Below are positions 1 to 64,000 of a stretch of DNA of 64,000 nucleotides, in pieces (position 1 is the stretch's first letter; each line of letters starts with the position of its first letter). This stretch comes from Candidatus Sulfomarinibacteraceae bacterium (GTDB lineage: Bacteria; Acidobacteriota; Thermoanaerobaculia; Thermoanaerobaculales; Sulfomarinibacteraceae). Made by a program: the position numbers and the translations under genes. The notes beneath the pieces are model-generated. The model was not told the origin of the DNA. It made no database searches and saw nothing but the letters and a program-made list of their open reading frames with translations. The stretch is taken from the NCBI GenBank assembly GCA_963796455.1, contig CAWCLO010000004.1:704001-768000 (forward strand), read 5' to 3'.

Positions 1-15
1 CCCTGAGGAGAAGAC

Positions 16-729
16 ATGGCAAAGGCTCACACAACGTGGAAGGTGCTCCGGCACGGTCCGATCGAGCGGCTCGAGTCGAATCTATGGAGTGTCACCGGTT
101 CGCTGCCCGGGATGGCCTTGAAGAGGGTGATGGCCCTGATCCGGCTCGATGACGGTCGGCTGGTCATCCACAGCGCCATCGCCCTCGAGGACGAGGCCAT
201 GGCCGAGATCGAGGCCTGGGGGACACCGGCCATCTTGCTGGTGCCGAACTCTTTCCACCGGCTCGATGCTCCTGCCTACGTGGCCAGATACCCGGATATC
301 AAGGTCTTCTGTCCAAAGGGAGGACGAAAGAAAGTCGAAGAGGTGGTGGCGGTCGACGGCAGCTACGAGGATCTCGAGGAGCTACCCGGTCTGCGGCTCG
401 AATATCTCGATGGAATCGGCAAGGGCGAGGCGGTGCTCTTCGTTCGCTCCGCTTCGGGCACGACCCTGATCATCAACGACGCCGTCTTCAATATGGAGCA
501 CCAGAGCGGGGTGGCCGGTTTCTTTTTCCGATATCTCACCCAATCGACCGGTGGTCCGAGGGTGACCCGGATCTTCAAGTTTTTTGGAGTCAAGGACAAA
601 GACGCGTTTCGCAGCCAACTCGAGCGTCTCGCCGAGACTCCGGATCTGCATCGAATCATCGTGTCGCACGACCGCATGATCACCGACGATCCCGCGGCGG
701 CACTGCGGCGGGCGGCTTCAACCTTGTAG
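16..729 (+). CDS. DUF4336-like / metallo-beta-lactamase-fold protein
   Basis: GAGGAG RBS before ATG; pattern 'MALIRLDDGRLVIHSAIAL...LVPNSFHRLD...IIVSHD' resembles DUF4336-type proteins. Confidence 0.6.
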   Translation: MAKAHTTWKVLRHGPIERLESNLWSVTGSLPGMALKRVMALIRLDDGRLVIHSAIALEDEAMAEIEAWGTPAILLVPNSFHRLDAPAYVARYPDIKVFCPKGGRKKVEEVVAVDGSYEDLEELPGLRLEYLDGIGKGEAVLFVRSASGTTLIINDAVFNMEHQSGVAGFFFRYLTQSTGGPRVTRIFKFFGVKDKDAFRSQLERLAETPDLHRIIVSHDRMITDDPAAALRRAASTL

Positions 730-752
730 GTTCGCTCGACCATCCCTGGAGA

Positions 753-800
753 AAAGGGAGAAAGGGAGAAAGGGAGAAAGGGAGAAAGGGAGAAAGGGGG
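753..800. repeat. 8-bp tandem repeat (AAAGGGAG) x5 plus a degenerate copy
   Basis: Read directly between two convergent genes; reverse complement of the array at 17341-17395. Confidence 0.95.
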
Positions 801-862
801 CAGGGGAGAAAGGGCACGCCAGAGATTCAAGCCCCAAGCCTCAAGCCCCAAGTCCCGGCGCT

Positions 863-2383
863 TCAGTTCCCGCCTTGCTCTTCGAGCCTTTCGGCCAGCT
901 TACGCCACGGTTCCATGCTGTTGTTCGGTGGTTGCTCCATGACGGTTCGGCCGCTGTGTTCGGGCACTTCAAAGCTTTCGAAATGCCGGTCGAGGGCCGC
1001 TCCCAGCGCTTCAACGGTCTCCCGGTACTCGGCCGAATCCACCACATTGGCGGTTTCGTGGGGATCGGTCTCGAGATCGTAGAGCTCGTCACCGAAGCGC
1101 GGGTCGATGGGCGGATAGCGCCGCACGAGCTTGTGCCTTCCATCGGTGATCTGGCGGGCGTTGCCGTGCTCGGTAAAGCGATAGCGGCGCCATGGGGTCT
1201 CGGGCGCTTCGAGTAATGCAAACAGACTCTGACCGGGGCTGTTGATCTGCTGGCGCAACTCGTCGTCGAGCTCGACACCGGCGGCGTCGAGAACCGTGGC
1301 GAAGAGGTCGAGCAGATCAAAGGGCAGATCGAGCACCACGCCAGTTTCTGCGATGCCCAGGGGCCACACCAAAACCATAGGGATTCGGATCGACTCTTCA
1401 TAGAGGTTCTGCGGAATGGTCGCGTTCGATTTGCCGATCAGCCCGTGGTGGCCGATCATCATGCCGTGGTCGGAGGTGTAGATCACGAGGGTGTTGTCGA
1501 GCGTGCCGCGTTGTTCGAGCACCTCGAGGATCTTGGCCAGCTCCTCGTCCTGGTGGCTGACGGCAGCGTAGTACTGGGCGAGGGTCTCGCCGATATCCTG
1601 TGGTGCGACGGCCGCGGGATAGGCTGCTGGCAACGATGGGGAGCCTCCCTCGGATGGCGGCGCGAGATCCATCGTACGGTATTTCTCGACCCATTCTTCC
1701 GGATGGCCGGTGATGGGCTCGTGGGTGTCGGTGGGCGTGAAAACCAGAAAAAAGGGCTGCTCGGGATCACCCGAAGAGATGAAATCCCGGGCGAACTCTC
1801 CGAGGCGCTCGATCTGAAAACCATCGACGCTGATGGGCGCGCCCTGGTCCGAGAGGTAGACCTCGCCGTGGTGCAGGTATTGATTCGGCCAATCCGCCGG
1901 ACCCTGGTCGTAGCTCACCCAACGATCGAAGCCTCGTGAAGGCTCGAGGCTTGTGGCGCTGAGATGCCACTTGCCGATCAAAGCCGTACGGTACCCGGCT
2001 TCCTGGAGCAATTCGGGCAGCAAGACCTCACCCTCGAGCCAGTCGGTGGCGAAATCGGGGCTTTCGGAGAGAAAATCGTGGACCCCGTGTTGGGACGGAA
2101 GCCGGCCCGTCATCAAACTCGTCCTTGCCGGTGAGCACACCGGCGACGGTGTCGTGGCATTGGCCATCAGCACCCCCAGACCGGCCAGGGTGTCGAGGGT
2201 GGGAGTCGCCACGTCGGTGTTGCCATAGGGCCCGGCGGCCCACTGGCCGTGGTCATCGGCCATGAACAACAGGATGTCCGGCGGGCGGGACGATGCGGTT
2301 GCTGCCTCCTCGACCCCGGACCCACACCCGACGACGACCAAACATACGAGTGTCACGAAACCAGGCACGGTTTTTCGTTTCAT
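863..2383 (-). CDS. Sulfatase (formylglycine-dependent, Cys type), probable lipoprotein
   Basis: CSPARTSLMTG signature, ADD and GKWHL motifs, YTSDHG; N-terminal lipobox-like VVGC. Confidence 0.92.
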   Translation of the reverse strand: MKRKTVPGFVTLVCLVVVGCGSGVEEAATASSRPPDILLFMADDHGQWAAGPYGNTDVATPTLDTLAGLGVLMANATTPSPVCSPARTSLMTGRLPSQHGVHDFLSESPDFATDWLEGEVLLPELLQEAGYRTALIGKWHLSATSLEPSRGFDRWVSYDQGPADWPNQYLHHGEVYLSDQGAPISVDGFQIERLGEFARDFISSGDPEQPFFLVFTPTDTHEPITGHPEEWVEKYRTMDLAPPSEGGSPSLPAAYPAAVAPQDIGETLAQYYAAVSHQDEELAKILEVLEQRGTLDNTLVIYTSDHGMMIGHHGLIGKSNATIPQNLYEESIRIPMVLVWPLGIAETGVVLDLPFDLLDLFATVLDAAGVELDDELRQQINSPGQSLFALLEAPETPWRRYRFTEHGNARQITDGRHKLVRRYPPIDPRFGDELYDLETDPHETANVVDSAEYRETVEALGAALDRHFESFEVPEHSGRTVMEQPPNNSMEPWRKLAERLEEQGGN

Positions 2384-2425
2384 CGCTTGACTCCAGCCGT
2401 GATGGTAACAAGGTCGCGATCTGTC

Positions 2426-2453
2426 AAAAAGCCCCCTCCGATCGGAGGGGGCT
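2426..2453 (-). terminator. Intrinsic terminator after the TonB receptor gene
   Basis: AGCCCCCTCCG/CGGAGGGGGCT inverted repeat with A5 on + strand (U tract on - strand). Confidence 0.8.
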
Positions 2454-2485
2454 GAAGGGTCAGAGACCAGTTATTGATTTCGTAT

Positions 2486-4771
2486 CTAGAACCGGGCGAC
2501 GAACTCGACCCCGATGATCCGCGGGTCGTTCATCATGCCGGTGAGGTTGTTGAAGTCGATGCCGTTGCGCACGATCTCCTCGTCGAGGATGTTCCGGCCG
2601 AAGAGTGCCACCTCGTAGAGTCCCTGGTTCCAGCCGTAACCGAGGCGCAGACCGAGCTCGAGGGAGTCGCTGTTGAATTCTTTCGACTCGTAGAGGAAGA
2701 AACTTTTGTTGCTGTGATACGCCCAATCGAGGGCACCGAAGAAGCCCTTGGAAACCGGGTCCGAGCGGTAGTTGATGATGCCGTTGAAGATGATCTCGGG
2801 TGCGTGGGGCAAGCTGTTGCCGTTGATCACTGCAAAGCCGTCCTCCACCGGGTCCAAAACCGTGCAGCTGCCGCAGATCGGAATCCTCAGATCGTCATCG
2901 ACGATCTCGGTCGGGTTCCAGCTCGCGCCAAAGGTCATCAGCCAGTTGCCGGTCGGGATCCACTCCATATCTGCCTCGAGCCCATGCCCCTTGGTCTTGT
3001 CGGCGTTGTGCAGACGGGCAGAGTTCTCTGCGCCACCGACCGCGGTGATTTGCTGATCCGACATCTCGAAGATGTAGGCGGTCAGGTTGAGCCGCACCCT
3101 GTTGTCGGCAAGAATCGATTTGACACCGATCTCGGCCGAAAGGTTGGTTTCGGTGTCCGCAGTGGTCACACAGGACGCGGCATCCTGACAGAAGGTGATC
3201 CGGCCCTGGATTGCCGGGGCCCGGTTACCGGTCGCCAACCGACCGTAGACATTGACATTGTCACTGGCGGCATATGTTGCGCTGAGGTCCCAGCTCGCGA
3301 AACTGTCGCCCACCTGCTCGGTGATGCGGCCATCGAGGGGCGGAATCCACGGAAGGCTCTGCGGCATGGCGACCCAGAAGTCCTTGTCATCATCCGAATA
3401 GCGCAAACCGGCGTTGAGGTTCCATTTGTCAGAGGCCTGCCAGTTGAGTGAACCGAACAGGGCGTAGGAATTGGCTTCCTGCCACTGGGTCGCAAGGGCG
3501 TTTTGCGGGTTGCCCGGTGCGAGGGAGTCGTAGCTGTAGTTTTCGATGTTGACTTCCTCGTTGAAGTAGAAAAAGCCCACCAGCCAGTTCCAGTCGCTGC
3601 CGCCGTTGCTGGCGAGCCGGAACTCCTGAGTCCACTGATCGAGATTCGGTATGGCGCCCGCTGACTCCGATGAGAAGGGGATGAACCCAGGGCCGTAGTT
3701 GCCCTCGCCGAGGAAGGCCGCGCCATAACCGCCATCGATGTCGCCCCGGCTATACATGTCGCGGATACTCTCGTAACCGGTGACCGATGTCAGGGTCATC
3801 TGGCCGAAATCGTAGGCGAGACGCAGCAGGCCGCCGCGGCTTTTGATCTCCTGGTTGTTCAGGCCGTCAAACCAGACCTGATCCTGGGCAAAACCGTCGA
3901 CCAACCGATTGCTGCCGGGCTCGATGATATTTGCGCGGAAGGCCCGCGCCGTGCCATCGCTGACTTCCCAGCCGTGGACCTTGAAGAGACCGGTGAATTT
4001 CTCGTTGGGTTCCCACATGAGCTGGAGACGGAAGGCGGTGGTGGTGTAGCCGCCGAGGTCTTCACCGCCCTCGAAATTGTTGTTGATCCAGTTGCCGCGC
4101 GATTGGTAGAGACCCGAAGCACGAGCCGAAAAACCGCCGCCGAGCGAACCGCCCACAGCGGCCTGAATGTCGGTGGTCGAATAGGATCCGTAGGATGCTC
4201 TGACAAATGCGTCGAATTCTTGCGAAGGTTTGACGGTGTCGAATTTGACGATACCGGCCGGTGTGTTGCGCCCGAAGAGGGTGCCCTGGGGTCCGCGGAG
4301 GACCTCGACGCGATCGAGATCGAAGAGCGGCATGCCCTTGACCACCGGGTTTTCGAGCACCACTTCATCGACGACCATGGATACCGGTTGCGAGGCGTTG
4401 AGATCGAAGTCGGTGTTGCCGAGACCGCGGATATAAAAACGCGGGAAGGCGCGGCCGAAGGAAGACTCCATGATCAGGCTGGGCGCGCGACCGGAGAGTG
4501 CCCGGACGTCGGTGCCGCCCGCGGTGATGACCGCGAGATCTTCTTTCTGAATCGCGGTAATTGAAACAGGAACATCCTGGATGTTTTCTTCGCGTTTCTG
4601 GGCCGTGACGGTGACTTCGCCGATAAATTCTTTCCACTCCTCGGGAATGTCATCCGCTGCCGGCGGTGTCTCGGCCGGCTCGTCCTGGGCTAGCGCCGGA
4701 GAGCCGCCGACAAACAAAAACATCACCAGAAACAGTGCGACAAACACCCCTCGTCCTAACAGTCTTTCCAC
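2486..4771 (-). CDS. TonB-dependent outer-membrane receptor
   Basis: EVTVTAQKREE TonB-box region, RVEVLRGPQGTLFGRN plug motif, C-terminal Phe; start placed at GTG 4771 after a GGGAGG RBS, followed by a signal peptide. Confidence 0.95.
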   Translation of the reverse strand: MERLLGRGVFVALFLVMFLFVGGSPALAQDEPAETPPAADDIPEEWKEFIGEVTVTAQKREENIQDVPVSITAIQKEDLAVITAGGTDVRALSGRAPSLIMESSFGRAFPRFYIRGLGNTDFDLNASQPVSMVVDEVVLENPVVKGMPLFDLDRVEVLRGPQGTLFGRNTPAGIVKFDTVKPSQEFDAFVRASYGSYSTTDIQAAVGGSLGGGFSARASGLYQSRGNWINNNFEGGEDLGGYTTTAFRLQLMWEPNEKFTGLFKVHGWEVSDGTARAFRANIIEPGSNRLVDGFAQDQVWFDGLNNQEIKSRGGLLRLAYDFGQMTLTSVTGYESIRDMYSRGDIDGGYGAAFLGEGNYGPGFIPFSSESAGAIPNLDQWTQEFRLASNGGSDWNWLVGFFYFNEEVNIENYSYDSLAPGNPQNALATQWQEANSYALFGSLNWQASDKWNLNAGLRYSDDDKDFWVAMPQSLPWIPPLDGRITEQVGDSFASWDLSATYAASDNVNVYGRLATGNRAPAIQGRITFCQDAASCVTTADTETNLSAEIGVKSILADNRVRLNLTAYIFEMSDQQITAVGGAENSARLHNADKTKGHGLEADMEWIPTGNWLMTFGASWNPTEIVDDDLRIPICGSCTVLDPVEDGFAVINGNSLPHAPEIIFNGIINYRSDPVSKGFFGALDWAYHSNKSFFLYESKEFNSDSLELGLRLGYGWNQGLYEVALFGRNILDEEIVRNGIDFNNLTGMMNDPRIIGVEFVARF

Positions 4772-4898
4772 GTGATACCTCCCTTTACGGAAATGAAAAT
4801 AGTCCCTCGTCCCGGACGGCATCGAGGGTAGCAGATTCTCGCCGGGCTGCGGCATCGTTGATTGGGAAAAATTGCGGGTCTTTTCGAAAACGCCTGCG

Positions 4899-6260
4899 TC
4901 AATGGGATGGTTCGAGTGATCGGGCTTCGGTTGGCCGGCCATGGGCGATCTTGGGCCATTTCTCGTCCCAGTCAAAAGCATCAGGGTTTCGGTGGCAACC
5001 GCTGCAGGTGTTTTCGTCGGGCACGCGGCCCCCGTGCTCGAGAAAGGCCGCACGATCCGCCATCACCGCCGGGTCCATGTAGCTCGACCCCGGACCGTGG
5101 CAGGATTCGCAGCCGACGCCTTCTTCGACGCGAAAGGAATCGGCCAAGAGCGCGTCATCATCAAGATTTCCTGTGACGTGGCAGAGCAGACAGCGTTGGT
5201 CTTCAATCGGTCGCTCCAGATCCCTATATTGCGGCCGGAGACGGCCGAGGAAACGCGCCCAATCAGCGCCGAGCCGCCAGAAAGCGTGGGCGTGGCGGCT
5301 TCGGAGCCAGGTGAGGTACTGGTTTCCGTGATCGGGGTCAATATGGCATCCCATGCACGTCTTCGAACCGACGTATAACGGTGACGCAGTTTTTTGCCCG
5401 CTCACAGTGCGGCGAAGAAAATCGATTTCCACCGATTCGACGGCTCCGGCGACGTTCCGGTGGAATCGAATCCGCCACGGCTCCTGTCGGCAATAAAAAC
5501 TGTCCCGGCCGATCGGATACAGGTCGTCGGGTGCAAATTCGCGAAAACGCAGATCGTCCTCTTCGCGCCATACCTTGGCCGTGAGGCCGCCACCGAGATT
5601 GTAGAGGCCGACGAAGTCTTCCAGGCTTTCGCCGTCGAGAGTGATTTCCGGTGGACGTTCTCGCCAATAGGATGCGGCGACGAGCCCCTGGGCATCGCCG
5701 AGATCGGTCTCGGCGCCTCGCTCCTTGAGGAGTGCCATCATCTCCGCATGACCGCTCTGGGCCGCCACGTGGAGTGGGGTCCATCCTTCTTTGGTCCGGG
5801 CATTGGGGTCGGCGCCGCGCTCGAGCAGCAGGTCGGCCACAGCCAGACACCCGCGCCGGGCGGCGACGTGAAGCGGTGCCCGGCCCCATCGGTTGCTGAG
5901 GTTGATCGTGGCCCCGGAATCCAGCAGTAGCTTCACCATGTCGGCGCGGTCGTGGTGGCATGCCCAGTGGAGCGGGCCGCCTCCGTCGCTGCCGACGGCG
6001 TTCACCGGGGCGCCGGCGGCGATCAACTCCTCAAAAATGCGCCAATTACCACGCACACCCGCCCAATGAAGCGCCGTGTAGCCCATCCGACCGCGCACCC
6101 CGAGATCGGTTTCCTGCTCGATCAGTCGGTGCACGGCGTGGCCATCACCGAGTTTGGCCGAAGCGACAAGATCTCCAGTCTGAAGGTCGGCCGCAAATGG
6201 CTGACCGGGAAGGATGGAAAATACGGCGAGCACGAACACCAACTGCTTCATGGATGTCAT
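4899..6260 (-). CDS. Exported ankyrin-repeat protein fused to a tetraheme cytochrome c (c554-like) domain
   Basis: Signal peptide MKQLVFVLAVF; four clear ankyrin repeats (TALHWA, PLHWA, PLHVAA x2); CMGCH, CLLCH, CESCH, CSGCH; start is 6260 or 6251. Confidence 0.85.
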   Translation of the reverse strand: MTSMKQLVFVLAVFSILPGQPFAADLQTGDLVASAKLGDGHAVHRLIEQETDLGVRGRMGYTALHWAGVRGNWRIFEELIAAGAPVNAVGSDGGGPLHWACHHDRADMVKLLLDSGATINLSNRWGRAPLHVAARRGCLAVADLLLERGADPNARTKEGWTPLHVAAQSGHAEMMALLKERGAETDLGDAQGLVAASYWRERPPEITLDGESLEDFVGLYNLGGGLTAKVWREEDDLRFREFAPDDLYPIGRDSFYCRQEPWRIRFHRNVAGAVESVEIDFLRRTVSGQKTASPLYVGSKTCMGCHIDPDHGNQYLTWLRSRHAHAFWRLGADWARFLGRLRPQYRDLERPIEDQRCLLCHVTGNLDDDALLADSFRVEEGVGCESCHGPGSSYMDPAVMADRAAFLEHGGRVPDENTCSGCHRNPDAFDWDEKWPKIAHGRPTEARSLEPSH

Positions 6261-6500
6261 CTTTGCCCGGTCCAATCCTCGTTTGAGTCGCCGAGGCGGT
6301 GCCTCACTCGAAGTTGTACGCAAAACGAGGTCGAGAGTTCATCGAGCGAGGCCCTTGCCTAACGAGTATCCTCCACCCGACACGTCGCGACCGGGGTGAA
6401 AACGGACCAGAAGCGACACTGGGTTGTACAGGGCTCTTCAGTGACCCATCCGGGCGAATTTTGCGCCGGTATTCCGGCTCGCAAGATCAGATGCCCGAAC

Positions 6501-7049
6501 TCATAGTTCTGCAAGGGCGGCGACGATTTCAGCCGCGATTTTTTCTGCGCCTTGCGACAGGGACTGTGCGACCGCATCAGCATTGCTGGCAGCGGCCGTT
6601 TCGGTGGCGTTGAACGACTGCTCCAACAGCGGTGCCTCGAAGCGCTTCTTGCTCGGATCACGGATCACGACGTCCACAGCCATCCTCGTTTCGGTAACTC
6701 CGCCCCGATCCACCTGCTCGAAAGCCGTGACTTTTCCGGAGAGCTCATACGTTGGTCGTCCGGCCACATGCGGGCCGAACTCGGTCTGGAATTTCTGTTG
6801 CACCAGTTCACCGACACTCGAGACCCAATGATCGGTGGCGTAATACTCGACCCGGGTCGGTGAGGCCGCGATCAGGATCCCACTTCGGCTCAGCGCCTCG
6901 GTGGTCTGAAATCTCTGAACATCGAGATTGACTGCTGGCTGCGAATTCCCGGAAGACTCCGCCGACAGGGTGTAGTAGTTGAGCTTGGGCGACGAAGCAC
7001 AGGCGGCGAGCACCAGAAATACACACAGTTGAGAGAAGCGCTTCATCAC
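6501..7049 (-). CDS. PqiC-like ABC-transport auxiliary lipoprotein
   Basis: Lipobox LAAC, 'YYTL', 'YYATDHW' pattern; last gene of the MCE operon. Confidence 0.8.
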   Translation of the reverse strand: MMKRFSQLCVFLVLAACASSPKLNYYTLSAESSGNSQPAVNLDVQRFQTTEALSRSGILIAASPTRVEYYATDHWVSSVGELVQQKFQTEFGPHVAGRPTYELSGKVTAFEQVDRGGVTETRMAVDVVIRDPSKKRFEAPLLEQSFNATETAAASNADAVAQSLSQGAEKIAAEIVAALAEL

Positions 7050-8053
7050 TGTCCCTTCGTCTTTCTTCCTTGCGATCCTTTTCCACGGATCAGCGATTCG
7101 GGCCGATCGGCCAGGATGCGGGAGAACTCGCGGAGATTGCGGGTGGTTTCCTGGAGATTGACCAGGATCTCCTCCAGCGTTGGGCGCTGGGTGTCAATGA
7201 GATCGCTGGCGTTGGCGCCGACATCGTCGAGGTGGGCGACAACCTGTTGCAGGGCGGCACCGAGCTCTTCCATCTGGGCTGCCGTGTCGGATGTGAGCTT
7301 CTCGAGATTCGCGACCGTGGCGTGCAAGGGGGCCCGGTTTTCGCCGACCACAGCCTGGATCTGCTCGAGGAGTTCGGTTGCCACGGTTTCAAGCGAAACC
7401 AGCCGATCGACGACTTCCTTGAAGCCCGGTTGATTGCTCTCGACCACCGTGGAGATGCCGTGCAGAGCAGTGGTGCCCTCGGTCAACGTTCCATCGAGCG
7501 TTTTCATGAGCTCGGCCAGGTCGACTGCTTCGGGATCATCCGGATCTTTCACTCCGACGACCACATTCAGTCCGTCGAGAAGATTCTCCAGCCGACCGAC
7601 CACTCCCTGGAGATCGGGTAGGCCGAAGGCCCCCGTGCTGCTCAGCGAATTCAGCAGATCGCCGCCTTCATGGAGCGCCGCGTCGGGTTCTCCGGTCGAG
7701 ATTTCGAGGTGTTTGGAAGAGGTGAGCGTGATCTGATCGATCGAGGCCACGCTTCCGTGGTTCACAGGAACGTCGCCATCGACCTCGGCGGTAACCCTGA
7801 TCAAGGCTCGGTCCTCGCTGTCCGTTTCCAGTGCAATGACGCGCCCCACCTTGACTCCGCCGAATCGGACATCGGCGCCTCGGTTGAGACCGCTTATATT
7901 CGAAAAGGTGGCAAAGTACTGCGTGGTCGATTTACCGGTTGTTCGGCACCCTTTGATAGCCCCGAGGAACCCGACAAGAATGATCACGCTTGCGAGGACG
8001 AGTGCGCCGGCCTTGATCTCGGTTGCGGTGAAGTCATGTTTGGACGCTGGCAT
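7046..8053 (-). CDS. mlaD: MCE/MlaD-family substrate-binding protein with helical C-terminus
   Basis: N-terminal TM helix, 'SGLNRGADVRFGGVKVGRV' MCE motif, 'RPESLIRG' end. Confidence 0.9.
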   Translation of the reverse strand: MPASKHDFTATEIKAGALVLASVIILVGFLGAIKGCRTTGKSTTQYFATFSNISGLNRGADVRFGGVKVGRVIALETDSEDRALIRVTAEVDGDVPVNHGSVASIDQITLTSSKHLEISTGEPDAALHEGGDLLNSLSSTGAFGLPDLQGVVGRLENLLDGLNVVVGVKDPDDPEAVDLAELMKTLDGTLTEGTTALHGISTVVESNQPGFKEVVDRLVSLETVATELLEQIQAVVGENRAPLHATVANLEKLTSDTAAQMEELGAALQQVVAHLDDVGANASDLIDTQRPTLEEILVNLQETTRNLREFSRILADRPESLIRGKGSQGRKTKGQ

Positions 8054-8065
8054 ATACCTTCCGGT

Positions 8066-8866
8066 TCATTCGGGCCCGGCAATGGCGCGGGCATAGTCCT
8101 GATCGTTCTCCGACGACGCATCCGGCCTTCGTGCGAAGAATTGCTCGATGTAGGGGTGATGGAGTTGCTGCAGCTCGTCGTGGGTTCCGATCCCGACCAG
8201 ACCGCCCTTATAAAGGACGCAGATCCGATCGGCGATCAACTTGACGCTCTCCATTTCGTGGGTGACGACGATGCTGGTGAGGTGAAAGGTGCTTTGCAGG
8301 GTTCGAATCAGTTCGTCGAGACCGGCTGCGACGATGGGATCGAGCCCGGCGGAAGGTTCGTCATAAAAGATGATTTCCGGATCCATCGCCATGGCGCGAG
8401 CGACACCGGCGCGCTTTTTCATGCCACCGCTGAGCTCTGACGGCAGGTAGTCTTCGGTTCCGGCAAGACCCACCAACTCGAGCTTGATGGTGGTCATGAT
8501 CTCGATGGTTGATTCTTCGAGATCGGTGTGTTCGCGCAGCGGCAGCGCCACGTTGTCGCCGACGCTCAAAGATCCGAGCAGCGCAGAGTTCTGAAAACAC
8601 ATGCCCATCTTTTTGCGGAATTCGATCCGTTCGGAATCGCTCATGGCCGTGAAATCTTCGCCGCGAATCTTGATGCGGCCGGCAGCAGGTCGCATCAGAC
8701 CCACGAGGTTTCGCAGCAGGGTGGTCTTCCCGGAACCGCTGCCACCGACGATGACGAACACCTCTCCTTCGTAGATCGTGAAGCTGAGGCCGTCGAGGAC
8801 GGTCCGGTCACCGTAGCGCACGACCAGGTCTTCGACCTCGATGATGGGAGATTTTTTCCGTGCCAT
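8066..8866 (-). CDS. mlaF: MlaF/Mkl-family ABC ATPase
   Basis: Walker A GGSGSGKT, LSGGMKKR signature, YDEPSAGLDP, VTHE. Confidence 0.93.
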   Translation of the reverse strand: MARKKSPIIEVEDLVVRYGDRTVLDGLSFTIYEGEVFVIVGGSGSGKTTLLRNLVGLMRPAAGRIKIRGEDFTAMSDSERIEFRKKMGMCFQNSALLGSLSVGDNVALPLREHTDLEESTIEIMTTIKLELVGLAGTEDYLPSELSGGMKKRAGVARAMAMDPEIIFYDEPSAGLDPIVAAGLDELIRTLQSTFHLTSIVVTHEMESVKLIADRICVLYKGGLVGIGTHDELQQLHHPYIEQFFARRPDASSENDQDYARAIAGPE

Positions 8867-8868
8867 TT

Positions 8869-9660
8869 TCAGATGAAGTAGAACAGAACCGTAAAGACGA
8901 GGTCAATCACAATGATGAAGAAGATCGACGTGACGACCGAAGATGTGGTTTTGCGGCCGACTCCCTCGGCTCCACCTTCGACCTGGAAGCCGCGGTAGAC
9001 ACCGACCCAACAAATGGCGACGGCAAAGAACAGGCTCTTGACGAGCCCGGTGAGGAGATCCTTTTCTACCAACGAGTTGACCGTCTGCTCGATGTAGATC
9101 GAGGAATCGACGCCGACGATGAACACTCCGGCCGTCCAACCGCCCGAGACCATGACGAACATGGCCACCAGGGTCACGCAGGGCACCGCCACCACCATGG
9201 CCAGAAACTTCGGTGCGACCAGGAATTTGATGGGGTTGAGCCCCATGACTTCGAGAGCATCGATTTCTTCGCTCACCTTCATGGTGCCGATCTCGGCTGC
9301 GATGGCCGAACCACTGCGCCCCGTCATGATGATGGCGGTCATCAGAGGCGCCAGTTCGCGCAGGGCGGATACGGCCACCAGATCGGCGATAAAACGGTTG
9401 GCGCCCCACTGACCGAGCGTATATGAGGCCTGGAGGGCGATGATGACCCCGATCAGAAAGGTGATCATGCTGACGATCGGCAGCGACCGAACACCGAACT
9501 CGACGAAATTCTCCACCGCCGCCCGGATTCTCAAACCCTTTCCGCGCAGGGGAGCGACGACGATCCACCAAAAAGTCTCGACCATGAGCACCGAGACCTC
9601 GAGGGCCGCGGCGATCACATCAAAGGTCCAACGGCCGACTCGGCCGAAGATCGCGATCAT
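8869..9660 (-). CDS. mlaE: MlaE-family ABC permease
   Basis: RELAPLMTAIIMTGRSGSAIAAEIGTMKVSEEIDALEVMG and GGAEGVG motifs. Confidence 0.95.
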   Translation of the reverse strand: MIAIFGRVGRWTFDVIAAALEVSVLMVETFWWIVVAPLRGKGLRIRAAVENFVEFGVRSLPIVSMITFLIGVIIALQASYTLGQWGANRFIADLVAVSALRELAPLMTAIIMTGRSGSAIAAEIGTMKVSEEIDALEVMGLNPIKFLVAPKFLAMVVAVPCVTLVAMFVMVSGGWTAGVFIVGVDSSIYIEQTVNSLVEKDLLTGLVKSLFFAVAICWVGVYRGFQVEGGAEGVGRKTTSSVVTSIFFIIVIDLVFTVLFYFI

Positions 9661-9971
9661 TGCGGCGTGATCTCGAAGACCGTGTCCAGCCTGGCGAGCT
9701 CCAGGACCTTCATCACCGATTTCGATGGATGGAGCAGGACGTATTTCTTGTCGTGCTTGCGGGCGCTGCGAAGACCTTCAACCAGGACAGCAACTCCTGA
9801 GGAGTCCATATAAGACACACCGTCGAGATTCACCAGCACGCATTCGGCGGCTTCGGGCACCGAGTCCAGGATCGATTTGCGTAACTGGGGGGCCGAGTAG
9901 AGGTCGACCGATCCTTCGACCTTGACCTCGGTCACGCCATCCGCAGTCGTTGATTGAATGTCCAGACCCAT
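9657..9971 (-). CDS. STAS-domain anti-sigma-factor antagonist (RsbV/SpoIIAA-like)
   Basis: G.VDLYSAP and VSYMDSSG with the phosphorylatable Ser; stop overlaps mlaE start (ATGA). Confidence 0.9.
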   Translation of the reverse strand: MGLDIQSTTADGVTEVKVEGSVDLYSAPQLRKSILDSVPEAAECVLVNLDGVSYMDSSGVAVLVEGLRSARKHDKKYVLLHPSKSVMKVLELARLDTVFEITPQ

Positions 9972-9981
9972 GTTCGACCCC

Positions 9982-10407
9982 TCACCGCGGCCGGTTCAGC
10001 CGCATGATAACCCGGTTGCCCCGCGGCGAGCCGGGTTGAAAACTGACTTCGTCAAATACCTGATAGATCAACTGCACCCCGAGGCCCCCGGGGGTGACGT
10101 CGTCCGCGCTTGGCCGTACGAGTTCACGCCTCTGGACGTGTTCCGGCCGACAGGGGGTCCCTTCGTCGGAAAGCTCGATTTCCAGGTGTTCCTCGGTCGA
10201 TCGAAGAACCAGGGTCGCGTGGCGGTCCCATCGCCCGTGGTAGGCGTGCCGCATGGCATTCGAACATGCCTCGTCGACTGCCAATACCACCGCGTGCTCG
10301 TTTTCCTCGCCGAGACCGAACGGGGCGATCCAGCTTCGTACCAGCTCCCGAACCGACGCGAGGAGCCTCGGGTCGGTGCGGACCTCGATGCGAAAATCGT
10401 ACGTCAT
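9982..10407 (-). CDS. RsbW/SpoIIAB-like serine kinase (HATPase_c)
   Basis: N box LAVDEACSNAMRH, G1 SDEG, G2 GGLG; ATG at 10407 overlaps the upstream stop (ATGA). Confidence 0.88.
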   Translation of the reverse strand: MTYDFRIEVRTDPRLLASVRELVRSWIAPFGLGEENEHAVVLAVDEACSNAMRHAYHGRWDRHATLVLRSTEEHLEIELSDEGTPCRPEHVQRRELVRPSADDVTPGGLGVQLIYQVFDEVSFQPGSPRGNRVIMRLNRPR

Positions 10408-12074
10408 CCGCGAAATCTCAGGGCGATCATCGTGCAATCATCGTGTGGCGCAATCGGCGAACAGTACCGGGTCACATCATCCATTACCGCGGCGATGAGA
10501 TTCTTCGGCCGTGCGAGCGCGTTGTGCCGGACCACCTCTTCGAGGCGATCCATCTCGTACTCGACGTCCTGATCTTCCGAGTCTCCGATCATGGTGGCGA
10601 TCGCCCGCGCTTCGACGATACCGTCGGTGTACATCAAGATGACCGAACCCGGGTCCATTTCGGCAACCGTGTTGCGCCAGGTGAGGTCGGGCAGAATTCC
10701 GACCGGTGGTCCCGAGGCTTCCAATACGTGAGTCAGTTCCGGGCCCGACGCGAGGAGTGCCGGATGGTGCCCTGCATTGGCGCCGATCACCTTGCCGTTC
10801 TCGAGATCGATTTCGAAATAGCACATGGTGCAGAATGCGCCGCGCTGACTGCGAGTGACGAAGTGGTCGTTGATCCGGGCGAGAATGGCCGCAGGCGAAC
10901 GGATGTCGTGGGCGTAGAGCCGAAACTCCGCCAGGATCTGGGCCATGGTCAGCGCCGCCGGGACCCCCTTGCCGCTCACATCACCGATCAAAACGCCGAC
11001 GCGATCGCCGTCGAGCCGGACGAAATCGTAGAAATCGCCGCCGACCACTTTGGCCGGCTGGGTTTCGCCATAAACCTCGAATCGCGCTTCGTCGTCAGGC
11101 CAGTCGCGAACCAGAAATCCCTGTTGGATCTTCCAGGCGGCTTCGATGTCCTGATCCATGCGTTGTTTTTCGAGAACGGCACGGTGGTTTTTGGCGTTGT
11201 CGAGCGCCAATCCGGCGCTGTTGCCGGCCGCCGCGGCGAGCAGCAGATGATCGTTATCGTAGCTCTGCTCGGCGATGTCGCTATCGATGTAGAGGATGCC
11301 GAATATCTGGTTCTTTGCCCGAATCGGCACGCAGATGATCGATGAGAGGTTGAGTGCAGCGATGCTTTTGCTGCTGTCGATGTCGTCGTTCGTCCAACCC
11401 GAGTGATAGAGGACGTTTTCGCCGTCTTTGAGCACCCGACGGGCGACCGATTCACTGATCGCGATGTCCTCGACCCTGGCTGTTTGCGAGACGCCGGACC
11501 GGATCGTGTGCACGTGACCGCACTCGGCACAGGGCAGGAGCTCGGCTCCCGCTCCGGCATAGAGGATCGCTCCCCGTTGTCCGCGAATTGCTTCCATTGT
11601 GGTGTTGAGCACGCGGTCGGCAAGATCGCATGGGTTGAAATTCGAACCGAGAGCGTTCATCAACGTATAGGCCGCCTCGAGAAGTTCCTGCGATCTCGAG
11701 GCCGGCGGCGCCTCTTTTTCATGGCCGGTTTCGTCGAGCACCGTCTGCATGAAGACGGTCCTGTCCGACGCCGTGAACCCGGTCTCGTCACCGATTTCAA
11801 AAGTGAAGACCGTCGTCCCGATTCCGATCCGATCGCCGTCCCGGAGCTCGGCGTCGGTGACCCGGCGGTTGTTGATGAGGGTTCCATTGCTGCTGCCGAG
11901 ATCACGGCAAACAAAAACATCTCCGGCAGGGCGGATCTCGATGTGCTGGCGGGAGGCGGCGGCGTCGTTGACAACCAATCCGCAGGCGCTCGAACGCCCG
12001 ATGATCAGGGTCTGGCCGATTGCGACCCGACGCCGCTCGGCTCCCTGACCGTGAATAATGTACCCCTGCCGCAT
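10404..12074 (-). CDS. FHA-GAF-PP2C (SpoIIE/RsbU-like) phosphatase
   Basis: FHA IGR..SRQH..DLGSSNGT; GAF SIICVPI..GILYID; PP2C VGGDFYD, GDVSGKG, YTDG, HDDCT. Confidence 0.93.
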   Translation of the reverse strand: MRQGYIIHGQGAERRRVAIGQTLIIGRSSACGLVVNDAAASRQHIEIRPAGDVFVCRDLGSSNGTLINNRRVTDAELRDGDRIGIGTTVFTFEIGDETGFTASDRTVFMQTVLDETGHEKEAPPASRSQELLEAAYTLMNALGSNFNPCDLADRVLNTTMEAIRGQRGAILYAGAGAELLPCAECGHVHTIRSGVSQTARVEDIAISESVARRVLKDGENVLYHSGWTNDDIDSSKSIAALNLSSIICVPIRAKNQIFGILYIDSDIAEQSYDNDHLLLAAAAGNSAGLALDNAKNHRAVLEKQRMDQDIEAAWKIQQGFLVRDWPDDEARFEVYGETQPAKVVGGDFYDFVRLDGDRVGVLIGDVSGKGVPAALTMAQILAEFRLYAHDIRSPAAILARINDHFVTRSQRGAFCTMCYFEIDLENGKVIGANAGHHPALLASGPELTHVLEASGPPVGILPDLTWRNTVAEMDPGSVILMYTDGIVEARAIATMIGDSEDQDVEYEMDRLEEVVRHNALARPKNLIAAVMDDVTRYCSPIAPHDDCTMIALRFRG

Positions 12075-12264
12075 ATCCGATGCCCCCTGCCTCTTCCCTC
12101 GCGCTGGCCGTGGTCGTGGACGAACGGGTTCTCAGGCCGAACTATACATCAGCGCTGTTCGAACTTACCCGGACACTGGTCCACTGAAACCCCGGGAATG
12201 GGGATCGGGGACAATGGTAGAGGCAAACTGGCGAAAGCCTGAAATCAAATCGGGGAGGCGGGCC

Positions 12265-13203
12265 ATGGCGACGTATCGGGTATTGTCGATCGACGGCGGT
12301 GGAATTCGCGGCCTGGTCACCACGGTCATGCTGCAGCGTCTGGTGGCGGAACCGGGTCTCGGGGGCTTTCTCGACCGGATCGATCTCGCTGCCGGCACCT
12401 CGACGGGTGGCCTGCTCGCTCTCGGGTTGGCCAAGGGCCTCGATCTCGAGGAGATCCGTCGCCTTTACGTGGATGCCGGGCCAAAGATATTCGACGATTC
12501 GTGGTTGGACGATCTGGTCGATCTCGGCAAGCTTCGAGGCGCCGACTACGACATCAAGACACTCCGTCGTGAGCTCAAAAGAATTCTCGGAGAGACGACG
12601 ACGCTGGGTCAGTTGAAAAAACGTGTACTGGTCACCGCCTTCGACCTCGACAACCAGGACTCGGATCCCTCCAAAAGGACCTGGAAGCCGAAGCTGTTTC
12701 ACAATTTCCCCGGTCGCGGGAACGACCGCCGCTCGCTGGCCTACAAGGTGGGGCTCTACACCTCGGCGGCGCCGACCTATTTCCCCTCGGTCGACGGCTT
12801 CATCGATGGCGGCGTCTACGCAGGAAACCCCGCCATGTGCGCCCTTGCGCAGACCCAGGACAAACGATACAAACCGACGCCGGTGCTCGATGAAGTCGTG
12901 CTCCTGTCGCTCGGTACCGGTACCAGCCTGATTCACATCAAGCGAAAAAGCCTGGATTGGGGCTATGCACAGTGGATCAAGCCGCTCGTGAACCTGATGC
13001 TCGACGGATCGGCCGGAATCGCCGATTATCAGTGTTACCAGATGTTGAACGAGCACTATCACCGATTGGCCCCCGTTTTCCCGGCCGGTACCACGGTGCC
13101 GATGGATGGGGTTCAAAAGATCCCGGAGATGATCGCCTTTGCGGAGTCGGTGGATATTCGAAAAACGGCCGCCTGGATTCGCCGCCACTGGATGGGGGAG
13201 TAG
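12265..13203 (+). CDS. Patatin-like phospholipase
   Basis: DGGGIRG, GTSTG nucleophile elbow, SAAPTYF, DGG; GGGAGG RBS before ATG 12265. Confidence 0.93.
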   Translation: MATYRVLSIDGGGIRGLVTTVMLQRLVAEPGLGGFLDRIDLAAGTSTGGLLALGLAKGLDLEEIRRLYVDAGPKIFDDSWLDDLVDLGKLRGADYDIKTLRRELKRILGETTTLGQLKKRVLVTAFDLDNQDSDPSKRTWKPKLFHNFPGRGNDRRSLAYKVGLYTSAAPTYFPSVDGFIDGGVYAGNPAMCALAQTQDKRYKPTPVLDEVVLLSLGTGTSLIHIKRKSLDWGYAQWIKPLVNLMLDGSAGIADYQCYQMLNEHYHRLAPVFPAGTTVPMDGVQKIPEMIAFAESVDIRKTAAWIRRHWMGE

Positions 13204-13209
13204 TCGATC

Positions 13210-13686
13210 GTGGACGGCCTCAGAAAATGTCGATCGCTGTTCGTTGTGGCGGCTCTCTGCGTTGTTTCGCAGGGCTGCGCAAGTGGTGGCCGGGCGGCCA
13301 CCTCCGAGCCGGTGCCGAATGGGTGGCCGGTTCCTTATGACGTGGCCTCCGTTTCGTCCTCTTTTGGTGCTCCCCGGGGAAATGGAAGGCACCAGGGCCT
13401 CGATCTCACCGCACCCAAAGGAACTCCGGTTCGGGCGACTGCCGACGGAGTCGTGGTCTTTGCCGGCCGTTCCGGGGATTTCGGCCGCTTGGTGATCATC
13501 GATCACGGCGATGGATGGCAAACCCGCTATGCCCACCTCAAGGAGATCGAGACCAGGGAGGGGCGACGGGTGCAGCGGGCGACGGTGATCGGCACGGTTG
13601 GGAAGAGCGGCAATGCTTCGGGATACCACCTCCACTACGAAGTTCTGCGCGATGGCGCGGCCGTGGATCCGGGTCCGTTCTTGTGA
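13210..13686 (+). CDS. M23-family metallopeptidase, probable lipoprotein
   Basis: HQGLD, YAHL and HLHYE zinc motifs. Confidence 0.92.
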   Translation: MDGLRKCRSLFVVAALCVVSQGCASGGRAATSEPVPNGWPVPYDVASVSSSFGAPRGNGRHQGLDLTAPKGTPVRATADGVVVFAGRSGDFGRLVIIDHGDGWQTRYAHLKEIETREGRRVQRATVIGTVGKSGNASGYHLHYEVLRDGAAVDPGPFL

Positions 13687-13732
13687 CCGATCTACGGAAA
13701 CCGCCGGTCGGGTGGAGCGGAGGGCGGCCGAC

Positions 13733-14401
13733 GTGAACGGCCGCCTGTCCGAGGAACTCGCCACCTACTGTTCGGATCGGATCGCGGAGTTCGACCGGAT
13801 ATCCGCAGAGCGCCAACAGACCCTCGACCTTCTGGCGCGGGCTGTTGGCGAGAGGCTCGAAACCGAGGATTCGGCGGAGGTCATATTCATCTGCACCCAC
13901 AACTCACGCCGCAGCCACTTGACTCAGCTGTGGGCGCAGACCGCTGCCCACCTCTATGGAGTCGGCGGGGTCTCGACCTTTTCCGGCGGTACCGAGGCGA
14001 CCGCCTTCAACCCCAGTGCGGTTGCGGCTGTCCGGCGGGCCGGTTTCTCGGTTCGCCGGGCGACGGCCGGCGACAACCCCATTTACCGCATCCGCTGCGA
14101 CGAGCAGATGGAGGCCATGGAGTGTTTCTCCAAGGTCTACGACGAGCCACCGAATCCACAGCGTGGATTCATCGCCGTGCTGACCTGTTCGGCTGCCGAC
14201 GCAGCGTGTCCGGTGGTAGAGGGTGCGGCGGCGCGAATCGCGATCCCCTACGACGATCCAAAGGATTTCGATGGAACGCCGCGGGAAGCGGCGGTCTACG
14301 ACGAGCGTTGCCGTCAGATTGCGCGTGAAATGTTGTCTGTCTTCAGGATCCTCGCTGCGGGCCGAGCAATTGATGATCCCCGCACGTGGGCCAAAGGGTG
14401 A
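13733..14401 (+). CDS. Low-molecular-weight protein-tyrosine phosphatase / arsenate reductase family
   Basis: P-loop FICTHNSRRS, TCSAADAACP, DDPK; GTG start after GGAGG. Confidence 0.85.
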   Translation: MNGRLSEELATYCSDRIAEFDRISAERQQTLDLLARAVGERLETEDSAEVIFICTHNSRRSHLTQLWAQTAAHLYGVGGVSTFSGGTEATAFNPSAVAAVRRAGFSVRRATAGDNPIYRIRCDEQMEAMECFSKVYDEPPNPQRGFIAVLTCSAADAACPVVEGAAARIAIPYDDPKDFDGTPREAAVYDERCRQIAREMLSVFRILAAGRAIDDPRTWAKG

Positions 14402-14421
14402 AGGCAGGGTAGACTCTCGCT

Positions 14422-15369
14422 ATGGAGAAATGGCTGCACGACCTGCAACGCTTTGTTGAGGGCTCACTCGGTTTGTCTCCCGAGCTCTTTGACAAGATCC
14501 TGGCGACCATCGTAGTCGCTGTCTTGTTGTTGCTCGCTCGGCGCGCAATCCTCTACATCCTGAGTCGCCGCGTCCACGACATCGGTCGCCGCTACATCGC
14601 CGTCAAGACCATCAACTACTTTCTCGGTTTTTGTGCGACGCTGGCCCTGTTGCGGATCTGGCTCGGAGGTTTGACCGGGCTTGCCGCCTCGATCGGCATT
14701 GTCTCCGCCGGTATCGCCATCGCTCTCCACGCCCCACTCGGCAATCTCGCCGGTTGGGTGTTCCTCAGTATTCGGCGGCCTTTTACGGTCGGTGACCGAA
14801 TTCAGATCGGAGACTGTGCCGGCGACGTCATCGATCTCAGGCTCTTTGCTTTTTCGCTGGTTGAAATCGGCAACTGGGTCAATGCCGACCAGAGCACCGG
14901 TCGAATTCTCCACATTCCCAACGGGAGGGTTTTTACGGAAATGGTGGCGAACTACACTCAGGGATTCAATTTCATCTGGGACGAGCTTCCGGTGACGGTG
15001 ACCTTCGAAAGTGACTGGCGAAAAGCCAAGGCCCTGTTGTCGGAGATCGCCGGACACCACGCCGCCCTCACCAAGGAGGACGCGGCCCGGCAGGTGCGCC
15101 GCGCGGCCAACAAGTACCTCATCCACTATCAACACCTGACGCCGATCGTCTGGACCTCGGTGGCCGACATCGGGGTGACCCTGACCCTCCGGTTTCTGAC
15201 CGATCCGCGCAAGCGGAGGTCGGTCGAAGAGGCCATGTGGGAGGAGATTCTCGATGTCTTCGCCGCCCACGACGATATCGATTTTGCCTACCCGACCCAG
15301 CGCTTTTATGACAACCTGAGCGAGGGCAAACCGGGAGCGAGAGCACCTGCGGCCGGCGACGATCGTTGA
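14422..15369 (+). CDS. mscS: Small-conductance mechanosensitive channel (MscS family)
   Basis: TM helices followed by RPFTVGDRIQIG and IPNGRVF. Confidence 0.9.
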   Translation: MEKWLHDLQRFVEGSLGLSPELFDKILATIVVAVLLLLARRAILYILSRRVHDIGRRYIAVKTINYFLGFCATLALLRIWLGGLTGLAASIGIVSAGIAIALHAPLGNLAGWVFLSIRRPFTVGDRIQIGDCAGDVIDLRLFAFSLVEIGNWVNADQSTGRILHIPNGRVFTEMVANYTQGFNFIWDELPVTVTFESDWRKAKALLSEIAGHHAALTKEDAARQVRRAANKYLIHYQHLTPIVWTSVADIGVTLTLRFLTDPRKRRSVEEAMWEEILDVFAAHDDIDFAYPTQRFYDNLSEGKPGARAPAAGDDR

Positions 15370-15390
15370 CCGAAAAATTTTCAGGAGGTC

Positions 15391-17254
15391 GTGATGGGTC
15401 GGGAAATGGATGTGATGACTTCTTGCGAGCTCTTCCAGGGCCTGGCTCCCGCGACGCTGGAACAATTGGCGAAGTTGGCCCGACGCGAGATCATTGAAGA
15501 CGGACAACTGGTCTTCGAAGTCGGTGCTCCGCGAAGAGGCCTCTATGTGATCGTTGCCGGAAACCTCGGGGTGATCGTGGGTGGCGGCAACGAATCCGAT
15601 CTTCGGATTCTGCTCGGCCCCGGCGAAGCGATCGGCGAAGCGGCGCTCATCGACCAGTCACAACACACGGCCACCGTTCGGGCGCGTGGTCGGGCCGAGG
15701 TCCTGGAGCTGAATGCCGACGAAGTGATCGCCGCGCTCGCCGACGAGCCACAGGATCTCCACCGTCTGCTCTCCAACGTCACCACCATTATCGTCAGGAG
15801 AATGCAGTACGCGGCCTACCGGAGGGTGGGTTGGGAGCAGATCTATCGTTCGGGCGCGACCCGGTTGGAACACGATCTTCTCGGCGAACGGGAGGTTCCG
15901 GACGACGCCCGTTATGGGGTCCAGACTCTGCGGGCGATGGAAAATTTTGACATCACGGGCATCCGTCTCGGCCACTATCCCCATCTCGTGCGGGCCATGG
16001 CCATCGTCAAACAAGCCGCCGCGCGGGCCAACCAGGACCTCGGATTGCTCGATGAGGAAATCGCCTCAGCCATCGAATACGCCTGCCAAGAAATCATCGA
16101 CGGTCATTGGCACGGTCATTTTGTGGTCGATGTGGTGCAGGGAGGTGCCGGCACCTCCACCAACATGAATGCCAACGAGGTGATCGCCAACCGAGCGCTC
16201 GAACTGCTCGGTCACCATCGCGGCGACTACCAGTACTGCCACCCCAACAATCACGTCAATCTCTCCCAGTCGACCAACGACGTCTATCCGACCGCGGTCC
16301 GGGTCGCGCTCCTTCTCGAGCTCGATGAGTTGCTCGCCGAGTTGGAGGCCTTCGAAAAAGTGCTCGAGGCGAAGGCTGCGGAGTTTGCCGACGTCCTCAA
16401 AATGGGTCGTACCCAGCTCCAGGACGCTGTGCCCATGACCCTGGGCCAGGAGTTCGAGGCATTCGCGGTGACCACCGCGGAGGACATCCTGCGGTTGCGC
16501 GAAACGGCCCGTCTCTTTCTCGAGGTCAATCTCGGCGGCACGGCCATCGGTACCGGGATCAACGCCGACCCACGCTATCCGCAGATGGCGGTTGACGAGT
16601 TGACAAAGATCACCGGGCTCGATTTCGTGCTGGCTGCAAATCTCGTCGAGGCAACTCCCGACACCGGTGCGTTCGTGATGTTTTCGGGTGTTTTAAAGAG
16701 GGTTGCGGTCAAGCTCTCGAAGCTCTGCAACGACCTCCGTCTCTTGTCCTCGGGCCCGCGCTGCGGGTTCAACGAGATCAATCTTCCGGCCATGCAACCG
16801 GGGTCTTCGATCATGCCCGGCAAGGTCAACCCAGTGATTCCGGAGGTAGTCAACCAGATCGCCTTTCAGGTCATCGGCAACGATCTCACTATCACGATGG
16901 CGGCCGAAGCCGGGCAGCTGCAGCTCAACGTGATGGAGCCGATCATCACCTTCAACCTTTTCGAATCCCTCGATATGCTGACTGCCGGTGTCCGGGTCTT
17001 CACGCGAACGGTGTATCGCAGGCATCACCGTCAATCGGGATCGGTGCCGCGATCTGATCGAATCTTCGATCGGTGTCGTCACTGCGCTGGTGCCGGTGAT
17101 CGGCTACGAACGGGCCGGCGAGGTTGCCAAGGAAGCCCTGTCCAGCGGCCGCTCGGTGCGGGAGATTCTGCTTGAAGATGGTGATCTCGACCAGGCGGAA
17201 ATCGACAAGTGGCTTTCGCCGGAGGCGATGACCAAACCACGAAACCTCACGTAG
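15391..17254 (+). CDS. aspA: Aspartate ammonia-lyase with an N-terminal cyclic-nucleotide-binding domain; +1 frameshift at about 17002
   Basis: cNMP-type 'GEAIGEAALID..HTATVRA'; GGAGTSTNMNANE, GSSIMPGKVNP; C-terminus (RERCIAGIT...IGYE) continues in another frame. Confidence 0.88.
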
Positions 17255-17340
17255 GAGCTGGACCCAGGATGCAGGATGCAGGATTCAGGGAACAGAGGAG
17301 ACCCGGTCCCTGTCACAAACGACGTTTCCGGTAGTGTTAC

Positions 17341-17395
17341 CCCTTTCTCCCTTTCTCCCTTTCTCCCTTTCTCCCTTTCTCCCTTTCTCCCTTTC
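17341..17395. repeat. 8-bp tandem repeat (CCCTTTCT) x6.9
   Basis: Read directly; same unit as 753-800 in the opposite orientation. Confidence 0.95.
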
Positions 17396-17422
17396 GGGAA
17401 CGGGATCGGGACTGTCGGTCAA

Positions 17423-17543
17423 GATGTCATCCTGAGCGAAGCGCCTTCGGCGCGAAGTCGAAGGATCTGCGGTCCGGGAATCTCTGTCCATTTCATAGAT
17501 CCTTCGACTACGCCCCATATGGGACTCCGCTCAGGATGACATC
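17423..17543. repeat. REP-like palindromic element, copy 1
   Basis: 16-bp terminal inverted repeat GATGTCATCCTGAGCG/CGCTCAGGATGACATC and inner AGTCGAAGGATCT/AGATCCTTCGACT. Confidence 0.88.
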
Positions 17544-17633
17544 GGGAGGCGGCATTCGCTTGAGTTCGAAGTCTGTGCGGGTGTTTCTTCGCTTCCCATC
17601 CGCCTCTCTTGTGGATCGATCTCGCCGTCGATT

Positions 17634-17718
17634 GCGATAGCGATCCCGATAGCGATAGCGATAGCGATGAGCTGGCCCTCGTGCCCCTCCGCCCCTCTGC
17701 CCCTCCGCCCCTCTGCTA
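17634..17718. repeat. Short tandem repeats (GCGATA)n and (GCCCCTCY)n
   Basis: Read directly in the intergenic region. Confidence 0.85.
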
Positions 17719-17813
17719 TGTCTGGGAGATCGAGCATCGAGGGAGTAGGCGGTCTCCCTTTCACCCTTTCTCGCTCTCGGGGACGGGATCGAGTTCCAAA
17801 GAGAATGGTCGGC

Positions 17814-19049
17814 TCAGAAACCCCAGCGCGTGAAGAACCAGACCTTCTGGGTGTCGACGGTCCATTCGTCAGCGTCGTAGAGGGCGAACTTGAGTCCGAA
17901 CTGCTGTTTCCAGGAGGTCTTGTAGACCGCGAAACCATCGAGCTCGGTGCCGTAGGACGCGCCGCCGCTGTCGGCGGAGAAGTCGTGGTATTCGGCGCCC
18001 AGAGTCCATCTTCCGACTTTGGCGTTGACGGTCAGGAACAGGTCCTGGAGACCGTTTGCAGGAGTCGCCAGAAAGCGATCGGCCCATCCGTTGAATTTGT
18101 GCAGGGTGGCGAGGGGGGTGTTGAAGCTGCCATCACCCGCGGCGCCGCCGAGTAGCTCATACCCGGCGCCGAAGGTCACCTTGCCGACCTTGAGTCCGAG
18201 ATCGGCGCGGCCGTAGTTCGCATCGACGGATTCGGGGTTGTTGGCGGTGTCGCTCTGGGTCGCGAGCTCCAGACGGTAGCTCAGGTCGAGGCTGTCCGAT
18301 AGCGGAGCAGAACCGGCAAAGGAGGCCCCGATCGTGCTGGTCGAGAGTCTCCAGAGTGTCTCCTGATCGTAGTCGATGGAGAGCAGGTAGGCGCGCAGGG
18401 TTCCCGCCTTCCCGAGCTTCAGCGAGCCGTCGAGATGGCTGGTGGACATGGGCCGCTCGGCACCGGTGACGGTTCTCTGGCGGCCGATATAGGTGTATCC
18501 GAGGGAGATGTTCTTGAAGCCGTTGAAGTGGACCATTCCGGCGTCGTAGCCCTGGTGATTCTGGCGCCAGCCCACGTTCCCGATGAAGCGAGAGTTGTCG
18601 ACGATGATCTCCTGCCGCCCGCCACGAAACGGCAGGGTCTTGATGGGTTTCCACTCGAGGTAGGCCTGGTTGATCTCGGTGATCGGAGGATCGGCAATGA
18701 CCGGCCGGTCGGTGACGCCGTTCCACAACGAGCCGTGGCCCGCGTTGTTGTGCTCGTTCGACATTCCGATGTTGCGCACGTCCTCGAACTCCACGAATGC
18801 GGACAGATTCTGCCACCAGAGCGTGCGGTAGCCGAGAGCGGTACGAATGGTCGAGGCAAGGCCCCGCTCGTCGCCGTTGTCGAGATCAACGTTCTCATAG
18901 CGGTAGTTCAGGTTGAGCGAAATCTTGCCTTTGGTGAGGGCGTCTCCCAGTGCCGGGTCCTCATCTTCCGCGGAGGCGAAGCTCGCCAGGCCGGCGACGG
19001 CGACGATCACAAAAATCGAAACGATGATCTGAAACGGTCTGCGATTCAT
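17814..19049 (-). CDS. Outer-membrane beta-barrel, alginate-export-like family
   Basis: Signal peptide, 'GRQEIIVDNSRFIGNVGWRQNHQGYD', 'FNTPLATLHKFNGWAD', C-terminal WGF; GAGGAG RBS. Confidence 0.82.
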   Translation of the reverse strand: MNRRPFQIIVSIFVIVAVAGLASFASAEDEDPALGDALTKGKISLNLNYRYENVDLDNGDERGLASTIRTALGYRTLWWQNLSAFVEFEDVRNIGMSNEHNNAGHGSLWNGVTDRPVIADPPITEINQAYLEWKPIKTLPFRGGRQEIIVDNSRFIGNVGWRQNHQGYDAGMVHFNGFKNISLGYTYIGRQRTVTGAERPMSTSHLDGSLKLGKAGTLRAYLLSIDYDQETLWRLSTSTIGASFAGSAPLSDSLDLSYRLELATQSDTANNPESVDANYGRADLGLKVGKVTFGAGYELLGGAAGDGSFNTPLATLHKFNGWADRFLATPANGLQDLFLTVNAKVGRWTLGAEYHDFSADSGGASYGTELDGFAVYKTSWKQQFGLKFALYDADEWTVDTQKVWFFTRWGF

Positions 19050-19081
19050 GGTGTTCTCCTCGGCCGGCCTCGGGGCCGCCA

Positions 19082-20569
19082 TCACTGTTTGGTCGACGAC
19101 AGAAATTCCTGACGAAGGAACTCGTGCATCGGACGGTTTCGTGCTTTCTCCGGAGCGGGCTCGAGATAGGCGAACGGTTGCGACTCGCCGTAGGCCAGGA
19201 TCGAATGGCACAGGGTGCAGTCATCCGAAATCCAGTCGCCGTCCACATTCTGAAGCTCGCGGGTATGGCAACGGAAACAGCCGGTGGAGCCCTGGTGGCC
19301 CAAAAAGCTGGGGTATGCGCCCCACTCGATCTTCATCCCGGGATGGACATTTCGCGCCCAGACTGCGACGAGCTCGTCGACCGCGGCGTCGATCCGGTCA
19401 TACCAGGCGGATGCATGCTTGGGGTAGTTGCGGCGGTAGAAGCTCTCGAGTCCGGCTCGGATCCCGTGCTCGGCGGCCTCCAGGGAGGGGTAGCCGCCGG
19501 TCACCGCGTCCAGGGCCTCGCGCCGGATATACGGCAGATCGCGATCGATCATTCCGAGCCGCAGCCGTTCATCCACCGCCCGCTCGGGCTCCTCGTAGAT
19601 GTGGGTCGCCCGGTTGTGACAATCGACGCAATCCATGATTCGTTCGCCGCCCTCAGCTTTTTTGTCGGTCAGCCGGGTGTTGAAAAACCTGCGGGCGCTG
19701 CCGTCCTCATCGCTGACCTCGACCCAGATCATCTCCTCACGTTTGTCATCGACTGAGGCGTAGCGAACCTCGTTGCCGTCCTGGACGTGCCAATGAACAC
19801 CGGTGTCGCCGGCGGCACCGGGATCGATCTTGAGGTTGAGGGTCGTATAGCTGGGAGTCGAGGTCTCATCGTTGGCGTAGCTGACCCGGGTCTGCAACCG
19901 GCTGCCATAGAACTTGCCCGGCCAGTGGCACTTCTCACAGGTCTCGCGGGCCGGACGCAGCTGGTGGACCGGGGTCGGGATCGGGCGTTCGTAGAGATCG
20001 AAGGTGGCGGAGACCATCTGCCAGGCGCCGTTCAGTTTCGAGTTCACGAGCGCACCGACGCCTTCGCCGACGTGGCACTCGACACACGCGACCCGTGCGT
20101 GGGGCGAGGCCTGGTAGGTGGCCCATTCCGGGCTCATGACCGAGTGGCAGGCGGTGCCGCAGAACTCGGCGCTGTCCATGAAGTGAAGCATTTTGATGCT
20201 GGCGATCCCGAGAATGAGGAGATTGGCCAACGTGAAGATCGCGACGGTCCGAAAGAGTTTCGATCCGGCCGCCTGGGCTTTGACATCGTCACTTCCGAAT
20301 CGCTTTTCGAGCAGTTCTCTGGATGACAGCCCGGTTCGCCTGCGCTGCCGAAACCATGCAATCGGTATCAGGACCAGACCCAGAACGAACATCACCGGGA
20401 AGAGCAGGTAGACGATCAACCCCACATAGGAGTTGGTCACCAGACCGAGCAACATCACCAGCTGAAAAAGGACGAAGCTGACGAATGCAGTGGTCGTCAG
20501 GATGACGCCGACCCGGCCGAGACGGTCGAGCGACACCGCACGGATGAAGTCGAGATAGCCTCGGAGCAT
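19082..20569 (-). CDS. Membrane-anchored NapC/NirT-like multiheme cytochrome c (about 6 hemes)
   Basis: Three N-terminal TM segments; CGTACH (CX3CH), CVECH, CEKCH, CVDCH, CFRCH, CTLCH. Confidence 0.88.
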   Translation of the reverse strand: MLRGYLDFIRAVSLDRLGRVGVILTTTAFVSFVLFQLVMLLGLVTNSYVGLIVYLLFPVMFVLGLVLIPIAWFRQRRRTGLSSRELLEKRFGSDDVKAQAAGSKLFRTVAIFTLANLLILGIASIKMLHFMDSAEFCGTACHSVMSPEWATYQASPHARVACVECHVGEGVGALVNSKLNGAWQMVSATFDLYERPIPTPVHQLRPARETCEKCHWPGKFYGSRLQTRVSYANDETSTPSYTTLNLKIDPGAAGDTGVHWHVQDGNEVRYASVDDKREEMIWVEVSDEDGSARRFFNTRLTDKKAEGGERIMDCVDCHNRATHIYEEPERAVDERLRLGMIDRDLPYIRREALDAVTGGYPSLEAAEHGIRAGLESFYRRNYPKHASAWYDRIDAAVDELVAVWARNVHPGMKIEWGAYPSFLGHQGSTGCFRCHTRELQNVDGDWISDDCTLCHSILAYGESQPFAYLEPAPEKARNRPMHEFLRQEFLSSTKQ

Positions 20570-20571
20570 GA

Positions 20572-21900
20572 TCAGCCCTCGTCGTCGAAGAACCTCGTGT
20601 AGATCTTCTGCATGTCGCCGGAGCGAATCTGTTTCTTCAGGTCATCAGTCTGCTCGCGCACCCACTGGTGCATCGGATCGCTCGAGAGAAGGGTGTCGAT
20701 GAAGGCGTCCACCTCGGGGTCGCCGAGCTTACGGGCCTCGGGAAGGAGCCCGAAATAGAAATGCTGGGCGATGTCGTAGAAGCCGTGCCACCAGGTGTAA
20801 TCGGGGCCCATCATGGCGGCGCCGTGGCGCGCACGGCGGCCTTCGTGATGCCAGAGCTCCCAATAGATCCACTCGATCTTGTTCGAGAAGCTGGCGGGGT
20901 TATCCAACAGCTCGCGCTCCCGCACGAGTTTCATCAGATTGGTGGCAGGGATCGCGAACTTTTCGTTATACAGGCGAACCGAAGCATCGAACTGATAAAA
21001 GTGGCCATCGGTGAACGTCTTGGTGTGGCAGGCGGTGCAGACGTCTTCCATATTGGCCCGTTTGGTCTTCCAGTTGTCCTTGTGCTTGGAAACCGGGGGG
21101 CGCAGGGTCCAGGCGATGCGCTGGCCCACATCGTGGGTGATCTTCTGCTTCCGAGTCGCAGACATGTGGCAACTGGCGCAGGTCGGGGCCGCGGCATAGT
21201 CGATTCCGACGACCCACGAATCGGAGTGGAGGTTCATCATTTCTTCGTTGGTGAAGTAAGTGTTGCCGTGTTTCGACTCCTCGTAGACCTCTTTCTGCGG
21301 ATGATCCGGTCCGAGGTGGCATTTCGAACAGGCTTCGGGCTGCCGGGCCTGTGCCTTGGAGAAAGTGTGCCGTGTATGGCACGCGTTGCACGCACCCAGA
21401 GAACCGTCGGGGTTGATGCGACCGATTCCCGAGTTGGGCCAACTCCGCCGGTCCAACTTGTTGGGGCTCGACGGGTCGATCTTGACCTTGCCGCCGTGGC
21501 AGCTCTCGCAGCCGATGATCGCGACCGGGTCTCCGGCCGCCACGTGGGCGAGGTAGGCGTCCGCGGAATCAAGAATCTGCCCTGCCGATGCGTGATAGGA
21601 ATTCCCGACCTCTTCGGCGGCGCGGGCATGGCAGCGTCCACAGTCCTTGGGGGTTACGAGGGTGGCGACCAGCGCGTCGTAGTGCTGAAATGCGTCCTTG
21701 TCGTCCCGCTCGGCCTGGTGACAGCTGAGACAGGTCACGTTGTGAGCCGCATGCTCGGAGTCGAACCATTGTTTGTAGATACCTGGAGACTTCTCCTTGT
21801 GGCAGGTCATGCAGGCCCCCGCTACTTTCGGATCGTCGGCCGCTCCCACCGTCAGACTCATAACAATCGTCAGCAACGCTGCAGTTGTCACGTATCGCAT
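20572..21900 (-). CDS. Octaheme cytochrome c, hydroxylamine-oxidoreductase (HAO) family
   Basis: Signal peptide; eight CxxCH; 'CHTRHTFS', 'CHLGPDHPQKEVYEESKHG', 'HEGRRARHGAAMMGPDYTWWHG'; GGAGG RBS. Confidence 0.88.
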   Translation of the reverse strand: MRYVTTAALLTIVMSLTVGAADDPKVAGACMTCHKEKSPGIYKQWFDSEHAAHNVTCLSCHQAERDDKDAFQHYDALVATLVTPKDCGRCHARAAEEVGNSYHASAGQILDSADAYLAHVAAGDPVAIIGCESCHGGKVKIDPSSPNKLDRRSWPNSGIGRINPDGSLGACNACHTRHTFSKAQARQPEACSKCHLGPDHPQKEVYEESKHGNTYFTNEEMMNLHSDSWVVGIDYAAAPTCASCHMSATRKQKITHDVGQRIAWTLRPPVSKHKDNWKTKRANMEDVCTACHTKTFTDGHFYQFDASVRLYNEKFAIPATNLMKLVRERELLDNPASFSNKIEWIYWELWHHEGRRARHGAAMMGPDYTWWHGFYDIAQHFYFGLLPEARKLGDPEVDAFIDTLLSSDPMHQWVREQTDDLKKQIRSGDMQKIYTRFFDDEG

Positions 21901-22101
21901 CTCAGGTCCTCCAGGTTTTTTGATTGGGCTCATCGTAACTCAGTTTTCGGTCCCGGCACAGGATCGTCGCACCAGTTCTATTTCGCCTTGACCTTGGTCA
22001 ACACCGTGAGCCCAACAGGACACAAGGCTGGCGGGCCGGAGTAGGATGGTTGCTGGCGAGTCGGCCGTGAAATCCGGCCGCAAAAACCGGACGGGGGTGA
22101 G

Positions 22102-23478
22102 GTGGTGAAAGACAAAAACCAAGAACAGATGAGCCGCCGGGACATGCTTCGACTGGGCGCAGTTGGAGCCGGCGGTCTGGTCCTCCATTCCCTGGCTTCT
22201 CCAGAAGCTCGGGCCATCGCCGGCAGCGCCACCATGATCGAGTGGGCCGATCGTCCGATGGACGTCGTCCGAATCGGTTTTGTGGGTGTCGGCGGCATGG
22301 GCACCGCCCATGTGGAGAACTTCCTCAAGATCGAAGGCGTCGAGGTCCGTGCGGTATGCGACATCGTCGAGGATCGGGTTGCCCGGGCACAAAAACTGGT
22401 GGTCGAGGCGGGACAGGAAAAACCTGCAGGATATTCCGGTGGACCGCTCGATTTTGAACGTCTGTGCGAACGGGAAGACCTCGATCTGGTCTTCACCGCC
22501 ACACCCTGGCGGTGGCACGTACCGGTTTGTGTGGCGGCGATGAAGGCCGGCAAACATGCGGCCACCGAAGTCCCCGCCGCGTTGACCCTCGACGACTGTT
22601 GGCAGCTGGTCGAGGTCTCAGAGGGCACTCGTCGTCACTGCATGATGATGGAAAACTGCAACTACGACCGTTTCGAAATGATGGCCCTCAATATGGTCCA
22701 GCAGGGTGTGCTCGGCGAGATCCTTCACGCCGATTGCGGCTATCTCCACGACCTTCGCGCCGTCAAGCACGATCTCGATGGTGAGGGCGCGTGGCGTCGA
22801 GCCCATTCCATGACCAGCAACGGCGATCTCTATCCGACCCATGGTCTCGGTCCGGTGGCACAGTGTCTGGATATCAACCGGGGAAACTCCTTTGAGACCC
22901 TGGTGGCGATGGGATCGAAAACGCGGGGTCTTCACCGCTACGCGAAACAGACTTTCGGTCCAGAGAGCGCTCAGGCGGCCGAACGATTTGTTCTTTCGGA
23001 TGTGGTGACGACGCTGATGCAGACATCGAGGGGTGAGACGGTGGTGATCACCCACGACACCAGCTCGCCGCGGCCCTACAGCAGAGACTTCAAGATCCAG
23101 GGAACCAACGGCCTGGTCCGGAAATACCCGAAACCCCTGGTCCATATCGAGGGACGAAGCGAGGCCCATCGGTGGCAGCCGGTGGATGAGTACATGGCCG
23201 AATACGACCATCCGGTATGGAAGCAACTCGAACTACAGAGCAAGGGAGCGGGCCACGGCGGCATGGACTTCATCGAGGATTTCCGTCTGATCGACGCTCT
23301 CCGCGTCGGACGTCCGCCGGACATGGATGTGTATGACGCTGCGATGATCAGTGCGGTGGTCGAGCTCAGCGGTCGATCCATCGCCCGCGGCAGCGAGCCG
23401 ATGGCATTCCCGGATTTCACCCGTGGTGGTTGGCAGGCGAAACGGCCCCTGCGCGTGATGGGGGTCGAAGCATCGTGA
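22102..23478 (+). CDS. Tat-exported Gfo/Idh/MocA oxidoreductase, GH109-like (alpha-N-acetylgalactosaminidase type)
   Basis: SRRDMLR twin-arginine signal, GVGGMG, ATEVP, ENCNY, LYPTHG, GHGGMD. Confidence 0.88.
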   Translation: MVKDKNQEQMSRRDMLRLGAVGAGGLVLHSLASPEARAIAGSATMIEWADRPMDVVRIGFVGVGGMGTAHVENFLKIEGVEVRAVCDIVEDRVARAQKLVVEAGQEKPAGYSGGPLDFERLCEREDLDLVFTATPWRWHVPVCVAAMKAGKHAATEVPAALTLDDCWQLVEVSEGTRRHCMMMENCNYDRFEMMALNMVQQGVLGEILHADCGYLHDLRAVKHDLDGEGAWRRAHSMTSNGDLYPTHGLGPVAQCLDINRGNSFETLVAMGSKTRGLHRYAKQTFGPESAQAAERFVLSDVVTTLMQTSRGETVVITHDTSSPRPYSRDFKIQGTNGLVRKYPKPLVHIEGRSEAHRWQPVDEYMAEYDHPVWKQLELQSKGAGHGGMDFIEDFRLIDALRVGRPPDMDVYDAAMISAVVELSGRSIARGSEPMAFPDFTRGGWQAKRPLRVMGVEAS

Positions 23479-23506
23479 TGGACGCCGGTCCGAGACCGGG
23501 GATCCG

Positions 23507-24691
23507 GTGATGCAGGTCGGCGATCCGGCGGTGCTGCATTCCGGGGCGCGAAAAAGACGCCGGTGGTTGCGTCGGTTCTTTCGTGTCCTCCTGGTAGTTG
23601 TGGTTCTGGTCGCGGTGGTTGCCGGCTTACTCTATTGGTCCTCTGACTGGGGTGCGACCCTCGGCGGCTCGATCGAGGGGGAGCGGCTCAGACGCGTGAA
23701 CGCGAGCTCGAACTTCGCCGACGGCAGGGCCCGGAATGCCGTCGAGACGGACCTGGGTTCCGGTGATGTTGGGGAGTTCATCGTCGAGTATTTCCGAGGT
23801 GCAGAGGCGCGCAAGCCGCCGGACCCGGTTCCCATGGTGGAGACGGACCCGAGTGCCCTGCAATCGATCCAACGTCGCGGTATTCGATTCATCTGGCTCG
23901 GTCACTCATCGGTCTACCTTGAGGTAGATGGCACCCGCGTCCTCATCGACCCGGTCTGGTCGGATCGCGCTTCGCCCTTCAAGATTGTCGGACCTCAACG
24001 CAGCCATCCGGTGCCGCTGGCTCTCTCGGATCTTCCGGCGATCGATGTGGTGGTGATCTCCCATGATCACTACGATCATCTCGATCCCGGTGTCGTGCGT
24101 GAGTTGGCGCCACTGGGCGTTCAGTTTGCTGTCCCACTCGGGGTTGGAGCAGATCTCGAGGCCTGGGGCGTCGACGCGGATCAGTTGATCGAGCTTGATT
24201 GGTGGGAAGAGGCGAGGGTCGGTTCGCTGACGCTCACGGCAACCCCGGCCCGGCATTTCTCAGGATGGCAGCTTACCGACAGAGACCGTACGCTGTGGTC
24301 GTCGTGGGCTCTCGTCGGGCCGCGATCACGTGTTTTCTACAGCGGTGATACCGGTTGGCATGAGGGCTTCGAACAAATCGGGAGCCGGATCGGCCCCTTC
24401 GATCTGACGATCGTGAAGGCCGGCGCTTATGGTGACGGCTGGCCTGATATCCACCTCAACGGCATCCAGGCGGTGGAGGCGCACCTGGCGCTCAGAGGAC
24501 GGGCACTGCTGCCGGTCCACTGGTTGACCTTCGATCTCGCCCTGCACCCCTGGGCGGAGCCCATGGAGCAAGTCATCGAAACCGCCGCCGAACTCGATGT
24601 CGATGTGATCACGCCGATGCTCGGCGAGTTGGTCGACATCGGCAGGCCCCGGAGCAATGTCCGGTGGTGGGAAGCCACCCAGACTCAATAG
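23507..24691 (+). CDS. Membrane-anchored MBL-fold hydrolase (RomA/NAPE-PLD-like)
   Basis: WLGHSS, SHDHYDHLD, PARHFSG, SGDTG, PVHW. Confidence 0.88.
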   Translation: MMQVGDPAVLHSGARKRRRWLRRFFRVLLVVVVLVAVVAGLLYWSSDWGATLGGSIEGERLRRVNASSNFADGRARNAVETDLGSGDVGEFIVEYFRGAEARKPPDPVPMVETDPSALQSIQRRGIRFIWLGHSSVYLEVDGTRVLIDPVWSDRASPFKIVGPQRSHPVPLALSDLPAIDVVVISHDHYDHLDPGVVRELAPLGVQFAVPLGVGADLEAWGVDADQLIELDWWEEARVGSLTLTATPARHFSGWQLTDRDRTLWSSWALVGPRSRVFYSGDTGWHEGFEQIGSRIGPFDLTIVKAGAYGDGWPDIHLNGIQAVEAHLALRGRALLPVHWLTFDLALHPWAEPMEQVIETAAELDVDVITPMLGELVDIGRPRSNVRWWEATQTQ

Positions 24692-26508
24692 CCCCTTGTG
24701 GGATCAACCACCGACAACAAAGGTTCACCGGCAACAAAGCGCCGTAGGTTTTCCCGGTAGAGAAGCCAGTGCAGTTCGCGGCCCGCATCGGACCAGGCCG
24801 CGAAGTGAGGAGTGATGATCAGATTCGGTGCCTTCCACAAAGCATGGCCGTCAGGCAGCGGTTCTGGGTCAGTAACATCGAGACCGGCACCCGCGATCGA
24901 ACCGTCTTCGAGAGCCTTGATCAGGTCAGCGGTGTTCACGGTACCACCACGACCGACGTTGATGAAAAAGGCGCTCGGTTTCATCGCTGCAAAAAGCTCG
25001 GAATTGAAACTGCCCCTGGTCTCGTCGGTCAAGGGCAGACAGTTCGCGACAACATCGGCTTCGGCGAGATAGGCCGGAAGATCCTCTCCGAGCCCGACCC
25101 GATCGACGAAGGGCGGTCCGGCGCGGCGGCTGTTGCGGATCGCGAGCACCCGCATTCCCGCGCCGTCCGCAAGGCGCGCCACTTCGGTACCGATGCCGCC
25201 CAGACCTACTACCAGCATGGTCTTGCCGCGGAGGACGGTGAGTGGAGCCGAATTCCCGATCTCGGAACGCTTCCACTGTCCCTCATTCTGGGCTGAGATG
25301 GCACCGTTGAGACCCCGCGCAAGGGCGCGTGCGAGCGCCATGACATGTTCGCCGATCGTCTTCGAGGCCAGGCGTTGTCCGTTCGTCAAGACCGCATTTC
25401 CGCCGGCGAGCTCTGGAATGCGGAGATATCGTTCGACACCGGCCGAGCCCACCTGAACCCAGCGGAGCCTGGCGCCGGAGGCCAGGAGTTCGGCCGTCGC
25501 GGTGCCGATGATCGCGTCGGCGTCAGCGACCTGCTCCATGGCCTCGGCATTGTTTTTGAAAGGCACGATCTCCACTCCCGGCGCCACCTGGGCGAGCAAG
25601 GGAAGGCGGTCGGGCCAGGTGTTGCGCCAAAGTACCTTGCGCGGTTTCGTCCAGCCCTCGTCCTCAGCGGTCGGCGACGCGCCCGGTCGGAGCCCTCGTT
25701 CCTCGATCAATTCCCACGGCGGCCTCAGACCTGCCATCTCGCCGAATACGGTGTCGAAAGCCTGCAGGGCACCTTCTGAGTCGGCTTCTCGCCAGTTCTC
25801 GAACCAGGTGGCGGAAAAGCCTGCGGCAGCATCCTGCGCTGATCTGCCGGCCAGGAGAGCGTCGCTGATATGGGTTCTGAGCCCCTGCAGCCGGTCGCGC
25901 TGTTGCGCCAGCAACTCGATGCCGCCGGGTTTGCCGGTGAAGGGAATCACCAGTTCCGGATCGAGATCCAGCAGCCGGTCCAGGACCTCGAGCCAGGCAT
26001 CGGTGTCCGAGCTTTCGGAAACGGCCATCCCGGCGTGGGTGCAGAGCCTCCCGGTGATCAGCACACGTTCCCGCGGCAGCCAAACCGCGAGATCGCCTGC
26101 GCTCGCGGCACGACCGAAATCGAAGAAGATGATCTCGCGCCCTGTCGATTTGAGGGTGAATCCAGATTCGACGACGATGGTCGACTCGCTGGCGGACGCA
26201 CCTGTTTCCGGCCTGCTGCCGGGCCACAGCAAGGTGCTTGAGTCGGCCGGCGCCGGAATCGTTTCCGCACCGGTGGCGACGACGAATCCTGGTTTGGCGT
26301 CGACGGTGGTCGCCGCCCTTTCTGTGTCGATCGCGAGCACGGTATGGCCGAAGTTGATCCACACTCGATTCGGTTCCGCACCGTCGCCGAAATCGACGAT
26401 GACTCCGGGCCGAAGTTGATGTTCGGCGCCGTGGGCGTTAAGAAATACGGCAAGGAGCACCGCAACCATGAGGAATAGGCGATGGGTCGAAAAGGGGTTG
26501 GTTTTCAT
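24685..26508 (-). CDS. D-2-hydroxyacid dehydrogenase fused to a degenerate MBL-like N-terminal domain, with signal peptide
   Basis: GLGGIG, INVGRG, GAGLDVTDPEPLP, TPHFA; N-terminal 'GDLAVWLPRERVLITG..LDPELVIP' lacks the metal-binding His residues. Confidence 0.8.
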   Translation of the reverse strand: MKTNPFSTHRLFLMVAVLLAVFLNAHGAEHQLRPGVIVDFGDGAEPNRVWINFGHTVLAIDTERAATTVDAKPGFVVATGAETIPAPADSSTLLWPGSRPETGASASESTIVVESGFTLKSTGREIIFFDFGRAASAGDLAVWLPRERVLITGRLCTHAGMAVSESSDTDAWLEVLDRLLDLDPELVIPFTGKPGGIELLAQQRDRLQGLRTHISDALLAGRSAQDAAAGFSATWFENWREADSEGALQAFDTVFGEMAGLRPPWELIEERGLRPGASPTAEDEGWTKPRKVLWRNTWPDRLPLLAQVAPGVEIVPFKNNAEAMEQVADADAIIGTATAELLASGARLRWVQVGSAGVERYLRIPELAGGNAVLTNGQRLASKTIGEHVMALARALARGLNGAISAQNEGQWKRSEIGNSAPLTVLRGKTMLVVGLGGIGTEVARLADGAGMRVLAIRNSRRAGPPFVDRVGLGEDLPAYLAEADVVANCLPLTDETRGSFNSELFAAMKPSAFFINVGRGGTVNTADLIKALEDGSIAGAGLDVTDPEPLPDGHALWKAPNLIITPHFAAWSDAGRELHWLLYRENLRRFVAGEPLLSVVDPTRGY

Positions 26509-26586
26509 GCCCGCTATAGTACCTGTCCCCGGCGATTATGAGGCTTCGCTGAAATCAATGGGAAGTTGCTTTCGTTAGGAGATGAT

Positions 26587-26952
26587 GTGAAGCGAGAGGC
26601 TGAATCCGCGAGATTGCGCCGCGAACGCAGGACGGTGCGCGTGATGGTGGAGATGTATTGCGCACACAACCATGGCGGCACGCCGTTGTGTCCCGAATGC
26701 TCCTCCCTCGCCGACTATGCCGACCGGAAGCTCGATCTTTGCCCCTATCATGGTGAGAAGCCGGCCTGTACCAATTGCCCAATTCACTGTTATCGTTCGG
26801 AACCGCGTGAAATGATGCGCCAGGTCATGCGTTTTGCCGGTCCGAGGATGATTGCCAGACACCCTTATCTCGCCATCCGGCACCTCCTGGATGAACGGCG
26901 CGAGTCGCCTCCCTTGCCGGCAAAAATGGTCGATCCGACGAAGGAAGGGTGA
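26587..26952 (+). CDS. YgbA-like (nitrous-oxide-stimulated promoter family) Cys-rich protein
   Basis: MYCAHNH..LCPEC..CP..KPACTNCPIHCY..VMRFAGPRM..HP pattern. Confidence 0.88.
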   Translation: MKREAESARLRRERRTVRVMVEMYCAHNHGGTPLCPECSSLADYADRKLDLCPYHGEKPACTNCPIHCYRSEPREMMRQVMRFAGPRMIARHPYLAIRHLLDERRESPPLPAKMVDPTKEG

Positions 26953-26986
26953 TGACGATGGCTGAGGTAGAATTCCCTCGGAGTTT

Positions 26987-27382
26987 TTGATGAATAAAAG
27001 TAGTGTGTCTAGATTTGTGGCGGTAGCTCTGCTCGTGTTTTCGCTCGCGTGCTCGACCCGGCAACCCACGGATGAAAACACCCTTCGGGCCAGTTTTTTT
27101 CAGAACGCGGACCGCGTGTGGTCGGCGATTCAGATGTCACTGATCGATCTCGATTACGAGATGGGGGACTCCAATCGGATGGATGGCACGATGAGCGCAT
27201 CTTCATCCGTCGGCGAGACCACGATCGAGCTCGATATCAGGCAGATCCAGTACACCGAGGACCAGGTGAACGTCTTTGTCAGACCGGTTGACGGTGGCGG
27301 CACGACCGCTGCCGAGGCCGGCGCTCTCAGGGCTGCCGGGGACGCCTTCATGAAGCTTCTCAGCAGCAAGCTCGGCGGTTGA
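26987..27382 (+). CDS. Hypothetical lipoprotein
   Basis: Lipobox SLAC after a hydrophobic stretch. Confidence 0.7.
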   Translation: MMNKSSVSRFVAVALLVFSLACSTRQPTDENTLRASFFQNADRVWSAIQMSLIDLDYEMGDSNRMDGTMSASSSVGETTIELDIRQIQYTEDQVNVFVRPVDGGGTTAAEAGALRAAGDAFMKLLSSKLGG

Positions 27383-27462
27383 TTTTGCCAGTGCGTTCGT
27401 GAATCCGGGTCCGGATCTGACGCTGCTGAACCGGAGGGGCCGTCCTACGGTGCAATTGTCTG

Positions 27463-28728
27463 ATGATTGACCAGGCCGGAGGCGGCCGCCTGAGGAATGT
27501 GGCCCGGGTTGTCGGACCAGGTCTGGCGATTGCCGCCACCGGTGTCGGGGCCGGCGATCTGCTGGCCGCTATGGTGGCCGGGGCGGATTTCGGCACCGCC
27601 CTGATGTGGGTCATCGTGGTCGGGGCGGCGCTCAAGCTCGGCCTCAACGAGGGTGTTGCGAGATGGCAGCTCGCCACCGGCACCACCCTGCTCGAGGGCT
27701 GGTGCCGCTACCTCGGGTGGCCCATGAGGGCCTATTTCCTCATCTATCTGGTCGTGTGGAGCTTTATCGTCGCCGGTGGATTGATGAGTGCCTGTGGGGT
27801 CGCGGCACACGCTTTGTGGCCGGTCATGAGCATCAGGAGCTGGGCGATCGTCCATTCCCTCGCCGCGCTGGGATTGGTCGCTTTCGGGCGTTACAGTTTG
27901 TTCGAAAATACGATGAAGGTGCTGATCGGTCTCATGACATTGACCCTGCTCGGAAGCGTCGCGATGGTGGGGGTCGATCTTCCCGGTCTGATGCGCGGTC
28001 TGTTTCCATCCCTTCCCTCGGGCTCCGCCCCGGCAGTGCTCAGCTTGATGGGTGGAGTGGGCGGCAGCGTGACGCTTCTCGCCTATGGCTACTGGATTCG
28101 TGAGAAGGGGTGGCGGGGTAGGGGAGCGATCCATAACGTCCGGATCGATCTGACGGTGGGATATGCCCTGACGGGGCTCTTTGGTGTTGCGATGCTGTTG
28201 TTGTCGGCCGCCGTGCTTGGCGGCGGGCAGGGTATGCCGCCCGGCAGCCAGGCCCTCGTGGCCTGCGCGGACGCCGTGCGCGAAGCGACCGACCTCCGTT
28301 TTGGCGGCGCTGTCGGTGGCGCTGTGGCCGGCATCTTTTTGACCGGCGTCTGGGGGGCGGTCTTCACCAGTACCCTCGGAGTCTGGAACGGCGTCCCCTA
28401 CCTTTTTGCAGATTTCTTGAACGCGTTGCGAGGACGTTTCGACGCGGATGTCGAGACCCGCGGAGCGGCTTACCGAACATACCTCGTGTATCTGGCCGTC
28501 CCGCCGATGCTCCTGCTCTTTCTCGACCGACCGATCTGGGTGATCAAGCTCTACACCTTGACCGGCGGCCTCTTCATGCCGGTCCTCGCCGCAACCCTGT
28601 TGTGGCTGAACTCGCGACGCGACCTCGTCGGGGATCTCAAAAACGGCCGGCTCGCCGTGGCCGTCCTGATGCTCTCGCTCGGTTTATTCGCCGTCATCGC
28701 GTGGCGGCAGTTGGCCGATCTCTTCTGA
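27463..28728 (+). CDS. Nramp-family-like transporter
   Basis: GPGLAIAATGVGAGDL, EGVARWQLATG, about 11 TM segments. Confidence 0.85.
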   Translation: MIDQAGGGRLRNVARVVGPGLAIAATGVGAGDLLAAMVAGADFGTALMWVIVVGAALKLGLNEGVARWQLATGTTLLEGWCRYLGWPMRAYFLIYLVVWSFIVAGGLMSACGVAAHALWPVMSIRSWAIVHSLAALGLVAFGRYSLFENTMKVLIGLMTLTLLGSVAMVGVDLPGLMRGLFPSLPSGSAPAVLSLMGGVGGSVTLLAYGYWIREKGWRGRGAIHNVRIDLTVGYALTGLFGVAMLLLSAAVLGGGQGMPPGSQALVACADAVREATDLRFGGAVGGAVAGIFLTGVWGAVFTSTLGVWNGVPYLFADFLNALRGRFDADVETRGAAYRTYLVYLAVPPMLLLFLDRPIWVIKLYTLTGGLFMPVLAATLLWLNSRRDLVGDLKNGRLAVAVLMLSLGLFAVIAWRQLADLF

Positions 28729-30501
28729 TCCGAAGGTCGGCGAAATGACCCTCTGCTCCAGGGTCTTTTCGAGTTCCTCGAAAGTGACTCCAAGCCTGCG
28801 TGCGGTACCTACGGCAAGAGAGGTCGTCGCGACGCCCGGGATGAATCGGAAGGTGGCGCCCTGGTCCTCGCGGACCTCGGCCTGGAGAAAGGAGAGACCC
28901 TCGATCGAGGGAGCACTCTGTTGACCCTCGGCAAAATCGAGGAAGTGGGTGGTGACAAAGGCGATGGGGTCGAGTTGGCGCAAAAGACGGAGAACCATTT
29001 CGACGATTTCGATCGCCTCGGAGGGGTTGGTCCCCGAGCACAGCTCGTCGAGAAGCACCACCGATTGCGGAGGAACGCTCTGGAAGAGGGTCCGTAACCG
29101 CATCATTTCGGTGCCGAGGCGGCCCTCGGCCTGATCCGCCCGGTCGAATTCGACGATCGACGCAAAAAGGCTCGATGCGAGGGGGAGGCGGGCTTGCCGG
29201 CACGGGGCGTAGAGGCCGGACTGGGCGAGAACCTGGGTGATTCCGATCGCCTGCAGAAGGCGGGTCTTGCCGCCGGAATTGGGCCCGGTGATCAGATTGA
29301 TGGGCGACGTGCCGGACATCGAGAGATCCGACGGCACCGGCTCATCGACGATTCCCAACAGCAGGGGATTGAAAAGGCCCTCGACCTCGAAAACTTCGTG
29401 TGGTCCGAGCAAGGGGAGGCACACATGCAGACCCCTGGCTCGGGCTTGCGCGGCAAAGGACCGGCTTGAAGCATAGACCTCGAGGTGTCCTGTCAGCTGG
29501 ACCACCCTGGCCATTGCCGGTGCGATCTCGCGAAAGACACCCATCACCAATCGCTCTGCGATCTCGTTGCCGCGCAGGCTGTATCGGTGATAAACGGCGC
29601 GAAAACGATCCAACCATCGGCGCAGGGGCCGACGGAAAAATGGGTTTCGCCTTCGCTCGCGAAGGCCTCGGATCTCGAGGTGCCGCAGCCGTCCGTCATC
29701 ACCAACTGTCGCCTCGATTTCGAGGGTCGCCATCGAATCGTGGTGATCGAGCAGGGCTTCGAGTCGTTCGAAGGCGGGTGTCGCCCGGATCAGATTTCCT
29801 ACCTCGGTGAGACGTTGCAGACCAGATGTGCTGTGCTCGAATGCATCCGCCATGTGGACGACAACCGATCGAAAGGTTCGGAGCACGTCGAATCGAAAAC
29901 GCAAAGGTTCCAACCGGGCGTCGTCACGGGAAGCGCGCAGCAGGGTCAGAAGGTGATTGATTGACAGCAGCAATTCGTCGGTCGCCGGCCCGAGCTCTGG
30001 TTTTTCTGCGAGCTCCCGGAGAATCGTCTGGCGGTATCGTATGGTCTCGAGATCGGTCGGCGGTGTCTCCAACACCCGCTCGATAAACCTCCGGTGCTTT
30101 GTAACGCGTCTCCCGTTGTGATCGGGGCTCAGGCAATCGCGCACGAGATCGGGGAGGAAGAGGTCGTTGGCGAAATGGGCCGGTTCCCACTCGGTTCGAC
30201 CGCATCCCTGGGCGTCGAGTTCGCGGTCGATTTCGCCGGCGCTGGCGCGGCCGAGGAACGCGAGATCGAGGTACCCGATGAGCTTTTCAGGATCCGAGCC
30301 GGTGCCCCCGGCGGGTGAGAGGAGATCCGGCAGCGGGATCTTCCACAGCTCCTCCTCGGTTTTCCGACGGCGGCCGAAACCGAAGATGTTCGCGAGCCGG
30401 CCCAACGGTGTCTTGTCCCGGCTCCGGTCGGCCGCATCCTCGACGACACTTCCAGGCCCGTGCTCGGCGCGCCGGCGCAGGGTGGATTTGCGAACTGCCA
30501 T
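28684..30501 (-). CDS. MutS-related ATPase (domain V present, mismatch-recognition domain not evident)
   Basis: GPNSGGKT, LLDELCSGTN, TTHF motifs. Confidence 0.85.
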   Translation of the reverse strand: MAVRKSTLRRRAEHGPGSVVEDAADRSRDKTPLGRLANIFGFGRRRKTEEELWKIPLPDLLSPAGGTGSDPEKLIGYLDLAFLGRASAGEIDRELDAQGCGRTEWEPAHFANDLFLPDLVRDCLSPDHNGRRVTKHRRFIERVLETPPTDLETIRYRQTILRELAEKPELGPATDELLLSINHLLTLLRASRDDARLEPLRFRFDVLRTFRSVVVHMADAFEHSTSGLQRLTEVGNLIRATPAFERLEALLDHHDSMATLEIEATVGDDGRLRHLEIRGLRERRRNPFFRRPLRRWLDRFRAVYHRYSLRGNEIAERLVMGVFREIAPAMARVVQLTGHLEVYASSRSFAAQARARGLHVCLPLLGPHEVFEVEGLFNPLLLGIVDEPVPSDLSMSGTSPINLITGPNSGGKTRLLQAIGITQVLAQSGLYAPCRQARLPLASSLFASIVEFDRADQAEGRLGTEMMRLRTLFQSVPPQSVVLLDELCSGTNPSEAIEIVEMVLRLLRQLDPIAFVTTHFLDFAEGQQSAPSIEGLSFLQAEVREDQGATFRFIPGVATTSLAVGTARRLGVTFEELEKTLEQRVISPTFGSEEIGQLPPRDDGE

Positions 30502-30659
30502 AGGCTGAGTTTACTCCTTCATCTGGAGATGGTTTCGAGATTCTGTGGTCGTGTCGAAAAACGGAAAGCTTTCCCGATTCGAGAAAACCCAAGCAGTACC
30601 GATTCGTAAGACCGGAAGGGCCGCCCGCGGGCGACCTCGACCGAATGGAGGATCTCGTG

Positions 30660-31649
30660 ATGAGAAATGCGCTCACGACCGCTGCCACTGTGTTTTCGAT
30701 TCTGGTGTCCTCTGTCGTTGTCGCCGGGCAGTCTCCCTGCCTGGCTCGGGGGCCCGTTCTCGGCCAGGGACCGGCCCCATCCCAACCCTCCATCTTTGCA
30801 CCGGGCATCGCTTCGACGGAACACCACGATGATTGGCCGCCGGTCTTCAGCCCGAACGGGCGCGAGATGATCTTGAGGATTCTGGGCAAGGTGGCCGGTG
30901 AGACCACCGGTGTTTTCTTCAGCAGCACCCAAGACGAAACGGGTTGTTGGTCGGAGCCTCGACCGCTCCCATTCTCGGGCACGACGATGGACGGCGCCAT
31001 CATTTATGCGGCGGATGGCGACACGCTCTATTTCACATCCAAGAGACTGATCGAGGGTGAAGACCGCGTCGAAAGCCCGAGATCGAGGATCTGGTTCAGC
31101 GATCGCAAGGAGACTGGCTGGAGTGATCCGATCATGCTCGACACCCCGATCAACAGGTTTCATATCAACGGTGGCATCTCCATGGCCGCTGACGGTACGA
31201 TCTTCGCGGCCATGGCGGCGCCAGGCGGGTTGGGGATGCACGATATCTACGTGGTGCCGTTGATCGACGGTCGTTACCCCGGCTTTTTTCCGATTCCGGG
31301 TCTGATCAACACCTCGGATCAGGAGGTGGCCCCGGCGATGGATCCGCAGCAGCGCTTTCTTCTCTACACGGTGCGTACCAAAGATGGAACGACCATCGTC
31401 GTCAGCACACCGGATGAAAACGGCCAGTGGTCGAAGGGTCGAGGAATAGGGATCCTCGACGGCACCGGTGCGAAATTCGGTTCCATCACGAGGGATGGCT
31501 CGACCATGTTCTACGTCAGTCACCGCCAATGCGACGAATGCAATCCCCCGGCGTTGTGGCACATCGATCTTTTCGACGGCCCCGCCCTCGATGCCAATGC
31601 GGATATCTATTGGCTGACCGCAGCCGGTATATTGACCACGATCCACTGA
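30660..31649 (+). CDS. Exported PD40/TolB-like beta-propeller protein
   Basis: Signal peptide; repeats 'PVFSPNGRE', 'AADGDTLYFTS', 'ITRDGSTMFYVS'. Confidence 0.75.
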   Translation: MRNALTTAATVFSILVSSVVVAGQSPCLARGPVLGQGPAPSQPSIFAPGIASTEHHDDWPPVFSPNGREMILRILGKVAGETTGVFFSSTQDETGCWSEPRPLPFSGTTMDGAIIYAADGDTLYFTSKRLIEGEDRVESPRSRIWFSDRKETGWSDPIMLDTPINRFHINGGISMAADGTIFAAMAAPGGLGMHDIYVVPLIDGRYPGFFPIPGLINTSDQEVAPAMDPQQRFLLYTVRTKDGTTIVVSTPDENGQWSKGRGIGILDGTGAKFGSITRDGSTMFYVSHRQCDECNPPALWHIDLFDGPALDANADIYWLTAAGILTTIH

Positions 31650-31704
31650 CCCTTGATTGTTAGATCGCAAGGTTGAACGGCGAGCTCGTGGCACAATAGC
31701 CTGC

Positions 31705-32949
31705 GTGAAGATACCCGCCTCCCGCGACGAAGCCATCGCCCTCGATGCCTCCGACCCGATCGGAGAGTTTCGAGGGTCTTTTCTTCTTCCGCCCGACGTG
31801 ATCTATCTCGATGGCAACTCCCTCGGACCACCGCCCCGGAAAACCATCGGTCGGGTCGAAGATGTTCTCGTACGGGAGTGGGGCGGCGAGCTCATTCGGA
31901 GCTGGAACTCTCACGCCTGGATCGATCTGCCGCAACGGGTAGCCGCCAAGATCGCGCCATTGATCGGCGCCGGGCCACACGAAATCGCGGTCGCGGATTC
32001 GACTTCGGTCAATATCTTCAAAGCGCTGAGCGCTGCCCTGAAACTCCGCCCCGGACGTCCGGTCATCCTCTCCGAACGGGAAAATTTCGGTACGGATCTC
32101 TATGTTGCCGATGGTCTGGCGAAGCTCCTCGGAGATCGTGCGACTCTGCGTTTGGTGGAAAGGTCGGCGCTCGGTTCAGCCCTCGATGACGATGTCGCAG
32201 TGCTGATGCTGACCCACGTTGATTTCCGAACCGGAATGATGCACGACATGCAGCGATGGACAGCCGCCGCGCACCAGGCGGGAGCTTTGATGTTGTGGGA
32301 TCTGGCCCATTCCGCCGGGGCGATGGAAATCGACCTCAGAACTCACATGGTCGATCTGGCGGTTGGTTGTGGCTACAAATACCTCAATGGAGGACCGGGC
32401 GCACCGGCCTTCGTTTTTGCCGCGGAACGCCATCACGACGACCTCGAGACACCCTTGTGGGGGTGGATGGGCCATGCCGCGCCCTTCGATTTCGACACCG
32501 GTTACGAACCTGCTCCAGGCATCGCACGGTGCCAGGTCGGGACACCGCCGATACTGTCGCTGGCGGCGCTGGAGTGCGGCGTCGAAAGCATTGCTGAGAT
32601 CGGGGTCGGCCGTCTGCGCAAAAAATCGATCGCGCTGAGCGAGATTTTTTTGACGCTCGTCGAACGGGAATGTGCGGGATCTGGTCTCGAGCTTGCCTCA
32701 CCCCGCGAGGCCGCGCGGCGGGGCAGCCAGGTTTCTTTTCGCCACGCCGAGGGTTATGCGATGGTGCAGGCGCTGATGGCGGCCGGAGTGATTGGCGACT
32801 ATCGCGCTCCCGATCTTCTCCGTTTCGGTTTCGCACCGGCCTACCTGCGCTTTGTCGATATCTGGGATGCGGTCGCGGCTTTGCGCTCGATTCTCGAGAA
32901 TCGGAGTTGGGAACGGCCCGAATACCGGACACGCGCCAGGGTGACCTGA
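31705..32949 (+). CDS. kynU: Kynureninase
   Basis: YLDGNSLG, DSTSVN, WDLAHSAGA, GCGYKYLNGGPGAP, RGSQVS. Confidence 0.95.
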   Translation: MKIPASRDEAIALDASDPIGEFRGSFLLPPDVIYLDGNSLGPPPRKTIGRVEDVLVREWGGELIRSWNSHAWIDLPQRVAAKIAPLIGAGPHEIAVADSTSVNIFKALSAALKLRPGRPVILSERENFGTDLYVADGLAKLLGDRATLRLVERSALGSALDDDVAVLMLTHVDFRTGMMHDMQRWTAAAHQAGALMLWDLAHSAGAMEIDLRTHMVDLAVGCGYKYLNGGPGAPAFVFAAERHHDDLETPLWGWMGHAAPFDFDTGYEPAPGIARCQVGTPPILSLAALECGVESIAEIGVGRLRKKSIALSEIFLTLVERECAGSGLELASPREAARRGSQVSFRHAEGYAMVQALMAAGVIGDYRAPDLLRFGFAPAYLRFVDIWDAVAALRSILENRSWERPEYRTRARVT

Positions 32950-32960
32950 AGGAGGAGTTC

Positions 32961-33851
32961 GTGTGGAGATCCTTGTTTTTGATCGCGTTGATCGTTACCG
33001 GTTGTGGTGAACCGATGAGCGACGAACCAGGTCTGATGACCGCGTCGGACGCGCTCGCCCTCCACCGGCCCGACCCCGATCACATCATCGCCTACGGCGA
33101 CGGCCCTTTGCAGTTCGGCGAGCTCAGGTTGCCCAATGGCGACGGGCCCTTCCCGGTCGTGATGGTGATCCACGGAGGGTGCTGGTTGGCCGAATACGAT
33201 TGCGGCCATATCTCGGCACTTGCCGAAGCACTGACCAACGACGGAGTGGCGACCTGGAGCGTTGAATACCGTCGGATCGGTGACGACGGGGGAGGGTGGC
33301 CAGGGACCTTCGCCGATGTGGGTCGGGCCGCCGATCATCTGCGTGAATTGGTTTTCGACTATGAGCTCGATCTCGACCGCTCGGTCGTTCTCGGTCATTC
33401 GGCGGGCGGCCACCTGGCGTTGTGGCTTGCTGGACGCAAGTGGCTGGAGGGCGACGACGAGTTGCGAGGTGAGGCGCCGCAGGCATTTAACGGCGTCATC
33501 GCCCTGGCGGGCATCTCCGATCTAGCGGCCTACGCCTCGCCGGAGGGTTGTGGATCCTCGGTCAAAGGACTTTTGGGTGGTTCTCCAGTCGCTTTCCCGG
33601 ATCGCATCAGCAGGAGCTCGCCGATCGAAATGGTGCCATTCGGCATCGAACAGATCCTGATTGTGGGTGAGCTCGATCCCATTGTGCCCCTCGAACAGGC
33701 GGAGCGATTTGCCGCCGCGGCCCTTCCGATGGGGGATGCGGTGGATATCCGGGTGGTGGCGGGAGCCGGCCATTTCGAGCTGATCGACCCTTCAGCCGAC
33801 GCCTTTGAGGTGGTCCGTACCGCCGTCTCCGACATTCTGGGCCGGAGGTAG
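32961..33851 (+). CDS. Alpha/beta hydrolase (HSL-like), possible lipoprotein
   Basis: HGGCW oxyanion motif, GHSAGG nucleophile, D and GHF triad residues; GGAGGAG RBS; VTGC lipobox. Confidence 0.85.
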   Translation: MWRSLFLIALIVTGCGEPMSDEPGLMTASDALALHRPDPDHIIAYGDGPLQFGELRLPNGDGPFPVVMVIHGGCWLAEYDCGHISALAEALTNDGVATWSVEYRRIGDDGGGWPGTFADVGRAADHLRELVFDYELDLDRSVVLGHSAGGHLALWLAGRKWLEGDDELRGEAPQAFNGVIALAGISDLAAYASPEGCGSSVKGLLGGSPVAFPDRISRSSPIEMVPFGIEQILIVGELDPIVPLEQAERFAAAALPMGDAVDIRVVAGAGHFELIDPSADAFEVVRTAVSDILGRR

Positions 33852-33871
33852 CGCGGTCTCGCCGCGGACGG

Positions 33872-34150
33872 TCAGTCCAACCCGACCGAAAAAACCCGAT
33901 CGAGGTCATGGCGGGAATAGGTGCGAAAGGCGATCAGGGTTTCCGAGGACAGTAGACCTTCGATCTGCAGCAACTTGTCGGTCACCAGTGAGGCGATCTG
34001 CTCGTCGTCGCGGGCACGAATGACCACGACGAGGTCGTATTGACCCGCCACCGAGTAGACCTCGGAGACGCCATCGAGCGCCGCCAACTCTTCCGCTACC
34101 CGGTTGATTTCTTTACTCTCGACGTTGAGCAGAACGATTGCGTTGACCAT
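33872..34150 (-). CDS. Stand-alone Lrp/AsnC ligand-binding domain protein
   Basis: 'GVSEVYSVAGQYDLVV..SSETLI' pattern, no HTH; GGAGG RBS. Confidence 0.88.
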   Translation of the reverse strand: MVNAIVLLNVESKEINRVAEELAALDGVSEVYSVAGQYDLVVVIRARDDEQIASLVTDKLLQIEGLLSSETLIAFRTYSRHDLDRVFSVGLD

Positions 34151-34236
34151 AATTCCTCCAAGCGGTATCGCGCACCCGGTGGGTCATCATACCGCGCTCG
34201 GTTTAGCCTATGATGATCAGCGCTGGAGGGACCACG

Positions 34237-36627
34237 ATGATGAGAATCAGCGGATTGGTGCTGGCAGTCATTCTTGCAGCGTTGCCGGCGCCCGCCGACG
34301 AAAAGGACGGGGTCAACCGCGGCGCTACCGAAACGAGCCCTTCCAGATCCGAATACTTCTCCTGGATCAACAACACCAACGAAGGTGCGACCGAGGGCCA
34401 GACCATCACCAATCTGAGCTTCTTTCGTTGGTTGCATGACGCCTTCGGGTTCAAGCTCGACATCTACGCCTTTGACGCCGGGGCTATCGATGGCAAAAGG
34501 TTCTACGGAACCGTCGGTTCGAAGCGATTCCTCAAGCAGTTCCCCAATGGTTTTCAATCGATCGCAGAATTCGCCGGCGAAACGGGAACCCGCCTCGGCG
34601 TCTGGGGTGGTCCGGATGGATTCGGTGACAGCCCAGCCGACGAAGCGGCGCGCATCGAGCAGATGGTGAGCCTCTGCAGAGACCTCGATTTTGCGCTCTT
34701 CAAGTTCGACGCCGTCTGCGGTCCGCTGCGGCCCGAAAAAGAAGACGCTTTCATCCGCATGATGACGGAGTGCCGCCGCCACAGCCCGGATCTCATTCTT
34801 CTCAACCACCGTCTCGGATTGGAGCGCGCCCAGTCCCAGGCGACGACCTTTCTCTGGGAGGGTCGTGAGACCTATATCGATGTGTTTTCCAGCAACCGGG
34901 TGACTGCCCCACATCATCGCGCGGATGCATTGAGTCGGGGTGTCGTGCCGGGTCTGAAGCGCTTGACCGAAGATCACGGCGTCTGTATCTCCTCGAGCCT
35001 CGATCGTTGGGACGACGATCTGATTCTTCAGGCCTTCAACCGATCGCTGATTCTGTCGCCACAGATCTATGGCAATCCCTGGCTGCTGCGTGACGACGAG
35101 TTTCCAAAGTTGGCCCGGATCTTCAATCTCCATCGCACCTATCGGAACCAGCTGATTCACGGAATGGTCCTTCCCGAGGAGGACTTCGGCCCGGCGGCGG
35201 TGTCGCGTGGAGATGGATCGACGAGGTTCGTCACCCTTCGTAATCTCACCTGGATGCCAGTCAGTTATGTGCTTCCCCTGGACGAATCCATCGGTCTCGA
35301 AACAAGGGGCCCGTTCACCGTGCGGCGATTTCATCCCGGCGAAAGAATCTATGGCCGCTTTCGCAGAGGTGAGTCGGTGACGGTCGAGGTGCCGCCCTTT
35401 CGTTCGTCTTTGGTGATGGTTTCGGCTTCCGGAGGGGGCGGCCCGGGGGTCTCGGGTGTGGATTTTGAAGTGATTCGCAGCATCCCTTCAAAGCCTCTCG
35501 AAATCCTCCTTGTCGGGTCGCCGGATGACGAAGTGCTGGTCAGGTTCGAGCCTGACGGACATCGGTTTTCCCAGGCCACGATCGATGGAGTACAGGCTCC
35601 GACTCTTTTGAGCGGGGCTGGGGTCCAGATACGTTTTCCCGGAATAGGCACCGGTGATTCGAAGCACCTTCGGCTCGCGGAATTGGAACAGGTCGAATTG
35701 CCCGAAGACGCCGAGGCCCTTTACGAGGCGACGATATTTGCGGCTGACAACGATGCTCTGGAAGTTCGATCGCTCCGCCGATCGGGGCCGACATTCATTC
35801 CGGAAGTGCAGGCCGCTCGAGATGCATTCTTCTCCCAGTCGGTCTTTTCAGAGCGCGGGATCTGGGACCGCAATCTCTTCGATGGTGATTTTGAGACCGG
35901 ATTCTGGCCGTCCAGAAAGTATTCGGTGGACCAGAAGGTCGAGGGAGGGTGTTTCCGTCTCGATCTCGGGGAGGTGCTTGAAGACGGCACCATCGTCCTC
36001 CATACACCGGACGAGTACTCGCTCCAACCGCTGCTTCGTGACGAGGCGAATTGGGTCGAGGTCTCCGCCGATCTTCGCGAATGGCGGCGACTGCGATACA
36101 TGGCGGGGCTGCAAATGACGATTACAATTGATGAACCGGTGCGGTTTCTGAGGTTCCCGGTCGCTGCCGACCGGCTGACCGAAATTGTCGGGGAGGTCGA
36201 CGGGCAGTCGATGGATCGGTCTCGTTGGCGGGCATCCAATCTTTTTGCCCACCCGTCGAAAATGAAGGCACTCGCGGCATGGCACGCCAGGATACGGGTT
36301 GACGAGGCCCCGCCCGGCGGCAAGCTGGCGGTGGCGATCGAAGGCATCCACGGGGTTGAAGGGGCCTATGCGGCCCTCAAAGTGGGGGATCGCTACGTCG
36401 GCGCGCCCGATCGGGCGGCGGCTTATCCTTCCAATACCTGGGAGTATGTCAACGCTCGCCGCGATCGCGGCTATACCTACTATTTCCCGATCACGGATGA
36501 TCTTTTAGGCCAGCCTCTCGACGTCTTTGTCCTGGCTTTCGACCCGGACAATGTGGAGCTCGCCCCTGTGGTCTGGCAAACTACCGATCCGGTCGCGGCC
36601 ACAGGCCTGACCCTGATACTCGAATGA
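34237..36627 (+). CDS. Large exported hypothetical protein, possibly glycoside-hydrolase-like
   Basis: About 800-aa ORF with RBS and signal peptide; N-terminal half has TIM-barrel-like 'YFSW..N', 'FDAG', 'FKFD' motifs; function uncertain. Confidence 0.6.
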   Translation: MMRISGLVLAVILAALPAPADEKDGVNRGATETSPSRSEYFSWINNTNEGATEGQTITNLSFFRWLHDAFGFKLDIYAFDAGAIDGKRFYGTVGSKRFLKQFPNGFQSIAEFAGETGTRLGVWGGPDGFGDSPADEAARIEQMVSLCRDLDFALFKFDAVCGPLRPEKEDAFIRMMTECRRHSPDLILLNHRLGLERAQSQATTFLWEGRETYIDVFSSNRVTAPHHRADALSRGVVPGLKRLTEDHGVCISSSLDRWDDDLILQAFNRSLILSPQIYGNPWLLRDDEFPKLARIFNLHRTYRNQLIHGMVLPEEDFGPAAVSRGDGSTRFVTLRNLTWMPVSYVLPLDESIGLETRGPFTVRRFHPGERIYGRFRRGESVTVEVPPFRSSLVMVSASGGGGPGVSGVDFEVIRSIPSKPLEILLVGSPDDEVLVRFEPDGHRFSQATIDGVQAPTLLSGAGVQIRFPGIGTGDSKHLRLAELEQVELPEDAEALYEATIFAADNDALEVRSLRRSGPTFIPEVQAARDAFFSQSVFSERGIWDRNLFDGDFETGFWPSRKYSVDQKVEGGCFRLDLGEVLEDGTIVLHTPDEYSLQPLLRDEANWVEVSADLREWRRLRYMAGLQMTITIDEPVRFLRFPVAADRLTEIVGEVDGQSMDRSRWRASNLFAHPSKMKALAAWHARIRVDEAPPGGKLAVAIEGIHGVEGAYAALKVGDRYVGAPDRAAAYPSNTWEYVNARRDRGYTYYFPITDDLLGQPLDVFVLAFDPDNVELAPVVWQTTDPVAATGLTLILE

Positions 36628-36657
36628 GATTCGGATTTCATGGAGAGACGGTTTTGA

Positions 36658-37857
36658 ATGGCTGAAATTCCATCACCAAATTCCTTCGCCGATCACTGGA
36701 TGCTCGACCAGACGGTTGTATTCCTCAATCACGGTTCTTTTGGTGCCGCTCCTCGGGTCGTATTGGAAGCTCAGAGCGAGCTGCGCAGACTGATGGAGAC
36801 CGAGCCGCTCCAGTTCTTCGATCATTTCTATCTTCCGGCTCTCGATCAGGCGCGCGACGAGTTGGCCGAATTCATCGGCGCGCAATCATCGGATCTGGCT
36901 CTGGTCGTCAACGCTACAACGGGCGTCAACACGGTCTTGCGAAGCCTCGATCTCGAGGCGGGCGACGAGCTGCTGGTGACCGATCAGGAGTACAACGCGT
37001 GTCGGAACGCGCTGAACGCTGTGGCGGCTGCCGCCGGTGCGAAGGTAGTGGTGGCGACGGTGCCTTTCCCGATCGCCTCCGAAGACGAGATCGTTGAGGC
37101 GGTCATCGATCGCATGGGGCCCCACACCCGGCTGGTCCTGGTGGATCATGTCACCAGCCAGACCGGGATGGTGCTGCCGATTCAGCGACTCGTGGACGAG
37201 GTCCAGGCAAGTGGTGCGGATGTTCTGGTCGATGGCGCGCACGCTCCGGGCATGGTTGAACTCGAACTCGATCGCCTCGGAGCGGCCTATTACACGGGCA
37301 ATTGCCACAAATGGCTGTGTGCGCCGAAGGGTGCGGCGTTTCTTCACGTTCGTGAGGATCGCCGCCGGAGTGTGCGCCCCCTGACCATTAGCCACGGTGC
37401 GAACGCGGCAGCCTCGCAACGATCTCGTTTTCATCTCGAACACGATTGGACGGGCACCCGCGATCCGAGCGCCTGGATGTGCATCCCAGCCGCAATTGCT
37501 GCGATGGAATCGATGGTCGAGGGGGGATGGAATTCGATTCGGCATCGCAACCGGCTGCTCGCAATCGAAGCCCGGAAGATTGTCTGCGAAATGCTTGGCG
37601 TCGAGATTCCGTGTCCGGAATCATTGATCGGGAGCCTCGCATCGATTCCTTTGCCGGATGGGGAGGGTGCTGCCGTCAATGAGTTGTTTCCGTTTGACGA
37701 GCTTCAGATTCGTCTCTTCGAAGAATTTCGAATCGAGATCCCGGTGATCGCGTGGCCCGCCCCTCCGAAGCGTCTGGTGCGGCTTTCTGCTCAGATCTAC
37801 AATCGACGCGAGCACTATGAATACCTTGGATCGGCCCTCGTGACGATGCTCCGTTGA
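36658..37857 (+). CDS. Class V PLP enzyme (isopenicillin-N-epimerase / C-S lyase-like)
   Basis: FLNHGSFGA, NATTGVN, VDGAHAPG, GNCHKWLCAPKG. Confidence 0.88.
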   Translation: MAEIPSPNSFADHWMLDQTVVFLNHGSFGAAPRVVLEAQSELRRLMETEPLQFFDHFYLPALDQARDELAEFIGAQSSDLALVVNATTGVNTVLRSLDLEAGDELLVTDQEYNACRNALNAVAAAAGAKVVVATVPFPIASEDEIVEAVIDRMGPHTRLVLVDHVTSQTGMVLPIQRLVDEVQASGADVLVDGAHAPGMVELELDRLGAAYYTGNCHKWLCAPKGAAFLHVREDRRRSVRPLTISHGANAAASQRSRFHLEHDWTGTRDPSAWMCIPAAIAAMESMVEGGWNSIRHRNRLLAIEARKIVCEMLGVEIPCPESLIGSLASIPLPDGEGAAVNELFPFDELQIRLFEEFRIEIPVIAWPAPPKRLVRLSAQIYNRREHYEYLGSALVTMLR

Positions 37858-37985
37858 GGGACCGGGCGGTTTTCAAAAAAATTCAGATCCCGGGAATCGT
37901 TCGATGGGTGTGACGGTTCCTTTCTGTGAGAGTTGCGATTGTGACTCGATCAGAACAACCATCAAATCAAACGAGGAGGAACGAG

Positions 37986-38684
37986 ATGCCGTTCGAATTG
38001 CCCAAGCTGCCTTATGACATCAACGCCCTGGAGCCCCACATCGATGCCAAGACGATGGGTATCCACCATGGAAAGCACCACCAGGCCTATGTGAACAATC
38101 TCAATGCGGCCCTTGAGGGACACCAAGATCTGCAGGCCAAGAGTGCTCTCGAGTTGGTCGCCGATCTGGATTCAGTTCCGGAGTCGATCCGTGGCGCCGT
38201 TCGCAACCACGGTGGCGGCCATGTCAACCACACCCTGTTCTGGACGGTCATGAGCCCCAATGGCGGTGGTGCACCCTCCGGCGGCTTGGCCGACAGTATC
38301 AACGAATCTTTTGGTTCTTTCGACGCCTTTAAGGCGGAGTTCTCCAAGGCCGCAGCGACAGTCTTCGGCAGCGGCTGGGCGTGGCTTTGCGTCGGCGGCG
38401 ACGGCAAGCTCTTCGTGACCAAGTCAGCGAACCAGGACAATCCGATATCCGACGGTTCGGGGATCCCGATCCTCGGTCTGGACGTCTGGGAGCACGCCTA
38501 TTACCTTGAATACCAGAATCGGCGACCGGACTACATCGAGGCCTGGTGGAACGTCGTGAACTGGAATCGCGTGGCGGGTTATTACACCACGATCAAGGTC
38601 GGCGAAAAGGTGCAGAGCGTCGCCGATTGGGCTGGTTCGCAATGGGACAAGTTCGAGGATGCGCTGCGCAAACTGACCGACTGA
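37986..38684 (+). CDS. sodA: Mn/Fe superoxide dismutase, probably Mn type, with C-terminal extension
   Basis: [44 protein letters not shown]. Confidence 0.92.
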
Positions 38685-38725
38685 CCACAAAAAAGACAAA
38701 TGGGCTTCGGCTCATTGCATTGGAT

Positions 38726-38755
38726 CGCCCCCTGTGCAAACGGGGGGCGTTTTTT
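38726..38755 (+). terminator. Intrinsic terminator after SOD
   Basis: CGCCCCCTGT-GCAA-ACGGGGGGCG followed by a T run. Confidence 0.88.
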
Positions 38756-38856
38756 ATGTTGACCGAATGATGAGCCGATATCCATGACGATTCGGCTTGA
38801 ACCAGGTATGATGTGCGGCGGAACGATGCAACAAAAAAGCTTTGGAGGAGGAGCGA

Positions 38857-39174
38857 ATGGAAAATATGGGTAAATGGGCCTTCATCGTCGGATTTGTGAT
38901 TTGTGTGGTCGCCGGTCTACTGCTTGTCCAACCCTGGATGTTCTGGGTGTTGGCCGTGCTCGGTCTGATTGTCGGTTTCATGAACATCACGGGTGAAGAG
39001 ACGAAAACCTTCCTGCTTGCCGCCATCGGCCTGATGTTGTCGGCCTCGTCGGTCATGGCCATCCCAGTCATCGGCGCCGCGGTGACGGATGTTGTGGCAA
39101 ATGTCGTCGCATTCATTTCGGCGGCCGTGCTGGTCGTGGCGCTGAAATCTCTGTTCGAGGTCGCCAAAGACTGA
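38857..39174 (+). CDS. Small hypothetical membrane protein (about 4 TM)
   Basis: Strong GGAGGAGGAG RBS, hydrophobic ORF, own downstream terminator. Confidence 0.8.
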   Translation: MENMGKWAFIVGFVICVVAGLLLVQPWMFWVLAVLGLIVGFMNITGEETKTFLLAAIGLMLSASSVMAIPVIGAAVTDVVANVVAFISAAVLVVALKSLFEVAKD

Positions 39175-39201
39175 CGCCCGTCCGCGATCGAACAAAGAAT
39201 C

Positions 39202-39251
39202 AAAAAAACGCCCCCGGATCGCCATGTGGCGAGCTGGGGGCTCTTTTTTTT
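39202..39251. terminator. Bidirectional intrinsic terminator
   Basis: A7, then GCCCCCGG..TCGCCA/TGGCGA..CTGGGGGC, then T8. Confidence 0.85.
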
Positions 39252-39265
39252 GACGGTTCCTTTTC

Positions 39266-39375
39266 TTAAAAGGTCCAGGTGGCGCCGATCATGTAGGAGT
39301 AGACCTCGTCGGCATCCTGGATCTCATATCCAACAATCTCCTTTCCGAGAGAACGATTGATTTGTTCATTGTACG
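39266..39375 (-). pseudogene. Possible 3' remnant of an outer-membrane beta-barrel gene
   Basis: Frame ends ...EVYSYMIGATWTF-stop just before a terminator; no credible start or signal peptide. Confidence 0.4.
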
Positions 39376-39434
39376 AATCGGCCGGAGAGGAGTTGCAGTT
39401 GAATCCCGCCACGAACGCCCGATATGATGCGCCG

Positions 39435-40421
39435 ATGATAACTGAAGACGCCATCGTCCAGGTCAGCCGGCGGATTGCTCCTCACATCGACCTGACGCCG
39501 TGTCAGCCATCCCCTTCACTCTCTGAGGCGACCGGTGGGCCGGTCTTCCTCAAGCTCGAAAACCGTCAGGTGAGTGGGTCATTCAAAATCCGCGGTGTGC
39601 TCAACAAGATCTTGTCGCTTCCGTCCGACGATGAAGCAAAGGCACTCGTGGCGGCGTCGACAGGAAACCACGGAGCGGCCTTCGTTCATGCGGTCGAGCG
39701 GTTTGGCCGTGAGGGCATGCTTTTCATGCCGAAAACCGCCACCGGTGTCAAGGTGGATCCGCTGCGCAAATCAGGCATCCCCCTCGTGATGTCGGGTGAC
39801 GATTGTGTGGACGCCGAAATGGCGGCCGCGGCCCACGCGCGCAGCACCGGCGCGGTGTGGATCTCACCGTACAACGACCCCGATGTGGTCGCCGGTCAGG
39901 GAACCATCGGCGTCGAGCTCATGGAGCAGATGGAGACGATCGACGCGGTCATCGTCCCGGTGGGTGGTGGCGGACTGATATCGGGTATCGCCGCTTATCT
40001 GAAGGCCGTCAATCCGTCGATCACAGTGATTGCCTGCCAGCCTCTGAATTCGTGTGTGATGTGCCGATCGGTGGAGGCGGGCCGGGTTGTCGAGATGACG
40101 AGCCTGCCGACCCTCTCCGATGCAACTGCGGGCGGCATCGAAGCCGGGTCGATGACATTCGATTTTTGCCGTGATCTGGTCGACGATTTCGTCCTGCTCA
40201 CCGAGTCCGAAATTCTCACCGCGATCTTTCATCTTCGCGACAGGGAGAATGAGATCGTCGAGGGCGGCGCCGCGATGCCTGTGGCGGCGGTATTGCGCGA
40301 GCCGGAACGGTATTTCGGTCAGCGGGTGGCGCTCGTGATCAGCGGCGGGCGGATCGATCCTGAAGTGTTCGACCGCATTGATGACACACACCCGCACGCG
40401 TCGAACGAGGAGCAATCATGA
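39435..40421 (+). CDS. PLP-dependent serine/threonine dehydratase family protein (no regulatory domain)
   Basis: LKLENRQVSGSFKIRG, ASTGNHG, PVGGGGL, ISGG. Confidence 0.9.
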   Translation: MITEDAIVQVSRRIAPHIDLTPCQPSPSLSEATGGPVFLKLENRQVSGSFKIRGVLNKILSLPSDDEAKALVAASTGNHGAAFVHAVERFGREGMLFMPKTATGVKVDPLRKSGIPLVMSGDDCVDAEMAAAAHARSTGAVWISPYNDPDVVAGQGTIGVELMEQMETIDAVIVPVGGGGLISGIAAYLKAVNPSITVIACQPLNSCVMCRSVEAGRVVEMTSLPTLSDATAGGIEAGSMTFDFCRDLVDDFVLLTESEILTAIFHLRDRENEIVEGGAAMPVAAVLREPERYFGQRVALVISGGRIDPEVFDRIDDTHPHASNEEQS

Positions 40422-41545
40422 AGATCCCGATTTTCGATCTCGAGAGAGTGCAATCTCTGTATGAGAATACCGTCGAATTCAATCTCACGGAAAGCGGTTT
40501 CCACCCATTGCGGCTCGACGAGATTCTGAGTCCGGATGAGCTCCGGGGCCTGTTGGAGATGCCCCTCGGCTATGGTCAGACCAACGGGTCGATTCCGACC
40601 CGGGAGGCGATTGCGCGTCTTTATGATGGCCAGAACGCCTCCAATGTCCTGGTCACCAACGGATCTTCCGAGGCCAATTTCGTGGCCTGCCACACCCTGC
40701 TCGAAGCCGGTGACGAAGTGGTGATGATGGTCCCCAATTACATGCAGATATGGGGAATCGTCGAGGAAATGGGGGCGAAGCCCCGCGCATTTCACCTCCG
40801 CGAAGAAAACGCCTGGGCCCCGGATCTCGATGAACTGCAACGCCTCGTCGGCCCGAAGACCAGGATGATCGCAGTCTGTAATCCGAACAACCCGACGGGA
40901 TATGCCCTGACCCCAGATGAGATGGACGCGATTGCCTCGATTGCCGATGGGGTGGGGGCATGGGTTTACGCCGACGAGGTATATCGCGGTGCCGAACTCG
41001 ACGATGTGGAGCGCCCGAGTTTTGTCGGTCGGGCCGAAAAGGTGATGGTCAACGGGGGGTTGTCCAAGGCTTACGCATTGCCGGGTCTGAGGCTCGGATG
41101 GTTGGTGGGCCCTGCGGATGTGATCACTGATACGTGGGCATACCATGATTACACGTCGATCGCCGCCGGGCTTCTTTCAAACCGGGTGGCGGAGATCGCT
41201 CTCGCTCCCTCGAACCGCAGGAAGATCCTCCATCGCAACCGTTCCATGCTGCGCCGCAACCTCGCCGTCATGAGCGATTGGCTCGGCCAGTGGGGAGACC
41301 GCTGTCACTTCGTCCCGCCGCAGGCCGGAGGGATGGCTTTTGTTCGCTACGATTTCGACATCAACTCGACCGAGCTGGCCGATTGGTTGCGAACCGACAA
41401 GAGTGTTTTCATTCTGGCCGGCGACTGCTATGGGATGGACCGCTTTTTCAGGATCGGAATCGGCGCCGATACCGCCTACCTCGAGGCCGGGCTGCAGCGG
41501 GTGGGAGATGCTCTGTCCGAGAGATTCTCCTCGTCTTCGGTCTGA
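40418..41545 (+). CDS. Class I/II PLP aminotransferase
   Basis: CNPNNPTG, ADEVY, GLSKAYALPGLRLGW; ATGA overlap with the dehydratase. Confidence 0.9.
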   Translation: MKIPIFDLERVQSLYENTVEFNLTESGFHPLRLDEILSPDELRGLLEMPLGYGQTNGSIPTREAIARLYDGQNASNVLVTNGSSEANFVACHTLLEAGDEVVMMVPNYMQIWGIVEEMGAKPRAFHLREENAWAPDLDELQRLVGPKTRMIAVCNPNNPTGYALTPDEMDAIASIADGVGAWVYADEVYRGAELDDVERPSFVGRAEKVMVNGGLSKAYALPGLRLGWLVGPADVITDTWAYHDYTSIAAGLLSNRVAEIALAPSNRRKILHRNRSMLRRNLAVMSDWLGQWGDRCHFVPPQAGGMAFVRYDFDINSTELADWLRTDKSVFILAGDCYGMDRFFRIGIGADTAYLEAGLQRVGDALSERFSSSSV

Positions 41546-41583
41546 GCGAAGGACTCCGCTCGACCGTCAACAAGCGGACGAAG

Positions 41584-42960
41584 TCATTCCGGAAGCCAAT
41601 TGGTCGGCGTTCTGTCAAGACTTCGGAATCTCTCCCACAATGCCGGCGCTTCGATCCGCGCGACCTCGGCGATGGCCATGGGATCGAGGGTGGTATGACG
41701 GAAGTCCTCGAGCAGAACCCGTCCGCGGGCGATGGTGTGGCGAACTGGTGCCTCAGCCGCACCATAGACCAGATGGCCGAAAATATTGGCGCTCCCGATG
41801 GGTGTCGGCGGCGGACAGTCGACGACGCAGAGATCGGCCGGCGCCTCAGCTACCAATTCACCGAGCAACGGTTCGTCAAAAAAACGCCTCGCCACCACTG
41901 CGTTCGTATGCAGAAGATGGGGGTGGGCGGCAAATCCAACCGTCGGATCGCGTCTTCCTCCCCTTTGAACCAGAAATGCGGCACGGAGCGCACGCAGCAT
42001 CGCCGATGACATGCCGTCGGTCCCGAGAGCTACGGTACAGCCCTCGGCTGCGGCCCGTTCCACATCGAGGCGGCCAACACCGTTGTTGGCGTTGGACTCG
42101 GGACAGTGGACGAGGACCGCGTCGTGGCCGGCCACTACCGCCCGGCCCTGAGAGGTCAGGTGGACGCCGTGAACGAGCAGGGCGCGTTCGTCCAGGAACC
42201 CCCTCTGTTCGAGACGCTGCAGCGGTGCGGCACCGAAGGAGAGCTCCGAGGCCTGGAAGTCGAGAGGGTCCTCAGCGAGATGGATGTGGCAGCCACAGCC
42301 ATCCGGTCTCCGCTCGGCAGCCTCGTCGAGGGTGTCGTCCGTCAGAGTGAAACTGGCGTGGAGCCCGATGGTTCCGCGGATCCGCGGGTTGTCGGCGTGT
42401 CGGTCGATGAAGCGGAGGTTTTCCACCAACCCGGCAATCGCCTCGTCGTGGCCGTTGCGGTCGGAAATCTCATAACAGAGCACTCCGGATAACCCCGCCT
42501 CCTCGAAGGTACGACCCATCACCGTCAGACTGCCCCTCAAACAAGACGGCGAAGCGTGGTGATCAAAAATCGTCGTACAACCCCAGCGGATGCTGTCGAC
42601 GGCTCCGAGCAATGCCGACAGGCGAACGTCTTCGATGGTGAGGGCGCGATCGAGCCGCCACCACAATCGTTCGAGGATCTCCCCGAAATCGGTGGTCGGC
42701 CCCATCGGCGAGAGTCCGCGGGCAAGGGCCGAATACAGGTGGTGGTGCAGATTGATCAGCCCGGGCATGATAAGACCGCCGTGGGCATCGATGGTCCGGG
42801 CATGCGGGTATCGCTCGAGAAGTTCCTCTTTCGTGCCGACGAAGGTGATGCGATCGCCCAGCCAGGCGACAGCGCCGTCTTCGATCACCTTCGGTTCGAG
42901 ACCTCCGGTCAGAACGACCCCGTTCGAGAGAGCGGTGATTTCTGTACGTGGAGGGCTCAC
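41584..42960 (-). CDS. ssnA: SsnA-like amidohydrolase
   Basis: PGLINLHHHLYSALARG, LWWRLDRAL, DHHASP, GLHASFTL, HIHLAE, PESNANNGVG; GTG overlaps the upstream stop. Confidence 0.85.
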   Translation of the reverse strand: MSPPRTEITALSNGVVLTGGLEPKVIEDGAVAWLGDRITFVGTKEELLERYPHARTIDAHGGLIMPGLINLHHHLYSALARGLSPMGPTTDFGEILERLWWRLDRALTIEDVRLSALLGAVDSIRWGCTTIFDHHASPSCLRGSLTVMGRTFEEAGLSGVLCYEISDRNGHDEAIAGLVENLRFIDRHADNPRIRGTIGLHASFTLTDDTLDEAAERRPDGCGCHIHLAEDPLDFQASELSFGAAPLQRLEQRGFLDERALLVHGVHLTSQGRAVVAGHDAVLVHCPESNANNGVGRLDVERAAAEGCTVALGTDGMSSAMLRALRAAFLVQRGGRRDPTVGFAAHPHLLHTNAVVARRFFDEPLLGELVAEAPADLCVVDCPPPTPIGSANIFGHLVYGAAEAPVRHTIARGRVLLEDFRHTTLDPMAIAEVARIEAPALWERFRSLDRTPTNWLPE

Positions 42961-44351
42961 GCGACGCCCCTCCGCACCCACTGACCGGTGCCGCTCGGGG
43001 CGAAAAGCTCGCTTCCATCCTCGTTTCGCTGAAAGACACACCGTCCCCGGACGTAAGTCGATCGGACCCGGCCCGCAAACTCGCGCCCTTCAAAAGGCGT
43101 GTAGCGGTTGAGGTTGTGCAGCCCTGCTGCCCGAACGGTCCACCGGGCGCGTTCGTCGAAGACCACGAAATCGGCGTCGCAGCCCTTCCGTAGGCGGCCT
43201 TTTCGGTGGTCGATTCCGAAGAAACGGGCGGGCTCCGAGGCGGTGATCTGGGTCAGCCGCTGAAGCGTGATTCGCCCACGGCAGAAACCTTCCGAATAAA
43301 GATATGGGAGCAGGAGCTCGACACCCGGAATTCCGCCATAGTCGGTCCAGAAAGAACCGGTCTCCTTTTCTTCCGGCCAACGACCGGCGGCGTGATCGGT
43401 GGCGACAAATGAGATTTCACCGGCGGCGACGCCCTGCCAAAGCCGTTCGCGGTCCGCCTCCGACTTGACCACCGGTGCGGTCTTGAGCATCGATCCGAGG
43501 CGTTCCAGATCATCGGTGGTGAATTCGAGGTATTGGGGGCAGGTTTCGGCGGATATGGGCAGACCCTCCTGGCGGGCGGCGGCGATCATATCGAGGGCGG
43601 CGCCGGATCCGAGGTGGACGATGTGGACCCTGGCGCCCGTCGTGCGGCAGGCTTCGACGGCCTGGGCAACCGCTGTTTCCTCAGCCGCCGACGGCCGGGA
43701 CGAGGCGTACGCCAGGGCGGAGTCGTCGCCACGAAGCTGCGCCTCCTTGCTGAGCTTTTCAACCAGGGACCGATCCTCGGCATGGATGCCGACCGGAACT
43801 CCGAGCCGTTTCGTTCGCGCCAGGACCTCAAGGACCTCGCTCGCGGTGAGATCTCTGAAAGTATCCATTCCGGAGAGCATATAGATCTTGATAGCCCCGA
43901 CGCCGGCGTCGACCAGTTCGTTCAGACGATCATCCCAACCCACTTCTGTGACGGCGTTGCCGGAAACACCACCCCACAATACGTAGTCAACATGGGCCTT
44001 TGATTTGATGATCCCGAGCTTGTTCTGCAGATTGGCGTCGCTGGTGACCGGTGGCAGAGAGGTGCAGGGCATGTCGGCCACACAGGTGACCCCACCCGCT
44101 GCCGCTGCCGCCGTTCCGCTTGCAAAATCTTCTCGGTGGGTGAAACCCGGATCGTCGAAATGAACATGGCCGTCGATGGCTCCCGGCAGGACCAGGGCGC
44201 CATCGAGGTTGACCCATTGTTCGTCGCCGGCCGCGGTGGCCGAGCCGGCAGGGACGATCTCCACGAAACGGCCGTCTTCGACGACCATTTCGACCATTTC
44301 GACCTCATTCTCGAGGACAGGGATCCGCAGATTGACAAATCGTGTTCGCAT
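42957..44351 (-). CDS. Cyclic amidohydrolase (allantoinase / hydantoinase-like)
   Basis: PGAIDGHVHFDDPG, AAAGGVT, HAED, ETCPQYL, ATDHA. Confidence 0.85.
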   Translation of the reverse strand: MRTRFVNLRIPVLENEVEMVEMVVEDGRFVEIVPAGSATAAGDEQWVNLDGALVLPGAIDGHVHFDDPGFTHREDFASGTAAAAAGGVTCVADMPCTSLPPVTSDANLQNKLGIIKSKAHVDYVLWGGVSGNAVTEVGWDDRLNELVDAGVGAIKIYMLSGMDTFRDLTASEVLEVLARTKRLGVPVGIHAEDRSLVEKLSKEAQLRGDDSALAYASSRPSAAEETAVAQAVEACRTTGARVHIVHLGSGAALDMIAAARQEGLPISAETCPQYLEFTTDDLERLGSMLKTAPVVKSEADRERLWQGVAAGEISFVATDHAAGRWPEEKETGSFWTDYGGIPGVELLLPYLYSEGFCRGRITLQRLTQITASEPARFFGIDHRKGRLRKGCDADFVVFDERARWTVRAAGLHNLNRYTPFEGREFAGRVRSTYVRGRCVFQRNEDGSELFAPSGTGQWVRRGVA

Positions 44352-44373
44352 GATGAGATCCAGTCTAAGGTAT

Positions 44374-47300
44374 TCAGTCCGCCTCAACCGCGATCAACGG
44401 AAACTCGGGCATCGAGTCGGAGAAGGATCGAAGCAGGGTGACCATGGTGCCGAGGGCAGTGGTATCGATCGCCTGATGCTCCTTGGAACTCTCCATGCGG
44501 TGGACTCGGAGTACTCGAAGCTCCTCTGGATCGAGAAGAACATCGATCGACGGTGTGACATATCGCAGACCTTCTTTGCTGCTCAAGAGCCGGTGCAGAG
44601 CGTCATCCCACCGGGCGTCAAGACCACGGAAACCCCGGTCCTCGACGAGCATGAAGGCGTTTTCGGTCTGTTCATCGAATTCGCCGCGGTGAAGGTACAT
44701 CCTCGGTTTGTCGAGCCACGGGCGGCCCTGAGTGGGACAGAACGTGACGCAGTTGCCACACTCGTTGCAGGCGTCGGTCAATACTGCGACCTGGGGGCCC
44801 TGAGCGACGGGAAAATCCTTCGAGCCTGTCTGCAGGCCATCGTCGTCGAGCTCTGGGATACCGAGGACATCGGGTCGAGCGTGATAGGTCATGATGGCGC
44901 GATTCGGGCACACCCCGTCGCAGGTGGAGCACATGAGGTCGCAATCAAGGCAGCGGGACGCTTCGGCCTGGGCGGCTGCCGGAGAAAGGGTCTGGATCAC
45001 CTCGGCAAATCCGTCGCGCCGTGCTGGCTCGAGCCTTGGGATCTCGATTCTGTCCTCGCTGCGCGCCCTTCTCTTGAGGATGTCGGTCCGATCGATTCCG
45101 GGCCAGGCCTTCGGCTCAATATCGTCTTTTCGGGGTTGACCACCGGCAAGGATCGCTTCGGCGATTCGGCGTCCGTCTCCACCCGCTTTGATGATGCTCG
45201 ACGGGCCGTCACCGACGATGTCGCCGCCCGCATAAACCCCGGGCAACGATGTCTCGAAGGTCACAGGGTCCACATCCACATATCCCTTCCGGTTGAGTCG
45301 TGGCAACGTGTCGCCGAAGAGCCGGAGGTCGGGCTGCTGGCCGATGGCGATGATCAGTGTGTCGAGCGCTACTTGACGTTCCCCGCCCGGCACGGCAGTT
45401 GGTCGCCGTCGTCCTGATGCGTCGGGTTCTCCGAGCTCCATCGTCGCCATTTCAACGGCCTCGAGGCGGCCTCCCTCGATGACCAGCCGAAGAGGCGCGG
45501 CAAGTTCCACCAGTTGTCCACCCTCGGCAAAAAGGTCCTCGAGTTCTTCGTTCTGGGCCGGCATTTCGGCCCGCGTCCGGCGATAGAAGACCGTGACCTC
45601 GCCGCCTGTCAACCGGACTGCGGTACGCGCGCAATCCATGGCCACATCACCGCCGCCGATCACGCCGACTCGTTGGCCGAGGGCGGGAGGGTCACCCTTC
45701 CTCGCGCCGCGCAAGAAATCGAGGCCATCGAGCACGGAGGTATTTTCCTCACCCTCGATCCCCAAGTGCAGACCGCGCCGAGCACCAGCGGCGATGACAA
45801 TCGCGGAGAAGCCCTCCTCGCGGAGTGTTTCGAGGGTAGTCTCGCGTCCGATCTCCTGGTTGTAACGAAATTCCGTGCCGAGGGCTGCGATGCGGTCGAT
45901 GTCGCGGTCGACCGCGTGGCTTGCCGCCCGGTAGTCCGGGATGGTGGCTGACACCATGCCTCCCGACGCCGGCCGCGCCTCGAAAACCGTTACCGACCGC
46001 CCCGCCCGGGCCAGAAAAGTGGCCGCAGCCAGCCCGCAGGGACCGGCACCGATGACGGCGGTTCGAGGAGCCTTCAGGGCCGGCTCAGTGGGGCGCGGAG
46101 GGGGGGCTTCCTGATCGGTGATGAATCGCTTGATCTCGCGGATTGCCAGCGGTTGATCCATGTGGGTTCGGAGGCAGACGGGTTCACATGGATTGTGGCA
46201 GGTGCGCCCGAGGATCGATGCCAGGGGATTGTCCTCGCGAGTCACTTCAGACGCCGCGGAAAAATCGCCGTCCCGAACCAGACGCATATAGGCCGGCACG
46301 TTTTGATCGACATCGCAGATGTCGGTACACGGTGCATCGATACAGTCGAAGAGACCAAGGCCTCGCCGGGTCTTGGTGTGGCTGCGCTCGAAGGCCTTTT
46401 TGTGAAGAGGTCTGCGGTCGACGACTTCCTCTGCCAGAATGCGGAGCTGGTATCGCGCGCCCTCGGTGGTGGTGCCGTCCGGCGCCCCGTGCCGGATGAA
46501 CTCGTCGATGGAGTCCGATCCGGATTGCCTCATCGCGTTCGTGATGTTGTCGAGGTATTGCCCGAGTCGCAGGTAGCCTCCGGGTTTGAGGAGGTCGGAA
46601 CACACGGTGACCGTCTTCATGCCGGCTCGCAGCAGCGATGCGACGTTGCCGGCGTCAGCCCCGCCCGAGAATGACATCAGCAGCGGGTGTCGCACTTCTT
46701 CGGCGAGACGGTGGGCGAGTTGCACCGTGAGAGCGTGCAACGGTCTCCCCGACAGATACATCGTTGTTTCAGCCGCATCGAAGACCGTGCGGTGGTTGCT
46801 GACTTCAAGGGTGTTGGTGAGTTTGACGCCAAACACCAGGTCCTCTTCGATGGCGGTGGTCTGGAGGTGGCGTATCAGCCTCAGGGCATCATCAAAAACC
46901 AGATCGTGGGCAAAGGCCTCATCGGTGATCTCGATTTCGGAAAAACCGAGATCTTCGTTGAGTGTCCGCCGCACGATCTTTGGACCAAGAAGGGTCGGGT
47001 TGAGTTTGACGCTGGTGTGGAGACCGCGATCCTTCATCAGGTATTCGGAGATCGCGCCGATTTCTTCCGGTGGACAGCCGTGCATGGTGGAAAGGGTCAC
47101 ATTGTCCGATAGCATCGACGGGACCCCGATGGAATCGACCTCCGGGAAGCTCTTCGAGACGGTGTCGATGGCGGCCGCGAGCTCGGGCCCGGAGTCCTCC
47201 ATCGTGTCGAGGAACCACTGCATGTTCGGCTGAAGGATGCCCTCGAGGTTGTAGCCGACGGAGAGGTTGAAGATCAGACCGGGATGGCTTCCGGGAAACC

Positions 47301-47715
47301 CGAGGTGTTGATGGAGGGCGTGGATCAGGACCCAGGCGTGGAGGTATTCCCGAAACGACTGTTCCACCCTCAGTTCCTGTGACCACTCCACGTTGTAGCC
47401 CTCGTCCTGCATGTCGATACAGGGCTTCGGGACCTCGAGCTGATCCAGGGTCTGGACGGTCTTGAGTTCGATGAAGCGGGCGCCACAGAGCCAGGCGACG
47501 ATGATGTTCTGCGCGAGCTGCGAATGGGGTCCGGCGGCGACTCCGAGCGGGTTCTCGAGCTTGCGGTCATAGACTTCGACCGCAAATGGATCACGATCGG
47601 AGGGCACAAAAAAGAGATCTCGTGGAATGCCGAAAACCGAGCCTTTTGAATCGAGCTCTTCGGCGATCCAGGTGCTGAGTTGTTGCAACGAGAGGGGGTG
47701 AAAACGGTCCGACAT
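44374..47715 (-). CDS. ygfK: YgfK-like Fe-S flavoprotein ('putative selenate reductase subunit')
   Basis: GVAAGPHSQLAQNI, KPCID, STMHGCPPEEI, VKLNPTLLG, GVKLTNTL, GltD-like FAD/NADPH domain, C-terminal ferredoxin Cys clusters. Confidence 0.9.
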   Translation of the reverse strand: MSDRFHPLSLQQLSTWIAEELDSKGSVFGIPRDLFFVPSDRDPFAVEVYDRKLENPLGVAAGPHSQLAQNIIVAWLCGARFIELKTVQTLDQLEVPKPCIDMQDEGYNVEWSQELRVEQSFREYLHAWVLIHALHQHLGFPGSHPGLIFNLSVGYNLEGILQPNMQWFLDTMEDSGPELAAAIDTVSKSFPEVDSIGVPSMLSDNVTLSTMHGCPPEEIGAISEYLMKDRGLHTSVKLNPTLLGPKIVRRTLNEDLGFSEIEITDEAFAHDLVFDDALRLIRHLQTTAIEEDLVFGVKLTNTLEVSNHRTVFDAAETTMYLSGRPLHALTVQLAHRLAEEVRHPLLMSFSGGADAGNVASLLRAGMKTVTVCSDLLKPGGYLRLGQYLDNITNAMRQSGSDSIDEFIRHGAPDGTTTEGARYQLRILAEEVVDRRPLHKKAFERSHTKTRRGLGLFDCIDAPCTDICDVDQNVPAYMRLVRDGDFSAASEVTREDNPLASILGRTCHNPCEPVCLRTHMDQPLAIREIKRFITDQEAPPPRPTEPALKAPRTAVIGAGPCGLAAATFLARAGRSVTVFEARPASGGMVSATIPDYRAASHAVDRDIDRIAALGTEFRYNQEIGRETTLETLREEGFSAIVIAAGARRGLHLGIEGEENTSVLDGLDFLRGARKGDPPALGQRVGVIGGGDVAMDCARTAVRLTGGEVTVFYRRTRAEMPAQNEELEDLFAEGGQLVELAAPLRLVIEGGRLEAVEMATMELGEPDASGRRRPTAVPGGERQVALDTLIIAIGQQPDLRLFGDTLPRLNRKGYVDVDPVTFETSLPGVYAGGDIVGDGPSSIIKAGGDGRRIAEAILAGGQPRKDDIEPKAWPGIDRTDILKRRARSEDRIEIPRLEPARRDGFAEVIQTLSPAAAQAEASRCLDCDLMCSTCDGVCPNRAIMTYHARPDVLGIPELDDDGLQTGSKDFPVAQGPQVAVLTDACNECGNCVTFCPTQGRPWLDKPRMYLHRGEFDEQTENAFMLVEDRGFRGLDARWDDALHRLLSSKEGLRYVTPSIDVLLDPEELRVLRVHRMESSKEHQAIDTTALGTMVTLLRSFSDSMPEFPLIAVEAD

Positions 47716-47722
47716 GAAGCGA

Positions 47723-48874
47723 CTACCGGCCGCGCTTGTTGGCGAACATCCGTCGATCGGCCTCTTCGAGAACCGAGGTGGGGTCCCCACCCGGGAAGAG
47801 TTCGGCGACCCCGCTCGCGATGGAGAATGGTGGCGAATCATCTCCGTGGCGCCGCAGCGCCTCCCGGATGGCGGCGATTCGAGTCTTCGCGCTGGTCTGG
47901 TCCATGCTTGGAGCTACCACCAGGAATTCATCGCCACCCCAGCGGATGATGTGGTCTTCGGGGCGGAATTGATCGGTGAGCAGGCCGCCGAGCCGCTGCA
48001 GGGCGGCGTCACCGACCCGATGACCAAAGAGGTCGTTGATCTGTTTGAAATCGTTGATGTCGATAAAAATGATCGCTCCTCCGGTTTCCAGAACCGCGTC
48101 CATGGCCTTGCGCAGGCTGCGGCGATTGGCGAGATTTGTAAGAGGGTCGGTATCGACCAGGCGGCTCAGACGTTGTTGCGATTCGAGGAGCTCTCGGTTG
48201 GCGTAGTGCAGGAGTTCTTCGCGCCGGTCGGTGAGCACCGCGATACAGGCCAGACCGAGCACCAGTTCCACCCAGGCATCGATGAACGATGAGTAATTGA
48301 TATAGGCGAAGCCCTTTTGGTTGCCCCATAAGCCCGGCAGCAGCAAAGCCGCCGAGAACAGAAAGAGCGCTCCTTCCAACAACAGCGCCCAGCCGAGCCA
48401 TCGTGATACCAGCGAGCGCGGATTGCGCAGCACCGTCAATCCACCGGCCCCGAATACCAGACCGATCAACAGGCTTTCGGCGAGTTGCGCGTTCCACAGG
48501 TGGGGGACGGCAAAACCGAGCAGAAGGCTCCACAGGGCGATAAAAACCGTCAAAAACGTCGGCGAGACACGCGGTTCCGTCCCCGGCCGGAGGTGGTGGC
48601 GGGCGCCCGAAACGATCAGAATCGCAAAGACCGCCTTGCCGGCGAGGTAGAAAACCAATGCCAGGCGATGACCCGGCAACGGGATGTCGGCGTAGGCGTG
48701 GACGAATACAGCGGCGAGAGCCAAGGCGTTGGCCAGCCAGGCGAAGGTCCACAGTCGGACCTCGCGCAATCGGACAATCTGGCCGAGCAGCAGGAAGTAG
48801 CTGAAGAGACAAACCACCACCGAGAATTGAACGGCAATCGAGAGACGGTTGAGGATGATGGTGATGTCTTCCAT
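47723..48874 (-). CDS. Membrane-bound diguanylate cyclase (about 7 TM plus GGDEF)
   Basis: TDPLTNLANRR, DINDFKQIND.FGH, RPED I-site, intact GGDEF; start reset to ATG 48874. Confidence 0.92.
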   Translation of the reverse strand: MEDITIILNRLSIAVQFSVVVCLFSYFLLLGQIVRLREVRLWTFAWLANALALAAVFVHAYADIPLPGHRLALVFYLAGKAVFAILIVSGARHHLRPGTEPRVSPTFLTVFIALWSLLLGFAVPHLWNAQLAESLLIGLVFGAGGLTVLRNPRSLVSRWLGWALLLEGALFLFSAALLLPGLWGNQKGFAYINYSSFIDAWVELVLGLACIAVLTDRREELLHYANRELLESQQRLSRLVDTDPLTNLANRRSLRKAMDAVLETGGAIIFIDINDFKQINDLFGHRVGDAALQRLGGLLTDQFRPEDHIIRWGGDEFLVVAPSMDQTSAKTRIAAIREALRRHGDDSPPFSIASGVAELFPGGDPTSVLEEADRRMFANKRGR

Positions 48875-48903
48875 GAGCCTGTGTTCACTATACCTGCGCT
48901 CGC

Positions 48904-49031
48904 GCAGAGGAGCAGAGGAGCAGAGGAGCAGAGGAGCAGAGGAGCAGAGGAGCAGAGGAGCAGAGGAGCAGAGGAGCAGAGGAGCAGAGGAGCAGAGGAG
49001 CAGAGGAGCAGAGGAGCAGAGGAGCAGAGGA
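48904..49031. repeat. Perfect 8-bp tandem repeat (GCAGAGGA) x16
   Basis: Counted directly. Confidence 0.97.
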
Positions 49032-49119
49032 GACCCCGCCCTTATCACGAACGACGAGCCGGCAAGGCCCGCTTAATTCTTTCGGGAACAGTATCGGGAT
49101 CGGGAACGGCACTATCGTT

Positions 49120-49248
49120 CAAGATGTCATCCTGAGGGAGGCCGTCCGACGGCCGATTCGAAGGATCTGCGGTTCACGGGCGTTTCAATCCATCTCATAG
49201 ATCCTTCGACTACGCCCCAGGGCGGGCTCCGCTCAGGATGACATCTTG
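49120..49248. repeat. REP-like palindromic element, copy 2
   Basis: 17-bp terminal inverted repeat CAAGATGTCATCCTGAG/CTCAGGATGACATCTTG and inner TCGAAGGATCT/AGATCCTTCGA; homologous to 17423-17543. Confidence 0.88.
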
Positions 49249-49601
49249 GGGCGGCATGGGCGCCCATTGGGCATCTGAGTCGCGTGTTCCGCTGAGGATG
49301 GCATCGCGGGGCGACGTTCACATCCGTGGGATACTCGTGATGGGTGGATCTTCCTTTCGGGAACAGGATCGGGATCGGAGAGGGTGGACCGGCGATCTCC
49401 CTTTCCACCTTTCTCCCTTGCTCCCTTTTCCCTTTTCCCCTCCGCCACGTTGGAGGCCGGTTCTCCATTCGGGATCGATAGCGGGAGCGGTTGGGTGCAC
49501 GGGGGATGGTGATATCGAATATTCCCTGTCTCTCTAGAATCGTTCCGGTGTTATTCTCGACCGGAATACAGATATTGAAAACTCGGATGAGTCGGAGAGA
49601 A

Positions 49602-50942
49602 ATGGATTCTCGTCGATCGTATCTCGGGATAGTGTTTTGTTTTTTGATCATCGGGTCGATCTCTGAAGCCGAGACTCTGGTGGTGTCATCCGCATCGGAC
49701 CGCGGTCCGGGTTCCTTGAGGAATGCCATCATTCTTGCAGACTCTAACGGAGAAGCGGATGTCATCGAGTTTCAAGACGATATGACGATCGTTCTCGATT
49801 CGCCGTTCCCAACCATCACATCTGAAATCAGGATCCTCGGGAGGGGTTGGGAGCGAACGGTGATCGATGGAGGTGCATCTCGGATTGGCGGGCGGGGCGT
49901 TGCACTGTTCGATATTTCCACCGGTGGTGCCCTCGAACTCGACGGCGTCATGTTGCAAAACGCGGACAGCTCGTGGGAGGACGGCTCAACGGTCTGGAAC
50001 CGCGGATCGTTCGAGTTCCGCAACAGCCGGGCCGAGCGTAACGATGCCCGCTACGGGGGCATCTTTGCGACAACCGATGGTGGCGATAGCCGCTTTTTCC
50101 AATCGACGATTTCGGAAAACAACTGCGAAGCAGGACCTGATTCCTTCGAGGGCGTGATCCTTCTGAAATCAGGTGCGGTTTTGATCGAAGCATGCCTGAT
50201 TGCAGACAATTTGTGTTCCGAACCGGGGATTGGGGTCGCCGCCGTCGTCAACCTTTCAGGAGTTCTCGATATCAAAGAGTCGCTACTGGAGGGGAACAGG
50301 GGTGATCTGGGAGGCGCCGTCAGCACGGGAGGCACGACTCGGATTGTGAATTCAACTCTGAGCGGCAACCGGGCCGAATCAGGAAGCGCGATTTATCATA
50401 TGGCGGGTGAGCTCGCGATAGGATTCTCCACCATTGCAGGAAATCGAACCACGACCGGGGGTGCGATCCATTCTTCAGGATCTGTGAGGCCGATCATTCA
50501 GATGAACATCATCGCCGGGAACATCGGGCCCAACTGTGGCGGGGGAGGGGTGAAGTCCCGCTGGTTCAATATCGAGGACAGTAACGATTGCAGGCTTGAT
50601 GGAAATGGTGATCAAATCCACACCAATCCCATGATCGGCCCATTGGCAGCCAATGGGGGCTTGACCGACACATATTCGTTGCTGCAGGGGAGTCCTGCAA
50701 TTGACGGCGGCGATCCAAACGAATGTAGATGGGACTGGGACGGGCATCCCGCGTCTCCCGACGATCCTGTGGACTGGGATCAGCGCGGTGCCTTCCGACC
50801 GACCGACGGCGACGCAAATGGGACAGCTATCTGTGACGTGGGTGCGTTCGAGAATCCGGCCGCCGCTATGCAGCCGTTCTTTGTTGACGGTTTCGAGTCC
50901 GGCAGCGCATTCGCCTGGTCCGCGGTGGTCAACGCCAACTGA
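49602..50942 (+). CDS. Secreted beta-helix / choice-of-anchor-Q-like protein
   Basis: Signal peptide, GPGSLRNAI, repeated 'NSTLSGN..GGA', 'GPLAANGGLT..SPAIDGG..DQRG..CDVGAFE', terminal FVDGFESG. Confidence 0.82.
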   Translation: MDSRRSYLGIVFCFLIIGSISEAETLVVSSASDRGPGSLRNAIILADSNGEADVIEFQDDMTIVLDSPFPTITSEIRILGRGWERTVIDGGASRIGGRGVALFDISTGGALELDGVMLQNADSSWEDGSTVWNRGSFEFRNSRAERNDARYGGIFATTDGGDSRFFQSTISENNCEAGPDSFEGVILLKSGAVLIEACLIADNLCSEPGIGVAAVVNLSGVLDIKESLLEGNRGDLGGAVSTGGTTRIVNSTLSGNRAESGSAIYHMAGELAIGFSTIAGNRTTTGGAIHSSGSVRPIIQMNIIAGNIGPNCGGGGVKSRWFNIEDSNDCRLDGNGDQIHTNPMIGPLAANGGLTDTYSLLQGSPAIDGGDPNECRWDWDGHPASPDDPVDWDQRGAFRPTDGDANGTAICDVGAFENPAAAMQPFFVDGFESGSAFAWSAVVNAN

Positions 50943-51027
50943 TCGATCAATTAACGGGTTCGAAAATTACCGATGCTGTCTCGGTGCTGCCGCGCCCGGT
51001 TCGACCACGATGCTATTCTCGGCGACA

Positions 51028-51771
51028 ATGGCAAACCGCCAATCCCTCTCGGCCTCGCAGTGTGCGGATCTCATCCGCAACTCGAGTCGCGTCGCCGCCC
51101 TGACCGGAGCAGGCATCTCGACCACAGCTGGGATTCCGGATTTTCGCGGTCCTGAAGGGCTCTATGTCACTCGTCGCTATGACCCGGAGGCGGTCTTCGA
51201 TATCTGGTCGTTTCATCGCGACCCGGAACCGTTTTTTGATTTCACCCGCGATTTTCTTTCCACGATTCACTCCATCGAACCCACCCTGACGCACCGATTC
51301 CTGGCCGACCTCGAGCAGGACCGCAAGCTGACCGCTGTTGTCACCCAGAACATCGACTCTCTTCATCAAAAAGCCGGGTCGAGAAATGTCGTCTCCGTGC
51401 ACGGCGACTATTGGAAAAGCCACTGTCTGGTCTGCGCGGCAATCTACGACCTGGGGTATATGGAACAAGCAATCACCCAGGAGAAGGTGCCGCTTTGCAC
51501 TTGCGGCGGCGTCATCAAACCGGATGTCGTTTTTTTCGGTGAAACGGTCAAGAGCTTTGAGCGTGCCTCGAACATCGTCAAAGTCTGCGATCTGCTTTTT
51601 GTCCTCGGCTCGTCGCTCGCGGTCTACCCGGCCTCGATGCTGCCGGAGGCTGCCGGTGGCAAGGTTGTGGTCGTCAACAAGGGCGAGGTGAGCCTGGGTC
51701 CCGGGCCGACGCGATACTTCGTCGACGCGGATCTCGATTCCTTCTTTTCGTCGGTTGCCGACAAGATGTAA
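51028..51771 (+). CDS. cobB: NAD-dependent deacylase (sirtuin, Sir2/CobB family)
   Basis: TGAGIS..GIPDFRG, TQNIDSLH, HG, two zinc Cys pairs, KPDVVFFGE, GSSL.VYPA. Confidence 0.92.
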   Translation: MANRQSLSASQCADLIRNSSRVAALTGAGISTTAGIPDFRGPEGLYVTRRYDPEAVFDIWSFHRDPEPFFDFTRDFLSTIHSIEPTLTHRFLADLEQDRKLTAVVTQNIDSLHQKAGSRNVVSVHGDYWKSHCLVCAAIYDLGYMEQAITQEKVPLCTCGGVIKPDVVFFGETVKSFERASNIVKVCDLLFVLGSSLAVYPASMLPEAAGGKVVVVNKGEVSLGPGPTRYFVDADLDSFFSSVADKM

Positions 51772-51802
51772 CCCGGCAAATACATGATCCGGCCATCGGC
51801 TC

Positions 51803-51867
51803 GAGTTGGACAAGGTGGTCAGTAACTTGTCACCTTATGCAGCAACTCAACATCTGGAGTTGTCTGC
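51803..51867. promoter_or_regulatory. Candidate enhancer (activator-binding) palindromes
   Basis: GACAAG-N11-CTTGTC (51809-51831) and GCAGCAACTC..GAGTTGTCTGC (51839-51867), about 80-140 bp upstream of a sigma54-type promoter. Confidence 0.45.
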
Positions 51868-51946
51868 TATTGGGTGTAGATATCGTTTTCATGGACTAAA
51901 CCCCGTGTTGGCCGAGTTTATGCCGGAGAAGGAAATGCTGGTGTTA

Positions 51947-51962
51947 TGGCACGATCCGTGCG
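51947..51962 (+). promoter_or_regulatory. Sigma54 (-24/-12) promoter
   Basis: TGGCACGATCCGTGCG vs consensus TGGCACGRNNNTTGCW, exact GG-N10-GC spacing, in a lower-GC intergenic region. Confidence 0.72.
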
Positions 51963-51972
51963 TATATCCTTC

Positions 51973-52149
51973 TCGAGGAATGCGCTCGTTGGGGGTTTAT
52001 AGCGCCGACTCCACTGCTCGAGTCCCTGACGAACGAGACCCAGAGTTCGGTTTGATTGTGGCTGATAGGTAGGATCAAGTCGCGGGGACAAACCGAATTC
52101 CTCCTCCTGCGGACCCGGTCGGATCCCTCCATCCGGCCGGGCCTTTTTT
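51973..52149 (+). ncRNA. Candidate sigma54-dependent small RNA (about 175 nt, three stem-loops)
   Basis: Lies between the promoter and a terminator; stems pair well on the + strand with many G:U pairs; no credible ORF downstream of the promoter; 5' end estimated. Confidence 0.6.
52114..52149 (+). terminator. Intrinsic terminator of the candidate sRNA
   Basis: CCCGGTCGGAT-CCCTCC-ATCCGGCCGGG followed by CC and T6. Confidence 0.82.
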
Positions 52150-52221
52150 CGACCGGGACGCTTGATCTGGAATCTGCCGTGGACCACGAATACAGTTGAG
52201 GGACACCGGCGAGACCGGATT

Positions 52222-54075
52222 TCAGTCTTTTTGTGCGGCAAGAATGCCCAGGCGTTTCATTTTCATGGTCAAACCGTTGCGGGTGACCCCGAGGAGGCGG
52301 GCGGACTCGGAGTGATTGCCCCTCGAGACCTCGAGAGCCCGTTCGATGATTCGCTTCTCGACCGCGTCCATGTGGTGTTTGAGGTCGAGGTTTGCGGTGT
52401 CGCTTTCGAATTCATCGAGACTGACGTCGGAAAGGACCGAAGGTGAGATCATCGAGCTCTCGATGGCGCGGCCGGCTGGGCAAGCCGTTACGAGGCGGTT
52501 CAACTCGCGCTGCAGCTGCCGCACGTTTCCGGGCCAGCCGGCGGATTGCAGGGCCTCGAGCGCACCGATCGACAAACCGCGAACGCTGTTTCCGTTCTCG
52601 GCAACTGCGTGATCGAGAAAGTGCCGAGCGAGAACCGGAATGTCGTCGCGACGTCTGCGGAGAGGCGGCACGTGGACTTCGCAGCCCGCGATCCGATAAA
52701 AGAGGTCTTTGCGGAATTGGCCGTCGTGGACGCGCTGCTCGAGATCCGTGTTGGTTGCGGCCACAACCCGGACGTTGACCGCGATCGGGGAAGCCGCCCC
52801 GAGCGGCTGCACCTCGCCCTCCTGGAGGGCGCGGAGCAGCTTCGCCTGAAGGGCGGGGTCCATGTCGCCGATCTCGTCGAGAAAAAGAATGCCTCCATGG
52901 GCGAGGCGAAGCTTGCCCCTCCGGCGCGTCACCCCGGTGGCCACTCCGGCCTCGATCCCAAAGAGCTCAGCCTCGAGAAGGTCCGCCGGGATGGCGGTAC
53001 AGTTGACGGTCTGGAGGGGGCCGGCCGCACGATCCGAAGATGCGTGGAGGATCCGAACGATGTGTTCTTTGCCGACGCCGGTTTCGCCTGTGACCAGAAC
53101 CGGCATACTGCCTTTGAGCAGCGTCGCGAGCTGGCGGTAGAGCGAGCGCATCACCGGCGTTCGACCAACAACATGCCATTCCGGGAATTTGAGATCCTGA
53201 TCAAACGGCGGTTTTTCCGGCTGATCGATCTCGTGAACCGGAATGGTGGCCGACTGGAACATGCGAAGGGCCACTTCGAGGAAAGGCTGCCCTGTGGGCC
53301 CGATATCGTTGGCGACTACCACCAGGGCGGCCTCCCAACTCTCGGGCCCCCAGGCCACAGCGATTGATGTGGCGGGTTGGGTGGCGATCTCGTGAGACGA
53401 CATGCCGCTCGAATGATCCGGCGAAGAGCGGAGCGCCTCGAAAGACGCGGTTTCGTGCCACTGGTCGAGCAACGAGAGGTCACCGGTAGCGGCCTGGACC
53501 AGCGCACTTTTCTTGGGGCTTCGAGAAAGCAGCGCCACCGCTTCGGCCTCCAGGGCCTCGGCAAGGTGTTCCATCGCACCCTCCACATCCGGTGACCAGC
53601 GGCTGATGAGTCGGGAGGCGCACTCGTTCAAAACATCAGGCCACTTGATGGAGCTTCGCGGCGTGATGCCGATCTCCGTCGTGCAGTCCTCATCGGTCGG
53701 GCTGACGGCCGCGGGTTTGTCTTGCTCCGAGAGGGTGATGGCAAGTTCGTGTTCTTCAACCGACAGCGACTCGAATGTCAGGACGACCGGACCGAATTGA
53801 ACCCAGTCGTTTTCGGCGAGATCCGCCTTCCGTACCCTGACGCCGTTGACATAGGTGCCGTTGGTGCTTCCGAGGTCTTCAAGACGAACACCATCGGAAT
53901 TCACCTTCAATACCGCGTGTCGCCGGGAGACCTGCCGGGCAGGAATGTGGATCGTGTTTTTGGGGTCGGCGCCGACTGGATTTTCGCCGAGTTGCAGCAC
54001 GAAGAGCCTTGCTTCGCCCTGGAGGTCGCCATGGAGACGGAAAATGGTACCGACACCACCGGTGCTCGGAATCAT
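52222..54075 (-). CDS. FHA-domain sigma54-dependent transcriptional activator (bEBP)
   Basis: FHA VSRRH..DLGSTNGT; GETGVGKE, FLDEIG, RVVAATN, FRKDLFYR, WPGNVRQL, Fis-type HTH; L1 loop GVATGV; AGGAGG RBS before ATG 54075 (TTG 54111 is an alternative start). Confidence 0.92.
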   Translation of the reverse strand: MIPSTGGVGTIFRLHGDLQGEARLFVLQLGENPVGADPKNTIHIPARQVSRRHAVLKVNSDGVRLEDLGSTNGTYVNGVRVRKADLAENDWVQFGPVVLTFESLSVEEHELAITLSEQDKPAAVSPTDEDCTTEIGITPRSSIKWPDVLNECASRLISRWSPDVEGAMEHLAEALEAEAVALLSRSPKKSALVQAATGDLSLLDQWHETASFEALRSSPDHSSGMSSHEIATQPATSIAVAWGPESWEAALVVVANDIGPTGQPFLEVALRMFQSATIPVHEIDQPEKPPFDQDLKFPEWHVVGRTPVMRSLYRQLATLLKGSMPVLVTGETGVGKEHIVRILHASSDRAAGPLQTVNCTAIPADLLEAELFGIEAGVATGVTRRRGKLRLAHGGILFLDEIGDMDPALQAKLLRALQEGEVQPLGAASPIAVNVRVVAATNTDLEQRVHDGQFRKDLFYRIAGCEVHVPPLRRRRDDIPVLARHFLDHAVAENGNSVRGLSIGALEALQSAGWPGNVRQLQRELNRLVTACPAGRAIESSMISPSVLSDVSLDEFESDTANLDLKHHMDAVEKRIIERALEVSRGNHSESARLLGVTRNGLTMKMKRLGILAAQKD

Positions 54076-54107
54076 GGGATGCCCTCCTGCGACGATTCTA
54101 CAATGGC

Positions 54108-54413
54108 TCAACCCTTCGTGCGATCGAGAACCTCCTGGAGGAGGATCCCCGGTAGCAGATCTGGATCCAGGTGTTTGCTGAGATCAAGGGCGGCGGCCGC
54201 GGCTGACTCCGTTTTACCCGCGGCTTCCAGCGAAACAAACCGGACCGCCAAAGCGAGTTCCAGTATCTCGAGGTCAACGAAGTCCCATTTCGAACCCTGA
54301 TTCAGCCTCGAGATCAGTCGGTCGACTCGGTTCCAGTGGTGGCGTCCGTCGGTTCCATGCCCTCCCCGGAATCCGCCGCATGCATCGACGGATTCGCGAT
54401 GAGAGTACGCCAT
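54108..54413 (-). CDS. Small hypothetical protein
   Basis: GGAG RBS plus ATG, fills the gap directly upstream of the activator; C-terminal half looks helical; no recognisable family. Confidence 0.4.
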   Translation of the reverse strand: MAYSHRESVDACGGFRGGHGTDGRHHWNRVDRLISRLNQGSKWDFVDLEILELALAVRFVSLEAAGKTESAAAAALDLSKHLDPDLLPGILLQEVLDRTKG

Positions 54414-54480
54414 ATGCCGACTCCACCGGAAATTGTCCCGGATACCGGTTATATTCTGGGGTCGTGGAATTGGAGGGATC

Positions 54481-56832
54481 ATGAGACGAGCTGCGCCCTT
54501 GCTGGTGGGTGTGTTGTTGGTGTCTCTCGTTGCGACCGGTGCCGAGACGCACCGAACGAGCTCGCTGGCAAAGGCCGAAGGCGATGCCGGCATCTCGGGG
54601 AGGGTGACCGACACCTCGGACGGATCGGGCATCGAAGGCATTCAGGTTCACATCTACGAACTCGGCGCTCCCGGAATCGAAGTGGCGATTCTGTGGACCG
54701 ATGTCGACGGGTATTTTGCCAGCGAAGATCCTTTGAGTCCGGGTGTTCACTTTGCACGGACCGTCGACACCTTAGGATTTGTCGACGAAATATTTGACGG
54801 GTTGCCGTGCCCCTTTTCGTGCAACGTTGAAGATGGAACGCAGATTGTCGTCGCTGAAGGAGAGGTCTCGGTCGCCGACTTCGGACTCGATCCGGCCGCA
54901 TCGATTTCAGGAACGGTCGAAAGTTCGGTGGCGGAGCCCTCCGCCATCGCAGACGCAGAGATCATGTTCTTCGATCTCGGGGGTGCCTACCAGACATCGG
55001 CGTGGAGCGACGGAGGAGGCGCCTGGGACACTGGTGCAATATTCCCTGCCGGCACATTTTTCGCCCGGGTCTCACGGGCCGAAGGCCATCTCGGTGAGCT
55101 TTACGACGACTTCAACTGTCCATTCCACCCTGCATCGTGTGACCCGACGACCGGCACGCCGATCGAAGTGGCGTCCGGGGATATCTTAACTGGGCACGAC
55201 TTTGTCCTCGACCCTGGCGGAACGATTTCGGGTGAGGTCACCGACACCTTTCTCGAGTCCGGTGTCTCGGGAGCCGCCCTGGCTCTTTTTAACCTCGACG
55301 GGATCCAGGTGTCGACCGCTTTCTCGGAGGCCGGCGGGATCTACTCCAGTGATGACGGTTTGGTTCCTGGTACATATTTCGTGCTTCTGAATGATTCAGG
55401 CTTCTCGCCGCTGATCGAGGAGCTCTACGACGACCTCTGGTGCCCGGATGGATGTGATCCAACCGCTGGAACGCCTGTGCCGGTCACGGCGGCGGAAACC
55501 GTGGTCGACATCGATTTCAACCTCGAGCGTTTTGGCGCCGTTTCCGGCAGACTCGTCGCGCAGGACACCGGAGAGGGCATCCCGAACTCCTACGTGGAAA
55601 TCTATGACCTTGGCGGAGGATGGGTGGCGACCGCCACAGAGGAGTCAGGGTCGGGAATGTGGATCACCGAAGAGAGCATACTTCCTGGCCAGTATTACGC
55701 GAGGTCGGTGAATCCGGGCGGCTACATCGATCAGGTCTACGACGGCATCGACTGTTTCGCCTGTGACGTCACGACCGGGACTCCCTTCGGGGTCGATTCC
55801 GGGGCTGTAACGGGAGACATCGATTTTGTCCTCGAACGCGGCAGCTCGATCTCGGGTCTGGTGACCGACGCCAACGGCTTTGGCGCGATCCCGAATGTGG
55901 CAATCGGTATTTTCGACACCAGCGGCGTTTTGGTCACTGCAACCGGGAGCGATGGCTCCGGCCGATACCAGACGGAAGCAGCGCTTGCGGCCGGTACCTA
56001 CTTGATTCAGACATACAACGAACTCGGCTACATCGAAAAGGTCTGGAATGACGTGGTGTGCAACGGTTGTGACATCACCCAGGTCGGCACGCCGTTGGAA
56101 GTGCCGGCGGCCACCGATGTCACCGATATCGATTTTGTCCTTTTCAAGGGCGCATCGATCGCTGGGAGGGTAACGGTTGCCGGAACCGAATTCGGTGTCG
56201 ACAGTGTCCTCGTCGGCATTTTTGATGACAATGGCCAACCGGTGACCTCTGCCGTGGCGGACGGCATCGGGAACTACGTCACCGAAGCGGTGCTCGCCCC
56301 GGGGTTCTATCGAGCGATGACCGTCGACAGCCGCGACTTTCTACCCGAGCTCTACCAGGAGATTCCGTGCGCCTTCGGCTGCGAAATCATGGATGGCGAT
56401 GCCATCGATCTCGGCCCGGCACAGGCGCTCGTGGGTATCGATTTCACCCTCGAACTCGGAGGTTGGATTTCTGGGACGGTGGTCGATGCCGTGAACTCGA
56501 ACCCGATCGAAGGCATCGAGATCGGCATCTACGACAGCACCGGTGTGCTGGTGACTGGGGCGACAAGCGATTTCGATGGTAATTGGGAGTGCGACCCGGT
56601 GCTTCCGTCGGGCGATTATTATGTCGCTACCGTCAGCAGCTTGGTCTGGCTCGATCAACTCCATGACGGAGTCGCGTGCGAAGATGGATGCGATGTCACC
56701 AGTGGTTTGGCGGTGGCGGTGGCCGCTGAGACGGGTTCGGCGGGGATCGCGTTTGTTATGGAAATGGATCCCGTCGTCTTCACCGACGGTTTCGAGTCGG
56801 GAGATCTGAACGGCTGGTCCGGCGTCCAGTAG
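54481..56832 (+). CDS. Secreted acidic protein with seven carboxypeptidase-regulatory-like beta-sandwich repeats
   Basis: GGAGG RBS, signal peptide, seven roughly 105-aa repeats beginning (I/V)(S/A)GxV, each with a Cys pair; terminal FTDGFESGD. Confidence 0.82.
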   Translation: MRRAAPLLVGVLLVSLVATGAETHRTSSLAKAEGDAGISGRVTDTSDGSGIEGIQVHIYELGAPGIEVAILWTDVDGYFASEDPLSPGVHFARTVDTLGFVDEIFDGLPCPFSCNVEDGTQIVVAEGEVSVADFGLDPAASISGTVESSVAEPSAIADAEIMFFDLGGAYQTSAWSDGGGAWDTGAIFPAGTFFARVSRAEGHLGELYDDFNCPFHPASCDPTTGTPIEVASGDILTGHDFVLDPGGTISGEVTDTFLESGVSGAALALFNLDGIQVSTAFSEAGGIYSSDDGLVPGTYFVLLNDSGFSPLIEELYDDLWCPDGCDPTAGTPVPVTAAETVVDIDFNLERFGAVSGRLVAQDTGEGIPNSYVEIYDLGGGWVATATEESGSGMWITEESILPGQYYARSVNPGGYIDQVYDGIDCFACDVTTGTPFGVDSGAVTGDIDFVLERGSSISGLVTDANGFGAIPNVAIGIFDTSGVLVTATGSDGSGRYQTEAALAAGTYLIQTYNELGYIEKVWNDVVCNGCDITQVGTPLEVPAATDVTDIDFVLFKGASIAGRVTVAGTEFGVDSVLVGIFDDNGQPVTSAVADGIGNYVTEAVLAPGFYRAMTVDSRDFLPELYQEIPCAFGCEIMDGDAIDLGPAQALVGIDFTLELGGWISGTVVDAVNSNPIEGIEIGIYDSTGVLVTGATSDFDGNWECDPVLPSGDYYVATVSSLVWLDQLHDGVACEDGCDVTSGLAVAVAAETGSAGIAFVMEMDPVVFTDGFESGDLNGWSGVQ

Positions 56833-56849
56833 GATTCGCGGCGACGGAG

Positions 56850-59513
<2,664 letters not shown>

Positions 59514-59516
59514 GGC

Positions 59517-60458
59517 TCAAGCTCCATTCCGAACCGAAATGATCTGGGCGGCGAGGCTGACTGCGATTTCTTCGGGAGTGTGGCTGCCGATCGAGAGACC
59601 GAGGGGAGCATGGACGCGGTCGAGATCGGAGGCATCGACGCCATCGGCCTTCATCGCTGCAAACATCTGCGCGACCTTGGCTTTGCTGCCGAGGAGGCCG
59701 ATATAGGCCAGTTCTTTGTCCAGGAGGCCCTCCAGAACCTTGCGGTCGTGGATGTGCCCAAAGGTCATGATCGCCGCCCAGGATCGGTCGCCGCCGGCAA
59801 CATGTTCTGCGATCGCGTCGTAGTCGACGATTTTCTTTTCGTGGGCGAAGTTGTTGGCCGCGAGGGTCGGGAGATTTTCGCGGTTGTCGAGTACGACGAT
59901 TCGGTAGGGGAGAGTGGCCATGAGCCTGGAGACAGCGAGTGAGACGTGGCCTCCACCGACGATATAGAGGGTGTCGAGGAGTCCGATGGGACCGGAATAG
60001 GACCACGAGTCGCCACCGTCTGAAAATGTGTCGGGCTGGGCTTCCCCCGGCTCGAATGCGAGCCCCTGTGGGGAAAGACGGATGGTACCGGTGCGATGTT
60101 TTGCGAGGGTTTTGACGATGGATCCCAGAGCATCTGCGTCTGTGCTCGACAACTCCGTGACTGCAAAGACCTGCAGCCCGGAGCACAGGGTCCCACCCTC
60201 TCCCGGAGTGTGGCGGAACGGAATGATCACCGGCCCGCCGGAGTGTGCCTGCGCTGTTTCGACGAGTTGTTGCTCTGCCGCTCCGCCTCCGATCGTGCCC
60301 GCCAGACCTTGATCCGAGATAACGGCCCGGGTCCCGGTGACGCCTGGGACCGAGCCCGAGTGGTCGACTACGAAGACCAGCTTCGTAGGATGTCCGGCTT
60401 GAAGGGAGTCGAGCGCGTGTTGCCAGGGTTTGATGGCGTTTTCGGTGCTGTGGTCCAT
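59517..60458 (-). CDS. xdhC: XdhC/CoxI-family Moco insertion factor
   Basis: GSVPG, GTIGGG, CSG, GGGHV, MTFGH, YIGLLGSK, PLGL.IGSHTPEEIAVS. Confidence 0.92.
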   Translation of the reverse strand: MDHSTENAIKPWQHALDSLQAGHPTKLVFVVDHSGSVPGVTGTRAVISDQGLAGTIGGGAAEQQLVETAQAHSGGPVIIPFRHTPGEGGTLCSGLQVFAVTELSSTDADALGSIVKTLAKHRTGTIRLSPQGLAFEPGEAQPDTFSDGGDSWSYSGPIGLLDTLYIVGGGHVSLAVSRLMATLPYRIVVLDNRENLPTLAANNFAHEKKIVDYDAIAEHVAGGDRSWAAIMTFGHIHDRKVLEGLLDKELAYIGLLGSKAKVAQMFAAMKADGVDASDLDRVHAPLGLSIGSHTPEEIAVSLAAQIISVRNGA

Positions 60459-60499
60459 TGAGGGATTGTAGCCGAGCGGTGAGATTCAGGCGCAATAGT

Positions 60500-61420
60500 C
60501 CGGAAAACCACAGCGGCACGGAGACACGGGGCTTGCCCACATGTCCGATGCGGACGATCCGTGTTCCGGAGAAACCGCAGATCACGCAGATGGACGCAGA
60601 TCCATCGCAAAAGGTGTCGTCGCAAACACGAAGACATAAAGACACGAAGGAGTCACACTAAGAAAACCACAGAGGCACGGAGACACAGAGAGGGAACACA
60701 GAGGGCTGGCGCAAAGGCCCACAGAACACACAGAAAAACACAGAAGCCATCGCAAAGGGACGACCGGAGTGCAGCCGGGACGGCTGCACCACCATGGTGG
60801 TGCACGCGTCTCGCGTGCACATGGTTGAACCGCAGACGCGGTTGGCGAGCTTGTACGGGGTGCCATCAGTGTCGGCAGATCGACAGACGATCTCCGATCG
60901 CCCGACGCCGGTGGGAAGCGGGGTGACTCCGACCGCCAGCGCTCGGAGTCACCCCGCTTCCCACCGGCCGGCACGCCTCCGGCATGCCGGTTCTGCCTTG
61001 CATCGGCGACATCCTCCCTTGATTGAAGGAAAGGGGAGGAAGGAGGCGAGGCCTGCGCGGTCGCGCAGGGCCGCTGGGTCAGGAAACCACGACGAAAGCT
61101 GGTTTTCGGAGCGGTTTCCTTACCCAGCGGTATCTGGCCGCCGGATGGCGGCCAGGACCTCGCCGGGCTGAAAGATCCTACGGGAAGTCCTCTGCGTCTT
61201 TGCGCCTTTGCGTCTCTGCGTTAAAAACTCGGGAGGCGGACGTGGTTTGTTTGCAGCGGTAGCTGATGCCCCGAAATCAGGCTGTCATCTGCGTCCATCT
61301 GCGTTATCTGCGGGCAAATTGCGCTGCTTTGTGATGTCTTCGTGCCTTGGTGTCTTGGTGGTTGCGACGGGAACCGCTCGGGTCTCTGGGTCGGCTCTGG
61401 GCCTCTGTGGTTCTGCGTTG
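60500..61420. repeat. Intergenic mosaic of short repeats with inverted arms and a perfect 26-bp hairpin
   Basis: 60575-60601 and 61287-61313 are inverted repeats (26/27 match); the 60907-60932/60943-60968 stem is perfect. Confidence 0.85.
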
Positions 61421-63722
61421 CTACCGCTGAACCACTGCCCGGGCCTCGGCGAGGTCACCATCCGTCGCTTCCGCCTGGTCACCATGCAAGAACATGAGTA
61501 CCCGTTCCGGTGTCATCGGCGCATCGAAGAACGGCTCGCGGTCCGGTCGAAAGGCCCGCATGGCATCGAGCAGCGCGAAATAGGCGCCGATGCCGTACAT
61601 CAAAGGCGGTTCACCGATGGCCTTCGACCGCATGACAGCATTGGGGTTGTCGGCGTCGGTGAGGAAATGGGCATCGATTTCCGGGACCGACAATATGTCG
61701 GGGATCTTGTATGTGCTGAGCGTATCGGTAAGACACCGGCCATCGGCGAAGAGCAGTTCTTCGACGGTCATCCAGCCGATTCCCTGGACCAGTCCCCCCT
61801 CGAGTTGTCCCATGTCCACCACGTGAATTGAGGCTGCGCCCGGCGTCGTGAACCACGCCGACCCGATCGATGGTGTAGATCCCGCGCAGACAGTCGACCG
61901 TGACCTCGACGACGGCAGTGCCGAATACGTGATAAGCAAAGGGCTCACCGCTTTCGGTCTCCCGATCGTAGTGGATCTTCGGAGTCGCGTAATGTGCCTG
62001 CTCCGACAGGCTGACCCGTCGGACATAGGCTTCCCACACCAGCTGCTCCCAGCTGAGGTCGGTTTTTTTGCCCTTGACCGCAATCGCGTCCCCTTCAACG
62101 CTGATGTTCTTCTGGTTTTTGCCGAGGATCTCCGCAGCGACCGTTTTCAGACGTCCGGCAATCGCGCGGCAGGCGATCTCGGTCGCTTTTCCGTTCATGT
62201 CGGCACCCGAGCTTGCGGCGGTCGGCGAAGTATTGGCAACGCGCAGGGTGTTGGTGGTTTCGATCGTGATCCGGTTTGGATCGATGCCGAGGTTGTGCGC
62301 CGCCACCGTGATCATCTTGGCGTTGACGCCCTGGCCCATTTCCACTGCTCCGGTGGAGAGGCTGACGCTGCCGTCGGTGTAGACGTGGACCAGGGCCGCC
62401 GCCTGGTTGAGAAAGGTACTGGTAAAGGAGATGCCGAAACACACCGGCATCATTGCCACGCCCCGCTTCGAGAGCTTGTGCTCGGCGTTGAACTCGGTGG
62501 CCCGCGTCTGCAGCGATTCGACGTCAAAGCGCTCGATCACCTGGTCGAAGGCGCGATGGGCATTGCCCTGTTGCGCCTTCATGCCGTAGGGAAACCGGTC
62601 GCCCTCGCCGAGGAGATTGGCGCGTTGAATCTCGCGCCGGTCGAGCTTCATTTTCTCGGCGGCGCAGGTGATGGCCGACTCCATGACGAACATTGCCTGA
62701 GGGGCGCCGAAACCGCGGAAGGCGGTGAACGGTGGGAGATTGGTTTTGCAGCAAAGCGCGGTCACCCTGACGTTGGGGATGAAATAGCTCCCTGTCGAGT
62801 GAAACATGGAGCGCTCGAGGATCGCCGGCGAAAGATCGGCAGCGGCCCCGGCGTTCTGGTAGTACGTGACCTCATAGGCGAGGATCTTGCCCTTGGAGTC
62901 GAGACCAATCTTGAAGTCCGAGGAGTACGGGTGTCGTTTTCCGGTCATCGTCATGTCTTCGTGCCGGGAAAGGGCGATCCGGACCGGCCGCTGAAGGTGT
63001 GAAGCTGCCAGGGCCGCGAGGGCCGCCCAGGGAGTCGCCTGGTCTTCTTTGCCGCCAAAGGCGCCGCCGAGACGGGCGACGTCGACCTCGATCGAATTCA
63101 TCGGCAGCCCGAGAACCCGAGCAACGATTCGTTGTACCGCCGTCGGCGCCTGGGTGGACGAAATGATCTTCAGCCGCGTCCCTTCCTGCGGCACCACCAG
63201 GGCGCCCTGGGACTCGAGATAGAGATGTTCCTGGCCGGCTGAATCGGCCCGTCCCTCAACCACCAGATCGCAAGCTTTCCAGGTGGCGTCGACATCGCCG
63301 TGTGAGAGGGTTCTCGAGGGAACGATCAGCGAGCCGGCGGCCGCCGCCTCACGAGGATCGAAGACACCGGGAAGCTCTTCGTATTCGATGGTGATGGCCG
63401 CCGCCGCGCGACGTGCGGTCCTCGGAGTATCCGCCACGACCGCAACGATCGGCTGACCGATGAAATGGACCTCGCCCTCGGCAAGAAGCGGTTCGTCCTG
63501 GACGATGCCGCCGATCTGATTTTCTCCGGGTATGTCGGCGGCGGTCAGAATGCACGCCACACCCTTGATGGATGCGGCCGGTGTTGTGTCCAGTCGCACG
63601 ATTCGACCGTGTGGGATCGCCGACGACAGTACCGCTGCGTGCAGGGCACCAGGCGGGTCCGGGAGATCGCCGACAAAAACCGACTGACCGCGGGTGTGGG
63701 GTCCGATCTCGTGATTGCTCAT
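61421..63722 (-). CDS. xdhB: Xanthine dehydrogenase molybdopterin-binding subunit; +1 frameshift at about 61826
   Basis: GQEHLYLE, RLGGAFGGKE, TAFRGFG.PQ, VEMGQG, SPTAAS; second frame carries DMGQLEGGLVQGIGW and SKAIGEPPL. Confidence 0.9.
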
Positions 63723-64000
63723 GACGCCGCCAGAATCACCGAGAAGTCTTCGATATCGAAGAGGGTGTTGAAATGGGCGAGCATGAGCTGCCCGAGCAGA
63801 AGGCTTTTGTACTGGGCCGATCCTCGAACATCGGAGATCGGACTCACTTCGGATCGGGCGATCCTCGCAGCGGCAGCCGCGGTCTCGGCAGTCGGTCTCT
63901 TCCCGACCAGCGCCGCAGAGGTCTGTTGTAACTGCATGGGCACCGGTGCAACGCCTCCGGCGGCCACGCGAGCGGCAGCGATACGGTCATTTTCGATTCG
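63719..64000 (-). CDS. xdhA: Xanthine dehydrogenase FAD-binding subunit, C-terminal part (runs off the window)
   Basis: AAGGVAPVP, SPISDVRGSAQYK; ATGA overlap with xdhB. Confidence 0.82.
   Translation of the reverse strand, partial: RIENDRIAAARVAAGGVAPVPMQLQQTSAALVGKRPTAETAAAAARIARSEVSPISDVRGSAQYKSLLLGQLMLAHFNTLFDIEDFSVILAAS

Follow-up and report, generated by a model that had tools for sequence, protein, structure and literature searches.

The window analyzed here is a stretch of 64,000 nucleotides from the genome of a Candidatus Sulfomarinibacteraceae bacterium, in which a gap of 450 bp separates a cobB-type Sir2 deacylase gene (51010..51771, plus strand, start approximate; Pfam SIR2, E 9e-50), present as a neighbor only, from a convergent sigma54 activator gene. 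The latter (52222..54075, minus strand) encodes a 617-aa protein composed of an FHA domain, an AAA+ sigma54 activator domain and a Fis-type HTH (Pfam FHA, Sigma54_activat and HTH_8), with its ATG located behind CGCAGGAGGG. It is preceded by the 3' remnant of a Ser/Thr kinase gene of about 70 codons (54108..54314, minus strand), which matches the final part of a 928-aa Pkinase protein with 48% identity over 71 aa (E 2e-17). The gap itself holds a predicted small RNA (sRNA) of about 175 nt (51973..52149, plus strand), which is preceded by a sigma54 -24/-12 promoter, TGGCACGATCCGTGC (51947..51961, plus strand), and ends in an intrinsic terminator with the loop CCCUCC and a U6 tract (52114..52149, plus strand). 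The unit and the activator gene lie tail-to-tail, with 72 nt between the unit and the activator stop codon.

All motifs named in a preliminary description of the gap were found in the sequence, at or near the places it gave. Stem-loop SL1 (51985..52037, plus strand) is formed by CTCGTT at 51985 and AACGAG at 52032-52037 (position 52037, first given for this arm, is its end and not its start), with the loop CCGACTCCAC at 52005. The outer arms of SL2 (52043..52100, plus strand) occupy 52043-52054 and 52089-52100 and are followed by the linker CTCCTCCT at 52101, while the terminator consists of a stem at 52114-52141 with the loop CCCTCC at 52125 and T6 at 52144-52149. The segment 51973-52149 folds at -73.6 kcal/mol, with z = -2.2 for the plus strand, a value reached by 4 of 200 shuffles, and z = -0.1 for the minus strand. 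The strand asymmetry, which had been taken as a sign of selection on RNA structure, is thus real but modest. Single signals of this kind are weak or common. Loose -24/-12 matches occur 132 times in a pattern scan of the window's genome, seven of them followed by a hairpin and a T-run, and the 600 bp around the unit contain one terminator, with 0.8 expected by chance. The third promoter-terminator candidate, at C10:626100, proved to be located within a 392-aa frame and was discarded. It is because of its conservation that the unit stands above chance.

A BLASTN search, suggested as a check for conservation and run here with the 450-bp gap against 60 relatives, returned no homologue and only one chance match of 27 nt; orthologues were reached via the activator instead. 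Activator orthologues at 61-72% identity are present in 10 of 24 same-genus genomes, and nine of the ten carry a convergent unit of promoter, 142-152-nt body and terminator, located 0-70 nt beyond the activator stop. In several of them, the U-tract adjoins the activator stop codon. In the tenth genome (G011), the unit is absent from the 145 nt available before the contig end. The promoter, GG-AGGATC, the inner-seed CTC and the 3' arm of the terminator are invariant in 10/10 copies, and the CCCTCC terminator loop is invariant in the nine orthologues and present in the window. A covariance model derived from the nine orthologues, with the window left out, matches 51947-52149 with 28.6 bits (E 4.7e-6), compared with training-set scores of 112-189 bits. 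In keeping with the description of the RNA as unannotated, no Rfam family matches the window (best E 0.91) or five orthologous loci, and no reading frame is shared among the ten copies. By these comparisons, the unit is conserved, unlisted in Rfam, non-coding and structured, with a sigma54 promoter and terminator of its own, and it likely makes an RNA of 150-175 bases.

Over 119 genomes of the order, the covariance model matched only its nine training genomes; absence outside the genus is weak evidence, since this strict-filter search missed the window's own copy. A looser promoter-plus-motif pattern yielded the nine carriers and no further copy among 77 genomes of the family, its other hits (8/9 inspected) being mRNA leaders or coding DNA. 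A metagenome pattern scan gave 44 stretches, three of which score 165-170 bits and all adjoin the activator, two of them being near-identical to G012; the remaining stretches comprise one weak and 40 chance matches. The weak match (L216, 27 bits) has neither promoter nor activator and was dropped, as was a 19.9-bit match (L196) to a palindrome upstream of cobB that has no promoter. A metagenome search with the C-terminal part of the activator gave no match. The range of the unit is 10 of 25 genomes of one genus, window included, and its divergence to the point of BLASTN failure indicates a fast turnover of this sRNA within that genus.

The presence of the unit follows that of the activator. 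We found cobB in 17 of 24 same-genus genomes, nine of which are the unit carriers. Seven of the eight other cobB genomes have downstream DNA, and all seven lack both the activator and the RNA unit; there, cobB is directly followed by a molybdopterin oxidoreductase-like gene in six cases and by the end of the kinase gene in one. As 7/7 testable activator-less cobB loci are without the unit, it belongs with the activator and not with cobB. The proposed coupling to the adjacent FHA activator is thereby upheld, with synteny in nine relatives and three metagenome contigs.

The sigma54 promoter reported at 51947-51961 is supported by the alignment, in which TGGCACG-N5-TGC is kept in 10/10 copies, and rpoN is present in the genome. 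In the orthologue alignment, no column of the spacer from -11 to -1 is invariant and conserved positions reappear at about +3, from which we infer an RNA 5' end at 51973-51975. Upstream of the promoter, tandem 17-bp palindromes are located at -133 to -135 and -113 to -115 in 9/9 orthologues, and the enhancer motif reaches a total of 185 bits in a palindrome search, compared to 110-119 bits in five shuffles. The window copy has only one good site, an enhancer (UAS) candidate with the 17-bp palindrome TGCTCA-N5-TGAGCA (51816..51832; 12.5 bits; -131 from the first base of the promoter), while the alignment places a degenerate remnant of the second at 51838..51854, with a score below 0. Of the palindromes described at 51809-51867, the first accordingly contains an enhancer site, whereas the second (GCAGCAACTC...GAGTTGTCTGC, 51839-51869) overlaps the decayed second site and is missing in the orthologues. 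The combination of tandem sites and promoter occurs once per genome, at the sRNA locus, in 5/5 genomes tried; as the pattern was derived from these sites, its presence there is circular, but its uniqueness is not. Furthermore, the same tandem sites are found at -133/-113 before a sigma54 promoter at L074, the locus of a 51%-identical activator paralogue outside the training set, where the promoter behind them drives a secreted protein. This ties the enhancer motif to the activator subfamily. Between enhancer and promoter, an AA...GAGAGACTT-like element (51897..51920), weakly conserved in position in the upstream alignment, is possibly an IHF site; IHF assists sigma54 activation.

Two observations concern related activators and promoters. 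The distant FHA activators of L074, L015, L018 and L022 are followed by same-direction sigma54 promoters for secreted proteins with strong GGAGG sites and no sRNA. At L206:158-6860 (G000:C10:664157-670860), a sigma54 promoter with a matching enhancer precedes a frameshifted cluster of secreted LRR genes, which converges on a Ser/Thr kinase gene and has a purB-like gene for a neighbor. Elsewhere in the genus, one genome has a paralogue of the FHA activator beside this same purB-like gene.

The comparison also revises the structure of the RNA. SL1, its CUCC loop and the outer stem of SL2, all part of the unit as first described, are shown by folding and alignment to be absent from orthologues and peculiar to the window's genome. 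Three exposed CUCC motifs had been counted; CTCC is present four times (52009, 52101, 52104 and 52127), but just two C-rich sites are conserved, and one of these is predicted to be partly masked. An alternative pairing of the terminator 5' arm exists in the window, where CGACCGGG at 52150-52157 complements 52114-52121, but not in orthologues. The conserved C-rich sites are the terminator loop and an inner anti-Shine-Dalgarno seed, CCUCCUCCU (52100..52108, plus strand), whose CUC is invariant, which reads CCUCC in 9/10 copies, and which is located in a hairpin loop in orthologues; in G009, the inner seed has CUCG instead of CUCC. The 16S 3' tail of the genome ends in GAUCACCUCCUUUCU, and by base complementarity the conserved seeds match the Shine-Dalgarno sequences of the genome. 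Mimicry of the 16S tail by CGGUAGGAUCA, which matches 9/11 letters of the 16S end, was noted as a mere curiosity; this element lies about 25 nt from the seed.

The linker had been described as single-stranded, but is not fully so in the predicted fold: there, a 5' strand (51975..51984, plus strand) pairs with 52094-52103 and thereby covers the beginning of the seed, with an unpaired probability of 0.24 for the linker. The orthologue counterpart of this helix is ACCGGGAG / CUCCUGGU. More specifically, the inner seed of the orthologues can pair in two ways that exclude each other: in a hairpin, where it is displayed (92.8% of cells paired, two pairs changed on both sides), or in a helix with the 5' end, where it is masked (88.9% paired, one two-sided change in one genome, broken in two sister genomes). 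In an alignment of nine related sequences in which most pairs never vary, this covariation is suggestive for both pairings. In the terminator, 2/12 pairs are changed on both sides across orthologues. In folding ensembles, pairing between seed and 5' end has a probability of at least 0.5 in 7/11 copies, window included, while the seed is open (0.77-1.0) in 11/11 fragments that start after GGWAGGAUC; the CCUCC of the terminator loop has a predicted unpaired probability of 1.0 in 11/11 copies. The plus strand folds better than the minus strand in 9/11 copies.

The most conserved element of the RNA is GGWAGGAUC (52068..52076, plus strand), which escaped the preliminary description. It is located in the apical loop of SL2, with 8/9 positions invariant in 10/10 copies, and the unpaired probability of its GGWA ranges from 0.51 to 1.0 in the folding ensembles of 11 copies. 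Its sequence is kept although the partners it pairs with vary from copy to copy, a pattern that suggests recognition in trans. A model based on anti-Shine-Dalgarno pairing leaves this element without explanation.

As described in the available portion of PMC3162421, canonical phosphothreonine-binding FHA domains have GR, SxxH and NG motifs, of which GR is crucial for phosphothreonine binding. The FHA domain of the activator keeps SxxH and NG but departs from this canonical type, as the Arg of the GR motif is replaced in 17/17 loci aligned, the position reading GA in the window and nine orthologous loci, and GA or GS in seven paralogous loci. Among the nine orthologous loci with upstream DNA, a Ser/Thr kinase gene ends just before the activator RBS in five, including the 928-aa protein of L069 (Pkinase, E 5e-54); in two, the 3' part of the kinase runs off the locus, and in two only a kinase remnant is present. 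In the window, the last 71 codons are left. The step from phosphothreonine to the FHA domain in the circuit originally proposed is therefore doubtful, given that GR reads GA and the neighboring kinase is a remnant in the window's genome. Synteny favors a link from kinase to activator, though not the plain phosphothreonine reading and not from the window locus. The ancestral input was likely a Ser/Thr kinase whose gene lay immediately ahead of the activator gene and which was read by a non-canonical FHA domain; judging from the remnant, the window's genome has lost this kinase at the locus.

Two known systems, Pxr and the cuckoo RNAs, had been named as analogies. The layout does resemble Pxr, and the loops resemble those of cuckoo RNAs and NfeR1, but membership of either family does not hold. 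In the available text of PMC5568312, PMC5684412 and PMC10217877, pxr of Myxococcus xanthus has a sigma54 promoter driven by the adjacent activator PxrR (Nla19), and a long form of the RNA is processed to a shorter active form. In common with Pxr, the RNA described here is a stand-alone, multi-stem sRNA with a sigma54 promoter beside a sigma54 activator gene; a comparable short form in the window's family is a folding prediction. As far as those texts go, pxr measures 108 nt, follows pxrR in the same orientation and takes its input from a histidine kinase/receiver pair, whereas here the genes converge and an FHA activator stands behind a Ser/Thr kinase. Searches with the Pxr model (RF01812) gave no match in 50500-53500 (E <= 10) or in five orthologous loci (E <= 1). 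With cuckoo RNAs (alpha-r14) and NfeR1, the RNA shares C-rich anti-Shine-Dalgarno motifs in hairpin loops on variable stems, as those RNAs are portrayed in the accessible sections of PMC4615179 and PMC10746234. In the same sections, cuckoo RNAs carry CCUCCUCCC in 2-4 adjacent hairpins and are found in Alphaproteobacteria only (PMC4615179), while NfeR1 silences ntrB via anti-Shine-Dalgarno loops and has a promoter without sigma54 signature (PMC10746234). Loops with CCUCCUCCC are absent here, where the loops are CCCUCC and UACCUCC and the window linker is CCUCCUCCU. The Rfam model ar14 scores 16.4 bits against the window (E 5.1), below its cut-off of 58.8, although cuckoo-like exposure of an anti-Shine-Dalgarno loop is predicted for the terminator loop in 11/11 copies. 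Qrr with LuxO and GlmY with QseF are sigma54-dependent sRNAs with a dedicated enhancer-binding protein. The same design is seen in CrcZ with CbrB, described in the available part of PMC8657755 as a sigma54- and CbrB-driven decoy RNA. CrcZ, Qrr and GlmY differ from the present RNA in that there is no Rfam match here, the motifs differ and those systems use receiver-domain activators. The RNA also departs from CsrB/RsmZ-type decoys, which have many GGA loops and CsrA as their partner, with one conserved GGA-containing motif and no CsrA found. A literature search of main texts, few of them from subscription journals, returned no Acidobacteria sRNA of a sigma54 activator and no described Acidobacteriota riboregulator. 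The sRNA family is previously unlisted and narrow in range; its enhancer is well defined and its kinase/FHA input is unusual.

A second sigma54 sRNA, of about 78 nt, was observed at G000:C4:968128-968232 on the minus strand (L033:4632-4733), between the gene of a 1279-aa activator, with which it lies tail-to-tail, and a murB-like gene. It displays a single-stranded pyrimidine tract, ACCUCCUCCUUCCUCCU, has no Rfam match and was found by BLASTN in 22/24 same-genus, 33/36 same-family and 12/24 other-family genomes, some of these matches being weak. It has AUACCUCCU in common with most orthologues of the window's RNA and CCUCCUGCGG with the window copy, but differs in its order-wide range, its length of 78 nt and its single-stranded pyrimidine tract, and the reciprocal model scores of the two sRNAs are not significant (12.4 bits, E 0.09; 13.6 bits, E 0.58). 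Its top predicted target is an 89-aa gene at G000:C1:519616 (plus strand), IHF/HU-like by eye, which could represent feedback. Weak hits of its model (27-30 bits) at L203, L204 and L205, in 3/10 genomes of a distant family of the phylum and with two hits in L203, are possibly another sigma54 anti-Shine-Dalgarno RNA. A tandem repeat translating as SSAPLLLC / EQRSRGAE is shared by the window (about 48870-49000) and L033 (about 6950-7040), and occupies at least two intergenic places of the window's genome.

The RNA has the hallmarks of a trans-acting, Hfq-dependent sRNA, namely its own promoter, a U-tail terminator, a conserved and predicted-unpaired seed, no conserved ORF and an hfq gene in the genome. 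CsrA was not found in 6/6 genomes (86-96% completeness; control positive in 3/14), on which ground a CsrA sponge was rejected. Crude calls gave 2935 leaders with a detectable Shine-Dalgarno sequence, 296 with AGGAGG and 156 with GGAGGG, and because these sites are so common, target specificity beyond the core would be needed. The activator's own RBS has 9-10 bases complementary to the window linker, at rank 160 of 4749; across nine genomes, the cognate pairing was no better than swapped pairings (permutation fraction 0.66 for the seed and 0.07 for the loop). The secreted LRR-protein gene C10:670706 has a sigma54 promoter, a 14.6-bit enhancer and 11-12 bp of complementarity with the linker, but was set aside as it has no full-length orthologue in 5/5 relatives. 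Also discarded was an SPFH leader with a 14-base site in five carriers, which is identical in three non-carriers and absent in the window's genome. None of these three candidates passed the examination for conservation or cognate preference as a specific mRNA target. Seed-complementary starts are neither enriched nor depleted in carriers (22 in five carriers versus 26 in five non-carriers). Signal-peptide genes make up 38% of the top 50 predicted targets, compared to a background of 23%, and this was exceeded by one of 30 flank-shuffled seeds; with crude gene calls and a crude signal-peptide rule, the enrichment is suggestive only.

Further observations were made on leaders. The RBS of a divergent gene for a secreted repeat protein (GGAGGGATC, 54470-54481, plus strand) can pair perfectly over 9 bases with the region of the terminator loop, at rank 6 of 4749; this gene was not seen beside the activator in relatives. 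Among the SPFH gene leaders (L281-L299, 15 loci), nearly all have a conserved TGATATC-rich palindrome immediately ahead of the gene, which is probably an operator.

Comparison across relatives thus shows the promoter, the fixed-distance tandem enhancer, the terminator, the invariant CCCUCC loop and GGWAGGAUC motif, and strict co-occurrence with the activator. In our preferred reading, which we consider rather probable, the unit encodes a sigma54-driven sRNA under the control of the adjacent activator, whose C-rich loop and linker pair over the RBS of other mRNAs and lower their translation. The activator would bind the enhancer, and transcription with sigma54 would yield one sRNA starting at about 51973-51975. 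This sRNA would be trans-acting, probably assisted by Hfq, and its targets would be several mRNAs that carry AGGAGG/GGAGGG-type sites, among them possibly those of secreted proteins and the activator's own mRNA. In the full-length RNA, the 5' end would fold back on the inner seed, which would open upon refolding or processing, while the terminator loop would always be open.

A decoy function, with GGWAGGAUC or the C-rich loops binding a protein or another RNA (e.g., the second sigma54 sRNA) rather than mRNAs, appears unlikely to us, even though it would account for an invariant motif with differing partners and has a precedent in CrcZ, a sigma54 decoy RNA in the accessible text of PMC8657755. 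In its GGAAGGA form, the motif complements the UCCUUCC found in the second sRNA, but 7/10 copies read GGUAGGA, which breaks this pairing. Decoy RNAs usually repeat their binding site, and GGWAGGAUC is single-copy; the failure to find CsrA in 6/6 genomes also speaks against this function.

The tail-to-tail arrangement in 10/10 cases, the U-tract at the activator stop codon of several orthologues and the lack of any minus-strand terminator-like site in 51700-52300 would suit an RNA that acts mainly in cis, limiting activator levels by antisense overlap or collision with the convergent activator transcript. A conserved loop sequence is not required for cis-antisense action, yet it is the stems and spacers that change here, whereas the loop and the motif are invariant, and the RNA ends at or before the activator stop codon, 72 nt away in the window; we regard a mainly cis-acting role as quite improbable.

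Equally improbable, in our estimate, is that the family functions in relatives while the window copy decays along with its kinase. The 71-aa kinase remnant, the degenerate second enhancer site, the low score (28.6 bits, where training-set copies reach 112-189), the failure of the filtered genome search to recover this copy and the want of a BLASTN relative all fit such decay. Against it, the promoter, GGUAGGAUC, the C-rich seed, the terminator loop and the U-tract are all kept, the body is remodeled into new long stems (plus-strand z of -2.2 to -3.0), the activator frame is intact, and a canonical RNA is retained by two relatives in which the kinase is likewise reduced to a remnant. Finally, a cobB terminator with chance motifs, or a short peptide gene, is largely refuted and most improbable: loose promoter matches are frequent, as are single terminators, and a 30-codon frame starts at 51980, but promoter and enhancer are conserved in all copies, no frame is common to the ten, and cobB, whose read-through had been named as the terminator's possible sole purpose, is without such a terminator where the activator is missing.

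A bolder extension of the preferred reading, in which translation is lowered through pairing over the RBS, is one that we hold to be doubtful as a whole. It envisages a mobile cassette of a Ser/Thr kinase, a non-canonical FHA activator and one dedicated sRNA, self-locked by pairing of its 5' end over the anti-Shine-Dalgarno seed, in which cleavage or binding at GGWAGGAUC would free a 60-nt, two-hairpin module that shuts the RBS of secreted-protein mRNAs and of the activator. If true, it would link eukaryote-type kinase signaling to a switchable riboregulator in Acidobacteriota.

Hardly any riboregulators have been described in the Acidobacteriota, an abundant phylum. With enhancer, promoter, RNA and activator defined, the locus represents a complete and portable unit that could be rebuilt in a laboratory sigma54 host, and it would extend the design of an activator paired with an sRNA to a Ser/Thr kinase/FHA input.
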